This document shows positions 1 through 64,000 of a stretch of DNA of 64,000 bases, piece after piece. Source of the DNA: Promethearchaeota archaeon Loki_b32 (GTDB taxonomy: Archaea > Asgardarchaeota > Lokiarchaeia > Sigyniarchaeales > SOKP01). The DNA is taken from the NCBI GenBank assembly GCA_005223125.1, contig NJBH01000002.1, forward strand, positions 160,001 through 224,000. Reading direction: 5' to 3'. The position numbers and the translations under genes are program-made. Under the pieces are notes generated by a model. It did not search any database and was not told the DNA's origin. It was given only the letters and a program-made list of their open reading frames with translations. Positions within the stretch are counted from its first letter, which is position 1; every line of letters starts with the position of its first letter.

Positions 1-255
1 TCTATAATTTTTTGGACTTATTATGGTAATTCTCTCAAATAATTGTTTAGCTTTTTCATATTCCAGCGTATAATAATCATTAAGATATCCTCCATAATTA
101 AATAAAGTGTCTATCAATATATCTTTAATTTCTCCAGATTCAGGTTTATTTTCATATAGTTGTTCTAAGATTTTAAGAGCTTCTTCATATTCTTCCTGTC
201 TCCTTAAAATCTTTGCCTTTTCAAGAAGTTGTGTCCTACTATTTGAATTTTTCAT
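1..255 (-). CDS. TPR-like helical repeat protein, N-terminal part (runs off the window start)
   Basis: Read manually on the minus strand from ATG at 255: MKNSNSRTQLLEKAKILRRQEEYEEALKILEQLYENKPES...YEKAKQLFERITIISPKNYR. TPR-like 'YEEALKIL...P' and 'YEKAKQLFE...P.N' patterns. Not in the ORF track because it has no stop inside the window. Confidence 0.75.
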   Translation of the reverse strand, partial: MKNSNSRTQLLEKAKILRRQEEYEEALKILEQLYENKPESGEIKDILIDTLFNYGGYLNDYYTLEYEKAKQLFERITIISPKNYR

Positions 256-296
256 GAAGAATTTTCACATATTTTTAGGAAAAAAAGGATTTATAT

Positions 297-752
297 TTAC
301 AATTCATTTTCATACCAGATATTTGGTGATTTTTTTACTCCAAGTTTTAGGAAAAGACTTCTCGTTGCTCCATCAGAATCGGGACAGATAAAATATACTT
401 TATCAATTTTTAAAGATCTTTTAATATATAATTGTAGTTCCCGGATAATTTGTTCTTCAATTCCTTTTTTATAAGAATCTTCTTTTCTTGTTAAAACTTG
501 GTGAATTAATACTCTATCATTACCCAAATAATCTCTAAATAAGGTATATGTTCCAAAACCTAAGATTTTTCCATCTTCTTTTGCTACAACCATTGAATTT
601 CTATATTGAAGGTCAAGAGATCTCCGATTTAACTCTTCCTCAAATTTTTCCCAATGAGAGAAGAAATAAGATTTACTAGAAATAAATTCTTTAAAAATTT
701 CTTTTAGCACTTCTTTGTCCGCTCTAGGGTCGTATCTGTCTATAATAATCAT
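297..752 (-). CDS. GNAT-fold acetyltransferase-like protein
   Basis: 'MVVAKEDGKILGFG', 'YKKGIEEQII' (motif A-like) and 'RSLFLKLG'; GGTGA upstream of the ATG. Confidence 0.65.
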   Translation of the reverse strand: MIIIDRYDPRADKEVLKEIFKEFISSKSYFFSHWEKFEEELNRRSLDLQYRNSMVVAKEDGKILGFGTYTLFRDYLGNDRVLIHQVLTRKEDSYKKGIEEQIIRELQLYIKRSLKIDKVYFICPDSDGATRSLFLKLGVKKSPNIWYENEL

Positions 753-845
753 TTTTTCACCGATGGAATATTGATATTTAACAAAATATCTATTCTTTAA
801 TAAAAATTATTTTTTATAATACAGGATTATTTAAGATGATTAAAA

Positions 846-1361
846 ATGAGTCATAGGATTAATGATGAAATCGTATCAATTCCTATTAAGAAATTGAGAA
901 ATGATACAAATATCCCTCAGCAGTCAAAACTGGGAGATGCTGGAGCTGATGCAAGGATTATTGGCTTTAAAAAGATTATTCATGAAAATGATAAAAAAGA
1001 ATTAATCGAGATTAATTCAGATACTTATACATTAAAACCATTAGAGAGAATAGGCTGTCCATTAGGATTCTCAACAGCTATACCGGAAGGATATTACTTT
1101 AAAGTGGTTCCTCGAAGTGGAGTAGCTTTATGGGATGGACTGTCTATTGTGAATTCTCCAGGTACGATTGATGCTGGATACCGAAATGAGTGGATGGTAA
1201 TTGTCGTGAATCTTTCCAATAAAGAAGTTACATTAAAGAAAGGCGAAAGAATCTGCCAAATTATTTTATCTAAAATGTACCATTATAAATTTATTGAGTC
1301 AGATGAATTACCCGAATCTGAACGAGGTTTGGGGGGTTTTGGTTCTACAGGTAAGAAATAA
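846..1361 (+). CDS. dut: dUTP diphosphatase (trimeric dUTPase)
   Basis: All five dUTPase motifs: DAGAD, PRSG, GTIDAGYR, GERICQ, RGLGGFGSTG. Confidence 0.95.
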   Translation: MSHRINDEIVSIPIKKLRNDTNIPQQSKLGDAGADARIIGFKKIIHENDKKELIEINSDTYTLKPLERIGCPLGFSTAIPEGYYFKVVPRSGVALWDGLSIVNSPGTIDAGYRNEWMVIVVNLSNKEVTLKKGERICQIILSKMYHYKFIESDELPESERGLGGFGSTGKK

Positions 1362-1403
1362 ATTTTAATTAAATATTAATATTTTGTTGAGAAAAGATCT
1401 AAT

Positions 1404-1622
1404 ATGTCAGAATTAACAGAAGAAGAAAATTTTATAATTACAAAACTCAAAGAAAAAGGGGGTAAGCTGAATTACAAGGAATTACAAATTCTATGCGAAG
1501 ATAAATTCGAAGGAGTAAGGTTAATTCTCAAAAAGCTAAAAGAAAAAGGAATTGTTGAATATGAAGGTATGATACCTGGTTTTTCAGCTGAAATTGAATT
1601 ATTACGAGATGAAATTACTTAA
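1404..1622 (+). CDS. small winged-helix protein
   Basis: 72 aa with the pattern 'LTEEE..I...L...GG.L...EL......LKKLKEKGIVEY'. Confidence 0.6.
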   Translation: MSELTEEENFIITKLKEKGGKLNYKELQILCEDKFEGVRLILKKLKEKGIVEYEGMIPGFSAEIELLRDEIT

Positions 1623-1691
1623 ATTTCCTAATCGTAACCCTTATGTTGTTTTTTTAATTTTCTTTTATAGTATTTAGGTTTAAGATTTACT

Positions 1692-3215
1692 ATGAGTGAA
1701 AACAATTCAGAATCCACTAAAGATAATTTTATTGAACAAATTCTTAACCCTAGGAGTATCTGTGTTTTTGGTGCAAATAATAATCTTATGACAACAATGG
1801 GCTCAATGCAACTACGAAATATTATTGCTGGAGGTGGATTTAATGGAAATATATTCCCTGTGCATCCAAGATTGGAAAAAGTTCAAGGAATTCAAGCTTA
1901 TCAGTCTATATTCGATATCCCAATAATACCAGATCTAGCATTTATTATATTACCAACAAGAATCGTACCTCAAGTTATGGAAGAATGTGGTCAAAGAGGT
2001 GTAAAACATTTAATCATTACATCAGGTGGCTTTCGAGAGACGGGATCTGAGGGAAAAGAATTATCTAAACAAATTGACAAAATAGCTAAAAAATATGATA
2101 TGAGATTCATTGGTCCTAACTGTCTAGGTGTATATAATGGATGGTATGGTTATCCTGATAAAAGAGACGCTTATTTCAACACTTTTTGGATTTATCTCCC
2201 TCATAAACGCGGAAATATTTCGATTATTAGCCAATCTGGTACTGTTGCAGCTCAAACTGCTTTTTATACAAATGATTTGGGAATTAAAATAGGAAAATCT
2301 ATATCCGTAGGGAATGAAAGAAACATAGATTTAGTGGATGTATTAAGATATTTTAAAGATGATCCTCTTACTGAAGTAATTGGGCTTTATATTGAAGAAA
2401 TCAAACAGGGAAAAGAATTTATTAAATTAGCGAAAGCTACTACCCCTTACAAGCCTATAGTTGCAATTTATGCTGGGGGTACACAAGCAGCGGCAAGATC
2501 TATAATGAGTCATACAGGATCAATTAGTACGGATAATAAAATTTATGAAGCAGTATTTAAAGAAACAGGCATAATTTCTACTAATTCCATTAAAGATTTC
2601 TTGTATTATCTTAGAACTTTATCACAAGCGCAATCATATAAAGTCTTTCCAAAAGGGAATCGAATAGGAATTATAACTGATTCAGGAGGTCCCGGTGCTA
2701 TGATGACTAAAACTGCTGAATTGTATGGATTAGAAATACCAGAATTTTCAACAGAATTACAATTAGAATTTAAAAAAGATATTCCTAAAACAGCAAGCTC
2801 AGTGAATCCTATTGATATTACTTTTCACGAGAACTTTATGAATATGTTTATAAAATTCCCAAAATTACTAATGAAATCTCATGAAGTCGATGCGGTTATA
2901 GTGTTTGGTGTTTATGATTTTGATGATATAATGAATGTTATTGAAAAATCGGGTATGAAACTTGATGAAAACATGAAAAATATGAAAGATATATTCGAAA
3001 AAATTGTTTTAAAATCTATAAAAAGATTAATGAAAAAGTATTCAATACCAGTGTTTTTTGCTGGACCATATCCTTATAGATATCCTTGGATGCAAAAATT
3101 CATAGAACATGATATCCCTATTTTTAGCATGTGGGATGATATAACTAAATGCCTTAGTATATTATATCGTTATGCTGAATATCGTAAAAATTTAAATCCT
3201 AAATTTAAAAATTGA
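1692..3215 (+). CDS. acyl-CoA synthetase (NDP-forming), alpha-subunit-like CoA-binding protein
   Basis: 'NPRSICVFGA', 'GPNCLG', 'SQSG', phospho-His motif 'SHTGS', 'NPID'. Confidence 0.9.
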   Translation: MSENNSESTKDNFIEQILNPRSICVFGANNNLMTTMGSMQLRNIIAGGGFNGNIFPVHPRLEKVQGIQAYQSIFDIPIIPDLAFIILPTRIVPQVMEECGQRGVKHLIITSGGFRETGSEGKELSKQIDKIAKKYDMRFIGPNCLGVYNGWYGYPDKRDAYFNTFWIYLPHKRGNISIISQSGTVAAQTAFYTNDLGIKIGKSISVGNERNIDLVDVLRYFKDDPLTEVIGLYIEEIKQGKEFIKLAKATTPYKPIVAIYAGGTQAAARSIMSHTGSISTDNKIYEAVFKETGIISTNSIKDFLYYLRTLSQAQSYKVFPKGNRIGIITDSGGPGAMMTKTAELYGLEIPEFSTELQLEFKKDIPKTASSVNPIDITFHENFMNMFIKFPKLLMKSHEVDAVIVFGVYDFDDIMNVIEKSGMKLDENMKNMKDIFEKIVLKSIKRLMKKYSIPVFFAGPYPYRYPWMQKFIEHDIPIFSMWDDITKCLSILYRYAEYRKNLNPKFKN

Positions 3216-3355
3216 AAATTTAAGTTGTAAAATCTCTACTTATTTCACTAATTATATATATGTTTTTTATCTATAATTATTAGAATTACACCAAAAAGTT
3301 ATATCAGATATAAGAAACTTTAATTATAATAAATTATACGAGCGTAGTTTTAATT

Positions 3356-4354
3356 TTGCCAATAGAATTTTATAATCCTCCTTCAGCGATTCTAGCTTCT
3401 GGATCAAAATTAGGGGTTGAGATTGGAGGTAGTAAAAGCATTTTAAGTATGGATGCTCGTCATAATTTATATTCTGAGGGTGTTATCTTCAGTGAATTAA
3501 GCTGGGGTGCATTTTATCAAGAAGAAGGATTAGAAGATCAAATAGACACATTTGAGACCAAAGAATTTGACTCAATTCGAGAAGATCCTGAAGCGTTGGC
3601 TAAGAAAATTGTGGAAAGTATTTACAATATCATAAATAATAACAGATTGTTATATGGTATTGCCGATTTCGAAGTAGATGGGTTTCTCAATCAAAATACT
3701 ATTATTCCTGGACTTAAGTTAGACTATGCTATAATAAATAAGTTATTAGATGCCCATAAAAAAACAAGAGATGAAGATTTATTTCCAAATCTCTTATCTG
3801 ATGCAAAGGGAGCTCATAGAATAAAGATTGAATTCCAGGGAACAAAAAAAAGGAATCTTCATCTAATTGGTTCAAAATTAGAAGATTTAGCTGATATCTT
3901 AAGAATGGCTAAAGGATTTGCGACGGGGATAGTCTGTACTTCACGGGGTGCTGCCAATCTTTATATTATGTGTGATAATATTGTGTTTAAAGAAGAAGAA
4001 TATCCAGATCTCTACACCGATGAAGAAAATTTAGCTATAATAGAGATGGGTATCCAAAGAGAACTATTATTTCCAATTAGTTGGTTTAGAATAGATCTAG
4101 GTATTAGATCTCTTGAAACTTTAGAACTATGGGATAAAATCAAAGAAAACCCGAAATTAAACAAAGCTATGAAATATTATGAGAAATATATAACCAGCTT
4201 AGTTTATAAAAAATTTCAGGTTATGGCTTCGACAGAAAAGATCGGTACTGATGTAGAAGAGGATTTTTATACAATGAGTCCGGCAGAAAGAAGAAAAGCG
4301 CTTAGAGATATGGCCGAAGCAATAAGAAAATTAACTGATGAATATAAGAAATAG
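3356..4354 (+). CDS. hypothetical protein (TTG start)
   Basis: 332-aa ORF with host-like composition; no family recognised. Confidence 0.75.
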   Translation: MPIEFYNPPSAILASGSKLGVEIGGSKSILSMDARHNLYSEGVIFSELSWGAFYQEEGLEDQIDTFETKEFDSIREDPEALAKKIVESIYNIINNNRLLYGIADFEVDGFLNQNTIIPGLKLDYAIINKLLDAHKKTRDEDLFPNLLSDAKGAHRIKIEFQGTKKRNLHLIGSKLEDLADILRMAKGFATGIVCTSRGAANLYIMCDNIVFKEEEYPDLYTDEENLAIIEMGIQRELLFPISWFRIDLGIRSLETLELWDKIKENPKLNKAMKYYEKYITSLVYKKFQVMASTEKIGTDVEEDFYTMSPAERRKALRDMAEAIRKLTDEYKK

Positions 4355-4358
4355 AAAT

Positions 4359-4667
4359 CTATTTTTCTTTTAGAATTCTGGGGGCTTTGATATAACCGTC
4401 CTTTTTATATTTTGCATTTTTTAAGGCTTCTTCATTTGAAAGCGATTTCCAAATAATGTCTTCACGAAAAACATTTTTTAAACCGTCTATTGGATGGGTC
4501 ATTGGTTTTACATTACTTGTATCCAAGTCATCTAATTTTTTAAAATAATTTAGGATATCACCTAATTGTATAGCTAACTTTTCTTTTTCATCATCAGATA
4601 AATCTAATAAAGCTAATTTTGAAATATGATCGATGGTTTCCTTTGAGAATTCTTCTTTCTCTGACAT
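4359..4667 (-). CDS. gatC: Asp/Glu-tRNA amidotransferase subunit C
   Basis: 'IDHISKLALLDL', 'IL.YFKKL..LDT..V.P..H', 'NVFRED', 'ALKNA...DGY.KAPRI'. Confidence 0.93.
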   Translation of the reverse strand: MSEKEEFSKETIDHISKLALLDLSDDEKEKLAIQLGDILNYFKKLDDLDTSNVKPMTHPIDGLKNVFREDIIWKSLSNEEALKNAKYKKDGYIKAPRILKEK

Positions 4668-4788
4668 GGCTCAGTTCATTAAAATATAAGTATAGATAAT
4701 AATTAAGATTAACTACCTTACTGAACTTGCTATAATTCTTTAAAAAATAATAAAAAGTATTAAGTGATATCAATTTTTTATTTTAATT

Positions 4789-5142
4789 ATGGTAGATCAA
4801 GAAGATTTAAGGTTTGAAATCCCAAGTTATGCATTTATCGCACTAGCAAGACGTGGTATGGAAAAAATCTCTTTAGATCAATGTTTTTTGAAGAATTGTG
4901 ATAATCAGGACCCAGAATTATTAGAACCCTTTAAGAAAGAAGAATATGAAGATGACAAGAAACAAGTGAAAGAGATCTATATCAAATGTAAAAAATGTAA
5001 AGGTATATTCATTTTAAAACTAGAGACTCTAAAAAGAGTAGCTAAATCTACTAAGGATAAGGATGAAGATGTTTTATCAATGGGGATGGTATATGCTTTA
5101 GACGAGAAAAAGAATAACCTTGGACATATTGGTTATTTTTAA
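4789..5142 (+). CDS. hypothetical protein with putative Zn site
   Basis: CxxxxC (CFLKNC) and CxxC (CKKC) pairs. Confidence 0.7.
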   Translation: MVDQEDLRFEIPSYAFIALARRGMEKISLDQCFLKNCDNQDPELLEPFKKEEYEDDKKQVKEIYIKCKKCKGIFILKLETLKRVAKSTKDKDEDVLSMGMVYALDEKKNNLGHIGYF

Positions 5143-5169
5143 TAATTTATTCATTTGTTTTATAAGAAA

Positions 5170-5862
5170 ATGACTTTCAAATTCTATTTATTTGATTTAG
5201 ATGGAACTCTATTAAATCTGGGTAATATACGTGCTTATGCAGATCAAATTTTTACAAAAACACTAACTATTTTAAAAGCACCTAATATACCCAATAGAGA
5301 AGAAAAGCTAAAATTTTGGTTGGCTGGCAAAGATTATATCAAAGTATTGAATAAATGGGGTATTTCTAAACCACAATATTTTTGGAATGTATATGATAAA
5401 GTTGATTTTGAACACCGAAAAGTTCTAATAAATCAAAAAAAAATTGGATTATTTAATGATGTTAAAGATATATTAAAAAAGATTTTTGAGATTTCTAATA
5501 AACTTGCTATTGTAACTAATACAGCTGGTTATGTTGTTGAATATATTTTGAAAAAATTTAACATTTCAAAATGTTTTCATGAAATCTTTAGTATGGGGCC
5601 TGGGATTGATGAAAAATTCGCAAAACCTTCTCCTAGTGGTATTTTCTCAATTTTAAGAAAGTTTAACTATGATCAAAAATATCATAAAGCCTTAATGATA
5701 GGGGATTCAATAGTTGATATAATTGCAGCGAAAAAAGCAAATATCACTGCTTGTTTAATAACAAGAGATAAAAAAAGATATCCAGAAGATTATGAAGATT
5801 GGTTATATTCTCCTGATTTTATTATTGAAAGTTTAGATGAATTAATTCGTTTAAATTCTTAG
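5170..5862 (+). CDS. HAD-superfamily phosphatase (phosphoglycolate phosphatase-like)
   Basis: DLDGTL, VTN, KPSP, IGDS..D motifs; ATG at 5170 preferred over the track's TTG at 5155. Confidence 0.9.
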   Translation: MTFKFYLFDLDGTLLNLGNIRAYADQIFTKTLTILKAPNIPNREEKLKFWLAGKDYIKVLNKWGISKPQYFWNVYDKVDFEHRKVLINQKKIGLFNDVKDILKKIFEISNKLAIVTNTAGYVVEYILKKFNISKCFHEIFSMGPGIDEKFAKPSPSGIFSILRKFNYDQKYHKALMIGDSIVDIIAAKKANITACLITRDKKRYPEDYEDWLYSPDFIIESLDELIRLNS

Positions 5863-6078
5863 TGAATTTTTAATTAATCAATTTCATTAACAAGGAGTTA
5901 GAAATTTAAATCCTCTATTTGTTTAATGGATTTTTGAGCACTCAAAAAATAAGTTTTTTAATTAAAATTATTGAATTACCGATTCATAAAGTTCGATATA
6001 TTAACTTGTTAAAGAAAAAAAATTAAATAATCGAACTGCTTTTTATTTAATATTGAAAATCTTAAGAGACTAGTCTAA

Positions 6079-7806
6079 ATGTCGACAAAATTAGGAGAAG
6101 AAGACCTATTAAGAAAAAAAGTATGGAAAATCATCAATTTAACACAAGCTAATCAATTATTTGTTCATTATAAAGATTTGAGCATTAAGTATTTTGCTGA
6201 AAAAAGTAAAAAAGTTACTACATCAATATTACCAGAAATCTTAACATTATGTGTTTTAAACGCTTTGGTTCCCAATTCTGCGATACTTTTAGTAGGTGGC
6301 CATGGCGGCGGTAAAACAACACTCTCTAAGCTTTTGGGGCGAATGTTTACTGCTACTTCACTTAATGACATTGAAAGTTCAATCATAAGGGGACATCCTC
6401 AATTAACTGAAGAAAAACTTATAGGTACTTTAAAGCTTGGGAAATTGATGAAAGAAGGTGAAGAAGAGGTTGTATGGAGACATTTTGTTACTAATTTTTG
6501 GAAAATCATTGATGAGGTGAATCGGTTAACACCATATGCACAAGATATCCTCTTATCATTGCTAGCAGAAGGTACCGTTAAGTATTATGATTCAATAATA
6601 TCAATTAATAAATATTGTTTATTTGCTACTATTAATCCTCATGATATTGGGACATTCGAGTTATCTCAGCCATTTTTAGATCGTTTTGGCATTTCAGTCC
6701 CAATAACAATGCCAGCGAGCCATGATTTACAATTAATCTTATCTGGAAAAGATGAGAAATATTCTGGTTTAGATGAACTTGTTCAAGTGCCTGAAATTTT
6801 GTTTATTGATGATTTAATGGAAATCTGGTATTATGTGAACAGAATACAATTCTCATCTGAAGTTAATAACTTTATACACGCCATAATTAGAGAATTTACA
6901 TTATGTTCAAGGATAGATAAAGGAAATACCGAAGATATAAAACCTAGTACAGGTTTATGCACAGGTTGCCATTTTAATACTGCTCAAAACATTTGTAATA
7001 AAATTGATTCGATTCTAAGTGTAAGAGTTGCAAAAGATCTGCTGAGATATTCAAAAGCTCTAGCATGGTTATTAGGAATCAATAATATTGATGTTAATAT
7101 TGTAAACACTATCGCCCCTTATGTAATATCGCATAGAACGAAGTATGTAAAACGAGATTTAGACAAATCACCATATTTTGGAAATAAATATGAATTTTCT
7201 AAAAATATTTTAAAAACTATCCAAAAAAGATTTAAAAATCGTGAAATCTGCTACCATATTACAGAAAGATTTCGAGAAGGAAATCCTAAGGATAATGATT
7301 TAACTGAGTTAAAAAAATTCGAAAAAAATGATTTAATCGTAAAATATGATTTAATTCCGTTTGTAAATTCAATTAATAATAAGGAGTATCCCCCAATTGC
7401 CCAAGAAATTCAAGAGGCATCAAAGAAAGGAGATATTAATAAGCTCGCTGAAATCAGGAATACTCTTATGGAAGAAATTAATTTCCCTAATAGAGGAGAC
7501 TTAATTGAATGGACTAATAGAGAACTTTACAAACAAACAGTTACTGATTACGTCTTCAAGTACCAATTTAATAAGGAAGTGTGGGCTGATATTGCTGCAG
7601 AATTTTCAAAATTAGATCAACCCTTAAAAGAAGCATTTAGTCAAAGACAAACTAAACAAATACGGACTGAAGATATGTTGATTGAAATAAATGTTACTGG
7701 AACAAAAGAGGATTCTCTTGTAAATATTCAAATTTCTGGTGGTTCTGAAGCTTTAAAGTTAAGAGATATACTAAATAATTTAAGTTATATTCAAAAAGAA
7801 GAATAA
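6079..7806 (+). CDS. MoxR-like AAA+ ATPase with C-terminal extension
   Basis: Walker A GGHGGGKT, Walker B IIDEVNR, 'ATINP', 'FLDRF'; Cys-rich insert (C...CTGC...C). Confidence 0.85.
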   Translation: MSTKLGEEDLLRKKVWKIINLTQANQLFVHYKDLSIKYFAEKSKKVTTSILPEILTLCVLNALVPNSAILLVGGHGGGKTTLSKLLGRMFTATSLNDIESSIIRGHPQLTEEKLIGTLKLGKLMKEGEEEVVWRHFVTNFWKIIDEVNRLTPYAQDILLSLLAEGTVKYYDSIISINKYCLFATINPHDIGTFELSQPFLDRFGISVPITMPASHDLQLILSGKDEKYSGLDELVQVPEILFIDDLMEIWYYVNRIQFSSEVNNFIHAIIREFTLCSRIDKGNTEDIKPSTGLCTGCHFNTAQNICNKIDSILSVRVAKDLLRYSKALAWLLGINNIDVNIVNTIAPYVISHRTKYVKRDLDKSPYFGNKYEFSKNILKTIQKRFKNREICYHITERFREGNPKDNDLTELKKFEKNDLIVKYDLIPFVNSINNKEYPPIAQEIQEASKKGDINKLAEIRNTLMEEINFPNRGDLIEWTNRELYKQTVTDYVFKYQFNKEVWADIAAEFSKLDQPLKEAFSQRQTKQIRTEDMLIEINVTGTKEDSLVNIQISGGSEALKLRDILNNLSYIQKEE

Positions 7807-7823
7807 ATAAATTTTAAAGTAAT

Positions 7824-9545
7824 ATGATTCAATCGAGGAGAAGAGGAAGAGGCAAAAGTACTAAAAAGGAAATTACAGAAAATGAAAGAAAGATCATAGA
7901 ATTAGCTAAGATTGCATGGACTAAAACTTTAAAGGAATTTTATTTTCCTCCCTTAAATGAACCTAACTATGTATTTGATTATACTCATTTAGAGGGTTTT
8001 TATATTGATCTTGAACATCGATGGCAAATAACAATGAACTTAGCTAATACACCATTATTTAAAGATGATGGTGAATATATTGATTATTTTCATATTATCT
8101 CACTTCATGAGGTTTCTCACTATCAAATAATTCCTTACGATGGTTTAATCAATGCAAAATTACTCAGGGCTGCGATGATGCATGTAAACCAGAATTACGC
8201 ACCTATAATTGTAAATATTTTTGCTGATCTTATAATAGATACAAAATTATATCAAAAATATCCAAATCTCATTACATGGGAAATGGAGGTAACCTATAAA
8301 CATCTTAAAAGTAAGGGACCAATTTGCAACTTGACAAAGTTCCTATTTCGAGCTTATGAAAAAATATGGAATAAAGATATCTTAAATGATGAGTTGCTAA
8401 AAGAAATGGATTCCTTAGCGGAACGAGTTTCTAAAACTATTCTAAAAGATTTTGAAGATGAGTCAACTTGGGAAAAGAAAGTAGCTTTAGTTGCCAAATA
8501 TTTAAATAATTTAATTCAAGATACTTTTACGTTAATAGGAAATAGAGGCATATTGGATAAAAATAAAGAAAAGAGAAAGAGTCCTGGCGGTGCATTTTTG
8601 GAAGTGCCTAAAGATATTTTAGAAGTAATGGATAACCCTTTAGAGAATAAGAATTCAGACAAACTAAAAGAAGGAAATGAAGATGAATTAAGACAAAAAT
8701 CAGAAGAATTTGCTAAAGATGTTCCCTATTCTGAATACGGTGGACCTGCACGTCAGGCAGGGATTTTAATAGATGGGAGTGCATTAGCTGCTTGGTATAG
8801 AGGATCTGCGAAAAATTTAATCGAAATTAAAATATTTGAGGAAAAACCAGGAGGGCAATTACCCGTTTACCCAGAAGTGTGGCGAATTGGAGATAGAATA
8901 GAAGAATTAGATATTGTTCAGAGTTTATTGAATAGCCCCGTAATGATACCTAATATAACTACAAGAAAATGGGCTTACAGAGAGGGAACTGGGCATCTAG
9001 TAGAAAAACAAATCCCTGATCTTTTGATCGTTTTAGATTCATCAGGTTCAATGGGTTGGAATTATACATCTAGATCTGCTAGCGGAAAAGGACCTTATCA
9101 TACAGCTCTAATAGCTGCGTTTGCTTCTTTGCATTTTGCAGCTAGAAAAGGTGCAAAATTCAGTATAATCAATTTTTCAAACAGAGCAGATGTTTGTCAA
9201 TGGACCTCTGATTATAAAAAAGCTGAAAAAGTTTTATTAAGATATCAAGGAGGAGGAACATTTTTACCGATAAAACAAATCGCAAATCAATGCGAAAAAG
9301 CAGATAGAAATGTGCTTGTATTTATCATTACTGATTTTGGTATCTATAATTGGAGCAAAGCTAAAAAAATTATGACAGACTTAGCTCAAAAAGGGCATAA
9401 AATAGTAGGGTTTTTCATAGGGTCAAAGAGAATACCAAAAGATAAATTTAAAAGTCTATTAGATAAGGTCACTTTCTACGGAATAGGGAATGTAAAAGAT
9501 TTAATAGATTTGGTGATAACGGAAGTGAAAAAATACTACTTATAG
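7824..9545 (+). CDS. vWA-domain protein with N-terminal HExxH metallopeptidase-like domain
   Basis: 'LHEVSH' and 'NIFADLIID'; MIDAS 'LDSSGSM', 'GGGT', 'IITD'; starts 17 bp after the AAA gene. Confidence 0.85.
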   Translation: MIQSRRRGRGKSTKKEITENERKIIELAKIAWTKTLKEFYFPPLNEPNYVFDYTHLEGFYIDLEHRWQITMNLANTPLFKDDGEYIDYFHIISLHEVSHYQIIPYDGLINAKLLRAAMMHVNQNYAPIIVNIFADLIIDTKLYQKYPNLITWEMEVTYKHLKSKGPICNLTKFLFRAYEKIWNKDILNDELLKEMDSLAERVSKTILKDFEDESTWEKKVALVAKYLNNLIQDTFTLIGNRGILDKNKEKRKSPGGAFLEVPKDILEVMDNPLENKNSDKLKEGNEDELRQKSEEFAKDVPYSEYGGPARQAGILIDGSALAAWYRGSAKNLIEIKIFEEKPGGQLPVYPEVWRIGDRIEELDIVQSLLNSPVMIPNITTRKWAYREGTGHLVEKQIPDLLIVLDSSGSMGWNYTSRSASGKGPYHTALIAAFASLHFAARKGAKFSIINFSNRADVCQWTSDYKKAEKVLLRYQGGGTFLPIKQIANQCEKADRNVLVFIITDFGIYNWSKAKKIMTDLAQKGHKIVGFFIGSKRIPKDKFKSLLDKVTFYGIGNVKDLIDLVITEVKKYYL

Positions 9546-9552
9546 TTTTGAT

Positions 9553-10664
9553 TTAATCCATTTCTCTCCCTATTTTCATTCCTAATTCAAGGAAGTCTTT
9601 AGGAATATTTTCTCTCTCTAGGTGTTTTAATGATATTATGTTTGCCGGACAATTAACCACACATATACCACATCCCATGCATTTACTATCATCAATTTCT
9701 GGTTTAGTATCACCTAATGATATCGCCTTAAAAATACAATTTGCTTCACATGTTCCACATCTTTCACATAATTTAGAATTTTTGATTTCAGCAATGTAGT
9801 TAGCAGCCGCTACAGAATGTGGTTTGTCCCACATAGTAATCCCTCCTAATGGATTACAACAACTTGAACAACAATTGATAACATAGAATGTGTTCCTTCA
9901 ATAAAATTCTCTGTCGTGTGAACTAGACCTTTTTGATTAAACTCTTTGCACAATCTTTTTGCTTCTTCTTTACTTATTTCATGACCAAGATCTCTTTCAA
10001 TTATAAATTTAGCCATATGATTCATATAAAAACAAGTTTCTAACGGAAATTTTTCCTTACAATCTCTAATTCCTAAAGTTTCTGTACGAGTTTTACAAGC
10101 ACATTTAGTAATAGCTATTATTTTCGCATCATCGATAATTCTTGAAACATTTTCATAGGGCAATATCATCTTCGTTGACTCAATTGATTTTTGAACAGGT
10201 ATCACTCGAAGAGTAGGCGTTTCAGGTGATCCACTATAAACTTTGTACCAATCATCATCAACCATATTTTTAAAACTCAATTCTGCTAATTTTTTTGCCT
10301 TTTCTTTTGGATATTTGTGGTAGCTTAATGGAGGAAAACTATGAAGGAGAGGTGTTATGTGAATCGCATATTTTGGATCTTTTGAACCTATTTTTGTTAC
10401 ACAATTTTGACGTATTAATCTCTCTAAAATTTGTTGGGCTTCATCTTCACTTTTTTGAATTTTTTTTGCATATCGTTTTAGTGGAAGAAAATTAGTGACC
10501 ACGTTTAATTTATTTAAATATTTCACATCTTCAGAGTCAATTAACACTTTCAAGTAATCAATCCAACCATTAGGAATTTTACCTTTTTGTCCTGCTGGTG
10601 ATAATCTGGGTACTGAAGTATCTAATTTTTTTACTAGGATTTCATAAGGATCTTCACTTAACAA
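9553..10664 (-). pseudogene. 4Fe-4S dicluster protein split by a 1-bp deletion at 9877/9878
   Basis: Track ORFs 9846-10664 and 9553-9834 join if TC is restored to TGC, giving HSMLCNCCSSCCNPLGGITMWDKP, collinear with paralog 11315-12433 (FICSCCGCCCGLL). Confidence 0.85.
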
Positions 10665-10806
10665 GAAACCACCTTTTCATTTCTAAATTTAAAAGGATTA
10701 TAATTAATTGTATTTATCTTTATTTAAGACTTTTTTAAAATTATATAAAAAAGAGGAAATGAACCCGAAAAAGAAAAAACTTTATTAACTTGATGTAATG
10801 AATGAT

Positions 10807-11073
10807 TTATTTAGGTTTGTTAATTTCTCGTAAATATTGCTTCATGAAATATCGCTGGGATTGACAATAAAGTAACTTATCTTTAGGTGTTAGATGTTTG
10901 CATTTCTGTAAGACATTCTGAATATCTGTAAGCAGCTTAAAATTATCATATTTCGTTTTTTGTGATATATCCACAACTTCTTTATCAATTGGGGTAATAT
11001 TGACTTCTTTTTCATAGAATAACTCTCTAAGATTTAGAACTGGTTCTGAGTCTTCTATATTTGAAATCATCAT
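10807..11073 (-). CDS. small hypothetical protein
   Basis: 88-aa ORF in its own intergenic space; no motif recognised. Confidence 0.5.
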   Translation of the reverse strand: MMISNIEDSEPVLNLRELFYEKEVNITPIDKEVVDISQKTKYDNFKLLTDIQNVLQKCKHLTPKDKLLYCQSQRYFMKQYLREINKPK

Positions 11074-11314
11074 TTTTTTTCATTCGATTTTGAATTTTTT
11101 TTAAGATTCATTCACATTATTATGAACATCTCTATAATAGCAGAGAGATATCTACATATATATTAAAAACATATGATCAGATCTTTTTTGAAACTAAGTG
11201 ATATCTAGGTAATATCTTCAAGAATTTGACATTTTTTTTAAAATTTGAGAAATAATGATAATATTAATAATTAAGATAGAATAATAGAATTAAAGACAGT
11301 TAAGGAGTTTTTAG

Positions 11315-12433
11315 ATGAAATTAGAGGATATGAAAATTTATAGAAAATTGCAAGAACATCTTGATAAATTACCAATTGGGTTTCCTCCTACAAAATCTGG
11401 AGTCGAATTAAAATTATTACAATATCTTTTTACACCCAAAGAAGCAAAAGTTGCTACTAAACTAAGTTTCACTTATGAAACCTTAAGTACTATTTATGAA
11501 CGAATAGACGATCCTCATATGTTAATTGAAGAATTAGAAGAAATTTTAGAAAATAGTATAAAAAAGGGGAGTATTCATTATAAAAGAAAAGGAGAAGAGA
11601 AACTTTATGCTAATGCAATGTTAATCATAGGTATATTTGAGTATCAAGTTAATAGGCTTACAATGGAGTTTATGGATTTAATGAAACAATATGGACAGGA
11701 AATGTTTGATGCTGAGTTATTTCGCACTAAAATATCCCAAACTCGTGTTGTACCAGTGGAGAAAAGTATATCTCATGAAAATTTTGTAGCACCTTATAAT
11801 GACGTAAGGAGATTAATTCAAGATGCAGAGAATCCTATTGCTGTCACTAATTGTGTATGTCGCCAAAAACAGGATGTTCGAAGAGAAAGGGATCCATGTA
11901 AACTTACAAATAGGTATGAGACTTGTATTGGATTTGGGCATAGTGCGCAATTGTATATCGACCAAGGGTGGGCTCGTGAAATAACGAAAGAAGAAGCCCT
12001 GAATATTTTAGATAAAAATGAAGAAACGGGCTTAGTACTCCAGTTTGGTAATGCTCAACGTCCTGGCTTTATATGCAGTTGCTGTGGATGCTGTTGTGGA
12101 TTATTGAGAGATTTTAAAAAAATAAACAATCCAGCAAGACTTATGAAAACTAATTATTATGTTGAGATTGACTCTGATTTATGTGTTGGTTGTGGAATAT
12201 GTGTAGATCGATGTCAAATGGGCGCTTTAACTCTCATTGATAATATCTCAACTGTTAATCGAAAAAAATGCTTAGGGTGCGGTCTCTGCGTTGTAACTTG
12301 TTCTGCAGAAGCAATTGAATTAAAGAATAAGAAAAAAGAAATAAATCCTCCAGAATCAACTGATGATTTAAATGCTATGATTCTAAATAAAAAAAAAGAA
12401 TTAATAGAGAAATACAACAAATCAAAAAGGTAG
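11315..12433 (+). CDS. 4Fe-4S dicluster domain protein (CxCR...CxCCxCCC + 2x CxxCxxCxxxC)
   Basis: CVCR, ICSCCGCCCG, CVGCGICVDRC, CLGCGLCVVTC; GGAG SD upstream. Confidence 0.9.
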   Translation: MKLEDMKIYRKLQEHLDKLPIGFPPTKSGVELKLLQYLFTPKEAKVATKLSFTYETLSTIYERIDDPHMLIEELEEILENSIKKGSIHYKRKGEEKLYANAMLIIGIFEYQVNRLTMEFMDLMKQYGQEMFDAELFRTKISQTRVVPVEKSISHENFVAPYNDVRRLIQDAENPIAVTNCVCRQKQDVRRERDPCKLTNRYETCIGFGHSAQLYIDQGWAREITKEEALNILDKNEETGLVLQFGNAQRPGFICSCCGCCCGLLRDFKKINNPARLMKTNYYVEIDSDLCVGCGICVDRCQMGALTLIDNISTVNRKKCLGCGLCVVTCSAEAIELKNKKKEINPPESTDDLNAMILNKKKELIEKYNKSKR

Positions 12434-12445
12434 ATTGAAGAAAAA

Positions 12446-12973
12446 TTAGAGCACTGTAAGTAGGCTATCAATATCAAGCCAACCTTTTAAAGCGTGAATT
12501 ATTTTTCTTTGTTCATCTACAACGAATTGTCCCGGTCCTTGCTTTTCCCAACCTTCATATTCTCCATGTTCAATACCTAATTTCGTCGCTTCTTTCAATT
12601 TAGATCTCACTTTAGTGAACGCTCCAGCAGTCATCAATCCAAGTCCATATTCCTTATATAATTCATCTTTAGAACTTGGAATAACAGGAAAATCAATATT
12701 TTCTTTTTGAATATATTCATGTGCTACTTTTTCACCTGATTGAGTAATGTATAAGATCTTTGCTCCCTTGTCTTCAATCTCCGACTTTCGCTTCATTAAA
12801 ATGGAGAGATCCAACAAACATATAGGGCATCCAAAGTATCTTGAAAATATTAAAACAACTTTCTGTCCTTTAAATTCTGCTAAATCGACTGAACCGGTAT
12901 TGTAAGAATCCAATTTAAATAAAGGGGCTTCATCTCCTTCTTTTAAGTCATTCTTTCCCATAATTTCCCACAT
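12446..12973 (-). CDS. peroxiredoxin-like AhpC/TSA protein
   Basis: 'GDEAPLFKL', 'FSRYFGCPIC', 'FPVI', 'LYKEYGL', 'PGQFVVD'. The true start may be the second ATG (MGKND). Confidence 0.85.
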   Translation of the reverse strand: MWEIMGKNDLKEGDEAPLFKLDSYNTGSVDLAEFKGQKVVLIFSRYFGCPICLLDLSILMKRKSEIEDKGAKILYITQSGEKVAHEYIQKENIDFPVIPSSKDELYKEYGLGLMTAGAFTKVRSKLKEATKLGIEHGEYEGWEKQGPGQFVVDEQRKIIHALKGWLDIDSLLTVL

Positions 12974-13166
12974 CTCTTAATTTATATATATATTTCAAAT
13001 TATTGGTTTCATAAAAGATTTATAATAAAATTTAGAGCGATAAAATTTCTTAATTAATTATAATCAATTAATTTTAATAATGTAAGCTCAATAAATAACA
13101 TAAGAAGAAATTACAATATAATCAAAATTACAATTTAAATTAAAATCGATATAATTGGTGAAAATT

Positions 13167-13958
13167 ATGGTAAAAAAGGAATATGTTTGTGAGAAAGGTA
13201 AGAAATCCAGTATTATTATTGATGATTTGACAGTTGAAATTAAAGAAGGAGCAACCTTCGTTTTAGGTTTTGCCGGAATTGGCCTAATAGGTCCTATTGT
13301 TGCTAATACACTTATTGAACAACTTACAGATATAAAAGAAATAGGTTTTATTACTTCAGAGTATCTCCCCCCTATCTCAGTCTTTTATGCAGGTGTTTTA
13401 AAGCATCCCTTCAGATTGCTTTATTCTCTAAAAAATAACTTGATTGTTGGTATTTGTGAGGTACCATTTCAGATTCCAAATGCTTACAACGACCTAAGTA
13501 AAACAATTTGTAATTGGGCTTTATCTGAGGATGTTAAAGCAAAAGAAATCGTGATTTTTCAAGGAATCCCCCAGAGAGGTATAATTGATGAATATCCAGT
13601 TTATTATGCTGCTGAAGAAGTGATGATGGACCATCTTGAAAAATTCGGGATTACAAAAGTTGAGAAAGGGATCATCGTGGGTCCTGAAGCGACCGTTTTA
13701 AATGAAGCACTAACTAATAAATTACATGCTTATGCATTATTTACTCCTGTATTAGAAATCCCTACTCCAGAAGGGGCTGCCAGTATTTTAGAAGTACTAA
13801 ATAAAATGTATGAATTAACAATTGACACAGCATCTCTTATCGAACAAGGAAAGGAAATTAAGTCTAAAATGCTAGAATTAGCCCAGAAAGCTCAACAATA
13901 TCAAAAACAACAACAATTACCCGGAACTGGCAAAGAATACACAGGCTATTTCCAATAG
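13167..13958 (+). CDS. PAC2-family proteasome assembly chaperone (PbaA/PbaB-like)
   Basis: 'GFAGIGLIGPIVAN.LIEQL', 'PFRL', 'PTPEGAA'; GGTGA precedes the ATG at 13167. Confidence 0.88.
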   Translation: MVKKEYVCEKGKKSSIIIDDLTVEIKEGATFVLGFAGIGLIGPIVANTLIEQLTDIKEIGFITSEYLPPISVFYAGVLKHPFRLLYSLKNNLIVGICEVPFQIPNAYNDLSKTICNWALSEDVKAKEIVIFQGIPQRGIIDEYPVYYAAEEVMMDHLEKFGITKVEKGIIVGPEATVLNEALTNKLHAYALFTPVLEIPTPEGAASILEVLNKMYELTIDTASLIEQGKEIKSKMLELAQKAQQYQKQQQLPGTGKEYTGYFQ

Positions 13959-14159
13959 AATAGATAATTATTGTATTTATTTTTAAATTCTCTAACTACT
14001 TTTTTATTAATTTTTATACTAGTATAAAAGAAACAATTAAATCTCACTCGTCTATAAAAATTGATAATCTATTAAAATTACATTTATAATTCACCTTTAT
14101 TTAGATAAATTGAATCAAAATATAGCAAAGGATAATAATTGTATCTGAGGTAATTTACA

Positions 14160-14600
14160 ATTAAAGAAAAATTTGTACCTGTTCAAATTAATCAAGAATT
14201 ATGTCTAAGATGTGAGCGATGTCTTCGAGCATGTAAAGCTAAAGCAATATATTTCGAACATGGAATTAGAAAAGTTGATTACACTAAATGTAAAGCTTGT
14301 TTAAGTTGCGTTCAAGTATGTCCAAGGAATGCAATAGAGGTAACTTCTATAACAAGTCCAGATCAAATTATTAGTATCAAAATAGATCATGAGAAATGTA
14401 ATATGTGCGAGCAGTGTCTAGATGAGAATGGAAAATTCTCTCCTAAAAATCTTTTTTATAAAGATATCGTGAAAAAAGTAGGAAGAGAGGAAGAAGGAAT
14501 CAGGTATAAGTTTAGGGAAATTGTAAAATGTCAAGGATGCTTAAAGTGTGAATTATCTTGTCCAGAAGGAGCTATTAAGCCCGTGAAACTTGAAAATTAA
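14160..14600 (+). CDS. polyferredoxin with four 4Fe-4S motifs; probable ATT start
   Basis: The frame is open from the stop at 14151-14153 and contains CLRCERCLRAC, CKACLSCVQVCP, CNMCEQC and CQGCLKCELSCP. The track's ATG (14403) lies inside the third motif. Confidence 0.85.
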   Translation: MKEKFVPVQINQELCLRCERCLRACKAKAIYFEHGIRKVDYTKCKACLSCVQVCPRNAIEVTSITSPDQIISIKIDHEKCNMCEQCLDENGKFSPKNLFYKDIVKKVGREEEGIRYKFREIVKCQGCLKCELSCPEGAIKPVKLEN

Positions 14601-14615
14601 ATCCATAATGGAAAT

Positions 14616-15167
14616 TTAGCTTTTCTCTTTAATTTTTTGTAATATAAGTTGCTTAATCTCAGAAAATTTTGAAATTACAACAATCCCTTCCATTTGTTTT
14701 AATTTTTTAATATTTTCAAGCTCAATATCTCTTATCTTTAAAACTAAGGTGGAGCCATTGGGCCGAGAAGTTACAATAGGCTCAGTATCTTGATCAGATG
14801 GAAAAATATAGACTGTCTGCCCACCTTTAATGGCTTGAGCTACACAATTTGTTATTAAAGTGTCAGCAATACCACAAACAATTTTAGCTACACTATTAGC
14901 AGAAACAGGACAGGCTAAAAACAGATCGTAATTTCCAAGTTGTAGAGGTCCTGCATAAAATGGAATATTAGGAGTTTTTTCTACTTTGACCTTTTTAACG
15001 GTTTCAGTCAATAGGAGCCATTTCTTATACCATTTAACAACTGCAGCGCCCTCTTTAGATAAAATTACAGTTATATCGATGTCATAATTATCTTGTAATT
15101 CTTTCATTAAATCAATTGATTCTCGCATTAAATACCCAGTTCCTGTTATACCCCAAATAAGTTTCAT
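14616..15167 (-). CDS. archaeal flavoprotein (AfpA / dihydromethanopterin reductase-like, HFCD flavoprotein family)
   Basis: 'WGITGTG', 'PVSANSVAKIVCGIADTLITN.VAQA.K', 'PSD'; GGTGA before MKLIWG. Confidence 0.85.
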   Translation of the reverse strand: MKLIWGITGTGYLMRESIDLMKELQDNYDIDITVILSKEGAAVVKWYKKWLLLTETVKKVKVEKTPNIPFYAGPLQLGNYDLFLACPVSANSVAKIVCGIADTLITNCVAQAIKGGQTVYIFPSDQDTEPIVTSRPNGSTLVLKIRDIELENIKKLKQMEGIVVISKFSEIKQLILQKIKEKS

Positions 15168-15177
15168 ATCCTTCTGA

Positions 15178-15690
15178 TCACCGTTCTTCTTCATATAATC
15201 TTGGCAAAAATTCAGTAAAATATCCTATTTCTTCGATATTATGCTTTTTCAAATCTTCAATGAATGAATTTGGGACTTGAGCAGGTAAACGAAATGTTGA
15301 TCGTAAGAAGGTTCCATTAGGAATTGATTGATATTCATGTAAAATCCAACTAATAGGGTTATCTTTATTATTTAAAACACTTGCTGCATTTTTATGGTTA
15401 AACTCAGCCTTTATAGGTATTGAGTCAGGATTTTCCCATCGAATTCTTAATGTTGTTGGTCTTCCTTCGATTATTTCAACAACACGATGTATTGCTCCCA
15501 TATGGCCCTTCGCACTTTCAGGAGAGACTTCCCATTCAAATGATTTATGGTCTTTAGGATGCCATAATCTATAGCGTTCTGAATTATCAATATGATCCCA
15601 CCACCAATCAATCATTTCAGGAGAAACTCTAGAGAGTTCATGTTCTACGATTAGATCAATAGTTTCATTATTTGATTTTTTTTTATTCAT
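15178..15690 (-). CDS. DAPG-hydrolase (PhlG)-like / START-fold protein
   Basis: 'PEMIDWWW', 'RYRLWHPKDH', 'LRSTF', 'HNIEE...FLPRLY'. Confidence 0.75.
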   Translation of the reverse strand: MNKKKSNNETIDLIVEHELSRVSPEMIDWWWDHIDNSERYRLWHPKDHKSFEWEVSPESAKGHMGAIHRVVEIIEGRPTTLRIRWENPDSIPIKAEFNHKNAASVLNNKDNPISWILHEYQSIPNGTFLRSTFRLPAQVPNSFIEDLKKHNIEEIGYFTEFLPRLYEEER

Positions 15691-15843
15691 TTTTATTATT
15701 CGATTAGCGATTTTAGAAGTTAAAATTATTCCTAATTTATGAAAAATTAGCCTTATTTATAAAATCTAATGAAAAGAATTAATAATTTAAGCATGATAAT
15801 TATTTAATTAGGATATTCTAATATTATAATTTTTAGATTTAAT

Positions 15844-17067
15844 ATGAATGATTCGAAATATATTTACCTTGATAATGCTGCAACAACTCCAATGGACCCC
15901 CGAGTTATAGAGGAGGTAAATAAACATTTTAAAGAAACCTATGGAAATACCTCAAGCCTACACTCAGTGGGACAAAAAGCGGGGCAAGTATTGTTGAAAT
16001 CTCGTGAAATAATTGCTTCATTAATCAATGCTCATAGAGATGATATTTTCTTTACCTCTTCAGGAACAGAAGCGGATAATATGGCGATTTTTGGAGTTGT
16101 TTCAAGAAATAAAAAAAGAGGAAATCATATAATTACAACTTCAATTGAGCACCATGCAGTAGAAAACCCATATAAAGAATCAGAGAAAACTGGAATTGAA
16201 GTTACTTTTCTACCGGTCGATAAATATGGTTTAATTGAAATTAAAGACTTAGAGAATGCCATTACTGACAAAACCATATTAATTAGTATTATGTTTGCCA
16301 ATAATGAAATTGGGACAATTGAGCCAATAAAAGAGATTGGAGCTATTGCGAAAAAACATGATATTATTTTTCACACCGATGCAGTTCAAGCTTTCGGAAA
16401 AGTTCCAATTGATGTAAATGAAATGAATATTGATCTGTTATCCGCTTCAGCTCATAAACTTTATGGCCCAAAAGGAGTAGGGATGCTATATATTCGCAAT
16501 AAAGGTGTAAGAGAAGGATGGGGTAAATTTATGGACCCTCTTATGTATGGTGGTGGTCATGAAAGAGATATGAGACCAAGTACGGTAAATGTTCCCGGAA
16601 TAGCGGGTTTTGCAAAAGCAGTAGAACTTGCTAAAGAAGAAATGGAAGAGGAATCTCTAAGACATATAAAATTAAGAGACAAAATTATAAAATGGGTAAC
16701 AGAAAACATTGAAGATACATATTTGAATGGACATCCTACTCAAAGACTCCCAAATAACGTAAACCTCGGATTTAAATATATTGAAGGTGAATCAATTGTA
16801 TTAGATTTAGATATGGAAGGAATAGCTACTTCAACGGGATCGGCTTGTTCTTCAAAAACCCTAGATCCTTCACATGTACTATTAGCAATCGGATTAAAAC
16901 CAGAAGAAGCGCATGGTTCATTGAGAGTTTCTTTAGGAAGATTTACAACTGATGAAGATATTGATTATTTCCTTGAAAAATTGCCCCCAATAATAGAGAG
17001 ACTTAGAAAAATGTCACCTCTTAAAAAGGGTGTAAAGTATATGTTTAATAATAAGGAACATAAATAA
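15844..17067 (+). CDS. iscS: cysteine desulfurase (IscS/NifS type)
   Basis: 'YLDNAATT', 'NNEIG', 'HTDAVQ', 'SAHKLYGPKG', catalytic 'STGSACSS'. Confidence 0.96.
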   Translation: MNDSKYIYLDNAATTPMDPRVIEEVNKHFKETYGNTSSLHSVGQKAGQVLLKSREIIASLINAHRDDIFFTSSGTEADNMAIFGVVSRNKKRGNHIITTSIEHHAVENPYKESEKTGIEVTFLPVDKYGLIEIKDLENAITDKTILISIMFANNEIGTIEPIKEIGAIAKKHDIIFHTDAVQAFGKVPIDVNEMNIDLLSASAHKLYGPKGVGMLYIRNKGVREGWGKFMDPLMYGGGHERDMRPSTVNVPGIAGFAKAVELAKEEMEEESLRHIKLRDKIIKWVTENIEDTYLNGHPTQRLPNNVNLGFKYIEGESIVLDLDMEGIATSTGSACSSKTLDPSHVLLAIGLKPEEAHGSLRVSLGRFTTDEDIDYFLEKLPPIIERLRKMSPLKKGVKYMFNNKEHK

Positions 17068-17248
17068 CATCCTCATTAAGATTCATTTATTTGCTTAAGA
17101 GGAATTATCCCCGGTTTATTTTGATTCGTATTTCCTAATCCAAAATATAATTTTGTTATAAGTTTAATATAAGAAATTAATTTTTATTTTTTATATCAAA
17201 CACAATTATTAATAATTTTTAATTTATGTAAAAGGTTAGATTTTACTT

Positions 17249-17911
17249 ATGGACGATCAAAAAAAGCTCGCAATTGTAATATTAATAGGCGGAAAAAACA
17301 TCCGCTTTGGAAACGAATCTGCTGCTGTTTTAGATGTACTCGGAAAACCGCTAATTTTACACCAAATAGAAACGCTTTCTAAATTTGACGAAGATGTTTT
17401 TTTGGTTGCTAACTCAGAATATCAGATTAATTCCTATTATAGGGAGATTAATTTTCCAAGAGACATTAACTTCATCGTTGATGATACAGAAATTATCGGG
17501 GAATCTGATGTAAGAACTCCAATGTTAGGTATATATTCTGGTTTCAAAGAACTAAATATTTTAGGTTTTGAAAAGGGCTTTCTATTATCGGGCGATATGC
17601 CTTTAATCAAACCTGAAGTGATCGAATTATTGATTAAAGAAGTCGAAGGATACGATTGTTGTATTCCAAGATGGAATAATGGATTTTTGGAGCCATTATT
17701 CGCTATCTATCCTGTTGAAAAAACGTATGAACTTGCGAAAAAAACAATTCAAGAAAAAAATTATTCTTTAAATAGTATAATCGATAAAACTTGGAACATA
17801 AATTACATATCAGTTGAAGAATCGATAAAACCGTTAGATCAAAATTTAATCGGCTTAATAAACATAAACGGACCAATCGATCTTGAGAAAGTAATCAAAT
17901 TATACCAGTAA
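17249..17911 (+). CDS. mobA: molybdenum cofactor guanylyltransferase-like protein
   Basis: 'ILIGGKNIRFG', 'P.LGIYSG', 'GDMP', 'EPLFAIY', 'NINGP.DL'. Confidence 0.8.
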   Translation: MDDQKKLAIVILIGGKNIRFGNESAAVLDVLGKPLILHQIETLSKFDEDVFLVANSEYQINSYYREINFPRDINFIVDDTEIIGESDVRTPMLGIYSGFKELNILGFEKGFLLSGDMPLIKPEVIELLIKEVEGYDCCIPRWNNGFLEPLFAIYPVEKTYELAKKTIQEKNYSLNSIIDKTWNINYISVEESIKPLDQNLIGLININGPIDLEKVIKLYQ

Positions 17912-18002
17912 CTTTAATTTTTTCTTATTATCATTCTCTATTTTTTTTGCATCTTAATTTTTCTCAATAAACCTTATACTCTAAAAAAAATTGTTTAACT
18001 TA

Positions 18003-20306
18003 ATGGATAAAGAGGAATTTAAATTTTCAGATAAAAAAATTCCAATTGAAAGAAAAGATGAAATAGATTCTTCCTACAAAATTAAATCTTATAACTTGAA
18101 ACTAAAATTTATGGAAGAAAGGAAAATTCCTCAAAGAGAAATTAAAGATCTGCTTAATCATTTTTTTAATACTACTAAAGTTATCTCAAGAAAAACTAAA
18201 AACTCAATATCTAAAATAATTTACTCTCAAAAAGATAGAATCTTAATTGTGATTACTCCTTTGGGTAAAGATATTATTGTTAATCGAGATAGATTAAGTA
18301 GAGATTATGGATGGTTCTTTTTCATAGAAAAACCTAAAAAAAAGGAAAAAGATTTAAAAAAGAAGAAACCAAAAAAAAAAGAAGAAAGGAAAGAAGAGAA
18401 AACATTAAGTACGGAAGACTTTCCTTTTGATGATTCAATTGTTCCGTTAAAAGAAAAAATAAATATGCGTTCGTTATATCGTACAAAAGAATATGATCAT
18501 TACTTGAAATTGATTAAATCTGGAGATATATCTCAATTACCTGTGAAAGATGTCCTAAATGACTTATTCTTTAAAGATGAGACCATTCCCCTTGAAGAAA
18601 AAAAGGGAATTAGAAAAATCATATATTATCAAAAAGAAAAGGTCATTGTCATAAAGTCTCTTATAGGAGATGAACTATATGAAAATTTAGAAAGATTAGT
18701 TAAAAAGTACGGTTGGTATTTTTACATTACTGGAGTTCCAGTAGGGAAAAGTGAACTTTGTATCGCAATTGATAAAGTTGAAAAGAGATTTGAATTGGAT
18801 TACTTTAAAAATATATCTCTTGCGGAAGATTCAAATAATTCTAGTGATATAAGAGTAACAATTTATCCAATCGTCCTGAAACCTAACCATAATTGCCACA
18901 TTCTAGGTTTAGGGAATCTTAATATTTTATTGGATTGCGGACTTTCGGAGAAAGATGAAGAAAATGAAATTGAAGGAGATTTTAGGCATATTGAAGATTA
19001 TATGCTAAATTTACCGCAATATATTACCGAAGAAGAAAAAATTCGAAAAGAAATAGTTGATGAGGATTCAGATGAGGTGATCTTAGAAGAGATCCCAAAG
19101 AATCCAAAAATAGACGCTATATTTCTCAGTCATAGTCATTATGATCATGTTTCAGGACTTAAAGAACTAATTAAATTATATCCAGATACTCCACTTTTAA
19201 GTTCAAGAATAACATTAGATTTATATCTACTTAGAGATTCGAATTTCTTAAAACAAGAGACACATAATGAAATTGAAGAAGAAGAATACCAAAATATAGT
19301 TAAGAATATTATATATGTTGAAAATGGTACTAAAATCGAATTTAAAGAAAGAAATTGCTTTCTCTCATTTTTTCATGCTGGTCATATGCCTGGAGCATTG
19401 ATGTTATTGGCAAAAATAAATGATTTTAAGTTTTTATACACAGGAGATTATACTTATATCGATATAACTCCATTTGCGGGTACAAGACGATTTTTAGAAC
19501 AAATTTCTCATCCTATTGATTATTTATTGATTGATGGTACAGCCGCTCAAGAAGATTTTGGCAATATTTCTGATCAATTTCATAGCCTAATTTTATTTTT
19601 AGAACAAAAAGCAGAATATGGGGATAATTCATTAATTGGAGCGGATCCTTCAAGTTTAGCCATAAGTTTTATGTTAACTTTTTGGAGATATTTTAGAAAG
19701 CAACAATTAAGGCGTGGTTTCAAAAAACGTCCAAATATTTATGTCGATATGATGGTGAGGAGAAATATCCAAGTTATAAACCATCGCTATGAATATATCT
19801 ATGGTCCAATTTCAAGACTAATTCGTGATAAAGCAAATCCATTTAATAGCATAAAATTTAGATGGTTTGATCATACTAATTTAAACTTTTTACGCAAGAA
19901 AAATAATATAATAATTTCCCATCCACCTGACCTTTCTTACGGATTAATAAGAAATATTATTAATGTTGTTGGACGAAATCCTCATAATTTTGTTTTTTTA
20001 GCAGGATCCATCCATGATCCTCCGGGTTCAGATCTACTAGAAGGTGCTGAAGAAATAGAATTTTCTGAGACATGGAAAATGCCATTTCGGGCATTATTAC
20101 TCAATACATTTGCGCCTCACATTAAAATTAAACTCCATGCTGATAAAAATCAGTTGCTGGAAATGATAAAAAACTTGGAGCCGAAAGAAGTTTGCTTTTT
20201 CCACCAATCAGCTAGAAAATTGGTAGAAGTAGTTGAATATGTACAAGAATTGGGCGTTGATAAAGTCTCTTTACCTGTAAAAAGAAAGCTTAAAATATTG
20301 AATTAA
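18003..20306 (+). CDS. MBL/beta-CASP ribonuclease-like protein with duplicated degenerate KH-like N-terminal domains
   Basis: 'LLDCG', 'SHSHYDH', 'HAGHMPGA', 'YTGD', 'LHAD', 'FH'; two N-terminal repeats each ending 'YGW.F.I'. Confidence 0.8.
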   Translation: MDKEEFKFSDKKIPIERKDEIDSSYKIKSYNLKLKFMEERKIPQREIKDLLNHFFNTTKVISRKTKNSISKIIYSQKDRILIVITPLGKDIIVNRDRLSRDYGWFFFIEKPKKKEKDLKKKKPKKKEERKEEKTLSTEDFPFDDSIVPLKEKINMRSLYRTKEYDHYLKLIKSGDISQLPVKDVLNDLFFKDETIPLEEKKGIRKIIYYQKEKVIVIKSLIGDELYENLERLVKKYGWYFYITGVPVGKSELCIAIDKVEKRFELDYFKNISLAEDSNNSSDIRVTIYPIVLKPNHNCHILGLGNLNILLDCGLSEKDEENEIEGDFRHIEDYMLNLPQYITEEEKIRKEIVDEDSDEVILEEIPKNPKIDAIFLSHSHYDHVSGLKELIKLYPDTPLLSSRITLDLYLLRDSNFLKQETHNEIEEEEYQNIVKNIIYVENGTKIEFKERNCFLSFFHAGHMPGALMLLAKINDFKFLYTGDYTYIDITPFAGTRRFLEQISHPIDYLLIDGTAAQEDFGNISDQFHSLILFLEQKAEYGDNSLIGADPSSLAISFMLTFWRYFRKQQLRRGFKKRPNIYVDMMVRRNIQVINHRYEYIYGPISRLIRDKANPFNSIKFRWFDHTNLNFLRKKNNIIISHPPDLSYGLIRNIINVVGRNPHNFVFLAGSIHDPPGSDLLEGAEEIEFSETWKMPFRALLLNTFAPHIKIKLHADKNQLLEMIKNLEPKEVCFFHQSARKLVEVVEYVQELGVDKVSLPVKRKLKILN

Positions 20307-20332
20307 GAATTTTTAAAAAAATAAATATTAGT

Positions 20333-20698
20333 TTATTCAGTAAAATCGCCTAGATCTTTTATAGCCATAAAATCACCCAAAAATGCTTTTTTTAGGAGTT
20401 CAGAAGCTTTTTCCCATAGATTCTCTAAAATATTTTGTACATTTATCATATCTTCCTTATTTTTAAATTCAATAGTAATTTTTTGAGATTCTTCATCTAC
20501 ATTTATATCCATTTGAATGTCTTCTGTTAAACCCCCAATTACTTTAAGCATGTCTTTTACTTCACTCTCTTTACCTAATTCATCCTTTCTTTTTTTTTCT
20601 CCTTTAAAATCTAAACTAATTTTAAGTTTTATATCATCTATATTGATTGATACCTGTTCTTTTAACATATTTTTTAATCCATCTATTATATTTTCCAT
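20333..20698 (-). CDS. hypothetical protein
   Basis: GGAGGAGG SD before the ATG at 20698 (MENIIDGLK); the track's longer start overlaps the CocE gene. Confidence 0.7.
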   Translation of the reverse strand: MENIIDGLKNMLKEQVSINIDDIKLKISLDFKGEKKRKDELGKESEVKDMLKVIGGLTEDIQMDINVDEESQKITIEFKNKEDMINVQNILENLWEKASELLKKAFLGDFMAIKDLGDFTE

Positions 20699-20717
20699 AT
20701 TAAATCCTCCTCCTTCT

Positions 20718-22547
20718 TTAACTATTATTCTTTTTTTTAATGGGAACATCAATATAGGACGCGTAAGAGGCATTTCGTGCAATAGTAATGGTAGGTTTTC
20801 CATCAGTTGGGTATTTTCTAAAAGTATCTTTATCAGCTCCCGCGATGGCAAGTTTGAGTCTATGTCCTTTTCGAATAAGGACAGACGTCGGTCGAAATCC
20901 GAAAGTTACTTCTGTGATTTCCCCCGGTATCATTGGAGAGGCATCTTTCTTTTTAAAAGAATGGTAGGGAATTAATATTTCATATGGGGGTGTATCCGTG
21001 GATATTTTACGGTGAATTAATCTTAAATTTCCATCTGTAAAATAATGTATGTTTCCATTATCATCTATTTCTTCTAAATAAGCAAATATTGCTCCATCAT
21101 CGTGAGTTGATCTAAGAAATAATGTAATCGTGGCATGACCTGTGATCTCCACATCCTCTTCAAAAGGCGGACTTGTATATGTCAATAACTTTTTATCTGC
21201 TTTTTCTCTATTTGAGTAATCAATTGGTAAACCTAATAATGTCCACCACCTATTTAATCTACCAGATGTGGCGGTAAAGCTTACTTTATAATTATCTTCT
21301 CCTGCATCATTTTCAGGTTTCTTTGTAGTTATTGTATTATTTTCAGATAAATACCATTTCATTCTTGTAAATCCTTCAGGTGGCCAAACTTGAGTTTTAT
21401 TCCATTTTTCTTCTCCCATTGTGTAATAATACAAAGTTTTTCCTTTAATTTCCTCTCCATATAGAATTGAGTCAAAAAAATCAATCCATGTAGTAATACG
21501 CTCTTTTGGAGAAGGAGTGACTTCGGGTTTATCCGGATTTAAAGGATCAGCAGGATATAAAGCTCCATGATTCCATGCTCCAATTATTGCAATGTGAGGA
21601 TTTTTCAAATTTATAAACCTATTTATGTGAGCATCAATATAAGCTGAATCTAACCAAGCACACCAACTCAATATAGGCACATTAGATTTTTCAAACTGAT
21701 CTTGGTAAATAAAAGAACTAATCTCATCTGGTGTTGCTCCATCTGGAAGAGAATCATCTCGAAAATCTTTATCATGAAGTAAATCATAGACATATTCATT
21801 TGAAAGATGTTCTTCCTTAGCTTCTTCTAATATTTTCTGATCTGTATCAATATCAATAGGTTTTACCCCTTTCATCAATAACCATAAATACGGAATTAGT
21901 TCTTTAAAAGCTTTAGAATTGTTTTGATCAAGATTTCTTCCTACAAAGGACCAAAGTTGTACAAATGCGTGATCAAAACAGCCCCCAGGAAAAGCGACAT
22001 CAGTATAAGCATCCCATAACCCGTGACCCGGCATAATAGCTTTGACAGCGGGATGATTATTTACTGCTAACTGTTCCGCAGTTGTTGCAGTATAAGATAT
22101 TCCATTAGAAACAACATTTCCATTTGACCAAGGTTGAGAAATAATCCAATCTACAATATCAGCGCCATCTTTAACTTCTTCTTTTGAAAATGGATAAGGT
22201 CTTGATCCAAAAGAAGCACCGCATCCTCTCACGTCTACATACACTATTGCATAACCACGCTTAGTGAATAATGCAGGTGAAGGTGTAAAAATTGATGTTT
22301 CTTTAAGTACCCATCGAAAAGGAATTCTAAGTTTTGCAGCTCTCCAATATCTTGTTTGATATAATAATGTAGGAAGTTTTTGTTCGGGATCTATTCCTTT
22401 AGGAAGACATATAGTAACTGCAATTTTTACTCCATCTCTCATAGGAATATGGATATTACTGGTTGTATAATCTTTATAGGTCTTTCTTTGGGGAAAATTC
22501 CACTTCAGATGAAATGGATTATTATCACTTTCGATATTTTTACTCAT
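20718..22547 (-). CDS. CocE/NonD family serine hydrolase
   Basis: 'IPMRDGVKIA', 'TRYWR', 'DVRG.GAS.G', 'QPWSNG', nucleophile 'GISY', 'GAWNHG'. Confidence 0.92.
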   Translation of the reverse strand: MSKNIESDNNPFHLKWNFPQRKTYKDYTTSNIHIPMRDGVKIAVTICLPKGIDPEQKLPTLLYQTRYWRAAKLRIPFRWVLKETSIFTPSPALFTKRGYAIVYVDVRGCGASFGSRPYPFSKEEVKDGADIVDWIISQPWSNGNVVSNGISYTATTAEQLAVNNHPAVKAIMPGHGLWDAYTDVAFPGGCFDHAFVQLWSFVGRNLDQNNSKAFKELIPYLWLLMKGVKPIDIDTDQKILEEAKEEHLSNEYVYDLLHDKDFRDDSLPDGATPDEISSFIYQDQFEKSNVPILSWCAWLDSAYIDAHINRFINLKNPHIAIIGAWNHGALYPADPLNPDKPEVTPSPKERITTWIDFFDSILYGEEIKGKTLYYYTMGEEKWNKTQVWPPEGFTRMKWYLSENNTITTKKPENDAGEDNYKVSFTATSGRLNRWWTLLGLPIDYSNREKADKKLLTYTSPPFEEDVEITGHATITLFLRSTHDDGAIFAYLEEIDDNGNIHYFTDGNLRLIHRKISTDTPPYEILIPYHSFKKKDASPMIPGEITEVTFGFRPTSVLIRKGHRLKLAIAGADKDTFRKYPTDGKPTITIARNASYASYIDVPIKKKNNS

Positions 22548-22727
22548 AATTGTTTCTCTAATCCTAATTTAAATTCTTAAGATAATATAATACTATTTTT
22601 ATCTTCTGTTATTTATTAAGTTACTTCTTCTGATAATCAATTGAATTTATTAAATGTAAACCATAAATCTTTAAGGAAATGATCTCTTATACATCATAGA
22701 ACTAAATTATTGATAAGGTGTATAAAG

Positions 22728-23108
22728 ATTTACTCTGATAAAGTCCTGGACCACTTTAAAAATCCCCGAAATATGGGTGAAATGAAGGACGCTGATGCAG
22801 TAGGCGAATATGGAAATCCTATATGTGGCGATTTAATGCATATATATATTAAGGTGAAAGAGATGAATGGACAAAAAATTATTGATGACATCTCTTTTCA
22901 GACTTTTGGTTGCGCTGCTGCTATTGCTACATCTTCTATGATTACAGAGATTGCTAAAGGAAAAACTTTAGATGAAGCTTCAAATATTACCAGAGATGAT
23001 GTAGCTAAATCTTTAGATGGACTACCTCCTATTAAATTGCATTGTTCAAATTTAGCTGCAGACGCCTTAAAAGATGCTATTAAAAATTATCGAGAAAACC
23101 AAAAATAA
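22728..23108 (+). CDS. iscU: Fe-S cluster scaffold IscU/NifU; probable ATT start
   Basis: 'YSDKVLDHFKNPRNMG', 'CGD', 'FGCAAAIATSS', 'LPPIKLHCSNL'. AAGGTG (22715-22720) lies 7 nt before the ATT that occupies the usual Met position. Confidence 0.93.
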   Translation: MYSDKVLDHFKNPRNMGEMKDADAVGEYGNPICGDLMHIYIKVKEMNGQKIIDDISFQTFGCAAAIATSSMITEIAKGKTLDEASNITRDDVAKSLDGLPPIKLHCSNLAADALKDAIKNYRENQK

Positions 23109-23156
23109 AATTCTTTTTCCTCTTCAATTAGAAATTAAAGTTTATTCTTTACTCTT

Positions 23157-24029
23157 ATGGAATTTTCTAAACCAATAATAAACATTATTCAAGAGCGAAT
23201 ATCTCATAGAACTTATTCTGGACACTCTCTTGAAAAAGTTCTTAGAGAAAAGGTATTGAATTTATTGGAAAATCATGATTTGATAAGTCCTTTTAGTAAA
23301 TATGCTGGAAAAGCAAGATTTAGGCTTTTAAGCATTCCAGAGTTTAACTCTAAAGAAAGGAAAAAGTTAGGGACTTATGGATTCATAAAGGGCGCTCAAG
23401 ATTTTATTGTAGGAGCAGTTGAAAAATCTCAGTACAGTCGAGAACATTATGGATATCTTATGGAAACTATTATTTTAGGTGCCACAGATTTGGGGTTAGG
23501 CACATGTTGGTTAGGTGGTTTTTTTAACAGAAGTCTATTTACTTCGAAAATTAATTGTACATCAGATGAAATCATACCTGCTATTACACCCATTGGATAT
23601 TCTGCTCAGAGAACAGTTAGAGAAAAGGTTATTCGATCATTTGCTAAAGCAGATAAAAGATTGCCTTGGGATCAATTATTTTTTGAAGGAAATCATAGTG
23701 TTTCATTATCTAAGGAAAAAGCAGGCAAGTATTCAAAACTACTTGAAATGGTTAGATTAGGGCCATCTGCTGGGAACAAACAACCTTGGCGGATATTTAA
23801 AGTACTCACCAGAGATACTTTTCATTTTTATACCATTAACCCTAAAGATGGACGATTTTTGCAATACAGCAAATTTCGACCTATAGATATCGGAATAGCT
23901 GTTAGTCACTTTGATCTTACGGCAAAAGAATTAGGCATTAATGGGAATTGGATAATTGAGACTCCTCAAATTCCCGGAGCAGACGACTTAATATATAAGA
24001 TTACTTGGAATGGGGATGACAAAAAATAA
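23157..24029 (+). CDS. nitroreductase family protein (two-domain)
   Basis: 'RISHRTY', 'LGLGTCWLGG', 'GPSAGNKQPW', 'IDIGIAVSHF'. Confidence 0.88.
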   Translation: MEFSKPIINIIQERISHRTYSGHSLEKVLREKVLNLLENHDLISPFSKYAGKARFRLLSIPEFNSKERKKLGTYGFIKGAQDFIVGAVEKSQYSREHYGYLMETIILGATDLGLGTCWLGGFFNRSLFTSKINCTSDEIIPAITPIGYSAQRTVREKVIRSFAKADKRLPWDQLFFEGNHSVSLSKEKAGKYSKLLEMVRLGPSAGNKQPWRIFKVLTRDTFHFYTINPKDGRFLQYSKFRPIDIGIAVSHFDLTAKELGINGNWIIETPQIPGADDLIYKITWNGDDKK

Positions 24030-24049
24030 GTCAATCTAATTATTAATAT

Positions 24050-24298
24050 ATGATTTTAGGAGTAGGGGCTGTATTATTAGTAATTATTATTTTAACATAC
24101 ATTGTAATTCATTACAATACCCATAACGATTCAATAAATCCATTAAAAAATGAATATTATGAAAATAATGAGATAAAATCCCCTAAAACCGATGATAAGG
24201 AGTTTTCTTTAGGAAATGCTAATTTTTGTTATAATTGCGGTAAAAAATTAGATTATAATTCAGTAAAATTTTGCATATATTGTGGAGTAGAAATTTAA
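24050..24298 (+). CDS. membrane-anchored double zinc-ribbon protein
   Basis: N-terminal hydrophobic helix; FCYNCG...FCIYCG. Confidence 0.7.
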   Translation: MILGVGAVLLVIIILTYIVIHYNTHNDSINPLKNEYYENNEIKSPKTDDKEFSLGNANFCYNCGKKLDYNSVKFCIYCGVEI

Positions 24299-24442
24299 TT
24301 GAAATAACTTGAAGTTTTATAACCTAAACGATTAAATACAGATTATTATGAAACCAAAATGAGAAGTTAATTTACAAATTATAAACAAAAGGTATAATTA
24401 TCAAAGTTAGTAATTAGAAATATGAGAAAAAGGTGATTTTTC

Positions 24443-27340
24443 ATAACAGAAACTAAAGAAAATATAAATATTAAGTTAGGTGGAATGACATGCGCTAATT
24501 GCGCTTTGAAGATCGAAACAAAGTTAAATAATCTTGAAGGTGTCAATACAGCAGTAGTTAACTTTGCTAATGAGGAGGCAACAGTTGATTATGATCCTAG
24601 AACCGTTGATTTTACTGTTTTTAAGGATGCAATTCGTGATCTTGGTTATAAAGCATCATTAGCTAAAATCGATTTAAAAGTTGTAGATACCCTTTCTGAA
24701 AGTGAATTTGAAAATTTCATTAAGAAGATAAAAACTATCCAAGGAATTCATGATATCAGAGGGAACTACAAAGCTTCCAAGATGTTCATTGAATTCAATG
24801 AATTAATTATAGATGAAAATGGCGTATATTCTACAATAAAGCAATTGGGCTATACTATTGAGAAATCCGCAGGAGTAATGGATATGGAGATTATTAAGCA
24901 TAAGAAAGAAATGAGATATCGTTTACGTATTATGTTAATTTCACTAACGTTTTCACTAATAATTACTCCTATTAGCTGGCTTGTAATAGAATCTTTCGAA
25001 AGGAATTTAGTCCTATTTTTTCTCGCAGTTGCTAATTACCTTATTTCTGGCTCTTTCTTTTTGATTGGAGCATACAAATCTTTGAAGAATAAATCTACAA
25101 ACATGGATGTATTAGTCGCTTTAGGCACCACAACAGCACTTATTTATTCCATATTAACGACATTTATCATATCTGGAAATACCTTTTACGAAGCTATGAG
25201 TATGATAATTACTTTCTTACTAGTCGGAAAATATCTTGAACATAAAACTAAGGGACAGACTTCAGAAGCTATAAAAAAATTAATCGGTTTACAACCAAAA
25301 ACTGCTACAATTTTAAAAGATGGAAAAGAAATTGAGATTCCTATTGAAGAAATTGAGTTAGGAGATACATTAGTTGTGAGACCTGGTGAAAAAATTCCTG
25401 TGGATGGAAAAGTTGTTGAAGGAAAAACTAAAGTAGATGAATCAATGATCACAGGTGAAAGTAAGTATGTTAAAAAAGAAATTGAGAGTGAGGTAATTGG
25501 GGCAACAGTAAATCAGACTGGATTAATTCATATGATTGCTGAGAAAATCGGTAAAGATACATTACTATTTCAGATTATAGATTTTGTAAAACAAGCTCAA
25601 GGTAGAAAAGCAGCTAAACAGCAATTAGCCGATAAAGTTAGTAATTATTTTGTACCATTAGTTATTATAATAGCAGTAAGTTCATTTTTATACTGGTTTT
25701 TTATTGGAACTCAAGTATTCCCAGTACTTCAAGCTACTAGACTTGAAACCTCTTTGTTAGTCTTTACTTCAGTAGTTGTTATAGCATGTCCTTGCGCTTT
25801 AGGACTTGCAATTCCAACCGCTGTAATGGTTGGTACAGGTAAAGGTGCTGAAAATGGTCTTTTAATTAAAGGAGGTGATTCACTGGAATCGATCAATACA
25901 ATTAACACTATTGTTTTTGATAAAACAGGTACTTTGACGGTTGGAAAGCCAAAAGTTTCGGTAATTTTTACTGAAAAGGATTTGAATAATACAGGTTATG
26001 ATGAAAATGAACTACTATTTTATGCTGGAAGTGCTGAAATGGGATCAGAACATCCTCTTGGAAGGGCCATCATTGAAGAAGCAAATCAAAGAGGATTATC
26101 TCTCGAATCACCAAAAGAATTTGATGCTTTTCCTGGAAAAGGCATTAAAACTAAAATTAAAGGAAAAACAGTATTAATTGGAAATAATAAATTAATGTTA
26201 GACAATGGTATATCAATTGAAGATTATAAGAACAAATTTAATGAATATCAGCAATATGGTATAACAACAATTTTAATCAGTATTGATAATACAATCAAAG
26301 GTATAATAGGGATTTCTGATAAAATAAAGGATCAAGCACCCTATGCTTTAGATAAATTACGAGAAACTGGTTTAGAAATTTATATGTTAACAGGAGATAA
26401 CATGCAAACAGCTTTAATTATTGGAAAACAATTAAAAATTGATGATCAACATATTTTGGCAGAGGTTTTACCTAATGAGAAAGCTTTAACTATTCAAAAA
26501 TTGCAGGAGTCTGGAGACCATAAGGTTGTCGGTATGGTGGGTGATGGAATAAATGATGCTCCTGCATTAGCTCAAGCGGATGTTGGAATAGCAATAGGAT
26601 CTGGAACTGATGTCGCCATTGAAACTGCTGATATTGTTCTGATGAGAGGAGATTTACGAAATGTTGTTTCTGCCATTAATTTATCAAAAAAGACTTATAA
26701 AAAGATGATAACAAATCTATTCTGGGCTTTTATTTATAATGTTATCGGAATACCAATCGCAGCTGGTGTATTTTATGGTTTAACTGGACTATTTCTGCCA
26801 CCTTATTTAGCAGCAGTTTTTATGGCAACAAGTTCGGTTTCCGTAGTAACAAATGCTTTATTTTTAAAAAAATATGAACCAAAAACACCTCAACAACTTG
26901 AAGAAGAAATGTTATTGGTTTCTCAAGAGAAAGTAACAGATCCAGTATGTGGAATGGAAATTGATCCAAGACAAGCAATTGAATATGAATATAAAAGTAA
27001 AATATATCATTTTTGCAATCCTAATTGTGAAACTCATTTCAAACGAGATCCTGAAAGATTTAAGAATTATGATGCAATGGATCCAAAACTTATGCAAATA
27101 AAAAGCCCTGATAGTAACAAAAAAGAAGAAAGTGTAATTGAGAATGAACAAACTAAAAAGGAGGATAAAAATATGGGAAAATTAAAATGTTCGGAATGTG
27201 GATTAGAGCAAGATCTTCCAATGCATTGTGGACAAGCCATGCATAAAGAAGGAGATCAATTAGTCTGCTGGATGGGTTCTAGCTGTGGAGCTCAACTAAT
27301 TCCAGAACATCATGGAAAACATATGGAAGTTATTGAATAA
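24443..27340 (+). CDS. copA: Cu(I)-translocating P1B-type ATPase with YHS/TRASH and C-terminal Cys/His metal-binding domains; probable ATA start
   Basis: [41 protein letters not shown] and MATSS motifs; 'DPVCGM...YHFC...C...F' YHS domain. Frame is open upstream of the track start to the ATA at 24443, behind AGGTGA. Confidence 0.93.
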
Positions 27341-27354
27341 TATATTAAAACTGA

Positions 27355-27546
27355 GTGGTGAAATTGGAAAAACTTCAATTAATTTGTTGTAAGTGTGGGA
27401 ATGTGATGGAAACACTTCCTAGTAGTAGCCAAGATATTATTATAGATGAAGAAACCGGAGAAATTTTATATTGGAATGGCCAAAAATGCGGTTATAGACC
27501 TTCAGATTGCCTTGTTTGTGAAAAATGTCAAGATAAAGGTTGTTAA
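27355..27546 (+). CDS. small Cys-rich metal-binding protein
   Basis: CCKCG...C...CLVCEKC...C; 14 bp downstream of copA. Confidence 0.65.
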   Translation: MVKLEKLQLICCKCGNVMETLPSSSQDIIIDEETGEILYWNGQKCGYRPSDCLVCEKCQDKGC

Positions 27547-27650
27547 ACTAACAGATTTTTTACTCTAATCTTATATTTCATAAAAAATAATCTTTAAAGT
27601 AATTTTTACTTACTATATTTCGAATAAGCGTTTTATGGAGGAAAAACATC

Positions 27651-28646
27651 ATGAAGTATTATTCAGATATATTAAAATTAATCGGTAGAACACCATTAGT
27701 CCGGATTAATAAGAGTAATCCGTATTCTAATGTGTTAATGTTAGCTAAATTAGAAAAATATAATCCATCTGGGTCTGTAAAAGACAGAATTGCGATTTCT
27801 ATGATAGAAGAAGCAGAGAAAGCAGGAATATTAACACACGAAAAAGTTATAATAGAACCGAGTAGTGGAAATACAGGAATTGGGTTATCTTTAGTATGTG
27901 CTGCTAAAGGTTATCCTCTAGAAATTGTTATGCCTGAAACAATGTCAGTAGAAAGACGTAAAATAATGACTGCTTATGGGGCTAAAATAACTTTAACTCC
28001 CGGGAAGAAAGGAATGGATGGAACACAAGATTATGTAGAAGAAATAGTAAAAAAAAATCCTGAAAAATACTTTTTTCTTAATCAGTATGCTAACGAAAAT
28101 AACCCATTGGCTCATTATAGATATACAGCCGAAGAAATAATTGAAGATACTGATGGAGAAATTGATGTGTTTGTTGCGGGATTAGGAACCTCTGGTACTT
28201 TAATGGGGGTCTCAAGAAGATTAAAAGAACATAACCCAAACATTAAAATAATTGCTGTAGAACCTGAAGCTGAAGCACCGATTCAAGGTTTGAAGAGTTT
28301 AAAAACTTCTTATATTCCAGAAATTTATGATGAAACGAGAATAGATGAAAAAGTGTATGTTTCTATAGAAGATGCTGCACATGCTTCTCGAATGTTAGCA
28401 TTACAAGAAGGAATTTTTACTGGTATCAGTTCAGGAGCTGCTTTGCATGTTGCTATAGAAACTGTAGAAAAGATGGAATCTGGTACTTTAGTAGTATTAT
28501 TACCAGATGGTGGTGAAAAATATATTTCCAATCCCATTTATGCTCCGGAAAAATGTTTAGAATGTACTAGAAGATGTAAAATCAAGACTCTATGGGATGA
28601 TCAATATATAAAATCAATATCAGAGTGGTGGGAAAATAAAGAATAA
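27651..28646 (+). CDS. cysteine synthase family PLP enzyme (CysK/CysM-like)
   Basis: 'NPSGSVKDR', 'SSGNTG', 'GLGTSGT', 'GISSGA', 'PDGGEKY'; GGAGG SD. Confidence 0.92.
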   Translation: MKYYSDILKLIGRTPLVRINKSNPYSNVLMLAKLEKYNPSGSVKDRIAISMIEEAEKAGILTHEKVIIEPSSGNTGIGLSLVCAAKGYPLEIVMPETMSVERRKIMTAYGAKITLTPGKKGMDGTQDYVEEIVKKNPEKYFFLNQYANENNPLAHYRYTAEEIIEDTDGEIDVFVAGLGTSGTLMGVSRRLKEHNPNIKIIAVEPEAEAPIQGLKSLKTSYIPEIYDETRIDEKVYVSIEDAAHASRMLALQEGIFTGISSGAALHVAIETVEKMESGTLVVLLPDGGEKYISNPIYAPEKCLECTRRCKIKTLWDDQYIKSISEWWENKE

Positions 28647-28655
28647 AATTAATAG

Positions 28656-29951
28656 TTAGTTCTGTTTTATATCCTTCTCTTTAAATTTTATCCAAACTTC
28701 CAAAGCGATAAATACAAATAATCCAATTAGACATAATAAAGCCCCTATAAAAAAAGCCATTTGGTATGCAAAAACCTCACTCTTTCCCTCATTATATAAG
28801 AAATCAATGAGAGGACCTGAAATTAATGTACCTGCCACGCCCCACGAGAGGAAAAACGTAGTATTATACACAGCAAATAATTTCCCTCGCATTCTTTCTG
28901 GAATTAGAACTGAGGCAATTGCATATGAGGAAGCATATATTATTACCTCTGCGGCTCCGATTAAAAATGATCCTATAAAAATGATCGATAGATGAAAAGT
29001 AGTTGCTGTAATAATTAGAGCGACAATCCCTAATGAAGTTCCAATTATTAATGTTTTTGAATGACCAAATTTTTTACTTAAGAATCCTGCCGTAAATCCT
29101 ATGATCAATGTTGCTACTGATCGTGTATTTGCTATAAAACTTAGCAGTATAGGACTTACATCAAACCCAGAATCTAAAGAGAGATATTGAGAATAAGGCA
29201 CTGCTATACTATTTCTTCCAAAGTTAATAAAAATCAAAGCTACAATGAATATGATAAAAACAAATATATAATTTTGATTATTTCTTGTTTGATCTGATGA
29301 TTTTTCTTGTTCTGCTAATTCTATATTAACTCCTCCCTCTGGTGTAAAAAACATCGGGATTATTGAAATAAACATTACAAATGAAGCTATAACAAAAAGT
29401 GGTCCATTTCTAAATCCAAAACCAGCATCATACAAGAATCCTCCAATAAATATTCCAATTATCCTTCCTAATCCACCTAGACTTATTAATTGACCCATAA
29501 TTTTACTTCTTTTCTCAGATGGGTATAAATCACTTAATAAGGCGCTCCAACCAATGTTTGACATTGACCAAAACATTTCTACGCAAGTTAACCCTAATAT
29601 AATTACCCAGCCTACAATAACATAATTATTAAAGGAAAAGTGAATACCCCAAACTATTAAAGTTCCTAATCCTGCTAAAAATTCACCACATATAATAAAA
29701 GTTCTTCTTCGCTGAATTTTATCACTAATTGGTCCCCAAACAAAATTCTGAAATATAACAGAAGCAATCATTGGAAACGTGGCGTAAAAAGTTGTCATTG
29801 TAACAGATAACCCTAAAAACTCTCTCATATAAATCGATAAGTAGGTATAAAAAAGTCCCCTTCTGAACATGGCAAGCATTTGAAAGGAAGATAATCCAGT
29901 AAAAATTGCGAAGGGTGATCTCTTACTAATTTTCGCAGATAATTTTGGCAT
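28656..29951 (-). CDS. MFS transporter
   Basis: About 12 hydrophobic segments; 'WGPISDKIQRRR' motif A; 'P..MRG'. Confidence 0.88.
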   Translation of the reverse strand: MPKLSAKISKRSPFAIFTGLSSFQMLAMFRRGLFYTYLSIYMREFLGLSVTMTTFYATFPMIASVIFQNFVWGPISDKIQRRRTFIICGEFLAGLGTLIVWGIHFSFNNYVIVGWVIILGLTCVEMFWSMSNIGWSALLSDLYPSEKRSKIMGQLISLGGLGRIIGIFIGGFLYDAGFGFRNGPLFVIASFVMFISIIPMFFTPEGGVNIELAEQEKSSDQTRNNQNYIFVFIIFIVALIFINFGRNSIAVPYSQYLSLDSGFDVSPILLSFIANTRSVATLIIGFTAGFLSKKFGHSKTLIIGTSLGIVALIITATTFHLSIIFIGSFLIGAAEVIIYASSYAIASVLIPERMRGKLFAVYNTTFFLSWGVAGTLISGPLIDFLYNEGKSEVFAYQMAFFIGALLCLIGLFVFIALEVWIKFKEKDIKQN

Positions 29952-30086
29952 ATTAAATTTATAAGTTATTTTAAATAATTAAAAGAAATCTGTTTTCTAA
30001 AAGTTTCTATTTATTTAGGATTGAATGAAAAAATTGGAAAACAATATGAATTAAAATGAGTACTAATAAAGGGTATTTAAATTATT

Positions 30087-32549
30087 TTAAACTTGTTTCT
30101 CCTCGAATGTTTTTCTCCATTTTTCTAACTGTTTTAATAACTTTGGAGTATCTGGAACTTGAATAAGTTGTTTTGTATATATTGGATAATATTTGTATAG
30201 ATTATTTAGCAGATCTAGCCAAAATTTTTGACTTTCTGTTTGATCTGGTATTTCTTTTTTTAATTGGAGAATTATCTTTTTCTCTTTTTTAGCTTTGAGA
30301 GATTTCAAGAAGTTTTTCATGACCAGTACTCTAAATTCTGAGTATTCTTCTGGTCTAAAATTAGCTAATGAGTAGCACATATTATCATCAGGAAATGGTA
30401 AGAATTTTATTAACTTATCTTCTGGTACTTTAGGATTATCAAGCAACGTAAGTTCTATATCAGTTTTGCTGATATTTTCTAAAATGGGATATAATTCTCC
30501 AGGAGATATTTTTGTTTTTCGCTCTATTTGGTAGGCAATTTCAGAAATTGGAATATATAGTACAGGAAATTTCTCTTGATTCTCTATTCGAAAATAATAA
30601 TCCTTTGTTATGATTTGCATAATTAATTCATTTATTTCTTCAGAAAGATCATCGGCAGTAAAAGATATTTGGGTCTCCTTCAATTTCTCTTCAAAAATTA
30701 CTTTATCTTTCTGTTTTTTACCATAACCTACAGAAAGAGATGAAATAAAACTATTTGCTGCTTCACCTTCTTCTTCTCCTTTGACTAATCGGCTAGTTTT
30801 ACTTTCACCTTCCAATGCTCTTTCAAATATTCTTTCACTAAGATATTTTCTAGCTTTTTGTGCTGCAACTCCTTTTTTCTCAAATTGCTCGGTGACTGAA
30901 ACAAAATCAATCATCTTTACTAGTTTTCCTAATTCCTTTTTTTCTTCTGTTATTAATATATCCATATCCTTTTTCGCTAACTGTTCAAGGAGATCATAAA
31001 CATTTCCTTTAGATAACTGAGTTGCTTTAATTAGTTCTCGCTCAATTATTTCAATAGGATAAGCCTCACCTCTTCTGATATATTCACTCCTTATAATTTT
31101 ATAGACTTTATCTAGGCTTCTCTCTTCTTTACTAACAGTTTCTTTTTGCAATCGCATAAACATTGAAGTCTCATGCGGTTTTATATAATAAATTAATAAA
31201 GTTGTACCTAAGAAAAATATCATAAGCACTGAAATAATATATTTATCCCACATTAATACCATACCCACGTCAGTTACTATTTGATTTGGAATTTTACTTG
31301 CAAGAGAGAAACGTGTCAATGTTTGAGCAAATACACAAGCTAAAAATAATAATATCAAACCGTCTTTTTTGAAGATCAATATGCGCCATCCAAGTGTTTT
31401 ACCCAGTTTCTTTACTATGCGATATAAAAAGTACATTGAAATAATAAATTCAAATACAAAAATAAATGAAACAACAGAACCTGTTGCTCCGATAGTTGCT
31501 TGGAAAGCGCTAATAGTCTCATCTTGAAGTAACATGTAAATACTAATTTGTAGAATCTGAAAGAAAAAAATGAAGAACACTATCAATGAGAAAGTAAAAT
31601 TATCAAAAGTACCAGCTCTTTTAGTTTCAGCTCGTCGTCTAGTTGATACATATTCAAAAATGATGAAAACCAGAGTCATTACTAAACTAAAGTAAATTAA
31701 GGGCATTATCTTGGTCATTTCTAGATTATAAACTGCGACCGCACCGCTTGGATCTTTAGGTCCGAAAAAATCTAAAGATAAAAATACTAAGAAACTTCTA
31801 TAAAATAATGAAATTACAATAAGTACGCCTAAAATAAAAAATGGGATAATTACTGCAAAAAAATATCTTGATACTGAATATTTTTTAATGAATCTCGCTT
31901 CGATTTTTGTTGAAAATTTTCTTGAATAAATATAAAAACGACTACTTAATAAGACTAGCCAAATCATCGCTAGCGTTAATAAATACGTCATAAAGTTAAT
32001 ACCTGTTCCAATGTATAAAAACAGGATGTATAATAATAAAATTAGACCACAATACAATATTAATTGTTTAATAGCACTATTATTTTCAAAAATAAAGATT
32101 CTAAATTTATCTATACTTAGTAAAATGGATAAAACTAGAAAAAAAGCAACAATAGTAATTGAGAAGGCAAATGGATTTCCAAATGTTAATATATTAATCC
32201 AAGATCCAGGAAGATTAATTGCTGTAATCAAAACTAGCGAATAAAAAATAAATATAGCATATAATCCAAAAAATTTCTTTTCGAAAGAATATGATTTTGG
32301 TACTTTTCCATCAACATAAACCTCTTGATGAACAATCTTATCATAAAAACTGGTCTTAACCTTGGATTTTAAAGAACTTACTTTCCTTCTTTGTCTTGAA
32401 GAAAAGGCTTTAACCCCATTCTTAACCCCTATTTTCCCCAGTTTTAAGGTTTTTGGTAATTTTAATACCTTAAGTTTCTCTTGTTTTTTCTTGGTTTCTG
32501 CTTCAGAACCATTTGATTTTTTTGAAGAATTAGATTGCTTATCAGACAT
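30087..32549 (-). CDS. multi-pass membrane protein with a cytoplasmic C-terminal region containing two winged-helix-like repeats
   Basis: About 10-11 hydrophobic segments followed by two similar helical units (PIEIIERELIKATQLSKGNVYDLLEQL / PISEIAYQIERKTKISPGELYPILENI). Confidence 0.75.
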   Translation of the reverse strand: MSDKQSNSSKKSNGSEAETKKKQEKLKVLKLPKTLKLGKIGVKNGVKAFSSRQRRKVSSLKSKVKTSFYDKIVHQEVYVDGKVPKSYSFEKKFFGLYAIFIFYSLVLITAINLPGSWINILTFGNPFAFSITIVAFFLVLSILLSIDKFRIFIFENNSAIKQLILYCGLILLLYILFLYIGTGINFMTYLLTLAMIWLVLLSSRFYIYSRKFSTKIEARFIKKYSVSRYFFAVIIPFFILGVLIVISLFYRSFLVFLSLDFFGPKDPSGAVAVYNLEMTKIMPLIYFSLVMTLVFIIFEYVSTRRRAETKRAGTFDNFTFSLIVFFIFFFQILQISIYMLLQDETISAFQATIGATGSVVSFIFVFEFIISMYFLYRIVKKLGKTLGWRILIFKKDGLILLFLACVFAQTLTRFSLASKIPNQIVTDVGMVLMWDKYIISVLMIFFLGTTLLIYYIKPHETSMFMRLQKETVSKEERSLDKVYKIIRSEYIRRGEAYPIEIIERELIKATQLSKGNVYDLLEQLAKKDMDILITEEKKELGKLVKMIDFVSVTEQFEKKGVAAQKARKYLSERIFERALEGESKTSRLVKGEEEGEAANSFISSLSVGYGKKQKDKVIFEEKLKETQISFTADDLSEEINELIMQIITKDYYFRIENQEKFPVLYIPISEIAYQIERKTKISPGELYPILENISKTDIELTLLDNPKVPEDKLIKFLPFPDDNMCYSLANFRPEEYSEFRVLVMKNFLKSLKAKKEKKIILQLKKEIPDQTESQKFWLDLLNNLYKYYPIYTKQLIQVPDTPKLLKQLEKWRKTFEEKQV

Positions 32550-32659
32550 TGTATTAATGCTATTCTTCTATTCTTAAAATAAAAATATTATATATATATT
32601 TTATCTATAAGAATTTTTAAAATTTGATAAGTTCTCAATAAAAAAGAACTATATTCAGA

Positions 32660-33136
32660 TTATAGCTGACTAGATAACCATTTCTCAAAAGTTTTATCAT
32701 CTTCTTTTTTCTTCCTAATTGCGTCTTGGAGATGCTGTTTCTGAGCATCTGTTTTATAATAAAAATTATAACAATTAATACAAATCCATTCCTTAAGAAG
32801 TGGATTCCATACCATATCCTCACCTAAGGTTGCAATATCATGAGATAACTTACTCATCTCGATTGACTTACATGTAATTCCTCCATGACATTTTAAAGTA
32901 GAACATGATAACGCCTGAAGAAGTTCATTAGTTTCTTTAATAAGACTATCTTCCCTTTTTGCTTGTGAGGGAATATTTGTACCATTTAACTGTTTCTTTC
33001 TATAGAGATCTCTTAAATGGTTTAAATCCTTAAGTTCTTCATGAACTGCCTTCCTGAGGACCAACTTTAAGCTAGTCCTAACCCGTCGTAGTTTAGACGT
33101 CTTTAAGACTAATACCTTCCATTTTTCTGATCTCAT
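32660..33136 (-). CDS. hypothetical protein with putative Zn site
   Basis: CHGGITC and WICINC. Confidence 0.65.
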   Translation of the reverse strand: MRSEKWKVLVLKTSKLRRVRTSLKLVLRKAVHEELKDLNHLRDLYRKKQLNGTNIPSQAKREDSLIKETNELLQALSCSTLKCHGGITCKSIEMSKLSHDIATLGEDMVWNPLLKEWICINCYNFYYKTDAQKQHLQDAIRKKKEDDKTFEKWLSSQL

Positions 33137-33273
33137 TATAATTAAATAAAAAATATTTATGTTTTAAGTTCACTCTAAGTTCGTTAAACAAATCTATTTA
33201 TACAATAATTTCTAAAATATAAAAAAAGAAGTAATTTAACATATTAAATTATTTATAAAGAACGTTTTAGAGA

Positions 33274-33657
33274 ATGAAAATGAATGGTAATAATAAATAT
33301 TCGATTGATTTAGATTTAGAAATAAAATATCAACCATTGGAAATTATTGATATTCCCCAATTAATAGAAGAATGTACTAGTAAATGGCAGAATTTATCCC
33401 TTTGTAATGTTAATGATTCTGTTATCAGATTGGCAGTTCTCGAAGGAGTTTTTCATTGGCATAGGCATGAAAAAGAAGATGAATTCTTTTTCGTTATTGA
33501 AGGCATACTTTTAATTGATTTGGGAGATAAGGTCTTTGAATTAAAATCAAATCAAGGTTTTACTGTACCTAGAGGTGTAATGCATCGAACAAGAGCCCCT
33601 TCTCGTACTTCAATATTAATGATAGAACAAAGTACTACAAAACCAACAGGAGATTGA
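33274..33657 (+). CDS. cupin-domain protein
   Basis: 'FHWHRHEKEDEFFFVIEG' and 'VPRGVMHRTRA'. Confidence 0.9.
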   Translation: MKMNGNNKYSIDLDLEIKYQPLEIIDIPQLIEECTSKWQNLSLCNVNDSVIRLAVLEGVFHWHRHEKEDEFFFVIEGILLIDLGDKVFELKSNQGFTVPRGVMHRTRAPSRTSILMIEQSTTKPTGD

Positions 33658-33725
33658 AGGTAATTCAAAACAAATGTGGATTTGCAATATTAAGATATTT
33701 TTCAATAATATCAAAAATCTCTTCC

Positions 33726-34040
33726 TTAGTACCAATATAACCAAAAAGTTTGCCATTCGCTTATTGTCTTTGGAGATGTTCCGTTAATATTTGCCGAAAG
33801 CTCTTCTGGATCTGCTGCTAATAAATCAGAAATTGTGCTTATACCATTAGCATTTAGATTCTCAACAGTCCTTTTTCCGATCCCCTTCACTTGAATCAAA
33901 GATACTTTCTCGCCATTACCTTTACTTCTTTCTGGACTTACTGAATTATCTTCATCTTCATATAAAGTCTCAATCTTAAAATCTAAACCGGGAGAATCAG
34001 GAAGATCTACTTTATCGGTGTCTGCAACTCCTGCACCCAT
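33726..34040 (-). CDS. helix-hairpin-helix domain protein, possibly truncated
   Basis: 'LIQVKGIGKRTVENLNANGISTISDLLAADPEEL'; atypical ending 'WQTFWLYWY'. Confidence 0.55.
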   Translation of the reverse strand: MGAGVADTDKVDLPDSPGLDFKIETLYEDEDNSVSPERSKGNGEKVSLIQVKGIGKRTVENLNANGISTISDLLAADPEELSANINGTSPKTISEWQTFWLYWY

Positions 34041-34288
34041 AATTATTCTTAAAACTAAATGTTCAGAAATTTTTTTCTTTATATATTTTTACAATTAAAT
34101 TTAGTAATATGATGCGTTTAGAAGAAAATTCAATTGTAAATGACATTGGATTAGAACTACTATTTTGAGAGAATAAATATAAAAACGAAAAACAATGAAA
34201 GTATATTCTGTCAAATTTGATTTCTAAATGTAAATTTTAAATATACTTAAAGTATTTTATTTAATTATAGTTAAAGCATTTTGTTATC

Positions 34289-34573
34289 TTGAAAATGTAT
34301 AGAGATCAAATCGAAAGTAGAGAAAGCCTGATTAAGTTAGTTAAAAAAGCAATTGAATTACTCGCCGAAAAAAATATATCTCGAACAGTGATTTTATCCT
34401 CCTATAAGATTAATTCGGTTTTGAAAGAAAGCTATGGAGTGAATATCAAAGTTGATAAAATCGGCAGAGTTCTAAGTAAAATAGCTAAGTTAAATGAATT
34501 AAAGAGGCTTAATACTAATATACCTAAATACAAATTACAGATATCCAAAGTTTCGAGTTTAAAATTTTTTTGA
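34289..34573 (+). CDS. small basic winged-helix-like protein
   Basis: 'SSYKINSVL...YG..IKVDKIGRVLSKIAK...PKYKL'. Confidence 0.55.
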   Translation: MKMYRDQIESRESLIKLVKKAIELLAEKNISRTVILSSYKINSVLKESYGVNIKVDKIGRVLSKIAKLNELKRLNTNIPKYKLQISKVSSLKFF

Positions 34574-34581
34574 GTTAAACT

Positions 34582-35949
34582 TTAGCTTAAATTTCGAAAA
34601 CCAGTTATTATTTTTTGAAGTTTTTCAAACAATATCTTTATTTCTGAGTTATGATCTTTAAAATGTTGTAATTCAGTGCTCAATTTTACAATTTTTTCGT
34701 CAATATTGTTCTGTAATGGAGTTAATGAAGTTTCAATCTTTTTTTCGATATCTTCGGCTAAGGAATTCACCTGATCATTTGTTGTTGTTATATTTGTTTT
34801 ATAATTATTTACTAATTCTTCGATATGTAAGATCATTTGAGTACTTTCCTGTATTTTTTCAGACATTGAAATTCCTAAGGTCTCCAGCTCATTATTTATA
34901 TCTCCAAAATTATTATCTATGATTGTTTTTATCTCTTCAATTAATTTATCTTTTGAACTCGATATATGTTCTTTAAGATCCCTATTAACCTCAACTCGAC
35001 TATCCACATATTTAGAAATACTCTTTTTAAATTCATTTACAGTTTCGTTCAATGTTTTCTTAAACCAATTATCCACCTTAATAAGCCCCGAAGATATTGC
35101 TTCTTTCATTTTACTCAGCGCTTTACTTATATATTCAGTTCCTCTAGATGTTCCTTGATTCATTTCATTAATCCATTCTCCTATTTGAGTCTTAATCATA
35201 TCCGTGACTTCTTTAGAGAAATTTTCAGTTCCTTGTTGAAACCCCGAAATAATCGGATCCATATGCTGATAATCTTTGATTTCATCATCACTTTCTATTG
35301 TTTCTTCAGATGTAGGGATTTCTTGTAATTCTCCGGGAGGTGGTTCAACAAATTCATTTAGTTCCTTAATAAGAATAGGATCTTTTTTATGAAAATCCTC
35401 TGAGAATTTTTGAACCCATTTAAAATACTCTAATGAAGCTGGTAGTTCGATTTCAAAGGGAATAGTATGGTATTTTTCAGCTTTAGAATAATCATCTAAT
35501 CTATAGATTTCAAATCCAAGATTTCCATTTTTGCCCATAAGTGTATGATCGAATACAATACCAAAACCATAGGGAAATGTCTCTCCTTGGAAATACTGCA
35601 AATTATTTATATCACTTTCTGATAAATATAATCCCCATGAAGGATGAGAATGATAATAACCAATTAAATCAGAGGAATACTTTTTCCCAATCTCCTTGAA
35701 TAAAGAATAAGTATCTTTGTCAAAGCCAATTTCAGCTTTATCTCCATGAATTAATGGAACAGCATTTTCTACAATGACCTTATCTTCGACATTATCATAT
35801 TTTCCTACACAGATCCCCATTACTTCAATATTTTGCTCAAGAGCATCACTACCAAAACGTAGTACATGAGTAAGCATATTTCTAAAAGCTTCCTTTTTAA
35901 TGAAGATATTTCCCTTTTGGATCTTTTCATTAGATTCCTTTTCAGCCAT
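34582..35949 (-). CDS. JAMM/MPN+ metalloprotease fused to a long amphipathic helical/coiled-coil region
   Basis: 'EVMGICVG', 'GYYHSHPSWGLYLSESDI'; helical, heptad-rich C-terminal half. Confidence 0.88.
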   Translation of the reverse strand: MAEKESNEKIQKGNIFIKKEAFRNMLTHVLRFGSDALEQNIEVMGICVGKYDNVEDKVIVENAVPLIHGDKAEIGFDKDTYSLFKEIGKKYSSDLIGYYHSHPSWGLYLSESDINNLQYFQGETFPYGFGIVFDHTLMGKNGNLGFEIYRLDDYSKAEKYHTIPFEIELPASLEYFKWVQKFSEDFHKKDPILIKELNEFVEPPPGELQEIPTSEETIESDDEIKDYQHMDPIISGFQQGTENFSKEVTDMIKTQIGEWINEMNQGTSRGTEYISKALSKMKEAISSGLIKVDNWFKKTLNETVNEFKKSISKYVDSRVEVNRDLKEHISSSKDKLIEEIKTIIDNNFGDINNELETLGISMSEKIQESTQMILHIEELVNNYKTNITTTNDQVNSLAEDIEKKIETSLTPLQNNIDEKIVKLSTELQHFKDHNSEIKILFEKLQKIITGFRNLS

Positions 35950-35955
35950 TTTTAC

Positions 35956-37422
35956 TTATTCCTCTCTTTTCTCTAATTTTTCTATCTTGTTCAATAGATC
36001 TTGATTTTCTTTTTTTAATTCTGTTATATTTTTTTGTAGAGTTTTGATTTCAATATCTTGTGTGGCTAATTTGTTTCGGAGGGGTGTCTTTGAGCTCTCT
36101 AATAATATTATTGCTGCTTTCAAATCAGAAAGAAAATTTTTAGTTTCTTTATTCAAATTGATAAAATTTCCGATAACTTTATTTGTATTTTTTGTGAATT
36201 TTTCAGAGGAATCTTCAATACTTTTGTTTAGGATTTCTGGTGTTAAATTTTTTATTGAACCTAATTTATCCGATAGACTTTCTAATACAGATTTTTGTTG
36301 CTTCAAAATATCAGAAGATTCTAAACCTTTCACATTATTCTTAGTTAGGACTTCTGTCTGTTCATAAAATTTGGTAAATTTAGAATTAAGATTGTCATTT
36401 ATTTTTTGTTCAAACAAAACATTAAATTGTTCCTCAAGGTCAGTTTTAATAGTATTAAATATATCCCTGAAATATTCCTGATCTGAGTCAAATTCTTCGA
36501 ATTTATCGTCAATATACATATCTAATTCATTTAATTTTTCCTTTATTGAAAATTTAAAATCCTTTTGTAAATTAGAAATTCCTTCACTAAGGCTGTTTTT
36601 TATTGTAATAACATCTTTTCTCATTTGTAAATTATTTTCAACAGTATTCCTTATAATACCGTCGCTCCAAGAATTGATAATCTCTATTAATGGTAAAATT
36701 GATAAATCTAGGAATTTTGTCAAACCTGATTTGAGAGAAGATAAAATCATTACCGAATTTAATTCTGGTTTCTTTGCTAGAATTTGACTTTCACTTGGAA
36801 AAGCAATGTCTCCAAAAAAATCAGGCATTTCATTAATTTCTAATATTGGGGGCTCTTTTGAATGAACAAAATTAATTAATTCTATTAATTTTATATAATA
36901 TTCGAGACTATCTGGAGGTTCCAGTGTTGTTTTTACTTCGTGATAACCAGACATTTGACCTTTTGCAGGATTATCTAATCTAAATGTACGAAATCCTAAA
37001 TCTCCTGGAGATTCCAAATGTGTGTGATCAAAAACAATACCTATAGCACTTGGATTTGGGGTCTGCCATCCTAATTGGTTTCTTATATCTGTAGAAGAAA
37101 AGAATATATTTAGTCCAGGATGAGAGTGGTACCACCCACAACTAAACCAATTTTTTTCAGCATATGCTGCATCAACCATAGAAAATGTCACATAATCCTC
37201 AGGGGCAAATGCTACTTCAATTGCACCACCATGTGAAATGGGGATAGCATCTTCTATGATTACATCATATATTCCTTTTTTATCAGGTTCTCCTTCTATC
37301 CTGCCAATTAAAATCCCCATGACTTCTTTAAACTGCCTGCGATCCCTAGCTTTATTTCCAAACCGTAGGACATGTACGAGCATTTTATAATAGGCATCAG
37401 GTTTAATAATAACAGATGTCAA
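35956..37422 (-). CDS. JAMM/MPN+ metalloprotease (Rpn11/CSN5-like) fused to a long coiled-coil region (TTG start)
   Basis: 'EVMGILIG', 'GWYHSHPGLNIFFSSTDI'; terminal coiled coil; ends 6 bp before its paralog starts. Confidence 0.9.
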   Translation of the reverse strand: MTSVIIKPDAYYKMLVHVLRFGNKARDRRQFKEVMGILIGRIEGEPDKKGIYDVIIEDAIPISHGGAIEVAFAPEDYVTFSMVDAAYAEKNWFSCGWYHSHPGLNIFFSSTDIRNQLGWQTPNPSAIGIVFDHTHLESPGDLGFRTFRLDNPAKGQMSGYHEVKTTLEPPDSLEYYIKLIELINFVHSKEPPILEINEMPDFFGDIAFPSESQILAKKPELNSVMILSSLKSGLTKFLDLSILPLIEIINSWSDGIIRNTVENNLQMRKDVITIKNSLSEGISNLQKDFKFSIKEKLNELDMYIDDKFEEFDSDQEYFRDIFNTIKTDLEEQFNVLFEQKINDNLNSKFTKFYEQTEVLTKNNVKGLESSDILKQQKSVLESLSDKLGSIKNLTPEILNKSIEDSSEKFTKNTNKVIGNFINLNKETKNFLSDLKAAIILLESSKTPLRNKLATQDIEIKTLQKNITELKKENQDLLNKIEKLEKREE

Positions 37423-37840
37423 TTGTAATCACGATTTATGTTTTAGATTTAGATTTAGTTTGTTAATGATATATATATAGTTTTTATTTGGTTTTAAATA
37501 TTTGAATAATTGAATGGAATTTAAATACTAAAATTTTCTAGTCTGATGGTTAATGGGAATTTTTGTATTATATTAAGGAAAACAGACATTAACACTGGTT
37601 AAATTTTTTTGAACTTGTATTATAAAATGCAGAGAGTTTATACTATACTAATGATAAGGCCACTAGAATCTAGTCCAATGTAAATAAGTTGAATATATAA
37701 AAGTACCATTTTTTTAGAAAAAAGGATAAAAGATCGTTTCTAACTAAAATCGCTAATATTTTAGAGAAACGCTATTTTTAAAGAAAGAAAAATATCGTTA
37801 ATTAAATTAATAATAATAATAAATTATTTGAGTGATATAT

Positions 37841-39031
37841 ATGAGCTTTAAAATAAAAAGTAATGTTTATTGGGTCGGTAAAGTAGATTGGGAACTCAGA
37901 AAATTCCATGGAAACGAATATTCCACGAATCGTGGTTCTACTTACAATTCCTACTTAATTAAGGAAGAAAAAATTGTACTAATTGATACTGTTTGGAAGC
38001 CCTTTTCGAAAGAATTTGTTGAGAATCTATCTAAAGAAATTGATTTAAGTAAAATTGATTATGTTATTACAAATCACGCAGAGAGTGATCATAGTGGAGC
38101 ACTTCCGGAACTCATGAAAAAGATACCAGAGACGCCAATATATTGTACTGCAAATGGCGTAAAGTCAATAAAGGGACATTATCATAAAGATTGGAATTTT
38201 CAAGTAGTAAAAACGGGGGATACGTTAGATCTAGGAAATGGTAAACAATTAATCTTTGTAGAAATGAGGATGCTTCATTGGCCTGATAGTATGGCATGTT
38301 ATTTGACCAAAGACAATATACTATTCAGCAATGATGCTTTCGGTCAACATTACGCTAATGAATTTATGTATAACGATCTTGTTGATCAAAATGAACTTTA
38401 TGCAGAGTGCATAAAATATTATGCTAATATTCTCACACCTTTCAGTGCGTTTGTTGATAAAAAAATAAAAGAGGTTTTAGATCTTAAAATCCCTATTGAT
38501 ATTATTGCAACAAGTCATGGAGTTATTTGGAGAGACAATCCAACTCAAATCGTAGAAAAATATTTAACTTGGGCTAACGATTACCAAGAAAACCAAATTA
38601 CAATATTATACGATACAATGTGGGATGGAACAAAAAGAATGGCCGAAGCAATTACAAAAGGAATTCGTGAAATTGATAAGAAAGTTAATGTTAAATTGTA
38701 TAACATAGCCAAAACCGATAAAAACGACTTAATTACAGAGATCTTTAAATCTAGGATAATTCTTGTAGGATCACCTACTATTGGTGGAGGAATTCTATCT
38801 AGTGTTGCCGAAATTTTGGAGATGATTAAAGGAATGCGTTTTAAAAACAAGAAAGCGGCGTCATTCGGCTGTTATGGATGGAGTGGAGAATCAATAAAGG
38901 TTATAAAGGAACATTTAGAAAAGAGCGGTTTTTCTGTAATTAACGACGGTATACGCGCTTTGTGGAACCCTGATGATGAAAGTTTGGAAAAATGCGTAGA
39001 ATTCGGCAGAGAAATAGCTAATACTAAATAA
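37841..39031 (+). CDS. fprA: flavodiiron protein (FprA/NorV type: MBL + flavodoxin domains)
   Basis: 'GSTYNSYL', 'NHAESDHSG', 'HWPDSM', 'DAFGQH', 'SHG', 'YDTMWDGT', 'FGCYGWSGE'. Confidence 0.95.
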   Translation: MSFKIKSNVYWVGKVDWELRKFHGNEYSTNRGSTYNSYLIKEEKIVLIDTVWKPFSKEFVENLSKEIDLSKIDYVITNHAESDHSGALPELMKKIPETPIYCTANGVKSIKGHYHKDWNFQVVKTGDTLDLGNGKQLIFVEMRMLHWPDSMACYLTKDNILFSNDAFGQHYANEFMYNDLVDQNELYAECIKYYANILTPFSAFVDKKIKEVLDLKIPIDIIATSHGVIWRDNPTQIVEKYLTWANDYQENQITILYDTMWDGTKRMAEAITKGIREIDKKVNVKLYNIAKTDKNDLITEIFKSRIILVGSPTIGGGILSSVAEILEMIKGMRFKNKKAASFGCYGWSGESIKVIKEHLEKSGFSVINDGIRALWNPDDESLEKCVEFGREIANTK

Positions 39032-39109
39032 TTAAATTTTTTTAATATATTTTTTATTTCAAAATGTTAATATCAATAAGTAAGTCATGAAAAAATAAAA
39101 CCAAAAATA
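38958..39109 (+). repeat. 152-bp direct repeat, left copy (fprA 3' end and downstream sequence)
   Basis: Matches 41102-41253 with one mismatch (gagaaatagct / gagatatagct). Confidence 0.95.
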
Positions 39110-39188
39110 AATACTTAATTCCGTTTTTTCATTTACTTTTTCACCTTTTATATGTAACATTTTTTTAATTTGGGCTAACTGGCAATTC

Positions 39189-39389
39189 TTACGAATCAAA
39201 CTTTCGGTACAATGAAAATATAATTCCATATGTCTTACGAGCATTCACTAACCCAAATTTAAGATGCTTGGATTTATCATCTTGCCATAACGCATAACAG
39301 CAATTTTCTTTCCCACTTTCTTCGATATATTGCCTTCTAAACGTAATAATCTCTCCATTAGGAGTAATTTCATAATTCTCTATTTCCAT
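39189..39389 (-). pseudogene. short or degraded hypothetical ORF
   Basis: 66 aa followed by several in-frame stops before the repeat junction. Confidence 0.35.
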
Positions 39390-39870
39390 ATTGTAAGCAA
39401 CCCTTTTTCTAATATTATAAATTTATTTTGAAAATATATTTTTTTCAATTCTTTTCGCTCTATGATACCATCTGATTCCCAATTCTGTGAGCAGGTAAAA
39501 CTTCTTTATGCGACCCTAATTTAATTACGCTTTTCCTTATCTTTAAGTATTTTTGATCAATAAAGGTCATAATTATGTTATGTCTCAAAAAAATACTTTC
39601 CTATTAAAAATTACATTTTAACGTTGATTAATTGGTCCAATAAAAAGGATTGTCGTAACTAGTTCATTATCATCTCTTTTATTAGAATTATTCACTGCTA
39701 TTAACCTTCGTTAGATTTTTCATAGGCTTTGTAGAAAAGCTCAAACATTTCCTCTTCGGTAATATTCCAATCTTTAAAAAACTATGAAGCAATTGATTTT
39801 TAAGTTTTTTTCTGTCTTTATTTATAGAAACAATAGAAAATTATTTAATTTTGAATGAATAACTAGATTA

Positions 39871-40869
39871 TTGCTCTTGCGAATATCTAAAATATTACAA
39901 AATCTAATAGTTATATCATTAGGAATTCTATTTACCATTAGTTTATTTTATTTGACTCTTGAGTTCGGTAATATATTACATCTATTATTAAAACCGTTAA
40001 CTCCAACACCTTATTATCTTACACTTCCTCCTAATATTCAAGAAATTGGTTTAATCTGTCTTTGTATTATTATAATAATTATAATATTAGGCTTTATAAT
40101 AAAAAATGTAACAATATCTTCTATTGGGTCTTTTATTTTATTTCTACCCACTTTTGCACATTTTCTTGGGGGAATGTTCTTGCTTGTAGGTATTCAAGTA
40201 TTACAAGTTATTCTATTTCCTTTGAATTCATCTGAATATGATCTATTATCTTTTGGATCTATTATTAAATTGCCTTATATTATCATTGAATATTTTTATA
40301 ATGATAATATAAAGTTAACATCGTTTTCAATGAATAAAGAGCTTTTTATAACATATTTTAGCTATGGCATTATTTTAATTGGACTTGTAATATTTTCCTA
40401 TGGAGTAATTGCATGGCTTCAAGGAGTTCTTAAAAAAAAAGATATTTTTGATTTTTCTATTTATAAATATTCACGCCATCCACAATATTTAGGATATCTT
40501 CTCTGGAGTTATGGTATATATCTCTTAACATTAATACCCAAAAGTTTACCTCGTGGTGGGATACTATTTGAATATACTTTTGTTTGGTATCTCTCAGCAC
40601 TGATAATTATTAGTGTTGCGTTATATGAGGAAGTCTTAATGAATGATAAATTTCCAGAAAAATATGCTGAGTATAGAAAAAAAGTATCGTTTTTAATTCC
40701 AATGCCTAAAATATTTAAATCTATATTTACTATGCCAATGAGGTTGGTATTTAAAAAAGATTTACCAGAGAACAGAAAAGAAATTCTTTTTCTATTAGTT
40801 TTCTATGGATTACTAATTATTTTTATTTCTTTTTTATTAAACCCTTTTCTAATTATTAATATAAATTGA
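39871..40869 (+). CDS. membrane protein of the ICMT/PEMT/DUF1295 methyltransferase-like family
   Basis: Multiple TM segments; 'IYKYSRHPQYLG' and 'EE..M..KF.EKY.EYRKKV.F.IP'. Confidence 0.82.
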   Translation: MLLRISKILQNLIVISLGILFTISLFYLTLEFGNILHLLLKPLTPTPYYLTLPPNIQEIGLICLCIIIIIIILGFIIKNVTISSIGSFILFLPTFAHFLGGMFLLVGIQVLQVILFPLNSSEYDLLSFGSIIKLPYIIIEYFYNDNIKLTSFSMNKELFITYFSYGIILIGLVIFSYGVIAWLQGVLKKKDIFDFSIYKYSRHPQYLGYLLWSYGIYLLTLIPKSLPRGGILFEYTFVWYLSALIIISVALYEEVLMNDKFPEKYAEYRKKVSFLIPMPKIFKSIFTMPMRLVFKKDLPENRKEILFLLVFYGLLIIFISFLLNPFLIININ

Positions 40870-40895
40870 TAAAGAATATTTTTGATTTGGTAACC

Positions 40896-41093
40896 TTACT
40901 TTTTATGATGTTTTTCTCTTCCTGACCATAATAAGCCGTATAAGCTCACAAACATGATGATCATAACGATTATTTGATATAGTTCACTAGATTCTTTTAA
41001 TATGAATAAAATAAAAGCCATAGTGATTACAGGAGTAGGGGTGGTAATCATGCTAGCCACAGCCACATCTACATGCTTCACAGCATAAAACCA
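40896..41093 (-). pseudogene. C-terminal fragment of an EamA/DMT transporter, truncated at the repeat junction
   Basis: In-frame WFYAVKHVDVAVASMITTPTPVITMAFILFILKE...QII..IIMF.SL.GL resembles the EamA C-terminal helices; the upstream part is replaced by the fprA repeat. Confidence 0.65.
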
Positions 41094-41101
41094 ATTAACG
41101 A

Positions 41102-41253
41102 CTTTGTGGAACCCTGATGATGAAAGTTTGGAAAAATGCGTAGAATTCGGCAGAGATATAGCTAATACTAAATAATTAAATTTTTTTAATATATTTTTTA
41201 TTTCAAAATGTTAATATCAATAAGTAAGTCATGAAAAAATAAAACCAAAAATA
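41102..41253 (+). repeat. 152-bp direct repeat, right copy
   Basis: Copy of 38958-39109. Preceded by aattaacga (41093-41101), which matches 38938-38946 with an 11-bp deletion. Confidence 0.95.
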
Positions 41254-41269
41254 GAGATTATTTATTTTA

Positions 41270-41920
41270 TTAATGTTCATGTGGTAAAGGTTTTCCACAA
41301 AATGGACAAAATCTAAATCCTAAATCTTTACCGCAATAAGGGCAAAATTCCCCCTCTTTACTAACAGATCCTTTTACTTCAGCCCCCTCTTTAGGTATTG
41401 AAGGTAATTGTCTGGTTGTTTTTATTGTTGAGGTTGCTGTTTGCGCTTCCGCCTTTCTTGCTGCGACTGTCGCTTTAAACGCTTGTCGTCGCTCTTCCTC
41501 AAGTTCTCCCTGGGTTTGAGTTCCCTCTGTTTTTACCCACCCTTGAACCTGAGGCCTTTTTAATTCACTTTCTGGAACTTTGTCTAATTTTATTTCTTTA
41601 GTATCTGATAAAGGAACTACATCCTTCTTCTGAGCCCTCTTCTGCACGGCTTGTTTGGTAAGAGCTTGAGTTGTCTTCATAACTTGATGTGGATTAATAT
41701 TGGGAATAGCTACAGTTCTAAGAACCCAACCCACGATAAGATTTTGGTTTGGAAAATCACCTTCGACATCTTCATCCTTAAAAACGTAAGAATCGAGTAT
41801 ATTTTTTCCTTTGAGCATACGCACAGCCCATTTCTCATTAATAAGACCTAATTGAAGCCTATAAGACGTACCTGGAATGCCTAACTGTCCGGAAAGTGGC
41901 TCGAATCCTTTTTCAGTCAA
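41270..41920 (-). CDS. hypothetical protein with C-terminal double zinc ribbon (TTG start)
   Basis: Globular N-terminal domain, low-complexity linker, FCPYCG...FCPFCG. Confidence 0.8.
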   Translation of the reverse strand: MTEKGFEPLSGQLGIPGTSYRLQLGLINEKWAVRMLKGKNILDSYVFKDEDVEGDFPNQNLIVGWVLRTVAIPNINPHQVMKTTQALTKQAVQKRAQKKDVVPLSDTKEIKLDKVPESELKRPQVQGWVKTEGTQTQGELEEERRQAFKATVAARKAEAQTATSTIKTTRQLPSIPKEGAEVKGSVSKEGEFCPYCGKDLGFRFCPFCGKPLPHEH

Positions 41921-42129
41921 TATAAATCACTTTTTTTTTCTAAATTATATGGTTTCAGTAATACTATAATGATAAATTTTGAATTTAAATTATTTTTTAT
42001 TTATTGTAAAAATTTGTCTTATAGTTTAAAATTTTTTTAATTTAGATAAGTGATTAAAAACACATAAATACAAAAAATTGTATTAATTCGTAAAAAACCA
42101 TTTTTTAAAAAAAATAAGGAGATTTTACA

Positions 42130-43080
42130 ATGGTTGTTATTATTCCTAAGAGCGCATATCTAGCAGTAGTAGCTGCTTCTGTTAGATTTGCTAACGCACG
42201 TATTCCAAAAGGTGATTGGCTTGAGGTTAGCGGAATTTTTATAGGAAAGAATGAGGGTGATGATGTAATAATAACAGAAGCATATCCCATTATGCATCAA
42301 GAATTAGATAAAGATGCTGTAATCGATCAATATAAATGGTCTGATGACGATTATGTTGCTCTCAGTATTATTGATGATGAAGCATTTGGGAAAGGAGAAT
42401 TTACAATAGGATGGTGGCACAGTCACCCTGGGTTCAAAATTATGTTAAGCCATATTGACATTCAAACTACTCTCTCTTATCAACAAAATAATCCCTTAGC
42501 AATTTCACTGGTCTTCAACCCTACACGACTACTCCGGCAAATTGAAGTGGCAGATAAGAAAGGAGATCCTGATATACAATTAAAGAACGATCCAGGTTTT
42601 AAGATATTCAGGTTAGATGATGTTAATCGTGGTACTGAAGCTTCGTATCACACAGCAGATTTCAAAATTGAGGGATACGAAAGCATGGAACAGTTAAATG
42701 CATTAACTCAGAAATTTATTGTTGATATCACAAATTTTTTCCCAAAAGAAAAGGTTCCAAAGACATATAGTAAATTCATTGATGACCGCATAACACAATT
42801 GAATAGTTTATTTCTTGGAACTGAAGAATACTTAACTACTTTGACACATCGGGGTGAAAAGGCAAGAATACCAGAAGTACTAGAAAATCAAAGTGTAGAA
42901 ATTCGTAAATTTGTGGCAGAAACATTTGTCAAAATAGAAAATATCAAAGAATTCATGAATTATTTAGAATATAAAGAGAAGGAAGTAATTATACCCCAAA
43001 TTGAGAGTATTCTACACAAATGGGATGAACAAGTTGCAGGAGTAGACAAAAGATTAAAGCAAATAAAGAAGAAATTTTAA
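42130..43080 (+). CDS. JAMM/MPN+ metalloprotease with helical C-terminal domain
   Basis: 'EVSGIFIG', 'GWWHSHPGFKIMLSHIDI', 'LVFNP'; GGAG SD. Confidence 0.9.
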   Translation: MVVIIPKSAYLAVVAASVRFANARIPKGDWLEVSGIFIGKNEGDDVIITEAYPIMHQELDKDAVIDQYKWSDDDYVALSIIDDEAFGKGEFTIGWWHSHPGFKIMLSHIDIQTTLSYQQNNPLAISLVFNPTRLLRQIEVADKKGDPDIQLKNDPGFKIFRLDDVNRGTEASYHTADFKIEGYESMEQLNALTQKFIVDITNFFPKEKVPKTYSKFIDDRITQLNSLFLGTEEYLTTLTHRGEKARIPEVLENQSVEIRKFVAETFVKIENIKEFMNYLEYKEKEVIIPQIESILHKWDEQVAGVDKRLKQIKKKF

Positions 43081-43204
43081 TTTAAATCCTAATTTTCATC
43101 TTATTTTTAGTTTTGATAAATTTTTATTTGATTCCGCTTTTCTTTGATTAAATATACGATTATTTATTACAAAATCAGAGAATTTTTAGAACACGGTCCT
43201 TATA

Positions 43205-45409
43205 ATGAGAAAAATTAACTTCCCCTTTTCTGCGATTCTTGGTCAAGATAAAATGAAGATGGGGCTAGTTCTGAATGTTATTGACCCTGCTATTGGAGGG
43301 ATCCTCTTAACTGGTCACCAAGGTACTGGGAAAAGCACAGCAGTAAGATCTCTCGTAGAATTGATGCCTCAAATAGAAGTCATTAAAGGTTGTGAATTTT
43401 CATGCGATCCTAATTCAGATATCGATGATTTATGTCAAGGGTGTATTGAGAGAAAGGAAAGGAAAACAATTGAGACTGAATTCAGGGATATGTGGCTAGT
43501 AAATTTACCTTTGGGTGTTACAGAAGATATGGTATGTGGAAGTCTATCTATAGACAAGGTTTTAACTGAAGGAATAAGAGCATTACATCCAGGTTTACTT
43601 GCTAAAGCAAATAGAGGAATTCTATATGTGGATGAAATAAATCTGCTTCAAGATCATATTGTCGATGTCCTCTTAGACTCTGCTGCCTCAGGAGTAAATA
43701 TTATAGAAAGAGAAGGCATTTCTGTATCACACCCTTCAAGATTCGTATTAGTTGGTTCTATGAATCCAGAAGAAGGTGATTTGCGACCTCAAATTGCTGA
43801 TCGTCTCGGCTTAGAAGTTAGAATAAAAGCACCTCGAGATCCCGAATTACGTGCTGAAATAACAAGAAGAGTTATAGAATTTGATGATCATCCAAAAGAA
43901 TTCATTAAAAATTTTGAAGATGAACAGGAGAAATTAAGGCAACATATATTAAATGCTAGAAATGTCTTGAAAGAAGTTCAAATTCCGAGCTCTGTTTATG
44001 AATTCGTATCAAAAATTGTAAATGAATTAGAGATATTTTCACAAAGAGCAGATATTACTTTTATAAGATGTGCTAGAGCTAATGCTGCTTTGAATAATAG
44101 AAAGGAAATATTAGAAGATGATCTAAATGTAGCAATGGATTTAGTATTTGAACATAGAATTCAATCACTTCATTATGAAATGACACCAGAAGAGATTAAA
44201 TCTAAGATTGCTGAAGTTTATGGAAAAATAAAAGAAGCTTATGAGAATACTAAAGTTCTCCAACCGAATAGAGAAACCGAGGGACCTTTAAAACATGATG
44301 ATGGCTCTCAAAAGGAGTTTAAACGTCAATCGGTCGACCCTGATAAAGTTGACATTCCTGAGACTCAAGAACAGAAATTACCTCCTCCAAAATATCCAGA
44401 TAACAAAAAAAGAAACCCTAAACCTGCCGGTGGTTGGAAGGTAAAGAATATTCCTTATGATGATGATCTTAGATTTTTTGAAGATAAAAAAACAGCAATT
44501 ACATTTATTTATAAGATGGAAAAGAAAATGACATCCATCCTAGATAATATTAGAAAAGATCGAAAGATATCTGATTATGGTGGTAGAGGAATAGGAAGGA
44601 GAATTAAAATATCGTCATCTCAAAAAGGAAGATATGTGTCTTATAGAACCCCAATTCGTGAACAACCAAACAGGATTGCTTTAGATGCAACAATCAGAAA
44701 TTATCTTAAAAATACTATTTATAATAAAACAGAGATTGATTTTCCTATACATTTTAATAGATACGATTTAATGGATAAAATCTATGAGTATAGAGCACCA
44801 TTAGCTCTCTTTTTTGTTCTAGATAGTTCAGCATCTATGCATTATGTAATAAAACAAATGACAGATGTAATCTTATCTCTACATCGGGAGGGGTATAGAA
44901 AGAGAGATAAAATAGCATTAATAATTTTTCGTGGTAAAGAGGCTGTTGTCTTGCAGAAACCAACAGTTAATTTTAAAACAGCGGTTAATAAATTGAAAAA
45001 AATCGAGGGTAAATCATATACTCCAATGGCTGCAGGACTAAAAAAAGTATCTGAACTAATAAGAGTTGAAAAATTGAAAGCGAGAAACATTATTCCCATT
45101 GTCTTTATCTGTAGCGACTGTGGAGCAAATATTTCCGTTAAATATCCTGATTTAATAGCACAAATTGAGACAGATTATACTCTAATTACAAATGAATTAA
45201 AAGAGCTAACAAAAAAATTATCAAAACAAAATATCCATATGGTTGTGCTCGAACCGAAAAAATCCTATGCAACACATGCTCTGGGGGTACATACATATTC
45301 CGCAGGACATATTAAAAAGAACTTTAAGAAGTACGCAAATGCTCAGATTTATAAATTCAACAAATATAATCCCAACTCTTTAATATTAGAATTGAAAAAG
45401 ATTCTCTAA
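43205..45409 (+). CDS. magnesium/cobalt chelatase subunit I/D-like AAA+ ATPase with C-terminal vWA domain
   Basis: 'FPFSAILGQ', Walker A 'GHQGTGKST', 'PGLLAKANRGILYVDEINLL', 'MNPEEG', Pro-rich linker, MIDAS 'LDSSASM'. Confidence 0.88.
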   Translation: MRKINFPFSAILGQDKMKMGLVLNVIDPAIGGILLTGHQGTGKSTAVRSLVELMPQIEVIKGCEFSCDPNSDIDDLCQGCIERKERKTIETEFRDMWLVNLPLGVTEDMVCGSLSIDKVLTEGIRALHPGLLAKANRGILYVDEINLLQDHIVDVLLDSAASGVNIIEREGISVSHPSRFVLVGSMNPEEGDLRPQIADRLGLEVRIKAPRDPELRAEITRRVIEFDDHPKEFIKNFEDEQEKLRQHILNARNVLKEVQIPSSVYEFVSKIVNELEIFSQRADITFIRCARANAALNNRKEILEDDLNVAMDLVFEHRIQSLHYEMTPEEIKSKIAEVYGKIKEAYENTKVLQPNRETEGPLKHDDGSQKEFKRQSVDPDKVDIPETQEQKLPPPKYPDNKKRNPKPAGGWKVKNIPYDDDLRFFEDKKTAITFIYKMEKKMTSILDNIRKDRKISDYGGRGIGRRIKISSSQKGRYVSYRTPIREQPNRIALDATIRNYLKNTIYNKTEIDFPIHFNRYDLMDKIYEYRAPLALFFVLDSSASMHYVIKQMTDVILSLHREGYRKRDKIALIIFRGKEAVVLQKPTVNFKTAVNKLKKIEGKSYTPMAAGLKKVSELIRVEKLKARNIIPIVFICSDCGANISVKYPDLIAQIETDYTLITNELKELTKKLSKQNIHMVVLEPKKSYATHALGVHTYSAGHIKKNFKKYANAQIYKFNKYNPNSLILELKKIL

Positions 45410-45452
45410 CCATATATAATTGCTTTAAATTTTACATCTTTTATATTTTATA

Positions 45453-46694
45453 ATGGTCAATAATTCAAATTCAGTACTTCTAGTAGGTTTTAATACTCGT
45501 CCCTTAGCCTATTCATTAAGGAACGCTGGTTACAAGGTCTATACCGTGGATTTTTTCGGTGATATGGATCTTTATCCATATGTAGATGATTATATTATTG
45601 TACTGAAAGAGTTGGAAAGTAATTATTCTTCTTTGAAAAATAAATATAGTAAGTCTTTAGCTCATTTTGCTATGGAATTGCATCGTAAACATAGAGAAGT
45701 AAGGTTTTTATTAATAGGAAGTGGTTTAGATGATGCTTATGAAGAGAGGGAACTTATATTAGAGGAAATTAAAAGTTTTAATACTATTAACGTCAATAAT
45801 GATTTACAAACAATTAGGAAATCAAGAGATGTTAAATATCTTTTTAATCTTCTAAAATCAAATGGTTATAAGGTACCTTTATCGTACAATTTTGAAACAT
45901 TTCAAATAAAAAAGTTAAGCATGGAATTTCCTTTCATATTAAAAAAAAAGAGAAGCGCGGGGGGGACAAATGTTTATAAAATTGAAGACATAAAGAATTT
46001 AGTGTCTCAGATACAAATCCTTGAAAAGAGAGAATTCATTCCATCAGAATGGATAATTCAAGAATATATTGAAGGGATTCCTGTTAGTTGTACGGTAGTT
46101 TCAAATGGTAAAGAGTGTGAAATTATATCTATTAATCGACAAATCATTGGTGAAAAGTTTCTTAATGCTCCTAAAGATTTTATGTATTGTGGAAATATTG
46201 TACCTGCTGGATTATCGGAAGATGAGGAAAAAATCATAGCTGAGATGTCGATATATTCAACTATAGAATTGGGACTAAAAGGAATTAATGGATTTGATTT
46301 TGTTCTAAAAGACCAATATCCATACCTTATGGAATGTAATCCAAGAATTCCTGGCTCAATTAGAGCCTCAGAATCTGTATTGGATTTGAATCTTTTAGAT
46401 CTTCACATTAAAAGCTTTATACCTAATGAATGGGAAGATATTAAAAATTTACTTAAATCAAGAGAAATTAAAACTGTTGCAACAAAGTTAATCTTTTTTG
46501 CTCCGAAAGAAATTGATAAAGATATTGTGCCTAAAATTAATTATCTGAAATTTATTCACGATAAATCTGAACCAATTAAAAATATTTTGAAGGGTGAACC
46601 CATATGTACAATATTATATAAAGCAAAAAACTTTTCTGAATCTTATTCAGGAGCAAAAAAGATTGTAAATAAGATATATAGAATTATTGAATAA
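45453..46694 (+). CDS. ATP-grasp domain protein (archaeal / C1-cofactor-linked carboligase type)
   Basis: 'RPLAYS...AGY.V..VDFFGD.DL', 'SAGG', 'QEYIEG', 'G.NGFDF', 'ECNPR'. Confidence 0.85.
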   Translation: MVNNSNSVLLVGFNTRPLAYSLRNAGYKVYTVDFFGDMDLYPYVDDYIIVLKELESNYSSLKNKYSKSLAHFAMELHRKHREVRFLLIGSGLDDAYEERELILEEIKSFNTINVNNDLQTIRKSRDVKYLFNLLKSNGYKVPLSYNFETFQIKKLSMEFPFILKKKRSAGGTNVYKIEDIKNLVSQIQILEKREFIPSEWIIQEYIEGIPVSCTVVSNGKECEIISINRQIIGEKFLNAPKDFMYCGNIVPAGLSEDEEKIIAEMSIYSTIELGLKGINGFDFVLKDQYPYLMECNPRIPGSIRASESVLDLNLLDLHIKSFIPNEWEDIKNLLKSREIKTVATKLIFFAPKEIDKDIVPKINYLKFIHDKSEPIKNILKGEPICTILYKAKNFSESYSGAKKIVNKIYRIIE

Positions 46695-46713
46695 TCTGTT
46701 CTATTAAATTATC

Positions 46714-47451
46714 CTACTGAATTATTGCCTTTATCTTAGCGATATATTGGCCTAGTTTCCTCCCATCTGACTCAGGAACCGCAAGTGCTAAAACCCTATT
46801 CTCATCTAAATCATGTAATATGACTGATCCATTCTCTCCACCTATTATAGAATACTCCATATGACTTTCTAATAAGACACCAGATAAATTATATAATGCT
46901 GCAACCATAGCTGAAAGAATTGGTTCAGGCATAGTGGATTGAATTTTAATCGGCAATCCATCTTTAGTAATTATTGCTAAAACGAGAGTATTCGGGATTG
47001 CTCTCTTTAGACCTTTAAATATTTCTTCTTTAAGAATGTCCGATGTTTCAATAATTGCAGATACTTTTAGAGCCAATCTTTGTAGTCTATTTATATATGA
47101 ATCTAATCCTTCGAGTTCCGCCATTTCTCGATTTAAATAAGTTATCATGGTTATATTTTCTGCCAAAATAGATAGAACAATCTTTTCCTTACCAATAATT
47201 AAGTTATAAGATACTTCCTGATTCAGGGAGTCCCTCAGCATTTTAGATGAAAGAAATACAAGGCTACTATTTGCTGCTGTAACTTCACCTGTTGTCATCT
47301 TAATATCTTTTTTGAAAATACTTGCGATTTTTGTACCCTCCGCCGTTCCAATATTAATACCAATTATGGCTGATGCTGATTCAAGCTCTTTTTCTATTAT
47401 TTCTAACACATCAGATTTTAATTCTTCTAAAATTTTTTCTTGTTTCTCCAT
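46714..47451 (-). CDS. tandem Roadblock/LC7-domain protein
   Basis: Two units: 'IGTAEGTKIAS...TAANSSLV...NLIIGKE' and 'IITKDGLPI...SAMVAALY...SIIGGENG'. Confidence 0.82.
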   Translation of the reverse strand: MEKQEKILEELKSDVLEIIEKELESASAIIGINIGTAEGTKIASIFKKDIKMTTGEVTAANSSLVFLSSKMLRDSLNQEVSYNLIIGKEKIVLSILAENITMITYLNREMAELEGLDSYINRLQRLALKVSAIIETSDILKEEIFKGLKRAIPNTLVLAIITKDGLPIKIQSTMPEPILSAMVAALYNLSGVLLESHMEYSIIGGENGSVILHDLDENRVLALAVPESDGRKLGQYIAKIKAIIQ

Positions 47452-47694
47452 AAATCAATATTAGGATATTTGAAAATAAAAAGGTATTCTAATAATTCAG
47501 TAATAATTTTAAGAATATATGTAATAATATTAGTAAAGCTCTCAACATAAAAGACAAATTTATTACTAAAAATGGGAAAAAATGTAATCATTATAGTAAA
47601 AATTATAAATATTAAATATTATGACCTTTTTAATAGATTACATTTTAACTTCAATTACCAATCCAATTTTAATTCAGATACAAAGCGATCTTTA

Positions 47695-48519
47695 ATGAAT
47701 GATATAAATTTAATGAATGAAATCAATTCCTTAAAAAAACAATTAGAGGCTAAAGATAACCTCATCAAATTAAAAGATGAAATGGTTAAGGCCCTTGAAA
47801 ATTCTCTAAAATTAAAAGATGAAACGATTGAAACTCTCGAGAAAACAATAAAAACTAAAGACGAAAGCGTGAAAACATTAGAAAAAACTGTAGCACTAAA
47901 GGAAGAAGAAATTAAAAAATTAAGTTCTTCTACTGTTAATCAAAATCTCTTAAAAGAAAAGGATGAAACAATCGCTCAACTTCAAAAAGAAATAGAAATT
48001 TTAAATGAAGAATTAACTAAAGCAGATGAAGATTTAGAAAGCTTAGAATTAGAAATTGAGAAACTTAGAAAGGCTCAAACTAGTTCTATGGATGTAGAAA
48101 TTATTGATTTTACAAATGCAAAAATAAATAAATCTGAAATTCTAGCAAAAATGCGAGAAATATTAGAGAATGCTATTTCTAATGTTACAATTGTGGTTCC
48201 TAACATTGAAGAATTACAAGATCTTTACCTTTATGAACTTAGATCCTCTGTTTCTATGAATATAGCTTGTGGAATTAATCCAGGAATCGATCAACATGCC
48301 GAACTCCTAGATGAATTTGAAAGTCTAGATAACATTTCTCTTAGAAATTATGAAAGAAAAGATAGGTATGTATTAACAAGAGATGGAGAAGAACTTTTAA
48401 TAGCTGTTATAGGGAAATCTGAAGACAATAATCTAGTAATCCATACAAAAGATCCAAAACACTTCCGTATCTTAAATTCATTAGCCACAGAAAGTTGGAT
48501 ACAGAGTAGAAAAGTCTGA
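47695..48519 (+). CDS. coiled-coil protein with C-terminal TrmB-sensor/PLD-like alpha/beta domain
   Basis: 14-aa periodic coiled coil (LKDEMVKALENSLK / LKDETIETLEKTIK / TKDESVKTLEKTVA); 'MREILENAISNVTIVVP', 'RDGEELLIA', '..W..S'. ATG at 47695 is more plausible than the track's 47572. Confidence 0.7.
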   Translation: MNDINLMNEINSLKKQLEAKDNLIKLKDEMVKALENSLKLKDETIETLEKTIKTKDESVKTLEKTVALKEEEIKKLSSSTVNQNLLKEKDETIAQLQKEIEILNEELTKADEDLESLELEIEKLRKAQTSSMDVEIIDFTNAKINKSEILAKMREILENAISNVTIVVPNIEELQDLYLYELRSSVSMNIACGINPGIDQHAELLDEFESLDNISLRNYERKDRYVLTRDGEELLIAVIGKSEDNNLVIHTKDPKHFRILNSLATESWIQSRKV

Positions 48520-48575
48520 AAACTTACTCTTTTTTAGAAAACAAGACATTTTTACTTTTTTAATTTATCCTCTTT

Positions 48576-49436
48576 TTAAATTTCTATAAACGTCCTTTTT
48601 CTTTTATTAAAATGAGCTAATTGATTATAACCAATTTTCTTCAACAACTTTAACATTTTATTAAATTCATATGCCAAATCATTTGGATGATGAGCATCTG
48701 ATGCTAATAAAACAGAAATATCAAGATTAAATATTTCTTTTATGATTTCCTCGCTTGGATATTGTTCGTTTATTTCTTTTCTTAGCCCGCCAGTATTAAT
48801 CTCAATCGTTAAATCTGCTTTCTTTGCTAGCTCAAGTGTCTTAATTGCTTCATTCATAACTAATTCTTTATTATTGGCTCTTTTGTTATATTTTTTTGGC
48901 AAATCAAAATGACTTAAAATATCAAAATTAAATTTCTCTGAATTTATCATATGTTGTAGTTTATGATAATATTCTAAATAGATACTATCGATACTCTCGT
49001 ATTCCTTATACATGCTTAAGAACCTCCTATCATCAAAAGCAAATAATTTTGATTTTCCGTGTAGTACATGCACTGATCCTAAAATATAATCTAATTTATC
49101 CACTCTACTATAAAATTCTTTTTCTAAATTTACTTCATGACTTCTAAAATAATCAATTTCAAATGCAGTCCTTATCTGAATGTCATTGTTATATTTTATC
49201 TTTAGTTTTTCAATAGACGAGAGGTAGGAATCAACTTCATTTAACCTCATCGCATATTCGTGATAAGGGACTTCTTCTATTGAAACAGGACTGTTCTCAA
49301 GATACTCATAAGGGAAATGATCACTTATTCCAATAAGATCTAAATTTATCTCAATAGCTTTTTTAATGTAATCCTCAATTGTGCCCTCAGCATGCCGACA
49401 TAATTTATTATGAGTGTGCCAATCTTCTAAAAACAT
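48576..49436 (-). CDS. PHP-family histidinol-phosphatase-like protein
   Basis: 'DWHTH...C.HA.G', 'SDHFP', 'LGSVH', 'SHFD', 'EINT', 'SDAH'. Confidence 0.88.
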   Translation of the reverse strand: MFLEDWHTHNKLCRHAEGTIEDYIKKAIEINLDLIGISDHFPYEYLENSPVSIEEVPYHEYAMRLNEVDSYLSSIEKLKIKYNNDIQIRTAFEIDYFRSHEVNLEKEFYSRVDKLDYILGSVHVLHGKSKLFAFDDRRFLSMYKEYESIDSIYLEYYHKLQHMINSEKFNFDILSHFDLPKKYNKRANNKELVMNEAIKTLELAKKADLTIEINTGGLRKEINEQYPSEEIIKEIFNLDISVLLASDAHHPNDLAYEFNKMLKLLKKIGYNQLAHFNKRKRTFIEI

Positions 49437-49501
49437 CTTGTATTTATTAAATAGTAGAAATAAGATAAAATTGATGATTAAATAATATTAGTGGATTTTG
49501 T

Positions 49502-50311
49502 TTGGAATTCAAAAATAAAGAATTTGACGGACCTTATGAAGTGAGTGAAATTCAAATTAACAACAATGGGCAATTACTTAGAGGATTATTGTACTTTCCT
49601 TCAGAAAATTTTAAAAAACCATATTCTGTAGTTATTTACTTCCATGGGTTCCCCCAAATATTTAGTTTGACAGAAATTGTGAAAAATTATAAATTCCTTT
49701 TAGATCTCGGTTATGCATTCATAGTTTTCAATTTTAGAGGATTTCGGTTTAGTGAGGGGCAGGTATCAATTAATTCTCAAGTATCTGACAGTCTAAAAAT
49801 AATTGAATTCGTAGAAATAATGATAAAAAACAACATATTCAATATAAATGATATTAACATTCTTGGACATGATTTTGGAGCTTATATTGCACTAATTTTG
49901 TGTTCTAAAATTAATTTGATAAATAGATTATTGTTAATCAGTCCAATTTTAAATGTAAAAAAACTTGTGTATAGTGAAGATTTCCCAAAAACCCTAAGTT
50001 ATATTAATAGATTTCTTCCTGGAAATGTAAAGGGAATTGAAATTATTAACCAATTTATTGATTTAACAAAAGAAGAATTAAATAATATTGAATTTCAAAT
50101 CGAAAATTTTTTGAATTATTTAAAAAATAGACTGCTTAAAATTATTATTGGCAGTATTGATAAACTCTCTCCTTTATCTGAAGTCAAAACAATATTAACC
50201 AATGCAAATATACCATATGAGTTAATATCTATAATTGATATGGATCATGATTGTGTTGATGATGAGGAATTGGAAAAATTGAATAAAGAAATAATTAATT
50301 ATTTCATATAA
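49502..50311 (+). CDS. alpha/beta hydrolase with Asp at the nucleophile elbow
   Basis: 'YFHGFP', 'FNFRG...SEG', 'GHDFG', late 'DH'. Confidence 0.78.
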   Translation: MEFKNKEFDGPYEVSEIQINNNGQLLRGLLYFPSENFKKPYSVVIYFHGFPQIFSLTEIVKNYKFLLDLGYAFIVFNFRGFRFSEGQVSINSQVSDSLKIIEFVEIMIKNNIFNINDINILGHDFGAYIALILCSKINLINRLLLISPILNVKKLVYSEDFPKTLSYINRFLPGNVKGIEIINQFIDLTKEELNNIEFQIENFLNYLKNRLLKIIIGSIDKLSPLSEVKTILTNANIPYELISIIDMDHDCVDDEELEKLNKEIINYFI

Positions 50312-50338
50312 ACGTGTTTTCTTAGAAGGTGTCTAAAT

Positions 50339-50827
50339 TTGGCAAAATATCATATGAGACGGATTGAAAAAGAAATCTCAAATAGAGAAGAATTGATAGG
50401 AATCCTAAAAAGTGGAAAATATACTATTATTTCCCTATGCAAAGAGAATGAACCATATATTATCACCCTAAGTTATGGATACGATGAGTCTAAACATGCT
50501 TTGTATTTCCACTGTGCTAAAGAAGGGCAAAAAATAGATTTTATAAAAGCTAATCCCCATATATGTGGAACTGTTATAGAAGACAATGGTTATGAGGATG
50601 GTTGTGGTCAAGCATTTCGCTCAATTGTATTTAGGGGAAAAATGGTAATTGTTGAAGCTTTAGATGAAAAAAAGAAAGGATTAGATATTTTAATAAATCA
50701 CTTGGAAAAAGATCCTAATCCTATTAAGAATAAATTCTTAAAGAAAGAAAATACCTATGAAAACTTAGGGATGTTGAGATTAGATATAACTGATATTTCT
50801 GGTAAAGAGGAAAAAGCAGAATCTTAA
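50339..50827 (+). CDS. pyridoxamine 5'-phosphate oxidase-like / NimA family protein
   Basis: 'MRR.EKEI', 'PY...LSYGY', 'LYFHCAKEG.K', 'ISGK'. Confidence 0.88.
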   Translation: MAKYHMRRIEKEISNREELIGILKSGKYTIISLCKENEPYIITLSYGYDESKHALYFHCAKEGQKIDFIKANPHICGTVIEDNGYEDGCGQAFRSIVFRGKMVIVEALDEKKKGLDILINHLEKDPNPIKNKFLKKENTYENLGMLRLDITDISGKEEKAES

Positions 50828-50880
50828 CATTTTACATCATATAATATTATAATTTTCTTTAAACTTGTTTTTAATTTTCA

Positions 50881-51669
50881 TTATTGAGTTTTAACACTCT
50901 TAAAAACGATTTGCCAATGAAATTGCCTTAAAAAATTGATTTTATATAAGGGTTTTTCAATAAAATTAAGAAATTTGTAAGCAACTCTAAAAATATTAGG
51001 ATTTTTCATAAAGCTCTGAATAACTCTTGCAAAAGGAGATAAAATGAAAAATTCACTATGTTCCATATTTCCAAAAATTTTTTGTGCGATCATTACATCT
51101 TTTATGAATAATGGATGTTCATGTTTTGTTCTTTTTTTTGGAGCAAAAATTTTCCTATTTAATTCAACGATAGGATTTTTCTTTAACGGCTCTATAAAGG
51201 TAATAAACCCTTTTTTTCTAAGCAAACGTTTACATTCTCGAGTAAATAATTCGATATCTGGTAAATGATGAATAATTCTAGATCCAACAATTATATCAAA
51301 TACGTTGTCTTCGAAATCTGGAACTTGTGCATTCATAACCATAAAATTCACTTTAAGATTTAAATCATTCCCCCTAGTTTTACATAAATCGATATGATTA
51401 TTTGAAAGATCGATACCTATTACATTGGCACCTTGTTGAGCCAAATATAGGGAGAGATCACCTCTTCCACATCCGACATCTAGGATTTTCTTGCCTTTAA
51501 CATTTCCTATCATTTTTTTAAATTTTACATTTACTAATCTGAAAAAACTCTGTTCCTCCAAGTTAATGATTTTACCCGGAAGGGGTTTCATTTTACTATA
51601 ATACTTTTTTTCATTTTTGAAAATGTGATTGTATTTAGAAAGGATTCTATCTCTCTCTTTATTATTCAT
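50881..51669 (-). CDS. class I SAM-dependent methyltransferase
   Basis: 'ILDVGCGRG', 'GIDLS', 'FDII', 'IHHL'. Confidence 0.9.
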   Translation of the reverse strand: MNNKERDRILSKYNHIFKNEKKYYSKMKPLPGKIINLEEQSFFRLVNVKFKKMIGNVKGKKILDVGCGRGDLSLYLAQQGANVIGIDLSNNHIDLCKTRGNDLNLKVNFMVMNAQVPDFEDNVFDIIVGSRIIHHLPDIELFTRECKRLLRKKGFITFIEPLKKNPIVELNRKIFAPKKRTKHEHPLFIKDVMIAQKIFGNMEHSEFFILSPFARVIQSFMKNPNIFRVAYKFLNFIEKPLYKINFLRQFHWQIVFKSVKTQ

Positions 51670-51865
51670 AAATATCGGATCTATTAGTATTTTTTAATTC
51701 TTATAATTAATTGTGAGTTTTTTATCTTACTATCCTATTTATTATGTTGAAAAGGCAATATTTAATTCCTTGAAATAAATATATTGAAATTGAAGCTGAT
51801 GAACGTGCTTTGGAAATTGACTTTAATTTGAATAAGTAAAATTTATTGAATAAAAAATCTCTATT

Positions 51866-52513
51866 TTATTCTATATATTTGTTGATATACCTCTGAACAT
51901 TGCTTTTTGGTTGATAAATTCCAAAATGGCCCTCACATAAAATATCTGCATTCAAATTTAAGAGTTTTCGTAAAGACCTTTGATAATCTTCAAAATTACT
52001 AACACCGGGGATAATGGGACCATGCAAATCCTGTCCAAATAGAATTTTTTTTTCTTCAATCTCCATTAGAATTGAGATTGATCCTGGGGTATGACCCGGA
52101 GTATGTAAACATTGAAACTCATAAATTCCAAAGTTCAATAATTCAAGAGTTCCTTTCAATTTTCTTTCAAGCTTAACTGGTTTATACTCAACACCATACC
52201 ATAAAGCTGCAGTTTCTTTATCATGTCCTTTCTCTTCTATTGCATTTGCATCTAATTCATGAGCGTAAAACTTTACTTTTTTATTAAAATCTTTAAGATC
52301 TGAACAAGCAGCTATGTGATCGATATGAAAATGTGTTATAATACAATGCTTGATATCCATCGGGTTCAATCCAATTTTACTTATTTTTTTTATCAAATTT
52401 AAACTCATTCCACAATCAATTAAAACAAGTCCATCTTCACTATGAGTATTTACTAAAAATACAGAACATCCAGAATCACCTACATGATATATATCCTTGA
52501 ATATTTCCTTCAT
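51866..52513 (-). CDS. MBL-fold metallo-hydrolase
   Basis: 'THFHIDH', 'HTPGHTPGS', 'D', 'EGH'. Confidence 0.9.
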   Translation of the reverse strand: MKEIFKDIYHVGDSGCSVFLVNTHSEDGLVLIDCGMSLNLIKKISKIGLNPMDIKHCIITHFHIDHIAACSDLKDFNKKVKFYAHELDANAIEEKGHDKETAALWYGVEYKPVKLERKLKGTLELLNFGIYEFQCLHTPGHTPGSISILMEIEEKKILFGQDLHGPIIPGVSNFEDYQRSLRKLLNLNADILCEGHFGIYQPKSNVQRYINKYIE

Positions 52514-52579
52514 TGGTATTGTTCCTCAAAATTATTCATTTAAATGAAAAAACGAAAAATATGATAATTAATATAAACT

Positions 52580-53383
52580 TTATTTTTTATTTAGATAATA
52601 CTTTCTATATAGAAGGATTGTTATTACAGCAGCAAACCCAGTTGAAAATAGGACATCAGAAGCATAATGAGCTCCAACAACAATGCGAGACAATGCTACA
52701 AATAGACCCCATCCAAGTATTAAAATAGAGCTTAGTATCTTAACAGCATCCGTATTCTTTCGATCTTTTACTATAATCAATAAAGGCAAAAACATCCATC
52801 CCATTGCGGTATGACCGCTAGGAAAGCTTTGGTTACCAGTGATCCCCTGTGGTAAAAACCAAGGAGTATAATCTACGAAACCAAGACTAAGATCTCTAAA
52901 CCGAACTCTTCCCCATAAAAGTTTAATTATTTGTACAAGTACTAACGGGTTGATAATTGCTAACAGCGAAATTATTCCTGCTAAAGTTCTATAGTTCTTC
53001 CAATCCTTATTCCACGTAATAATTACATAAAATATCAATGGAATAATTAAACACCATCCGGTATATAAATTGGTCTCATCACCTGCAAATATGATAAATA
53101 GGACTCCAACAATTACGGATATATAGGCAGGGATTTTTTGTAAATTTAAATTATTATTAAAACTTCCTAAGAAAGTTGATAACGCTATTGCTATTAATGC
53201 ATAACCAGGAACTTCACCATAATCTCTTCCGAAGATACCCCATTCTGAGCTATCATCCACAACAGCTTTTGATATCTCTAAATCTGTAAAACCAAAAACT
53301 AATGCTAATATAACCCATACTATGACTATAATTAATAATAATTTCTCCGTAAATGATTCTTTCAAATTTTCAAGCATTCTCAT
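52580..53383 (-). CDS. PAP2-family membrane phosphatase
   Basis: 'K...GRVR', 'SFPSGH', 'SRI..GAHY.SDV'. Confidence 0.92.
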   Translation of the reverse strand: MRMLENLKESFTEKLLLIIVIVWVILALVFGFTDLEISKAVVDDSSEWGIFGRDYGEVPGYALIAIALSTFLGSFNNNLNLQKIPAYISVIVGVLFIIFAGDETNLYTGWCLIIPLIFYVIITWNKDWKNYRTLAGIISLLAIINPLVLVQIIKLLWGRVRFRDLSLGFVDYTPWFLPQGITGNQSFPSGHTAMGWMFLPLLIIVKDRKNTDAVKILSSILILGWGLFVALSRIVVGAHYASDVLFSTGFAAVITILLYRKYYLNKK

Positions 53384-53457
53384 ACCTTTTTAGAGTTATT
53401 TGAATCAAAATTATTAAAAAGAGAACTTTTTAATAATGATCCTAATTAGTTCTTTTT

Positions 53458-54087
53458 TTATTTAAAATATTCCATTATAAAGTCAAATAGTATGTCTGGA
53501 TAATTTGTGTAAATTGCTTTTACTCGTTGATTATGATAGTTTAATTCTATAACTTTCTTCATACCCATTTTTGTATTAACTCCCCAAACGTAACAATTAA
53601 AGCCATTATCGATTATTATTTTAAATAAATCTTCAATATTTCTTGAAAATTTTAAGTTTATTATTTTGACATCTAATTCCTTTAATTTTTTAAAATTTTG
53701 AGTTTCATTTTTGATTATATTAATATTTCCTGTTAAAGTGTATATAAACTTAACTTTCTTGTTTTCATTCCTTAGTTGAGACAAAACTTTTAATCTACTG
53801 TCTGTAATTTCTATTTTATTTAGGAGAGAGAATTCTTTTGCGGTAATTAAAAGTTTCACGCCTACTTCTTTATTTGCAATATCAAAGCTAAACCTTACCT
53901 CATTTGAGCTATTCCTAAATGCTTGAAAGACCTCGTCAACCAACGGAATTTTTCTTCCATCTTTAAACTTGATTTTCTCAATCTCTTCGAAAGTTAATCT
54001 TCTTACAGAGATATATTTCTCGCCTATTTTGAATCCTCCATCGTGAAAACAAATTAACTTTTTGTCTTTAGTTGCTCGAATATCTGT
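53458..54087 (-). pseudogene. glycerophosphodiester phosphodiesterase, 5'-truncated half
   Basis: Frame reads TDIRATKDKKLICFHD...IPLVDEVF...FDI...YVWGVN...IYTNYPD; the HRG-containing N-terminus is 7.6 kb away at 61563-61840. Confidence 0.88.
53912..54087 (+). repeat. 176-bp direct repeat, left copy (GDPD internal segment)
   Basis: Aligns without gaps to 61563-61738; 12 mismatches by my count, only one of them in the first ~87 bp. Confidence 0.95.
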
Positions 54088-54090
54088 GTA

Positions 54091-54336
54091 TTGAAGAAAT
54101 ATTTTAAAAATCTAATTGATTTTTCTCAACTCGATAAAAAAACAATTCTCTATATTATAATCTTTATTACTTTAGTTGTATTTTCCGTTTTCTTGCTTTA
54201 TTATAATTATTTTGTTGATAGAACGTTTATCTATGTAATTGTTGCAAATTGGTTTGTAAATCCGATTTATGAATTACAAATCATTGGAATATTTCTTTTT
54301 ATAGGAATCATGACAATTCAAGTTCTATTCAAGTGA
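54091..54336 (+). pseudogene. internal fragment of a diverged TVP38/DedA gene
   Basis: 54091-54322 is collinear with 62006-62237 (about 45/77 identical aa by my count); lacks the N-terminus and C-terminal domain. Confidence 0.85.
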
Positions 54337-54399
54337 GAGGTTGGTGTTTTGGATCGGTTCTATAATGCTATTTTAATTTATTTGTCCTTATTATTATTC

Positions 54400-54891
54400 T
54401 CAAGGATTAAGATGTCCAAAACTGAGGATTAAGAAAATAATGAAAGGAATCATACTAAGAACTGTTATAGTTTGAGTTATTCTTAATAAACAAAAATATC
54501 TCTTCTGATAAATTAATAAATTATTATATTGCTGTTTATCATCTTCAATTAATTTTTTATCATCAAGATCAAATCTAAACTTCTTTGATTTTCTTGTAAT
54601 ATTTTCCCGATAATGCCAATTGGTTCTTTTTATTTGTTCTGTTTTTTTTGAAAATGCCCCGATACTTATAATTAAATTAAAAATGACTAAAATCATCAAA
54701 ATGATTATGCCTAATCCGATTAAAGATTGACCTTCTCTATTCAGAAAAGTAGCAAAATAAGAAACTGCCACACTGATAAACCCAGAAAATATTAAATGAA
54801 ATTCTAAATATTTTAATCTTGTTTCTTCATATACACGAGTAATTTTGTGCCCATATTCTATGAAATTTTTAAGTCTTTCTTCCTCTTCCAT
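54400..54891 (-). CDS. three-TM protein resembling Pycsar-type (DUF5706-like) membrane effectors
   Basis: Two TM segments, soluble loop, then 'QQYNNLL.YQKRYF.LL' followed by a terminal TM segment. Confidence 0.5.
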   Translation of the reverse strand: MEEEERLKNFIEYGHKITRVYEETRLKYLEFHLIFSGFISVAVSYFATFLNREGQSLIGLGIIILMILVIFNLIISIGAFSKKTEQIKRTNWHYRENITRKSKKFRFDLDDKKLIEDDKQQYNNLLIYQKRYFCLLRITQTITVLSMIPFIIFLILSFGHLNP

Positions 54892-55342
54892 AAAGCTAGT
54901 TAGTTTGTTGATTTAAAAAGACTAATTATTAATATTTAGATAAAAATATATTGAAGAAGAATAAATACTAAAAATCATAGAGAATTTATCGAGCCCAGAG
55001 AACATGGTTTCTAAAATAAGAGGAAATATATATGAGAGTATTTTTATCGATACCCAAAAATACCCGTTTTCAATAAATATAGCTTTTTTGATATGAAGAG
55101 ACCATTTTAGCAAGATTGGAAAAAGACTCAATTATTTTTATCGATTGGAGCACTCTTTCTGCTATTAATAGAATCCACTTAAGATTTTTTTGTTTTCATG
55201 ATAATTGAATTTTAATTTTTGTGATATTTCATTCGCTCTATGGATGATTACTAGAGGATGGAGGAGGGAGGTTATAGAATCCCCACACTAAGAAAGAAGA
55301 TAAGATAATTCAAAATAACAAATAATTCTTTTTTAGGGAGTA

Positions 55343-56401
55343 TTAAAGATTCAATAAAATGTTTAATATTGATTGAAAGTCTGTATAAACATTTTTAATC
55401 GATTTTTTATCTAAAGGACTTCTTTCTTTTACCAATTTTGAAATATGAATGTAATTTCTATAATCCTTTAAGACACTTTGAATTCTTTTCCAAGTTGCTC
55501 TGTGTTGTTGATTATAAATATCATTGGAACTTAATTGTGGATTCTGAAGAACTATTCTTAATTTTTCACTGAAATTTTCAATTAAATTCCCCTTCTTAAA
55601 AAACTCTTGTAGGTTATTAACTTCTACATAGTAATCAATGCAATATTCAATGATTGCCCCCATATTGATTGCGACATCAACCCAACGGTTTTGAATAATC
55701 CAAGAACTTAAATCATCATACAATTGTATAACACGATTTCTTCCGTCTTTATTTTCAATCTTATGAAATTTCTCAAAGAAAAAAACTTCAGTCAAAAACT
55801 TATAACCGTTTCCATTTAAGCAAAATGAGTTTGGATTATGGAAAGATAAACTTTTATTACCTAAACCAATTCCATTTATCCCCATAATATGTTTGTTGAC
55901 AAAATCAGATGTAAAGTATAACTTACTCCATTTTAAATTGTCTAATTCATAATTATAGTCATTTTTTATTATATCATTTATATCGGAAAATGGAATTTCC
56001 ACTTTCATGACTCTTGTATTACTACTATCAACAATGTATTTACTTAAATCATACTTAGAATTACCTAAGTCTCTTAAAAATCTTAGTAATTTGGATACTA
56101 AAAGAGTATACTCCCTCTTTTCACTAGGAATAATATAGGTTTTCTCATAATAAACGAGTCCTTCTCCAGTTATCTGTAAAAATGGAGGATTTCCAAAAAC
56201 CACATCTTTCCCCTCAAGAAAATTATCTTGACATAATAATTCTATAGCTATATTAAAATTTGAATTATCCTGAATATTAATAAAGACGTTATCCACATCA
56301 ATGTTATTTATCCTATTAGGCGGTTTGTTAATAAATCCCTTGTAAAGTGTTTCTAATATGAGTTTTTGATAAAATTCAACAGTATCATTTATATGCTCCA
56401 T
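55343..56401 (-). CDS. winged-helix-like N-terminus plus C-terminal HEPN-like domain
   Basis: 'LQITGEGLVYYE' and 'LNGNGYKFL' wing motifs; 'MGAIIE' and 'LKDYRNYIH'. Confidence 0.65.
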   Translation of the reverse strand: MEHINDTVEFYQKLILETLYKGFINKPPNRINNIDVDNVFINIQDNSNFNIAIELLCQDNFLEGKDVVFGNPPFLQITGEGLVYYEKTYIIPSEKREYTLLVSKLLRFLRDLGNSKYDLSKYIVDSSNTRVMKVEIPFSDINDIIKNDYNYELDNLKWSKLYFTSDFVNKHIMGINGIGLGNKSLSFHNPNSFCLNGNGYKFLTEVFFFEKFHKIENKDGRNRVIQLYDDLSSWIIQNRWVDVAINMGAIIEYCIDYYVEVNNLQEFFKKGNLIENFSEKLRIVLQNPQLSSNDIYNQQHRATWKRIQSVLKDYRNYIHISKLVKERSPLDKKSIKNVYTDFQSILNILLNL

Positions 56402-56430
56402 ATTTACTATTATAGTCTTTAAATAATGAC

Positions 56431-56491
56431 TCTTTATTTTTACAATAATGTGTATGTTATTATAAACTGCATTATTAATAAGCGAATAGAG
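56431..56491 (-). promoter_or_regulatory. 61-bp conserved upstream element, copy 1
   Basis: 53/61 identical to 61145-61205; lies 5' of the minus-strand gene starting at 56401; contains TATA-like TTTATAAT on the minus strand. Confidence 0.65.
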
Positions 56492-56576
56492 ATTAGTGGT
56501 TTGTTATTTATAAAGTTGGTTGGAGCAAAAATAGGATTGACAAAAATATAAAAGAATAATAATAATTTTATTATTT

Positions 56577-56843
56577 ATGGGTAAAAAAAATAAAAAGACA
56601 AAAGAAAATATCTCAAATCTCCCCTCTAAAGATGGAAACTATAATCTCTTTAATAGAAAAGAAGAGATTGTCTATACTGGGCAAGGAAATATAAAGGATA
56701 GAATCTCTGCTCATTCTAATGATCCAGATATGCCATTCACATCATATTCATACAATCTTGAACCTTCTGCTAGAAAACGGAATGAGATTGAAGAAAAGAG
56801 AATAAAACGTTATAAACCGCCTCTGAATAAACAAAAAAAATGA
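56577..56843 (+). CDS. stand-alone GIY-YIG nuclease domain protein
   Basis: 'LP...GNY.L......IVYTGQG.NIKDRI..H', 'E...I..YKPPLN'. Confidence 0.8.
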   Translation: MGKKNKKTKENISNLPSKDGNYNLFNRKEEIVYTGQGNIKDRISAHSNDPDMPFTSYSYNLEPSARKRNEIEEKRIKRYKPPLNKQKK

Positions 56844-56965
56844 TTTTAATAGATCTTAGTGTAAGAAAATAAAAATTCCCTATACCATTTCGCTCTCTAT
56901 TTATTTAAATATTTAAATTCTTTTTTATTTACTATAATGTTAACATTTTTTGGGTGAATTGAACA

Positions 56966-57874
56966 ATGCCAAATGCAAAATTTCTTGAGGAATATCAACT
57001 TTATAGAAAATTTGATTTTCCGATAAAAAGAGATACAAAGCTTTTACCTATTAGCCTTAATGAATTTCCAAAAGTTAATTTAAATATGTATTGCCCAAAT
57101 TGTAATAACATCCGAACTTTTAAATTTAATTATAAATACATTCATAAAAAAGAAAAAAATTTATTTATTAAAAACATAGATAATCATTTTCAGATAAAGT
57201 TCGACTTTTCAAAGACACAAAGACCTTCTTTTCCAGTTTTAGAAGAAAATGATATTGTTAATCTAAATTATATTTGTGCATCTTGTGAAGATTACTATCG
57301 GTTTTTTGCTATAAAAATGGGGAAGGGATTGAAAACTATTGAAAAAGTTGGACAATTCCCAGCATGGGATATAAGTATTGAAAAGAATCTAAAAAAGATA
57401 TTAAAGGGCTATTCTGAATATTATAAAAAAGGTAAAACCTGTGAATCTCAAAGTTATGGAATAGGTGCTTTTGCTTATTATAGGAGAATTATCGAAGATA
57501 TTATCGGAGAATTATTAGAATTAATTCCAGATTTAATGAATGGGGAAGAATTAGAGAAATATCGAGTAGCATTAGAGGAAGTAAGAAAAACTAATAATAC
57601 TACAAATAAAATCGCACTTGTAAAGGATTTATTACCGCCGATATTAAAACCAGAACAGTTTAATCCTTTAAAAACGATACACGATGTTTTGAGTACTGGT
57701 ATACACGGAAAAACAGATGAACAATGTTTAGAAGATGCAGAATCAATTAGAACATCATTAATATTTCTTGTAGATGCTATTTTGAGTCGAAAGAAGGGGC
57801 AACAAGAATATACGGAAAGCATGAAGAAAATTCTAGAGAAGCGAAGGAAGAAAATAAATAAAAATGAAAACTAA
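56966..57874 (+). CDS. zinc-ribbon + DUF4145/HEPN-like protein
   Basis: CPNC and CASC; 'KVGQFP', 'GIGAFAYYRRIIE', 'LSTGIH'; GGTGA SD. Confidence 0.7.
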   Translation: MPNAKFLEEYQLYRKFDFPIKRDTKLLPISLNEFPKVNLNMYCPNCNNIRTFKFNYKYIHKKEKNLFIKNIDNHFQIKFDFSKTQRPSFPVLEENDIVNLNYICASCEDYYRFFAIKMGKGLKTIEKVGQFPAWDISIEKNLKKILKGYSEYYKKGKTCESQSYGIGAFAYYRRIIEDIIGELLELIPDLMNGEELEKYRVALEEVRKTNNTTNKIALVKDLLPPILKPEQFNPLKTIHDVLSTGIHGKTDEQCLEDAESIRTSLIFLVDAILSRKKGQQEYTESMKKILEKRRKKINKNEN

Positions 57875-57996
57875 AAATATAATATAATAGTTGAAAAGGC
57901 GAAATCGAAAAGAAAAGATTAAGAACTTATGGATAAAGATGAATTTGAAAAGAAAAAATTCAGATAAAATAAAAAATCACACATGAAATAATAATA

Positions 57997-59079
57997 ATGA
58001 AAGAAATAATTCATTACGACAAGCGAAATGCTCTTAATTTACTGAATAGGCTTCTTAGAATATATCCTTTCTCGATTCAAACAACTGAAAGAAGTTATAA
58101 TTCTTATCGTTATCATTCTGAAAATCCTAATAATATGGCAAACTATTTCTGGTTTGATCATATTTTCAATGAATTAGATAAAAATGGATTTAATATAGGA
58201 TTAGCTCCTCATACACAATATGATATTGAAATTTACAATAAATTAATGGAAAGTATTATAATAAGAATAAAAATTTCTTTAAATAACATAAATAAAAAAC
58301 CGAAAGAAGAAGGTTATATTCTGAATTATGATTTCATATTTTTAAGAGTTCTTTTCAAATGTCTTTATGATTATCTTCATAATCTAAGAACATGGTTGAG
58401 AAATGAATATTTTGGGAAAACATACATACATATTCCATTTATTTATATTGCCATAAACGACTTTTCTGATGATTTTATTGAAAATAACCTCTCGACTCAA
58501 GAAGAATACTGTGAACTAGTAAACAGAATTTTAAGCTATTTTGGTTTCGATTTTATCTCTTTGGGGGCGGATGGAATTCTAAGATATTTTGGAACAACAC
58601 CTGAAGCGGAAGAAAAGAAAAAAGCGATTGCTTTATTACATAAAAAGCAATTCAAAAATGTTATTGAATATTTAGATACTTTTTATGATCATATTTATAA
58701 GAGAGATTATAATAATGCTCTAGCAGAAAGCAGAAATGTCTTAGAAAGTTTCTATAAAACATTGTTATTAAAACATAATATAACCGAAATTGAGAAACGG
58801 GGGAAATCTATAGGAACTGAAGATGGGGAGGTTAATCCCCTCGCAGAAACCATTAGAAAAAATGTTGATTCTATCTTTGAATTTCCAGAATATAGTAAAA
58901 ATATGGATAAGTCTGTGAAATCATTAATAGAATCGAGCAAAACTTTTATAAGTGGAATGGCAAATCCTGCAGGTTCACACGGTCAAGTGAAAAAGCCCAA
59001 AGTTAAATTTAAAGAAGTAAAAGCGGTAGAAAGTTTTTTAACATTATTATTTAATTGCTTATTACCATTTGAGAGATAA
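57997..59079 (+). CDS. protein with C-terminal Abi_C/HEPN-like domain
   Basis: 'DYNNALAESRNVLESFYK' and 'N..GSHG'. Confidence 0.6.
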   Translation: MKEIIHYDKRNALNLLNRLLRIYPFSIQTTERSYNSYRYHSENPNNMANYFWFDHIFNELDKNGFNIGLAPHTQYDIEIYNKLMESIIIRIKISLNNINKKPKEEGYILNYDFIFLRVLFKCLYDYLHNLRTWLRNEYFGKTYIHIPFIYIAINDFSDDFIENNLSTQEEYCELVNRILSYFGFDFISLGADGILRYFGTTPEAEEKKKAIALLHKKQFKNVIEYLDTFYDHIYKRDYNNALAESRNVLESFYKTLLLKHNITEIEKRGKSIGTEDGEVNPLAETIRKNVDSIFEFPEYSKNMDKSVKSLIESSKTFISGMANPAGSHGQVKKPKVKFKEVKAVESFLTLLFNCLLPFER

Positions 59080-59174
59080 TTCTGTTAATTTTTAAAAAGA
59101 ATATAAAAAAAAACTCCAATAAAAATTACATGTTCTTAGAATTGAAAGAAGTTCTTAAAAGAACATTTTAATTT

Positions 59175-59915
59175 CTATTTAAAGTTTCTAATAATCCTAT
59201 TAAAAACGCCTTTGGTTGAAATATACCAATCATAATCAATTTCTTCTTCTTTAATTTCTTTGGAAATATGGATATAATTACGAAATTGTCTCAAGTTATT
59301 TTGAATTAAATACCAACTATTTTTTTGCCCCAAGATATCATATTTAATTGCTGATTGAATATAATTACAGAAATGTTTCTTACCTGCTGGAATAATACTT
59401 CCATCTGGAGAGGTGTATGGTTCAGGTTCAATATTATTTTTGTTACAATATCTAACTAATAAGAATTCAATTATAGAGCCCATTGCAATCATACAATATT
59501 TATAATCGTAAATTTTTTTGAATATATATAAAGATTTTAAATTACTCTTCAAAATTTTTTTTTCATTCTCATTTTCAAAAAGATTCATACTAGATAAATT
59601 TTCAATAATTTCTTTTATACTTGAATCTTTACGAACAATTTTCCTATTGTTATCTTTATTCAATATTTTAAAGACAATTATGGGTATTAAGGAAAATATA
59701 AATATAGTGATTAAAATTAAAACAAATTCACTGGCAACATAAATATTAAATATTGGTGTAAAAAAGATTGATGACAAAAGGAAACTAAAAATAAATAGAA
59801 TACTAAATAAAAAAAGTAGTGTAGAAATTATAAATATGGGCAAAACATAATTATATTGATATAATCCTTTTAACAATTCTTTAAAAGATTTTTTCTTATC
59901 ATTCAATTCTATCAT
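59175..59915 (-). CDS. two-TM protein with C-terminal HEPN-like domain
   Basis: Two N-terminal hydrophobic helices; 'MGSIIE' and 'LRQFRNYIHISK'. Confidence 0.68.
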   Translation of the reverse strand: MIELNDKKKSFKELLKGLYQYNYVLPIFIISTLLFLFSILFIFSFLLSSIFFTPIFNIYVASEFVLILITIFIFSLIPIIVFKILNKDNNRKIVRKDSSIKEIIENLSSMNLFENENEKKILKSNLKSLYIFKKIYDYKYCMIAMGSIIEFLLVRYCNKNNIEPEPYTSPDGSIIPAGKKHFCNYIQSAIKYDILGQKNSWYLIQNNLRQFRNYIHISKEIKEEEIDYDWYISTKGVFNRIIRNFK

Positions 59916-59935
59916 TTTTTTATTGAACCTTTAAT

Positions 59936-60298
59936 TCAAACTCTCAATCCGCCTAAATGTTTTGTTCTAATATAAAGCCCACGTCTTGAACTATCTTTTT
60001 CATTACTTACGTGCCACAGACCATCATAATCAACTCTATATTCTGCAAAACAATTTTGACATTTCACATCAACATAATTTATTTTATCATGAAATAATAT
60101 AGCCCCCCCACATTCAGTACAAATTATCTTCTCTTTTAATAAAAGTAATCTATAACTTTCAATATGTTTTAAAATCCCGATGTTAATCATTCTATTAATT
60201 ACATCTAGAGTTGAATCTTTTGACCTACTCATATCAAAAACTTCAAATGAGGCTCTGGAAGGTTTATAGAATTGGATTTTTGGATCAAAATATCTCAT
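59936..60298 (-). CDS. zinc-ribbon protein
   Basis: CTECGG and CQNC. Confidence 0.6.
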   Translation of the reverse strand: MRYFDPKIQFYKPSRASFEVFDMSRSKDSTLDVINRMINIGILKHIESYRLLLLKEKIICTECGGAILFHDKINYVDVKCQNCFAEYRVDYDGLWHVSNEKDSSRRGLYIRTKHLGGLRV

Positions 60299-60319
60299 AA
60301 GTTCTATTGAATCTACAAT

Positions 60320-60607
60320 TTATATTTCTTTCTCTATCAATATCGTTTTAAATGTATTCGTCATCTGATCAACTTTTTTATTGTATTTATTAATCTCTAG
60401 CCAAAAACCGCCTTTCTCATAAACTTTTTTTAATATTTTTTCAAGTCCATTATAGAGAATTAAAACTCCTAATGTTGATAGAATTGTATATAAGATAATG
60501 ATTGGATTAAATGATTCTGTTAGGATGCTAAACATCCAAGCAAAAAAACCAGATAAGAAACCGCTAATTGTCCATTTAATTATATCATTTTTTTCTATGT
60601 TTGCCAT
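60320..60607 (-). CDS. small two-TM protein
   Basis: Two hydrophobic helices; AGG-type SD upstream. Confidence 0.6.
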   Translation of the reverse strand: MANIEKNDIIKWTISGFLSGFFAWMFSILTESFNPIIILYTILSTLGVLILYNGLEKILKKVYEKGGFWLEINKYNKKVDQMTNTFKTILIEKEI

Positions 60608-60692
60608 TTAAACCTTTCCTATGGTTATTTTTCTATTTATATAATCATTTCAAACGGGATTTAGTAAAAAAAATTTATATATCTCTAAATGT

Positions 60693-61124
60693 CTAAGAAG
60701 AAAAACCAAGTACTATAGCCAGAATAGATAAAATCAAAGAAACTCCTGAAATCACCATGGCAATAATGCCTAAAACTAAATTGAGTTTATGTTCTTTTAA
60801 TTCTTGCATTATAGAGAGATATATAGTTATATTCTTTAATAGATGATCTTTATTATTATGTACTGATTCTCTCCATTTTATATTTTGAGGTTTATAATCT
60901 GCTGTATCTGTTTCCTTCTTTTGGATATATTTTATTAATTTCATAAGATCTCTGTAACCCTTTCTTAATTCTCCCAGTTCACTAGGATAATCTGCTAGTA
61001 ACTCATAGAGACTTCTAGAGATTTCTAAATAAGCATCCGCTAATGTATGGAGATCTATTTTCTCCAATTCTAGGTATTTTTTTAAATTATCTGAAGGTTT
61101 AACAATTTCTAATTCTAAAGTCAT
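60693..61124 (-). CDS. helical protein with C-terminal TM anchor
   Basis: Ends 'LVLGIIAMVISGVSLILSILAIVLGFSS'. Confidence 0.65.
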   Translation of the reverse strand: MTLELEIVKPSDNLKKYLELEKIDLHTLADAYLEISRSLYELLADYPSELGELRKGYRDLMKLIKYIQKKETDTADYKPQNIKWRESVHNNKDHLLKNITIYLSIMQELKEHKLNLVLGIIAMVISGVSLILSILAIVLGFSS

Positions 61125-61144
61125 ATTGTTCTTTTAATTATAGT

Positions 61145-61205
61145 TCTTTATTTTTACAATTATGTTTATATGATTAAAAATCCCATTATTAATAAGCGAA
61201 TAGAG
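61145..61205 (-). promoter_or_regulatory. 61-bp conserved upstream element, copy 2
   Basis: Copy of 56431-56491; lies 5' of the gene starting at 61124. Confidence 0.65.
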
Positions 61206-61331
61206 GCTATTACAAAACTAATTTAAAATGCGGTTGTCGTAATAATAGGCTTGAAATATACGAGCTTTTTAAGTTCGAAAATAATAAAAAAAGTAAAAAT
61301 AAAGAATTTGATTCTAAAAGGAGTAGTGATT

Positions 61332-61562
61332 TTAATCTTTCTTCTCTTCTTTTAAACCACTCTTTTCATAAGCTTTCTTTATTGCATCTTTTACTTTAGT
61401 CATTATTTGTGGACTTGTAGCTATTTATTGCATAATCGGAGAAACATCTAAGGGAGACATTTGTGCTTGTTTTGCTTTTATTACACTTTCTACTGTAATC
61501 TTCTTTTCTTCTAAACCTAATTTCTTTTCTTCTAAATCTAATCTTCTTTTTTCAAATTCTTG
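61332..61562 (-). pseudogene. 3' remnant of a coiled-coil gene cut at the island junction
   Basis: QEFEKRRLDLEEKKLGLEEKKITVESVIKAKQAQMSPLDVSPIMQ*IATSPQIMTKVKDAIKKAYEKSGLKEEKKD*; internal TAA at 61425-61427. Confidence 0.55.
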
Positions 61563-61840
61563 TTCCTAAATGCTTGAAAGACCTCGTCAACCAACGGAAT
61601 TTTTCTTCCATCTTTAGACTTGATTTTCTCAATCTCTTCGAAAGTTAATTTACTTATAGAGCTATATTTCTCACCTATTTTGAAATATCTATCATGAAAA
61701 CAAATTAACTTTTTATCTTTAGTTGCTCGAATATCTGTTTCAATTCCTGCTCCCATACTTATTGCTTTTTTAAAAGAAGGAATCGTATTCTCAATTTCAT
61801 ACCCCGAAGCTCCTCGATGAGCAAAAATATAAGGTTTCAT
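61538..61840 (-). pseudogene. glycerophosphodiester phosphodiesterase, 3'-truncated half
   Basis: 'IFAHRGASG...ENTI.SF..A', 'IETDIR.TKD...ICFHD'; runs into island sequence after 'QAFRN'. Confidence 0.9.
61563..61738 (+). repeat. 176-bp direct repeat, right copy
   Basis: Copy of 53912-54087. Confidence 0.95.
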
Positions 61841-61948
61841 TTTTTATAAAAAAAGCCTAGTTTTTGATTGAATAAGCTGAAAAAAATACTTTTTATTTAA
61901 ATCTAAATTACTAATATTACTTAATGTTTACTCAAGATTTTGATTAAT

Positions 61949-62791
61949 ATGACACAAGACAATGGAAGTAGCCAAACAGATGATAACCAAAATTTTTCAA
62001 CAAAATTGAAAAAATACTTTAAGAATTTATTTGATTTTTCTAATTACGATGTTAAAACTATTGTATACGTTATTTTATTTATAGTCTTAATTATAATATC
62101 CTTAGTTTTATTATATTTTATATTTTTTATAGATAATACAATATTGTACCGATTTGTAGTAGAATTTTTTGTAAATCCGGTCTACAACTTAGAATTTGTT
62201 GGTATCTTTTTATTTATAGCAATTATGGGAATTCAAGGGCTTCTTGTACCTCTGCCCTCAGAGTTAGTCTTATTAGCAACCGGAATGATTTGGGGTTGGT
62301 TTTTAGGGGGAATAATGGGAATTATTGGTTCAATGGCTGCAGCTGCGTTATGTTATTATGTAAGTAGACGTGGTGGACGCCCTTTGGCTGAAAAATTTGT
62401 TGGTGAAAAAGCTATTAATATTGCTGATGATTTCATTAGAAAGCATGGTATGATGGCAATTATTATCACACGGTTTATTCCATTTATTCCTTTTGATGTA
62501 ATATCCTACACTTCAGGATTGGTTGATATTGATGTGAAAAAATATTTAATAGGAACTTTGATTGGGTCTATCTTCAGAGCATTTTTTTATGCAACATTAG
62601 GATGGTTATTGTTTATGAGATATGATCTTCCACTCCCCCTAGACTTTGATCTTTTACCTTTAAATGTAATTATTGAGCAATCTAATTATTTCAATACTAT
62701 ATTAATAATAATTTTAGCAGGTCTAGGTCTAATGATAATCTTGTATTACCTGCTAATAAGAAAATTAGAAAAAAAAAAGGAATCTAATTAA
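61949..62791 (+). CDS. TVP38/TMEM64 (DedA/VTT) family membrane protein
   Basis: 'PLPSELV', 'YYVSRRGGRP', 'RFIPFIPFDVISY.SGL'. Confidence 0.92.
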   Translation: MTQDNGSSQTDDNQNFSTKLKKYFKNLFDFSNYDVKTIVYVILFIVLIIISLVLLYFIFFIDNTILYRFVVEFFVNPVYNLEFVGIFLFIAIMGIQGLLVPLPSELVLLATGMIWGWFLGGIMGIIGSMAAAALCYYVSRRGGRPLAEKFVGEKAINIADDFIRKHGMMAIIITRFIPFIPFDVISYTSGLVDIDVKKYLIGTLIGSIFRAFFYATLGWLLFMRYDLPLPLDFDLLPLNVIIEQSNYFNTILIIILAGLGLMIILYYLLIRKLEKKKESN

Positions 62792-62879
62792 TGAATAAAG
62801 AAGTTAACTATTATTAGAACTAATCTATAATATTGTGATATTACTCCTTTTTTTAAAAAATTGTAATAAATAGTAGCGT

Positions 62880-63053
62880 ATGGATGAAAATGAAAAAGAT
62901 TTCAAAGAAATTGATGTAAAGGGAAATTTTGAACTTATTGAAACAGAATTTTTCAAAGCACTCAATAAAGCCATAAGTACAAATAATATAAACACAATCT
63001 ATGGACTTTCAAAAATTTTCACTCGATATCTCTTTAAAAAATTAGATAATTAA
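62880..63053 (+). CDS. 57-aa hypothetical protein (below the track cut-off)
   Basis: MDENEKDFKEIDVKGNFELIETEFFKALNKAISTNNINTIYGLSKIFTRYLFKKLDN, read manually. Confidence 0.45.
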   Translation: MDENEKDFKEIDVKGNFELIETEFFKALNKAISTNNINTIYGLSKIFTRYLFKKLDN

Positions 63054-63317
63054 AGTTTTGTATATTTAAATTAAGTGATATTGATTTTTACTTCATTCTG
63101 GATAGAAGATTTTAGGACACATTTGTAAATGAACTTTCATATTTTTGTATAAAATTTGTTTTTTTTTGTGTACAAAGATTAATTTGTTCGTAACAATAGT
63201 ATAAAAAATTTTTGTTTTACGTTCATTTATTAATTGGAATTTTTATTAAAAAATTAAGTACAAGTAATTAAAAATTATAAAAATTAAGAAATAAAGATTT
63301 GAAAAATAGGAGGTTGT

Positions 63318-63578
63318 ATGATGACAGTTAGTCCACATCCACAAGACTATGAGAGAATTTTACAAGATAACCTAAAGTCTGAACTAGAATGGTTGGTAGA
63401 AGAATTTGAGCTACTTTTTAAAAATAAAAAAGAAAAAACAAAAGAAGTGCTAATGTTAGGAAATAAAATTCTAGATAATATCATTGACAATATTAAGACA
63501 AGCAACAGTGAAGAATTGATTAATCTACTAGCAATCACTTTAAACAACAATGAAACCTCTTATCCAGAATTCTTTTAA
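63318..63578 (+). CDS. small helical hypothetical protein
   Basis: AGGAGG SD; 86 aa. Confidence 0.7.
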   Translation: MMTVSPHPQDYERILQDNLKSELEWLVEEFELLFKNKKEKTKEVLMLGNKILDNIIDNIKTSNSEELINLLAITLNNNETSYPEFF

Positions 63579-63852
63579 TTGTTTTCACCTATTCGATTTC
63601 TCTTTTCTCTCAATTTGCATTATCATTTATAATTTTGCACTTTTCTAAACTAATTTAATTTTTTAATATCTAATGTTAGATGAATTTTATATTTTAACGT
63701 TATCTAAGATTGATTTCTAAAAAGATAATTTATTATAAGAAAAAAACCCAATATTAAAAAAGAAAAATAAAATTAAGGAACGCAAATTTACCTTAATTAT
63801 AAGAAAAGAAATTCATCAAATAATCAATTTGTAAATTAAATTAACCAAAATT

Positions 63853-64000
63853 ATGGAAAGAATAATTCTAACGCATTGGAGTTCATCGATCGGTCCAGAA
63901 CCAATTATACAGTATCCCCCCGAGAAACTCTTCCCTGCAAAAGATCTCTTCTTAAAAATCTGGGCGAAACATGAATTAAATAAAGAAAATTCCGTAATTG
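63853..64000 (+). CDS. N-terminus of a uDENN/longin-like protein (runs off the window end)
   Basis: MERIILTHWSSSIGPEPIIQYPPEK...; beta-strand followed by 'W....GP.....YP', as in uDENN/longin N-termini. Confidence 0.55.
   Translation, partial: MERIILTHWSSSIGPEPIIQYPPEKLFPAKDLFLKIWAKHELNKENSVI

Follow-up and report, generated by a model that had tools for sequence, protein, structure and literature searches.

How can 7240 bp of cargo come to lie inside a GDPD gene when no recombinase gene is found with it? The question is raised by a locus in the metagenome-assembled genome of Promethearchaeota archaeon Loki_b32 (G000; 71 contigs, 4.13 Mb, estimated contamination 4.6%), and the window analyzed here is a stretch of 64,000 nucleotides from this genome. 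The GDPD gene (PF03009), which is encoded on the minus strand, is present in two parts, an N-terminal part at 61538-61840 (E 5e-19) and a C-terminal part at 53458-53943 (E 9e-5). Codons 94-243 (53458-53911, minus strand) run on into the left copy of a 176-nucleotide GDPD-internal repeat (R_L, 53912-54087, minus strand), and the right copy (R_R, 61563-61738, minus strand) together with the N-terminal 34 codons (61739-61840, minus strand) forms a truncated open reading frame of 100 amino acids (61538-61840). Both copies are 93% identical over 176 nucleotides with a start-to-start spacing of 7651 and are the only copies of this sequence in the genome. The 12 mismatches are located at offsets 55, 88, 90, 95, 100, 111, 123-125, 128, 132 and 153, which leaves identical stretches of 54 nucleotides (offsets 1-54) and 32 nucleotides (offsets 56-87) and complete agreement at offsets 154-176. 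Removal of 53912-61562 in silico restores a single open GDPD frame of 243 amino acids, whichever copy of the repeat is kept.

The left repeat is followed by a 3-nucleotide filler (GTA, 54088-54090) at an illegitimate joint and by 232 nucleotides from the 5' region of a TVP38/VTT gene (TVP38', codons 23 to about 100, 54091-54322, plus strand). This fragment aligns to 62006-62237 of the neighboring VTT/TVP38 gene with 67.8% nucleotide and 58% amino acid identity. The resident gene itself (61940-62791, plus strand; PF09335, E 6.5e-27) is intact with 283 amino acids and is separated from the divergently oriented GDPD gene by the intergenic region 61841-61939. An earlier note on this DNA had described the GDPD piece on both sides of the cargo, the fragment joined to it by GTA and the restored 243-codon frame, and all three observations hold. 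What has shifted is the emphasis on the 176 nucleotides, which are real but belong to a larger duplicated unit of 675 bp (61563-62237) containing the 5' ends of the divergently transcribed genes GDPD and TVP38 and their common promoter. The left counterpart of this unit (53912-54322) has a length of 411 bp and lacks an internal segment of 267 bp, the equivalent of 61739-62005. The repeated unit is better read as 675 bp than as 176 nucleotides alone.

In a phylogenetic tree, the resident TVP38 groups with the sister species G116 and G117 (support 99/98), and TVP38' is placed on a short terminal branch in another clade of the genus. The closest alleles of the fragment are found in the metagenome loci L059, L075 and L066 (about 85% nucleotide identity) and in G060 (83%), compared with 68% for the host gene, and no allele above 85% was detected in 54 genomes of the genus and in metagenome contigs. 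At the sequence level, this placement establishes the fragment as a foreign allele, in agreement with the earlier note, which had regarded the left end as a foreign version of the locus. A plain tandem duplication with subsequent insertion was rejected, as the TVP38 copies share 68% and the GDPD copies 93% identity and the stub belongs to another clade.

A comparison of the locus across related genomes, which the earlier note had proposed, revealed an empty site with one intact GDPD gene and a single copy of the repeat in G116 and G117. Both show the order MBL-PAP2-intact GDPD-TVP38-d86, and their flanks are 87-89% identical to those of G000 at the nucleotide level. The 675-bp unit is present in a single copy in both sister species, and thus a duplicated flank is combined with an empty site in relatives, as in Campbell-type integration. 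GDPD directly adjoins TVP38 in 9 of the first 20 congeners looked at, and the metagenome locus L059 represents a natural arrangement in which a GDPD gene with 97% identity to R_R and the N-terminal part adjoins a TVP38 gene of the clade of the stub. Other cargo at the exact position of the island was not seen in relatives. The wider interval between MBL and TVP38 varies among them and contains lipid-synthesis and PmbA/TldD genes. The corresponding intervals of G001, G004, G007 and L087 were considered as sister islands and dropped, as they carry inositol-phospholipid, PmbA/TldD and TBP genes and not mobile or defense genes.

The repeat copies can also be assigned to haplotypes of these relatives. 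R_R carries a haplotype common to G116 and L059 (97% over 176 nucleotides) with a private G at offset 55. In offsets 1-87 R_L is like R_R and G116 and differs from R_R at one position only, but in offsets 88-153 R_L matches G117 at 63 of 66 positions and R_R matches G116, likewise at 63 of 66. Judged from these base patterns, the two copies represent two haplotypes which are both present in the sister species and form a recombination mosaic, and such chimeras are predicted by homologous exchange. Tracts of low divergence point in the same direction. The C-terminal part of GDPD shows the baseline divergence from the sister species (about 87% identity), and the segment 61739-61840 is 97% identical to L059 and 95% to G116 at the nucleotide level. 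In comparison with L059, 54 of 421 sites differ to the left of 53879, but only 8 of 311 from there through R_R and the N-terminal part (permutation p 0.0005); for R_L taken alone the break is not significant. To the right of 61840, including the intergenic region 61841-61939, the divergence rises abruptly to about 25% in comparison with G116 and L059. Candidate positions for a crossover are offsets 56-87 of the repeat or the vicinity of 61840. As both repeats are closer to the pool of G116, G117 and L059 than the baseline of about 88%, more than one exchange would be needed if the structure had arisen in situ.

The state of the assembly has to be taken into account here. An intact chromosome and a free circle consisting of the repeat, GTA, TVP38' and the cargo could have been merged through the repeat, and 71 contigs, the estimated contamination and the near identity of both copies at offsets 1-87 would be compatible with such an artefact. 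Nevertheless, confusion of two collinear loci in the assembly graph cannot create three novel joints, so that a molecule with these joints must exist in any case. Furthermore, the copies can be told apart by 12 sites, one of them offset 55, and a false path would have to switch twice within the 32-nucleotide stretch at offsets 56-87, which is shorter than the final k-mers in common use (a general value, not the k of this assembly). The GC content of the island is also equal to that of its flanks. Taken together, we regard an assembly artefact as highly improbable.

The absence of integrase, transposase and tRNA, a further claim of the earlier note, was confirmed by domain, tRNA and Rfam searches: none of the cargo ORFs contains an integrase or transposase domain (Pfam, PHROGs, PADLOC and Atlas), and there is neither a tRNA gene nor an Rfam match at the island. 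Terminal inverted repeats pairing the ends of the cargo were not found either. The arrangement does not resemble transposition, as a transposase is absent and the duplication comprises 176-675 bp of diverged sequence. Site-specific elements such as e14 in icd and the dusA islands integrate into protein-coding genes by means of an integrase and supply a replacement gene end. An element of this type, with an att core within offsets 1-54 or 56-87, a replacement 5' end of GDPD and an integrase that was lost or acts in trans, would explain why stretches of 54 and 32 identical nucleotides at one end of the repeat are followed by a diverged arm. However, homology flanks any candidate core on both sides and extends into the second gene, the supposed replacement takes in 232 nucleotides of this gene, and GDPD is not restored. 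In addition to the lack of an integrase in the island, the whole genome contains only three matches to PF00589 (tyrosine recombinase), the nearest of them weak and about 100 kb away, and none to PF00239 (resolvase), which contrasts with about 36 gene-fragment scars. Published integrative elements of Asgard archaea combine an integrase with an 11-bp att site or with tRNA sites (PMC11529989, PMC8813620). Thus, a site-specific element of the e14 type seems very unlikely to us.

The scars were identified by a genome-wide scan for short repeats of 60-300 bp that share at least 80% identity and lie 0.7-20 kb from each other, which yielded 69 direct but only 2 inverted repeats. About 36 of the direct repeats resemble a full gene accompanied by a fragment, and one of them is located within the window (38958-39109 and 41102-41253). 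This number of scars argues for a general recombination habit, and recombination with DNA of related species appears to be a route that is often used by this genome.

The cargo (54323-61562) contains nine ORFs of at least 88 amino acids and one small ORF, and genes for integrase, transposase, replication, partition or transfer are absent from it. c1 (54400-54891, minus strand) is a membrane protein of 163 amino acids with weak 8xMP- and PycTM-like matches below the cut-offs; the PycTM-like match (E 3e-3) is also the only hit of the cargo to known anti-phage defense models in PADLOC. For c2 (352 amino acids, 55343-56401, minus strand) Atlas points to DUF4145/Ymh-type (HEPN-like) families, and its C-terminal domain of 87 amino acids is shared with c6 (E 2e-7). 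c3 (88 amino acids, 56577-56843, plus strand) shows a weak GIY-YIG-like match below the cut-off (E 1e-3). Homing through this protein was discarded, as homing is a double-sided gene conversion without duplication of the flank. A two-gene module is formed by c4 (302 amino acids) and c5 (360 amino acids; 56966-59079, plus strand); c4 matches phrog_25239 (E 1.6e-38), and the Atlas features of c5 resemble Abi_C/AbiJ-type proteins (score 0.95). These features, together with an integrase SAM-like match at E 0.057 only, also led us to reject c5 as a hidden integrase. The block 59175-61124 (minus strand) encodes c6 (246 amino acids, a TM segment and the c2-like C-terminal domain), the zinc ribbon protein c7 (120 amino acids), c8 (95 amino acids, TM) and c9 (143 amino acids, C-terminal TM), the last with a paralogue at C21:145150-145515. 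The last 95 nucleotides of the cargo were considered as a third gene scar, which was abandoned in view of weak matches in congeners, no protein match and a CT-rich sequence of low complexity. The Atlas features and the common C-terminal domain are leads to a possible HEPN/Abi-like nature of c2, c5 and c6, and the cargo as a whole can be described as a mosaic of small defense-like genes (HEPN/Abi-like, membrane and zinc-ribbon proteins). Homologues of c2 occur singly in G022, G129 and G117, and the c4-c5 module is also present in G107 (79.5% nucleotide identity across 2196 bp). Relatives of c4 and c5 were not detected in viral contigs, and exact-protein look-ups for four island proteins returned no independent contig. 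The cargo is not a self-mobile element, and its modules occur singly elsewhere.

This composition bears on the idea of a dedicated mobile island without an integrase, which excises as a circle through its host-derived repeats and re-inserts through homology tags. The layout is indeed what a cycle of excision and re-insertion would leave behind, the lineage of the tags is not that of the host, and G124 contains, at the neighboring intergenic site, another degraded and inverted pair of GDPD and TVP38 fragments beside a foreign gene. On the other hand, a second copy of the island was not found in 54 genomes of the genus, 31 metagenome loci, 80 genomes of the family (searched with c5 only) and viral contigs, and neither the joint between the repeat, GTA and TVP38' nor that between cargo and repeat occurs in any other genome or contig searched. 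The tags are moreover damaged by the 267-bp deletion, and genes for replication, partition and transfer would be missing from such an island. We therefore consider it quite improbable. The same applies to the captured homology tags of the earlier note if they are taken as a dedicated targeting device: with modules found singly in other congeners and contexts, no second island and the many scars elsewhere in the genome, this part of the claim was not sustained.

The reading we prefer, with a probability of roughly 0.55, is a recombinase-free gain, either by single-crossover pop-in or homology-facilitated integration of a DNA circle from a congener or by import of the structure from a close relative. 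The incoming DNA would have been derived from another species of the same genus of Promethearchaeia and would have carried the cargo beside homology to the 5' region of the gene pair, namely GDPD codons 1-93, the common promoter and TVP38 codons 1 to about 100. It may have been present as a circle, most simply a re-circularized imported fragment, and a single recombination with the resident locus by the general homologous-recombination machinery, a natural pop-in, would place the cargo between two direct 675-bp copies, in each of which resident and foreign sequence would be combined. A deletion of 267 bp in the left copy, before or after entry, could have taken away the start of GDPD together with the promoter and codons 1-22 of TVP38', which would account for the split GDPD gene with its 176-nucleotide repeat and for a TVP38 stub devoid of a promoter. 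With an incoming homology that was contiguous over 675 bp, both host genes would have been left intact, and only the later deletion would have destroyed GDPD. These steps may have taken place in this lineage. They may also have occurred in a close relative, and a double crossover within the GDPD flanks would then have brought in the complete structure. In this scheme the circle, the sequence of events and the assignment of the resident copy are reconstructed. The effective homology is short (repeat and N-terminal part, 278 bp at 93-97%), and the TVP38 part with its 68% could not have served for exchange.

All three novel joints (R-GTA-TVP38', TVP38'-cargo and cargo-R) are illegitimate, that is without homology and in one case with the 3-nucleotide filler, and a clear case of microhomology was not seen at any of them. 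Some non-homologous joining is therefore required in any model, and these joints would fit homology-facilitated illegitimate recombination of a linear fragment, in which GDPD serves as the anchor, an illegitimate joint is formed upstream and a host segment is duplicated without a circle. Such a mechanism has been suggested as the source of stacked remnants of gene ends in bacteria (PMC5361080), and the concentration of the mismatches in one half of the repeat is what a wholly resident copy would lead one to expect. By itself, however, it does not account for the native order and orientation of the TVP38 stub and the GDPD piece. Moreover, in homology-facilitated cases, reportedly those of de Vries and Wackernagel in 2002, recipient DNA is usually lost and not duplicated. 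We consider the linear fragment unlikely, even though it cannot be told apart from a pop-in by sequence alone. The single-crossover entry suggested in the earlier note is supported in part: the lack of a recombinase in the island, the foreign TVP38', the natural locus in L059, the empty site and the repeats of chimeric haplotype speak in its favor, while a linear fragment or the double-crossover import of a pre-formed structure fits equally well.

In Campbell-type pop-in and pop-out, circular non-replicating DNA is integrated by a single crossover without a site-specific recombinase and generates a direct duplication; homology internal to a gene results in two truncated copies, and homology to a gene end in one intact copy and a stub. 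The locus described here is similar in that a direct duplication flanks the insert, the copies appear chimeric and the repeats would permit a later pop-out. Unlike Campbell-type genetics, it would be an event in nature that involved different species, with a homology of 93-97% in GDPD and 68% in TVP38. The circle is deduced here, and the duplicated unit covers two divergent gene starts and has suffered a secondary deletion. A direct repeat of a target-gene segment, one copy of which is diverged and comes with the element, is also known from e14 and the dusA islands, but their integrase, their confinement to one gene and the restoration of the target gene are not shared. Additive flexible genomic islands are comparable in that a strain- or species-variable islet occupies a position of conserved synteny, relatives show the empty site and tracts of low divergence adjoin the island, although their flanks are normally not duplicated as observed here. 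Arrays formed by sequential displacement were described for T6SS effector-immunity genes of V. cholerae and for C-terminal displacement in rhs (PMC5361080). They likewise combine foreign cargo beside a conserved anchor with diverged scars of the anchor gene and lack an integrase, but concern the 3' ends of bacterial polymorphic toxins and not, as here, the 5' region of an archaeal gene pair of the housekeeping type, related to lipids and membranes.

The Asgard mobile elements described so far depend on an integrase and on a short att site or a tRNA site (PMC11529989, PMC8813620). A class of recombinase-free mobile islands in Promethearchaeia, circles that re-insert through gene fragments as address tags, seems improbable to us; if it existed, defense genes would spread by the RadA-type machinery of the host alone and the about 36 scars would be footprints of island traffic. 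Independent of this, the locus represents a well-resolved gene gain without an element-encoded recombinase, including an empty site in sister species, a foreign stub and two haplotypes that are both present in relatives. For the annotation of these genomes it implies that split genes and short fragments can be recombination scars and not assembly errors or decaying paralogues. Viewed alongside the numerous other scars of this kind in the genome, the island locus suggests that these archaea routinely acquire accessory and defense genes by plain homologous and, to some extent, illegitimate recombination with the DNA of congeners.

The GDPD gene is split into an N-terminal part (61538-61840, minus strand) and a C-terminal part (53458-53943, minus strand), both assigned by Pfam, and a 176-nt internal segment lies on either side of the cargo as a direct repeat with 93% identity, the left copy at 53912-54087 and the right copy at 61563-61738. 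A third copy was not found in the whole genome. In silico excision of 53912-61562 yields one GDPD frame of 243 aa. The left copy is followed by a GTA filler and a 5' fragment of a TVP38 gene (54091-54322, the stub), which matches 62006-62237 of its alignment partner, the resident VTT/TVP38 gene (61940-62791), with 67.8% nucleotide and 58% amino acid identity. The left repeat and the stub together correspond to 61563-62237 (675 bp) without 61739-62005 (267 bp), a gap that takes out the first 34 GDPD codons, the first 22 TVP38 codons and the divergent promoter region. Repeat search, pairwise alignment, Pfam and the frame restored by excision confirm the GDPD repeat and TVP38 fragment described in the earlier note. 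The repeat copies differ at 12 sites, namely offset 55 and eleven positions within offsets 88-153, and are identical over offsets 154-176. An assembly error that joined a free circle to an intact chromosome is less likely, because the copies can be distinguished at these 12 sites and the three novel joints require a real molecule.

The gene order MBL, PAP2, GDPD (minus strand), TVP38 (plus strand) and d86 is kept in 20 congeners with PAP2 or GDPD variably absent, and an intact GDPD directly adjoins TVP38 in 9 of the 20. The two closest species, G116 and G117, whose flanks are 87-89% identical to the host at the nucleotide level, each carry one intact GDPD with a single repeat copy and normal spacing to TVP38, so the insertion is specific to the host lineage. 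Neither cargo genes at the relatives' versions of the locus nor mobile-element genes in their variant MBL-TVP38 intervals were found; these variants hold genes for the synthesis of inositol phospholipids, PmbA/TldD or a TBP gene; the last, an addition in G001, is in keeping with an archaeon. In some congeners (L017, L020, L087) PAP2/GDPD is replaced by a set of four genes for myo-inositol-1-phosphate synthase, a CDP-alcohol phosphatidyltransferase, an NTP transferase and a xylose-isomerase-like TIM barrel protein, and the interval therefore appears to be a spot of lipid head-group variation. In the congener G124 (L116, C41:1-5000) a foreign ORF of 311 aa lies between the intact TVP38 and d86, followed by an inverted, frameshifted second TVP38 copy and a GDPD N-terminal fragment; here too, a decayed version of the gene pair accompanies cargo.

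Searches of the cargo against PHROGs, PADLOC and Pfam, the last with both normal and relaxed cut-offs, gave no match to an integrase, a transposase, a relaxase or a protein of replication. The ORF c5 was considered as an integrase and rejected: its match to an integrase SAM-like domain is below threshold (E 0.057) and its Atlas features fit Abi_C/AbiJ-like proteins (score 0.95). There is no tRNA or Rfam family in 53-63 kb and no inverted repeat pairing the cargo ends. Genome-wide, PF00239 has no match and PF00589 has three, of which the nearest, a weak one, is about 100 kb distant. The elements described in the searched papers on Asgard mobile DNA carry integrases and target tRNAs or an att site of 11 bp, and these papers mention neither homologous recombination nor direct gene-fragment repeats (PMC11529989, PMC8813620). 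A site-specific element that has lost its integrase is a less likely origin of the island.

Judged from its sequence, the cargo looks pieced together from defence-like modules, and PADLOC matched no described defence system in it. The ORF c4 matches phrog_25239 (E 1.6e-38), has a paralogue on contig C26 and recurs together with c5 as a two-gene module in G107 (79.5% nucleotide identity over 2196 bp). The ORF c2, with Atlas leads to DUF4145/Ymh-type families, occurs singly in G022, G129 and G117 (68-77% nucleotide identity) and has an 87-aa C-terminal domain in common with c6 (E 2e-7). Small membrane proteins are encoded by c1, c8 and c9, c7 is a zinc ribbon protein and c3 is weakly GIY-YIG-like. 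A c5 homologue in another genus of the family (L035, G095:C140:206-1274; 38-49% amino acid identity) is interrupted at four stop codons, as if it were a pseudogene. A 76-nt direct repeat (56416-56491 and 61130-61205, 83% identical), without a further copy in the genome, lies directly before the start codons of the minus-strand ORFs c2 and c9 and may be a shared promoter/leader or an internal scar of stepwise build-up. Abutting the right GDPD repeat, an open frame of 45 codons with a terminal stop (61428-61562, minus strand) consists of CT-rich, low-complexity DNA and has no protein homologue in the host genome or five congener loci.

In a maximum likelihood tree of the 232-nt TVP38 segment (44 sequences) the resident gene clusters with G116 and G117 (support 99/98), whereas the stub falls on a short terminal branch (0.052) into a separate clade with L066, G060, G093, G007, L059, L075 and G098; its best nucleotide identities are 85% (L059, L075, L066) and 83% (G060). 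The two GDPD repeat copies fall within the GDPD lineage of G116, G117 and the metagenome contig L059. Their sole difference over offsets 1-87 is a private G in the right copy; over offsets 88-153 the left variant is common to G117 and the right one to G116 and L059 (63/66 each). On L059 a GDPD 97% identical to the right copy plus N-terminal part is the neighbour of a TVP38 from the same clade as the stub, and because such genes are naturally paired there, the left end represents a shortened form of a GDPD-TVP38 locus type that is foreign but real. The GDPD of L059 (Ga0114921_10163232) is 94-98% identical to that of G116 (L047) at the nucleotide level, whereas the TVP38 genes reach only 67-74%; between G116 and G117 (L053) a 66-nt GDPD patch differs by 15% against a baseline of 95%. 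PAP2 and GDPD apparently pass from lineage to lineage as an independent block.

Compared with G116, the flanking MBL, PAP2 and TVP38 differ by about 11-12% and the repeat plus GDPD N-terminal part by only 2-5%. Compared with L059, a maximum chi-square test with permutation placed a break at 53879 (p 0.0005), with 54 mismatches in 421 sites to its left and 8 in 311 sites from there through the right repeat and N-terminal part; right of the GDPD start (61840) divergence leaps to about 25%. The left copy alone (C-terminal part plus repeat) has no significant break. The incoming DNA may have comprised offsets 88-176 of the left repeat and the stub, with a crossover in offsets 56-87. Alternatively, it may have comprised the right repeat, the N-terminal part and the stub from an L059-like donor with a crossover close to the start of GDPD; in that case entry would have disrupted neither host gene, and the resident GDPD start would have been lost later by the 267-bp deletion. 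Finally, the whole structure may have arisen in a lineage that belongs to the G116/G117/L059 GDPD pool, from which a double crossover brought it in together with short GDPD flanks. We lean towards the L059-like donor or the import of a finished structure, because the L059 combination occurs naturally and a G117-type patch joined to a stub-type TVP38 is absent from all sampled genomes.

Mechanistically, a circle bearing the 675-bp homologue and the cargo would have met the resident locus in a single homologous crossover, which would explain why the segment is duplicated, why both stubs keep their native order and orientation, why the haplotypes are chimeric and why there is no recombinase. If this circle was an imported fragment re-circularised by ligation of its two ends, the illegitimate TVP38/cargo joint would be explained as well. 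Homology-facilitated illegitimate recombination of a linear fragment (comparator PMC5361080) is a serious rival to the circle. The earlier interpretation is thus partly supported: the island has no integrase, probably came from a foreign congener and probably entered by homology-driven recombination, but the evidence does not support a dedicated system in which captured tags direct the cargo to its target.

A self-comparison of the host genome (4.13 Mb, 71 contigs, GC about 29%) for repeats of 60-300 bp, at least 80% identical and 0.7-20 kb apart, revealed 69 direct versus only 2 inverted pairs, an excess that includes tandem paralogues and makes the scar count rough. About 36 direct pairs look like a long ORF plus a short fragment, mostly of gene 3' ends. 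A second scar in the window repeats 38958-39109 at 41102-41253 with 99% identity. The repeated piece comprises the last 74 nt of a 399-aa MBL/flavodoxin-type gene (37832-39031) and the 78 nt that follow it, and the two copies enclose a 2.1-kb insert encoding a multi-pass membrane protein of 332 aa. The GDPD/TVP38 island differs from the other scars in that the duplicated sequence consists of the 5' ends of two divergent genes and carries a secondary deletion. It is an unusually informative instance of this genome's recombination habit.
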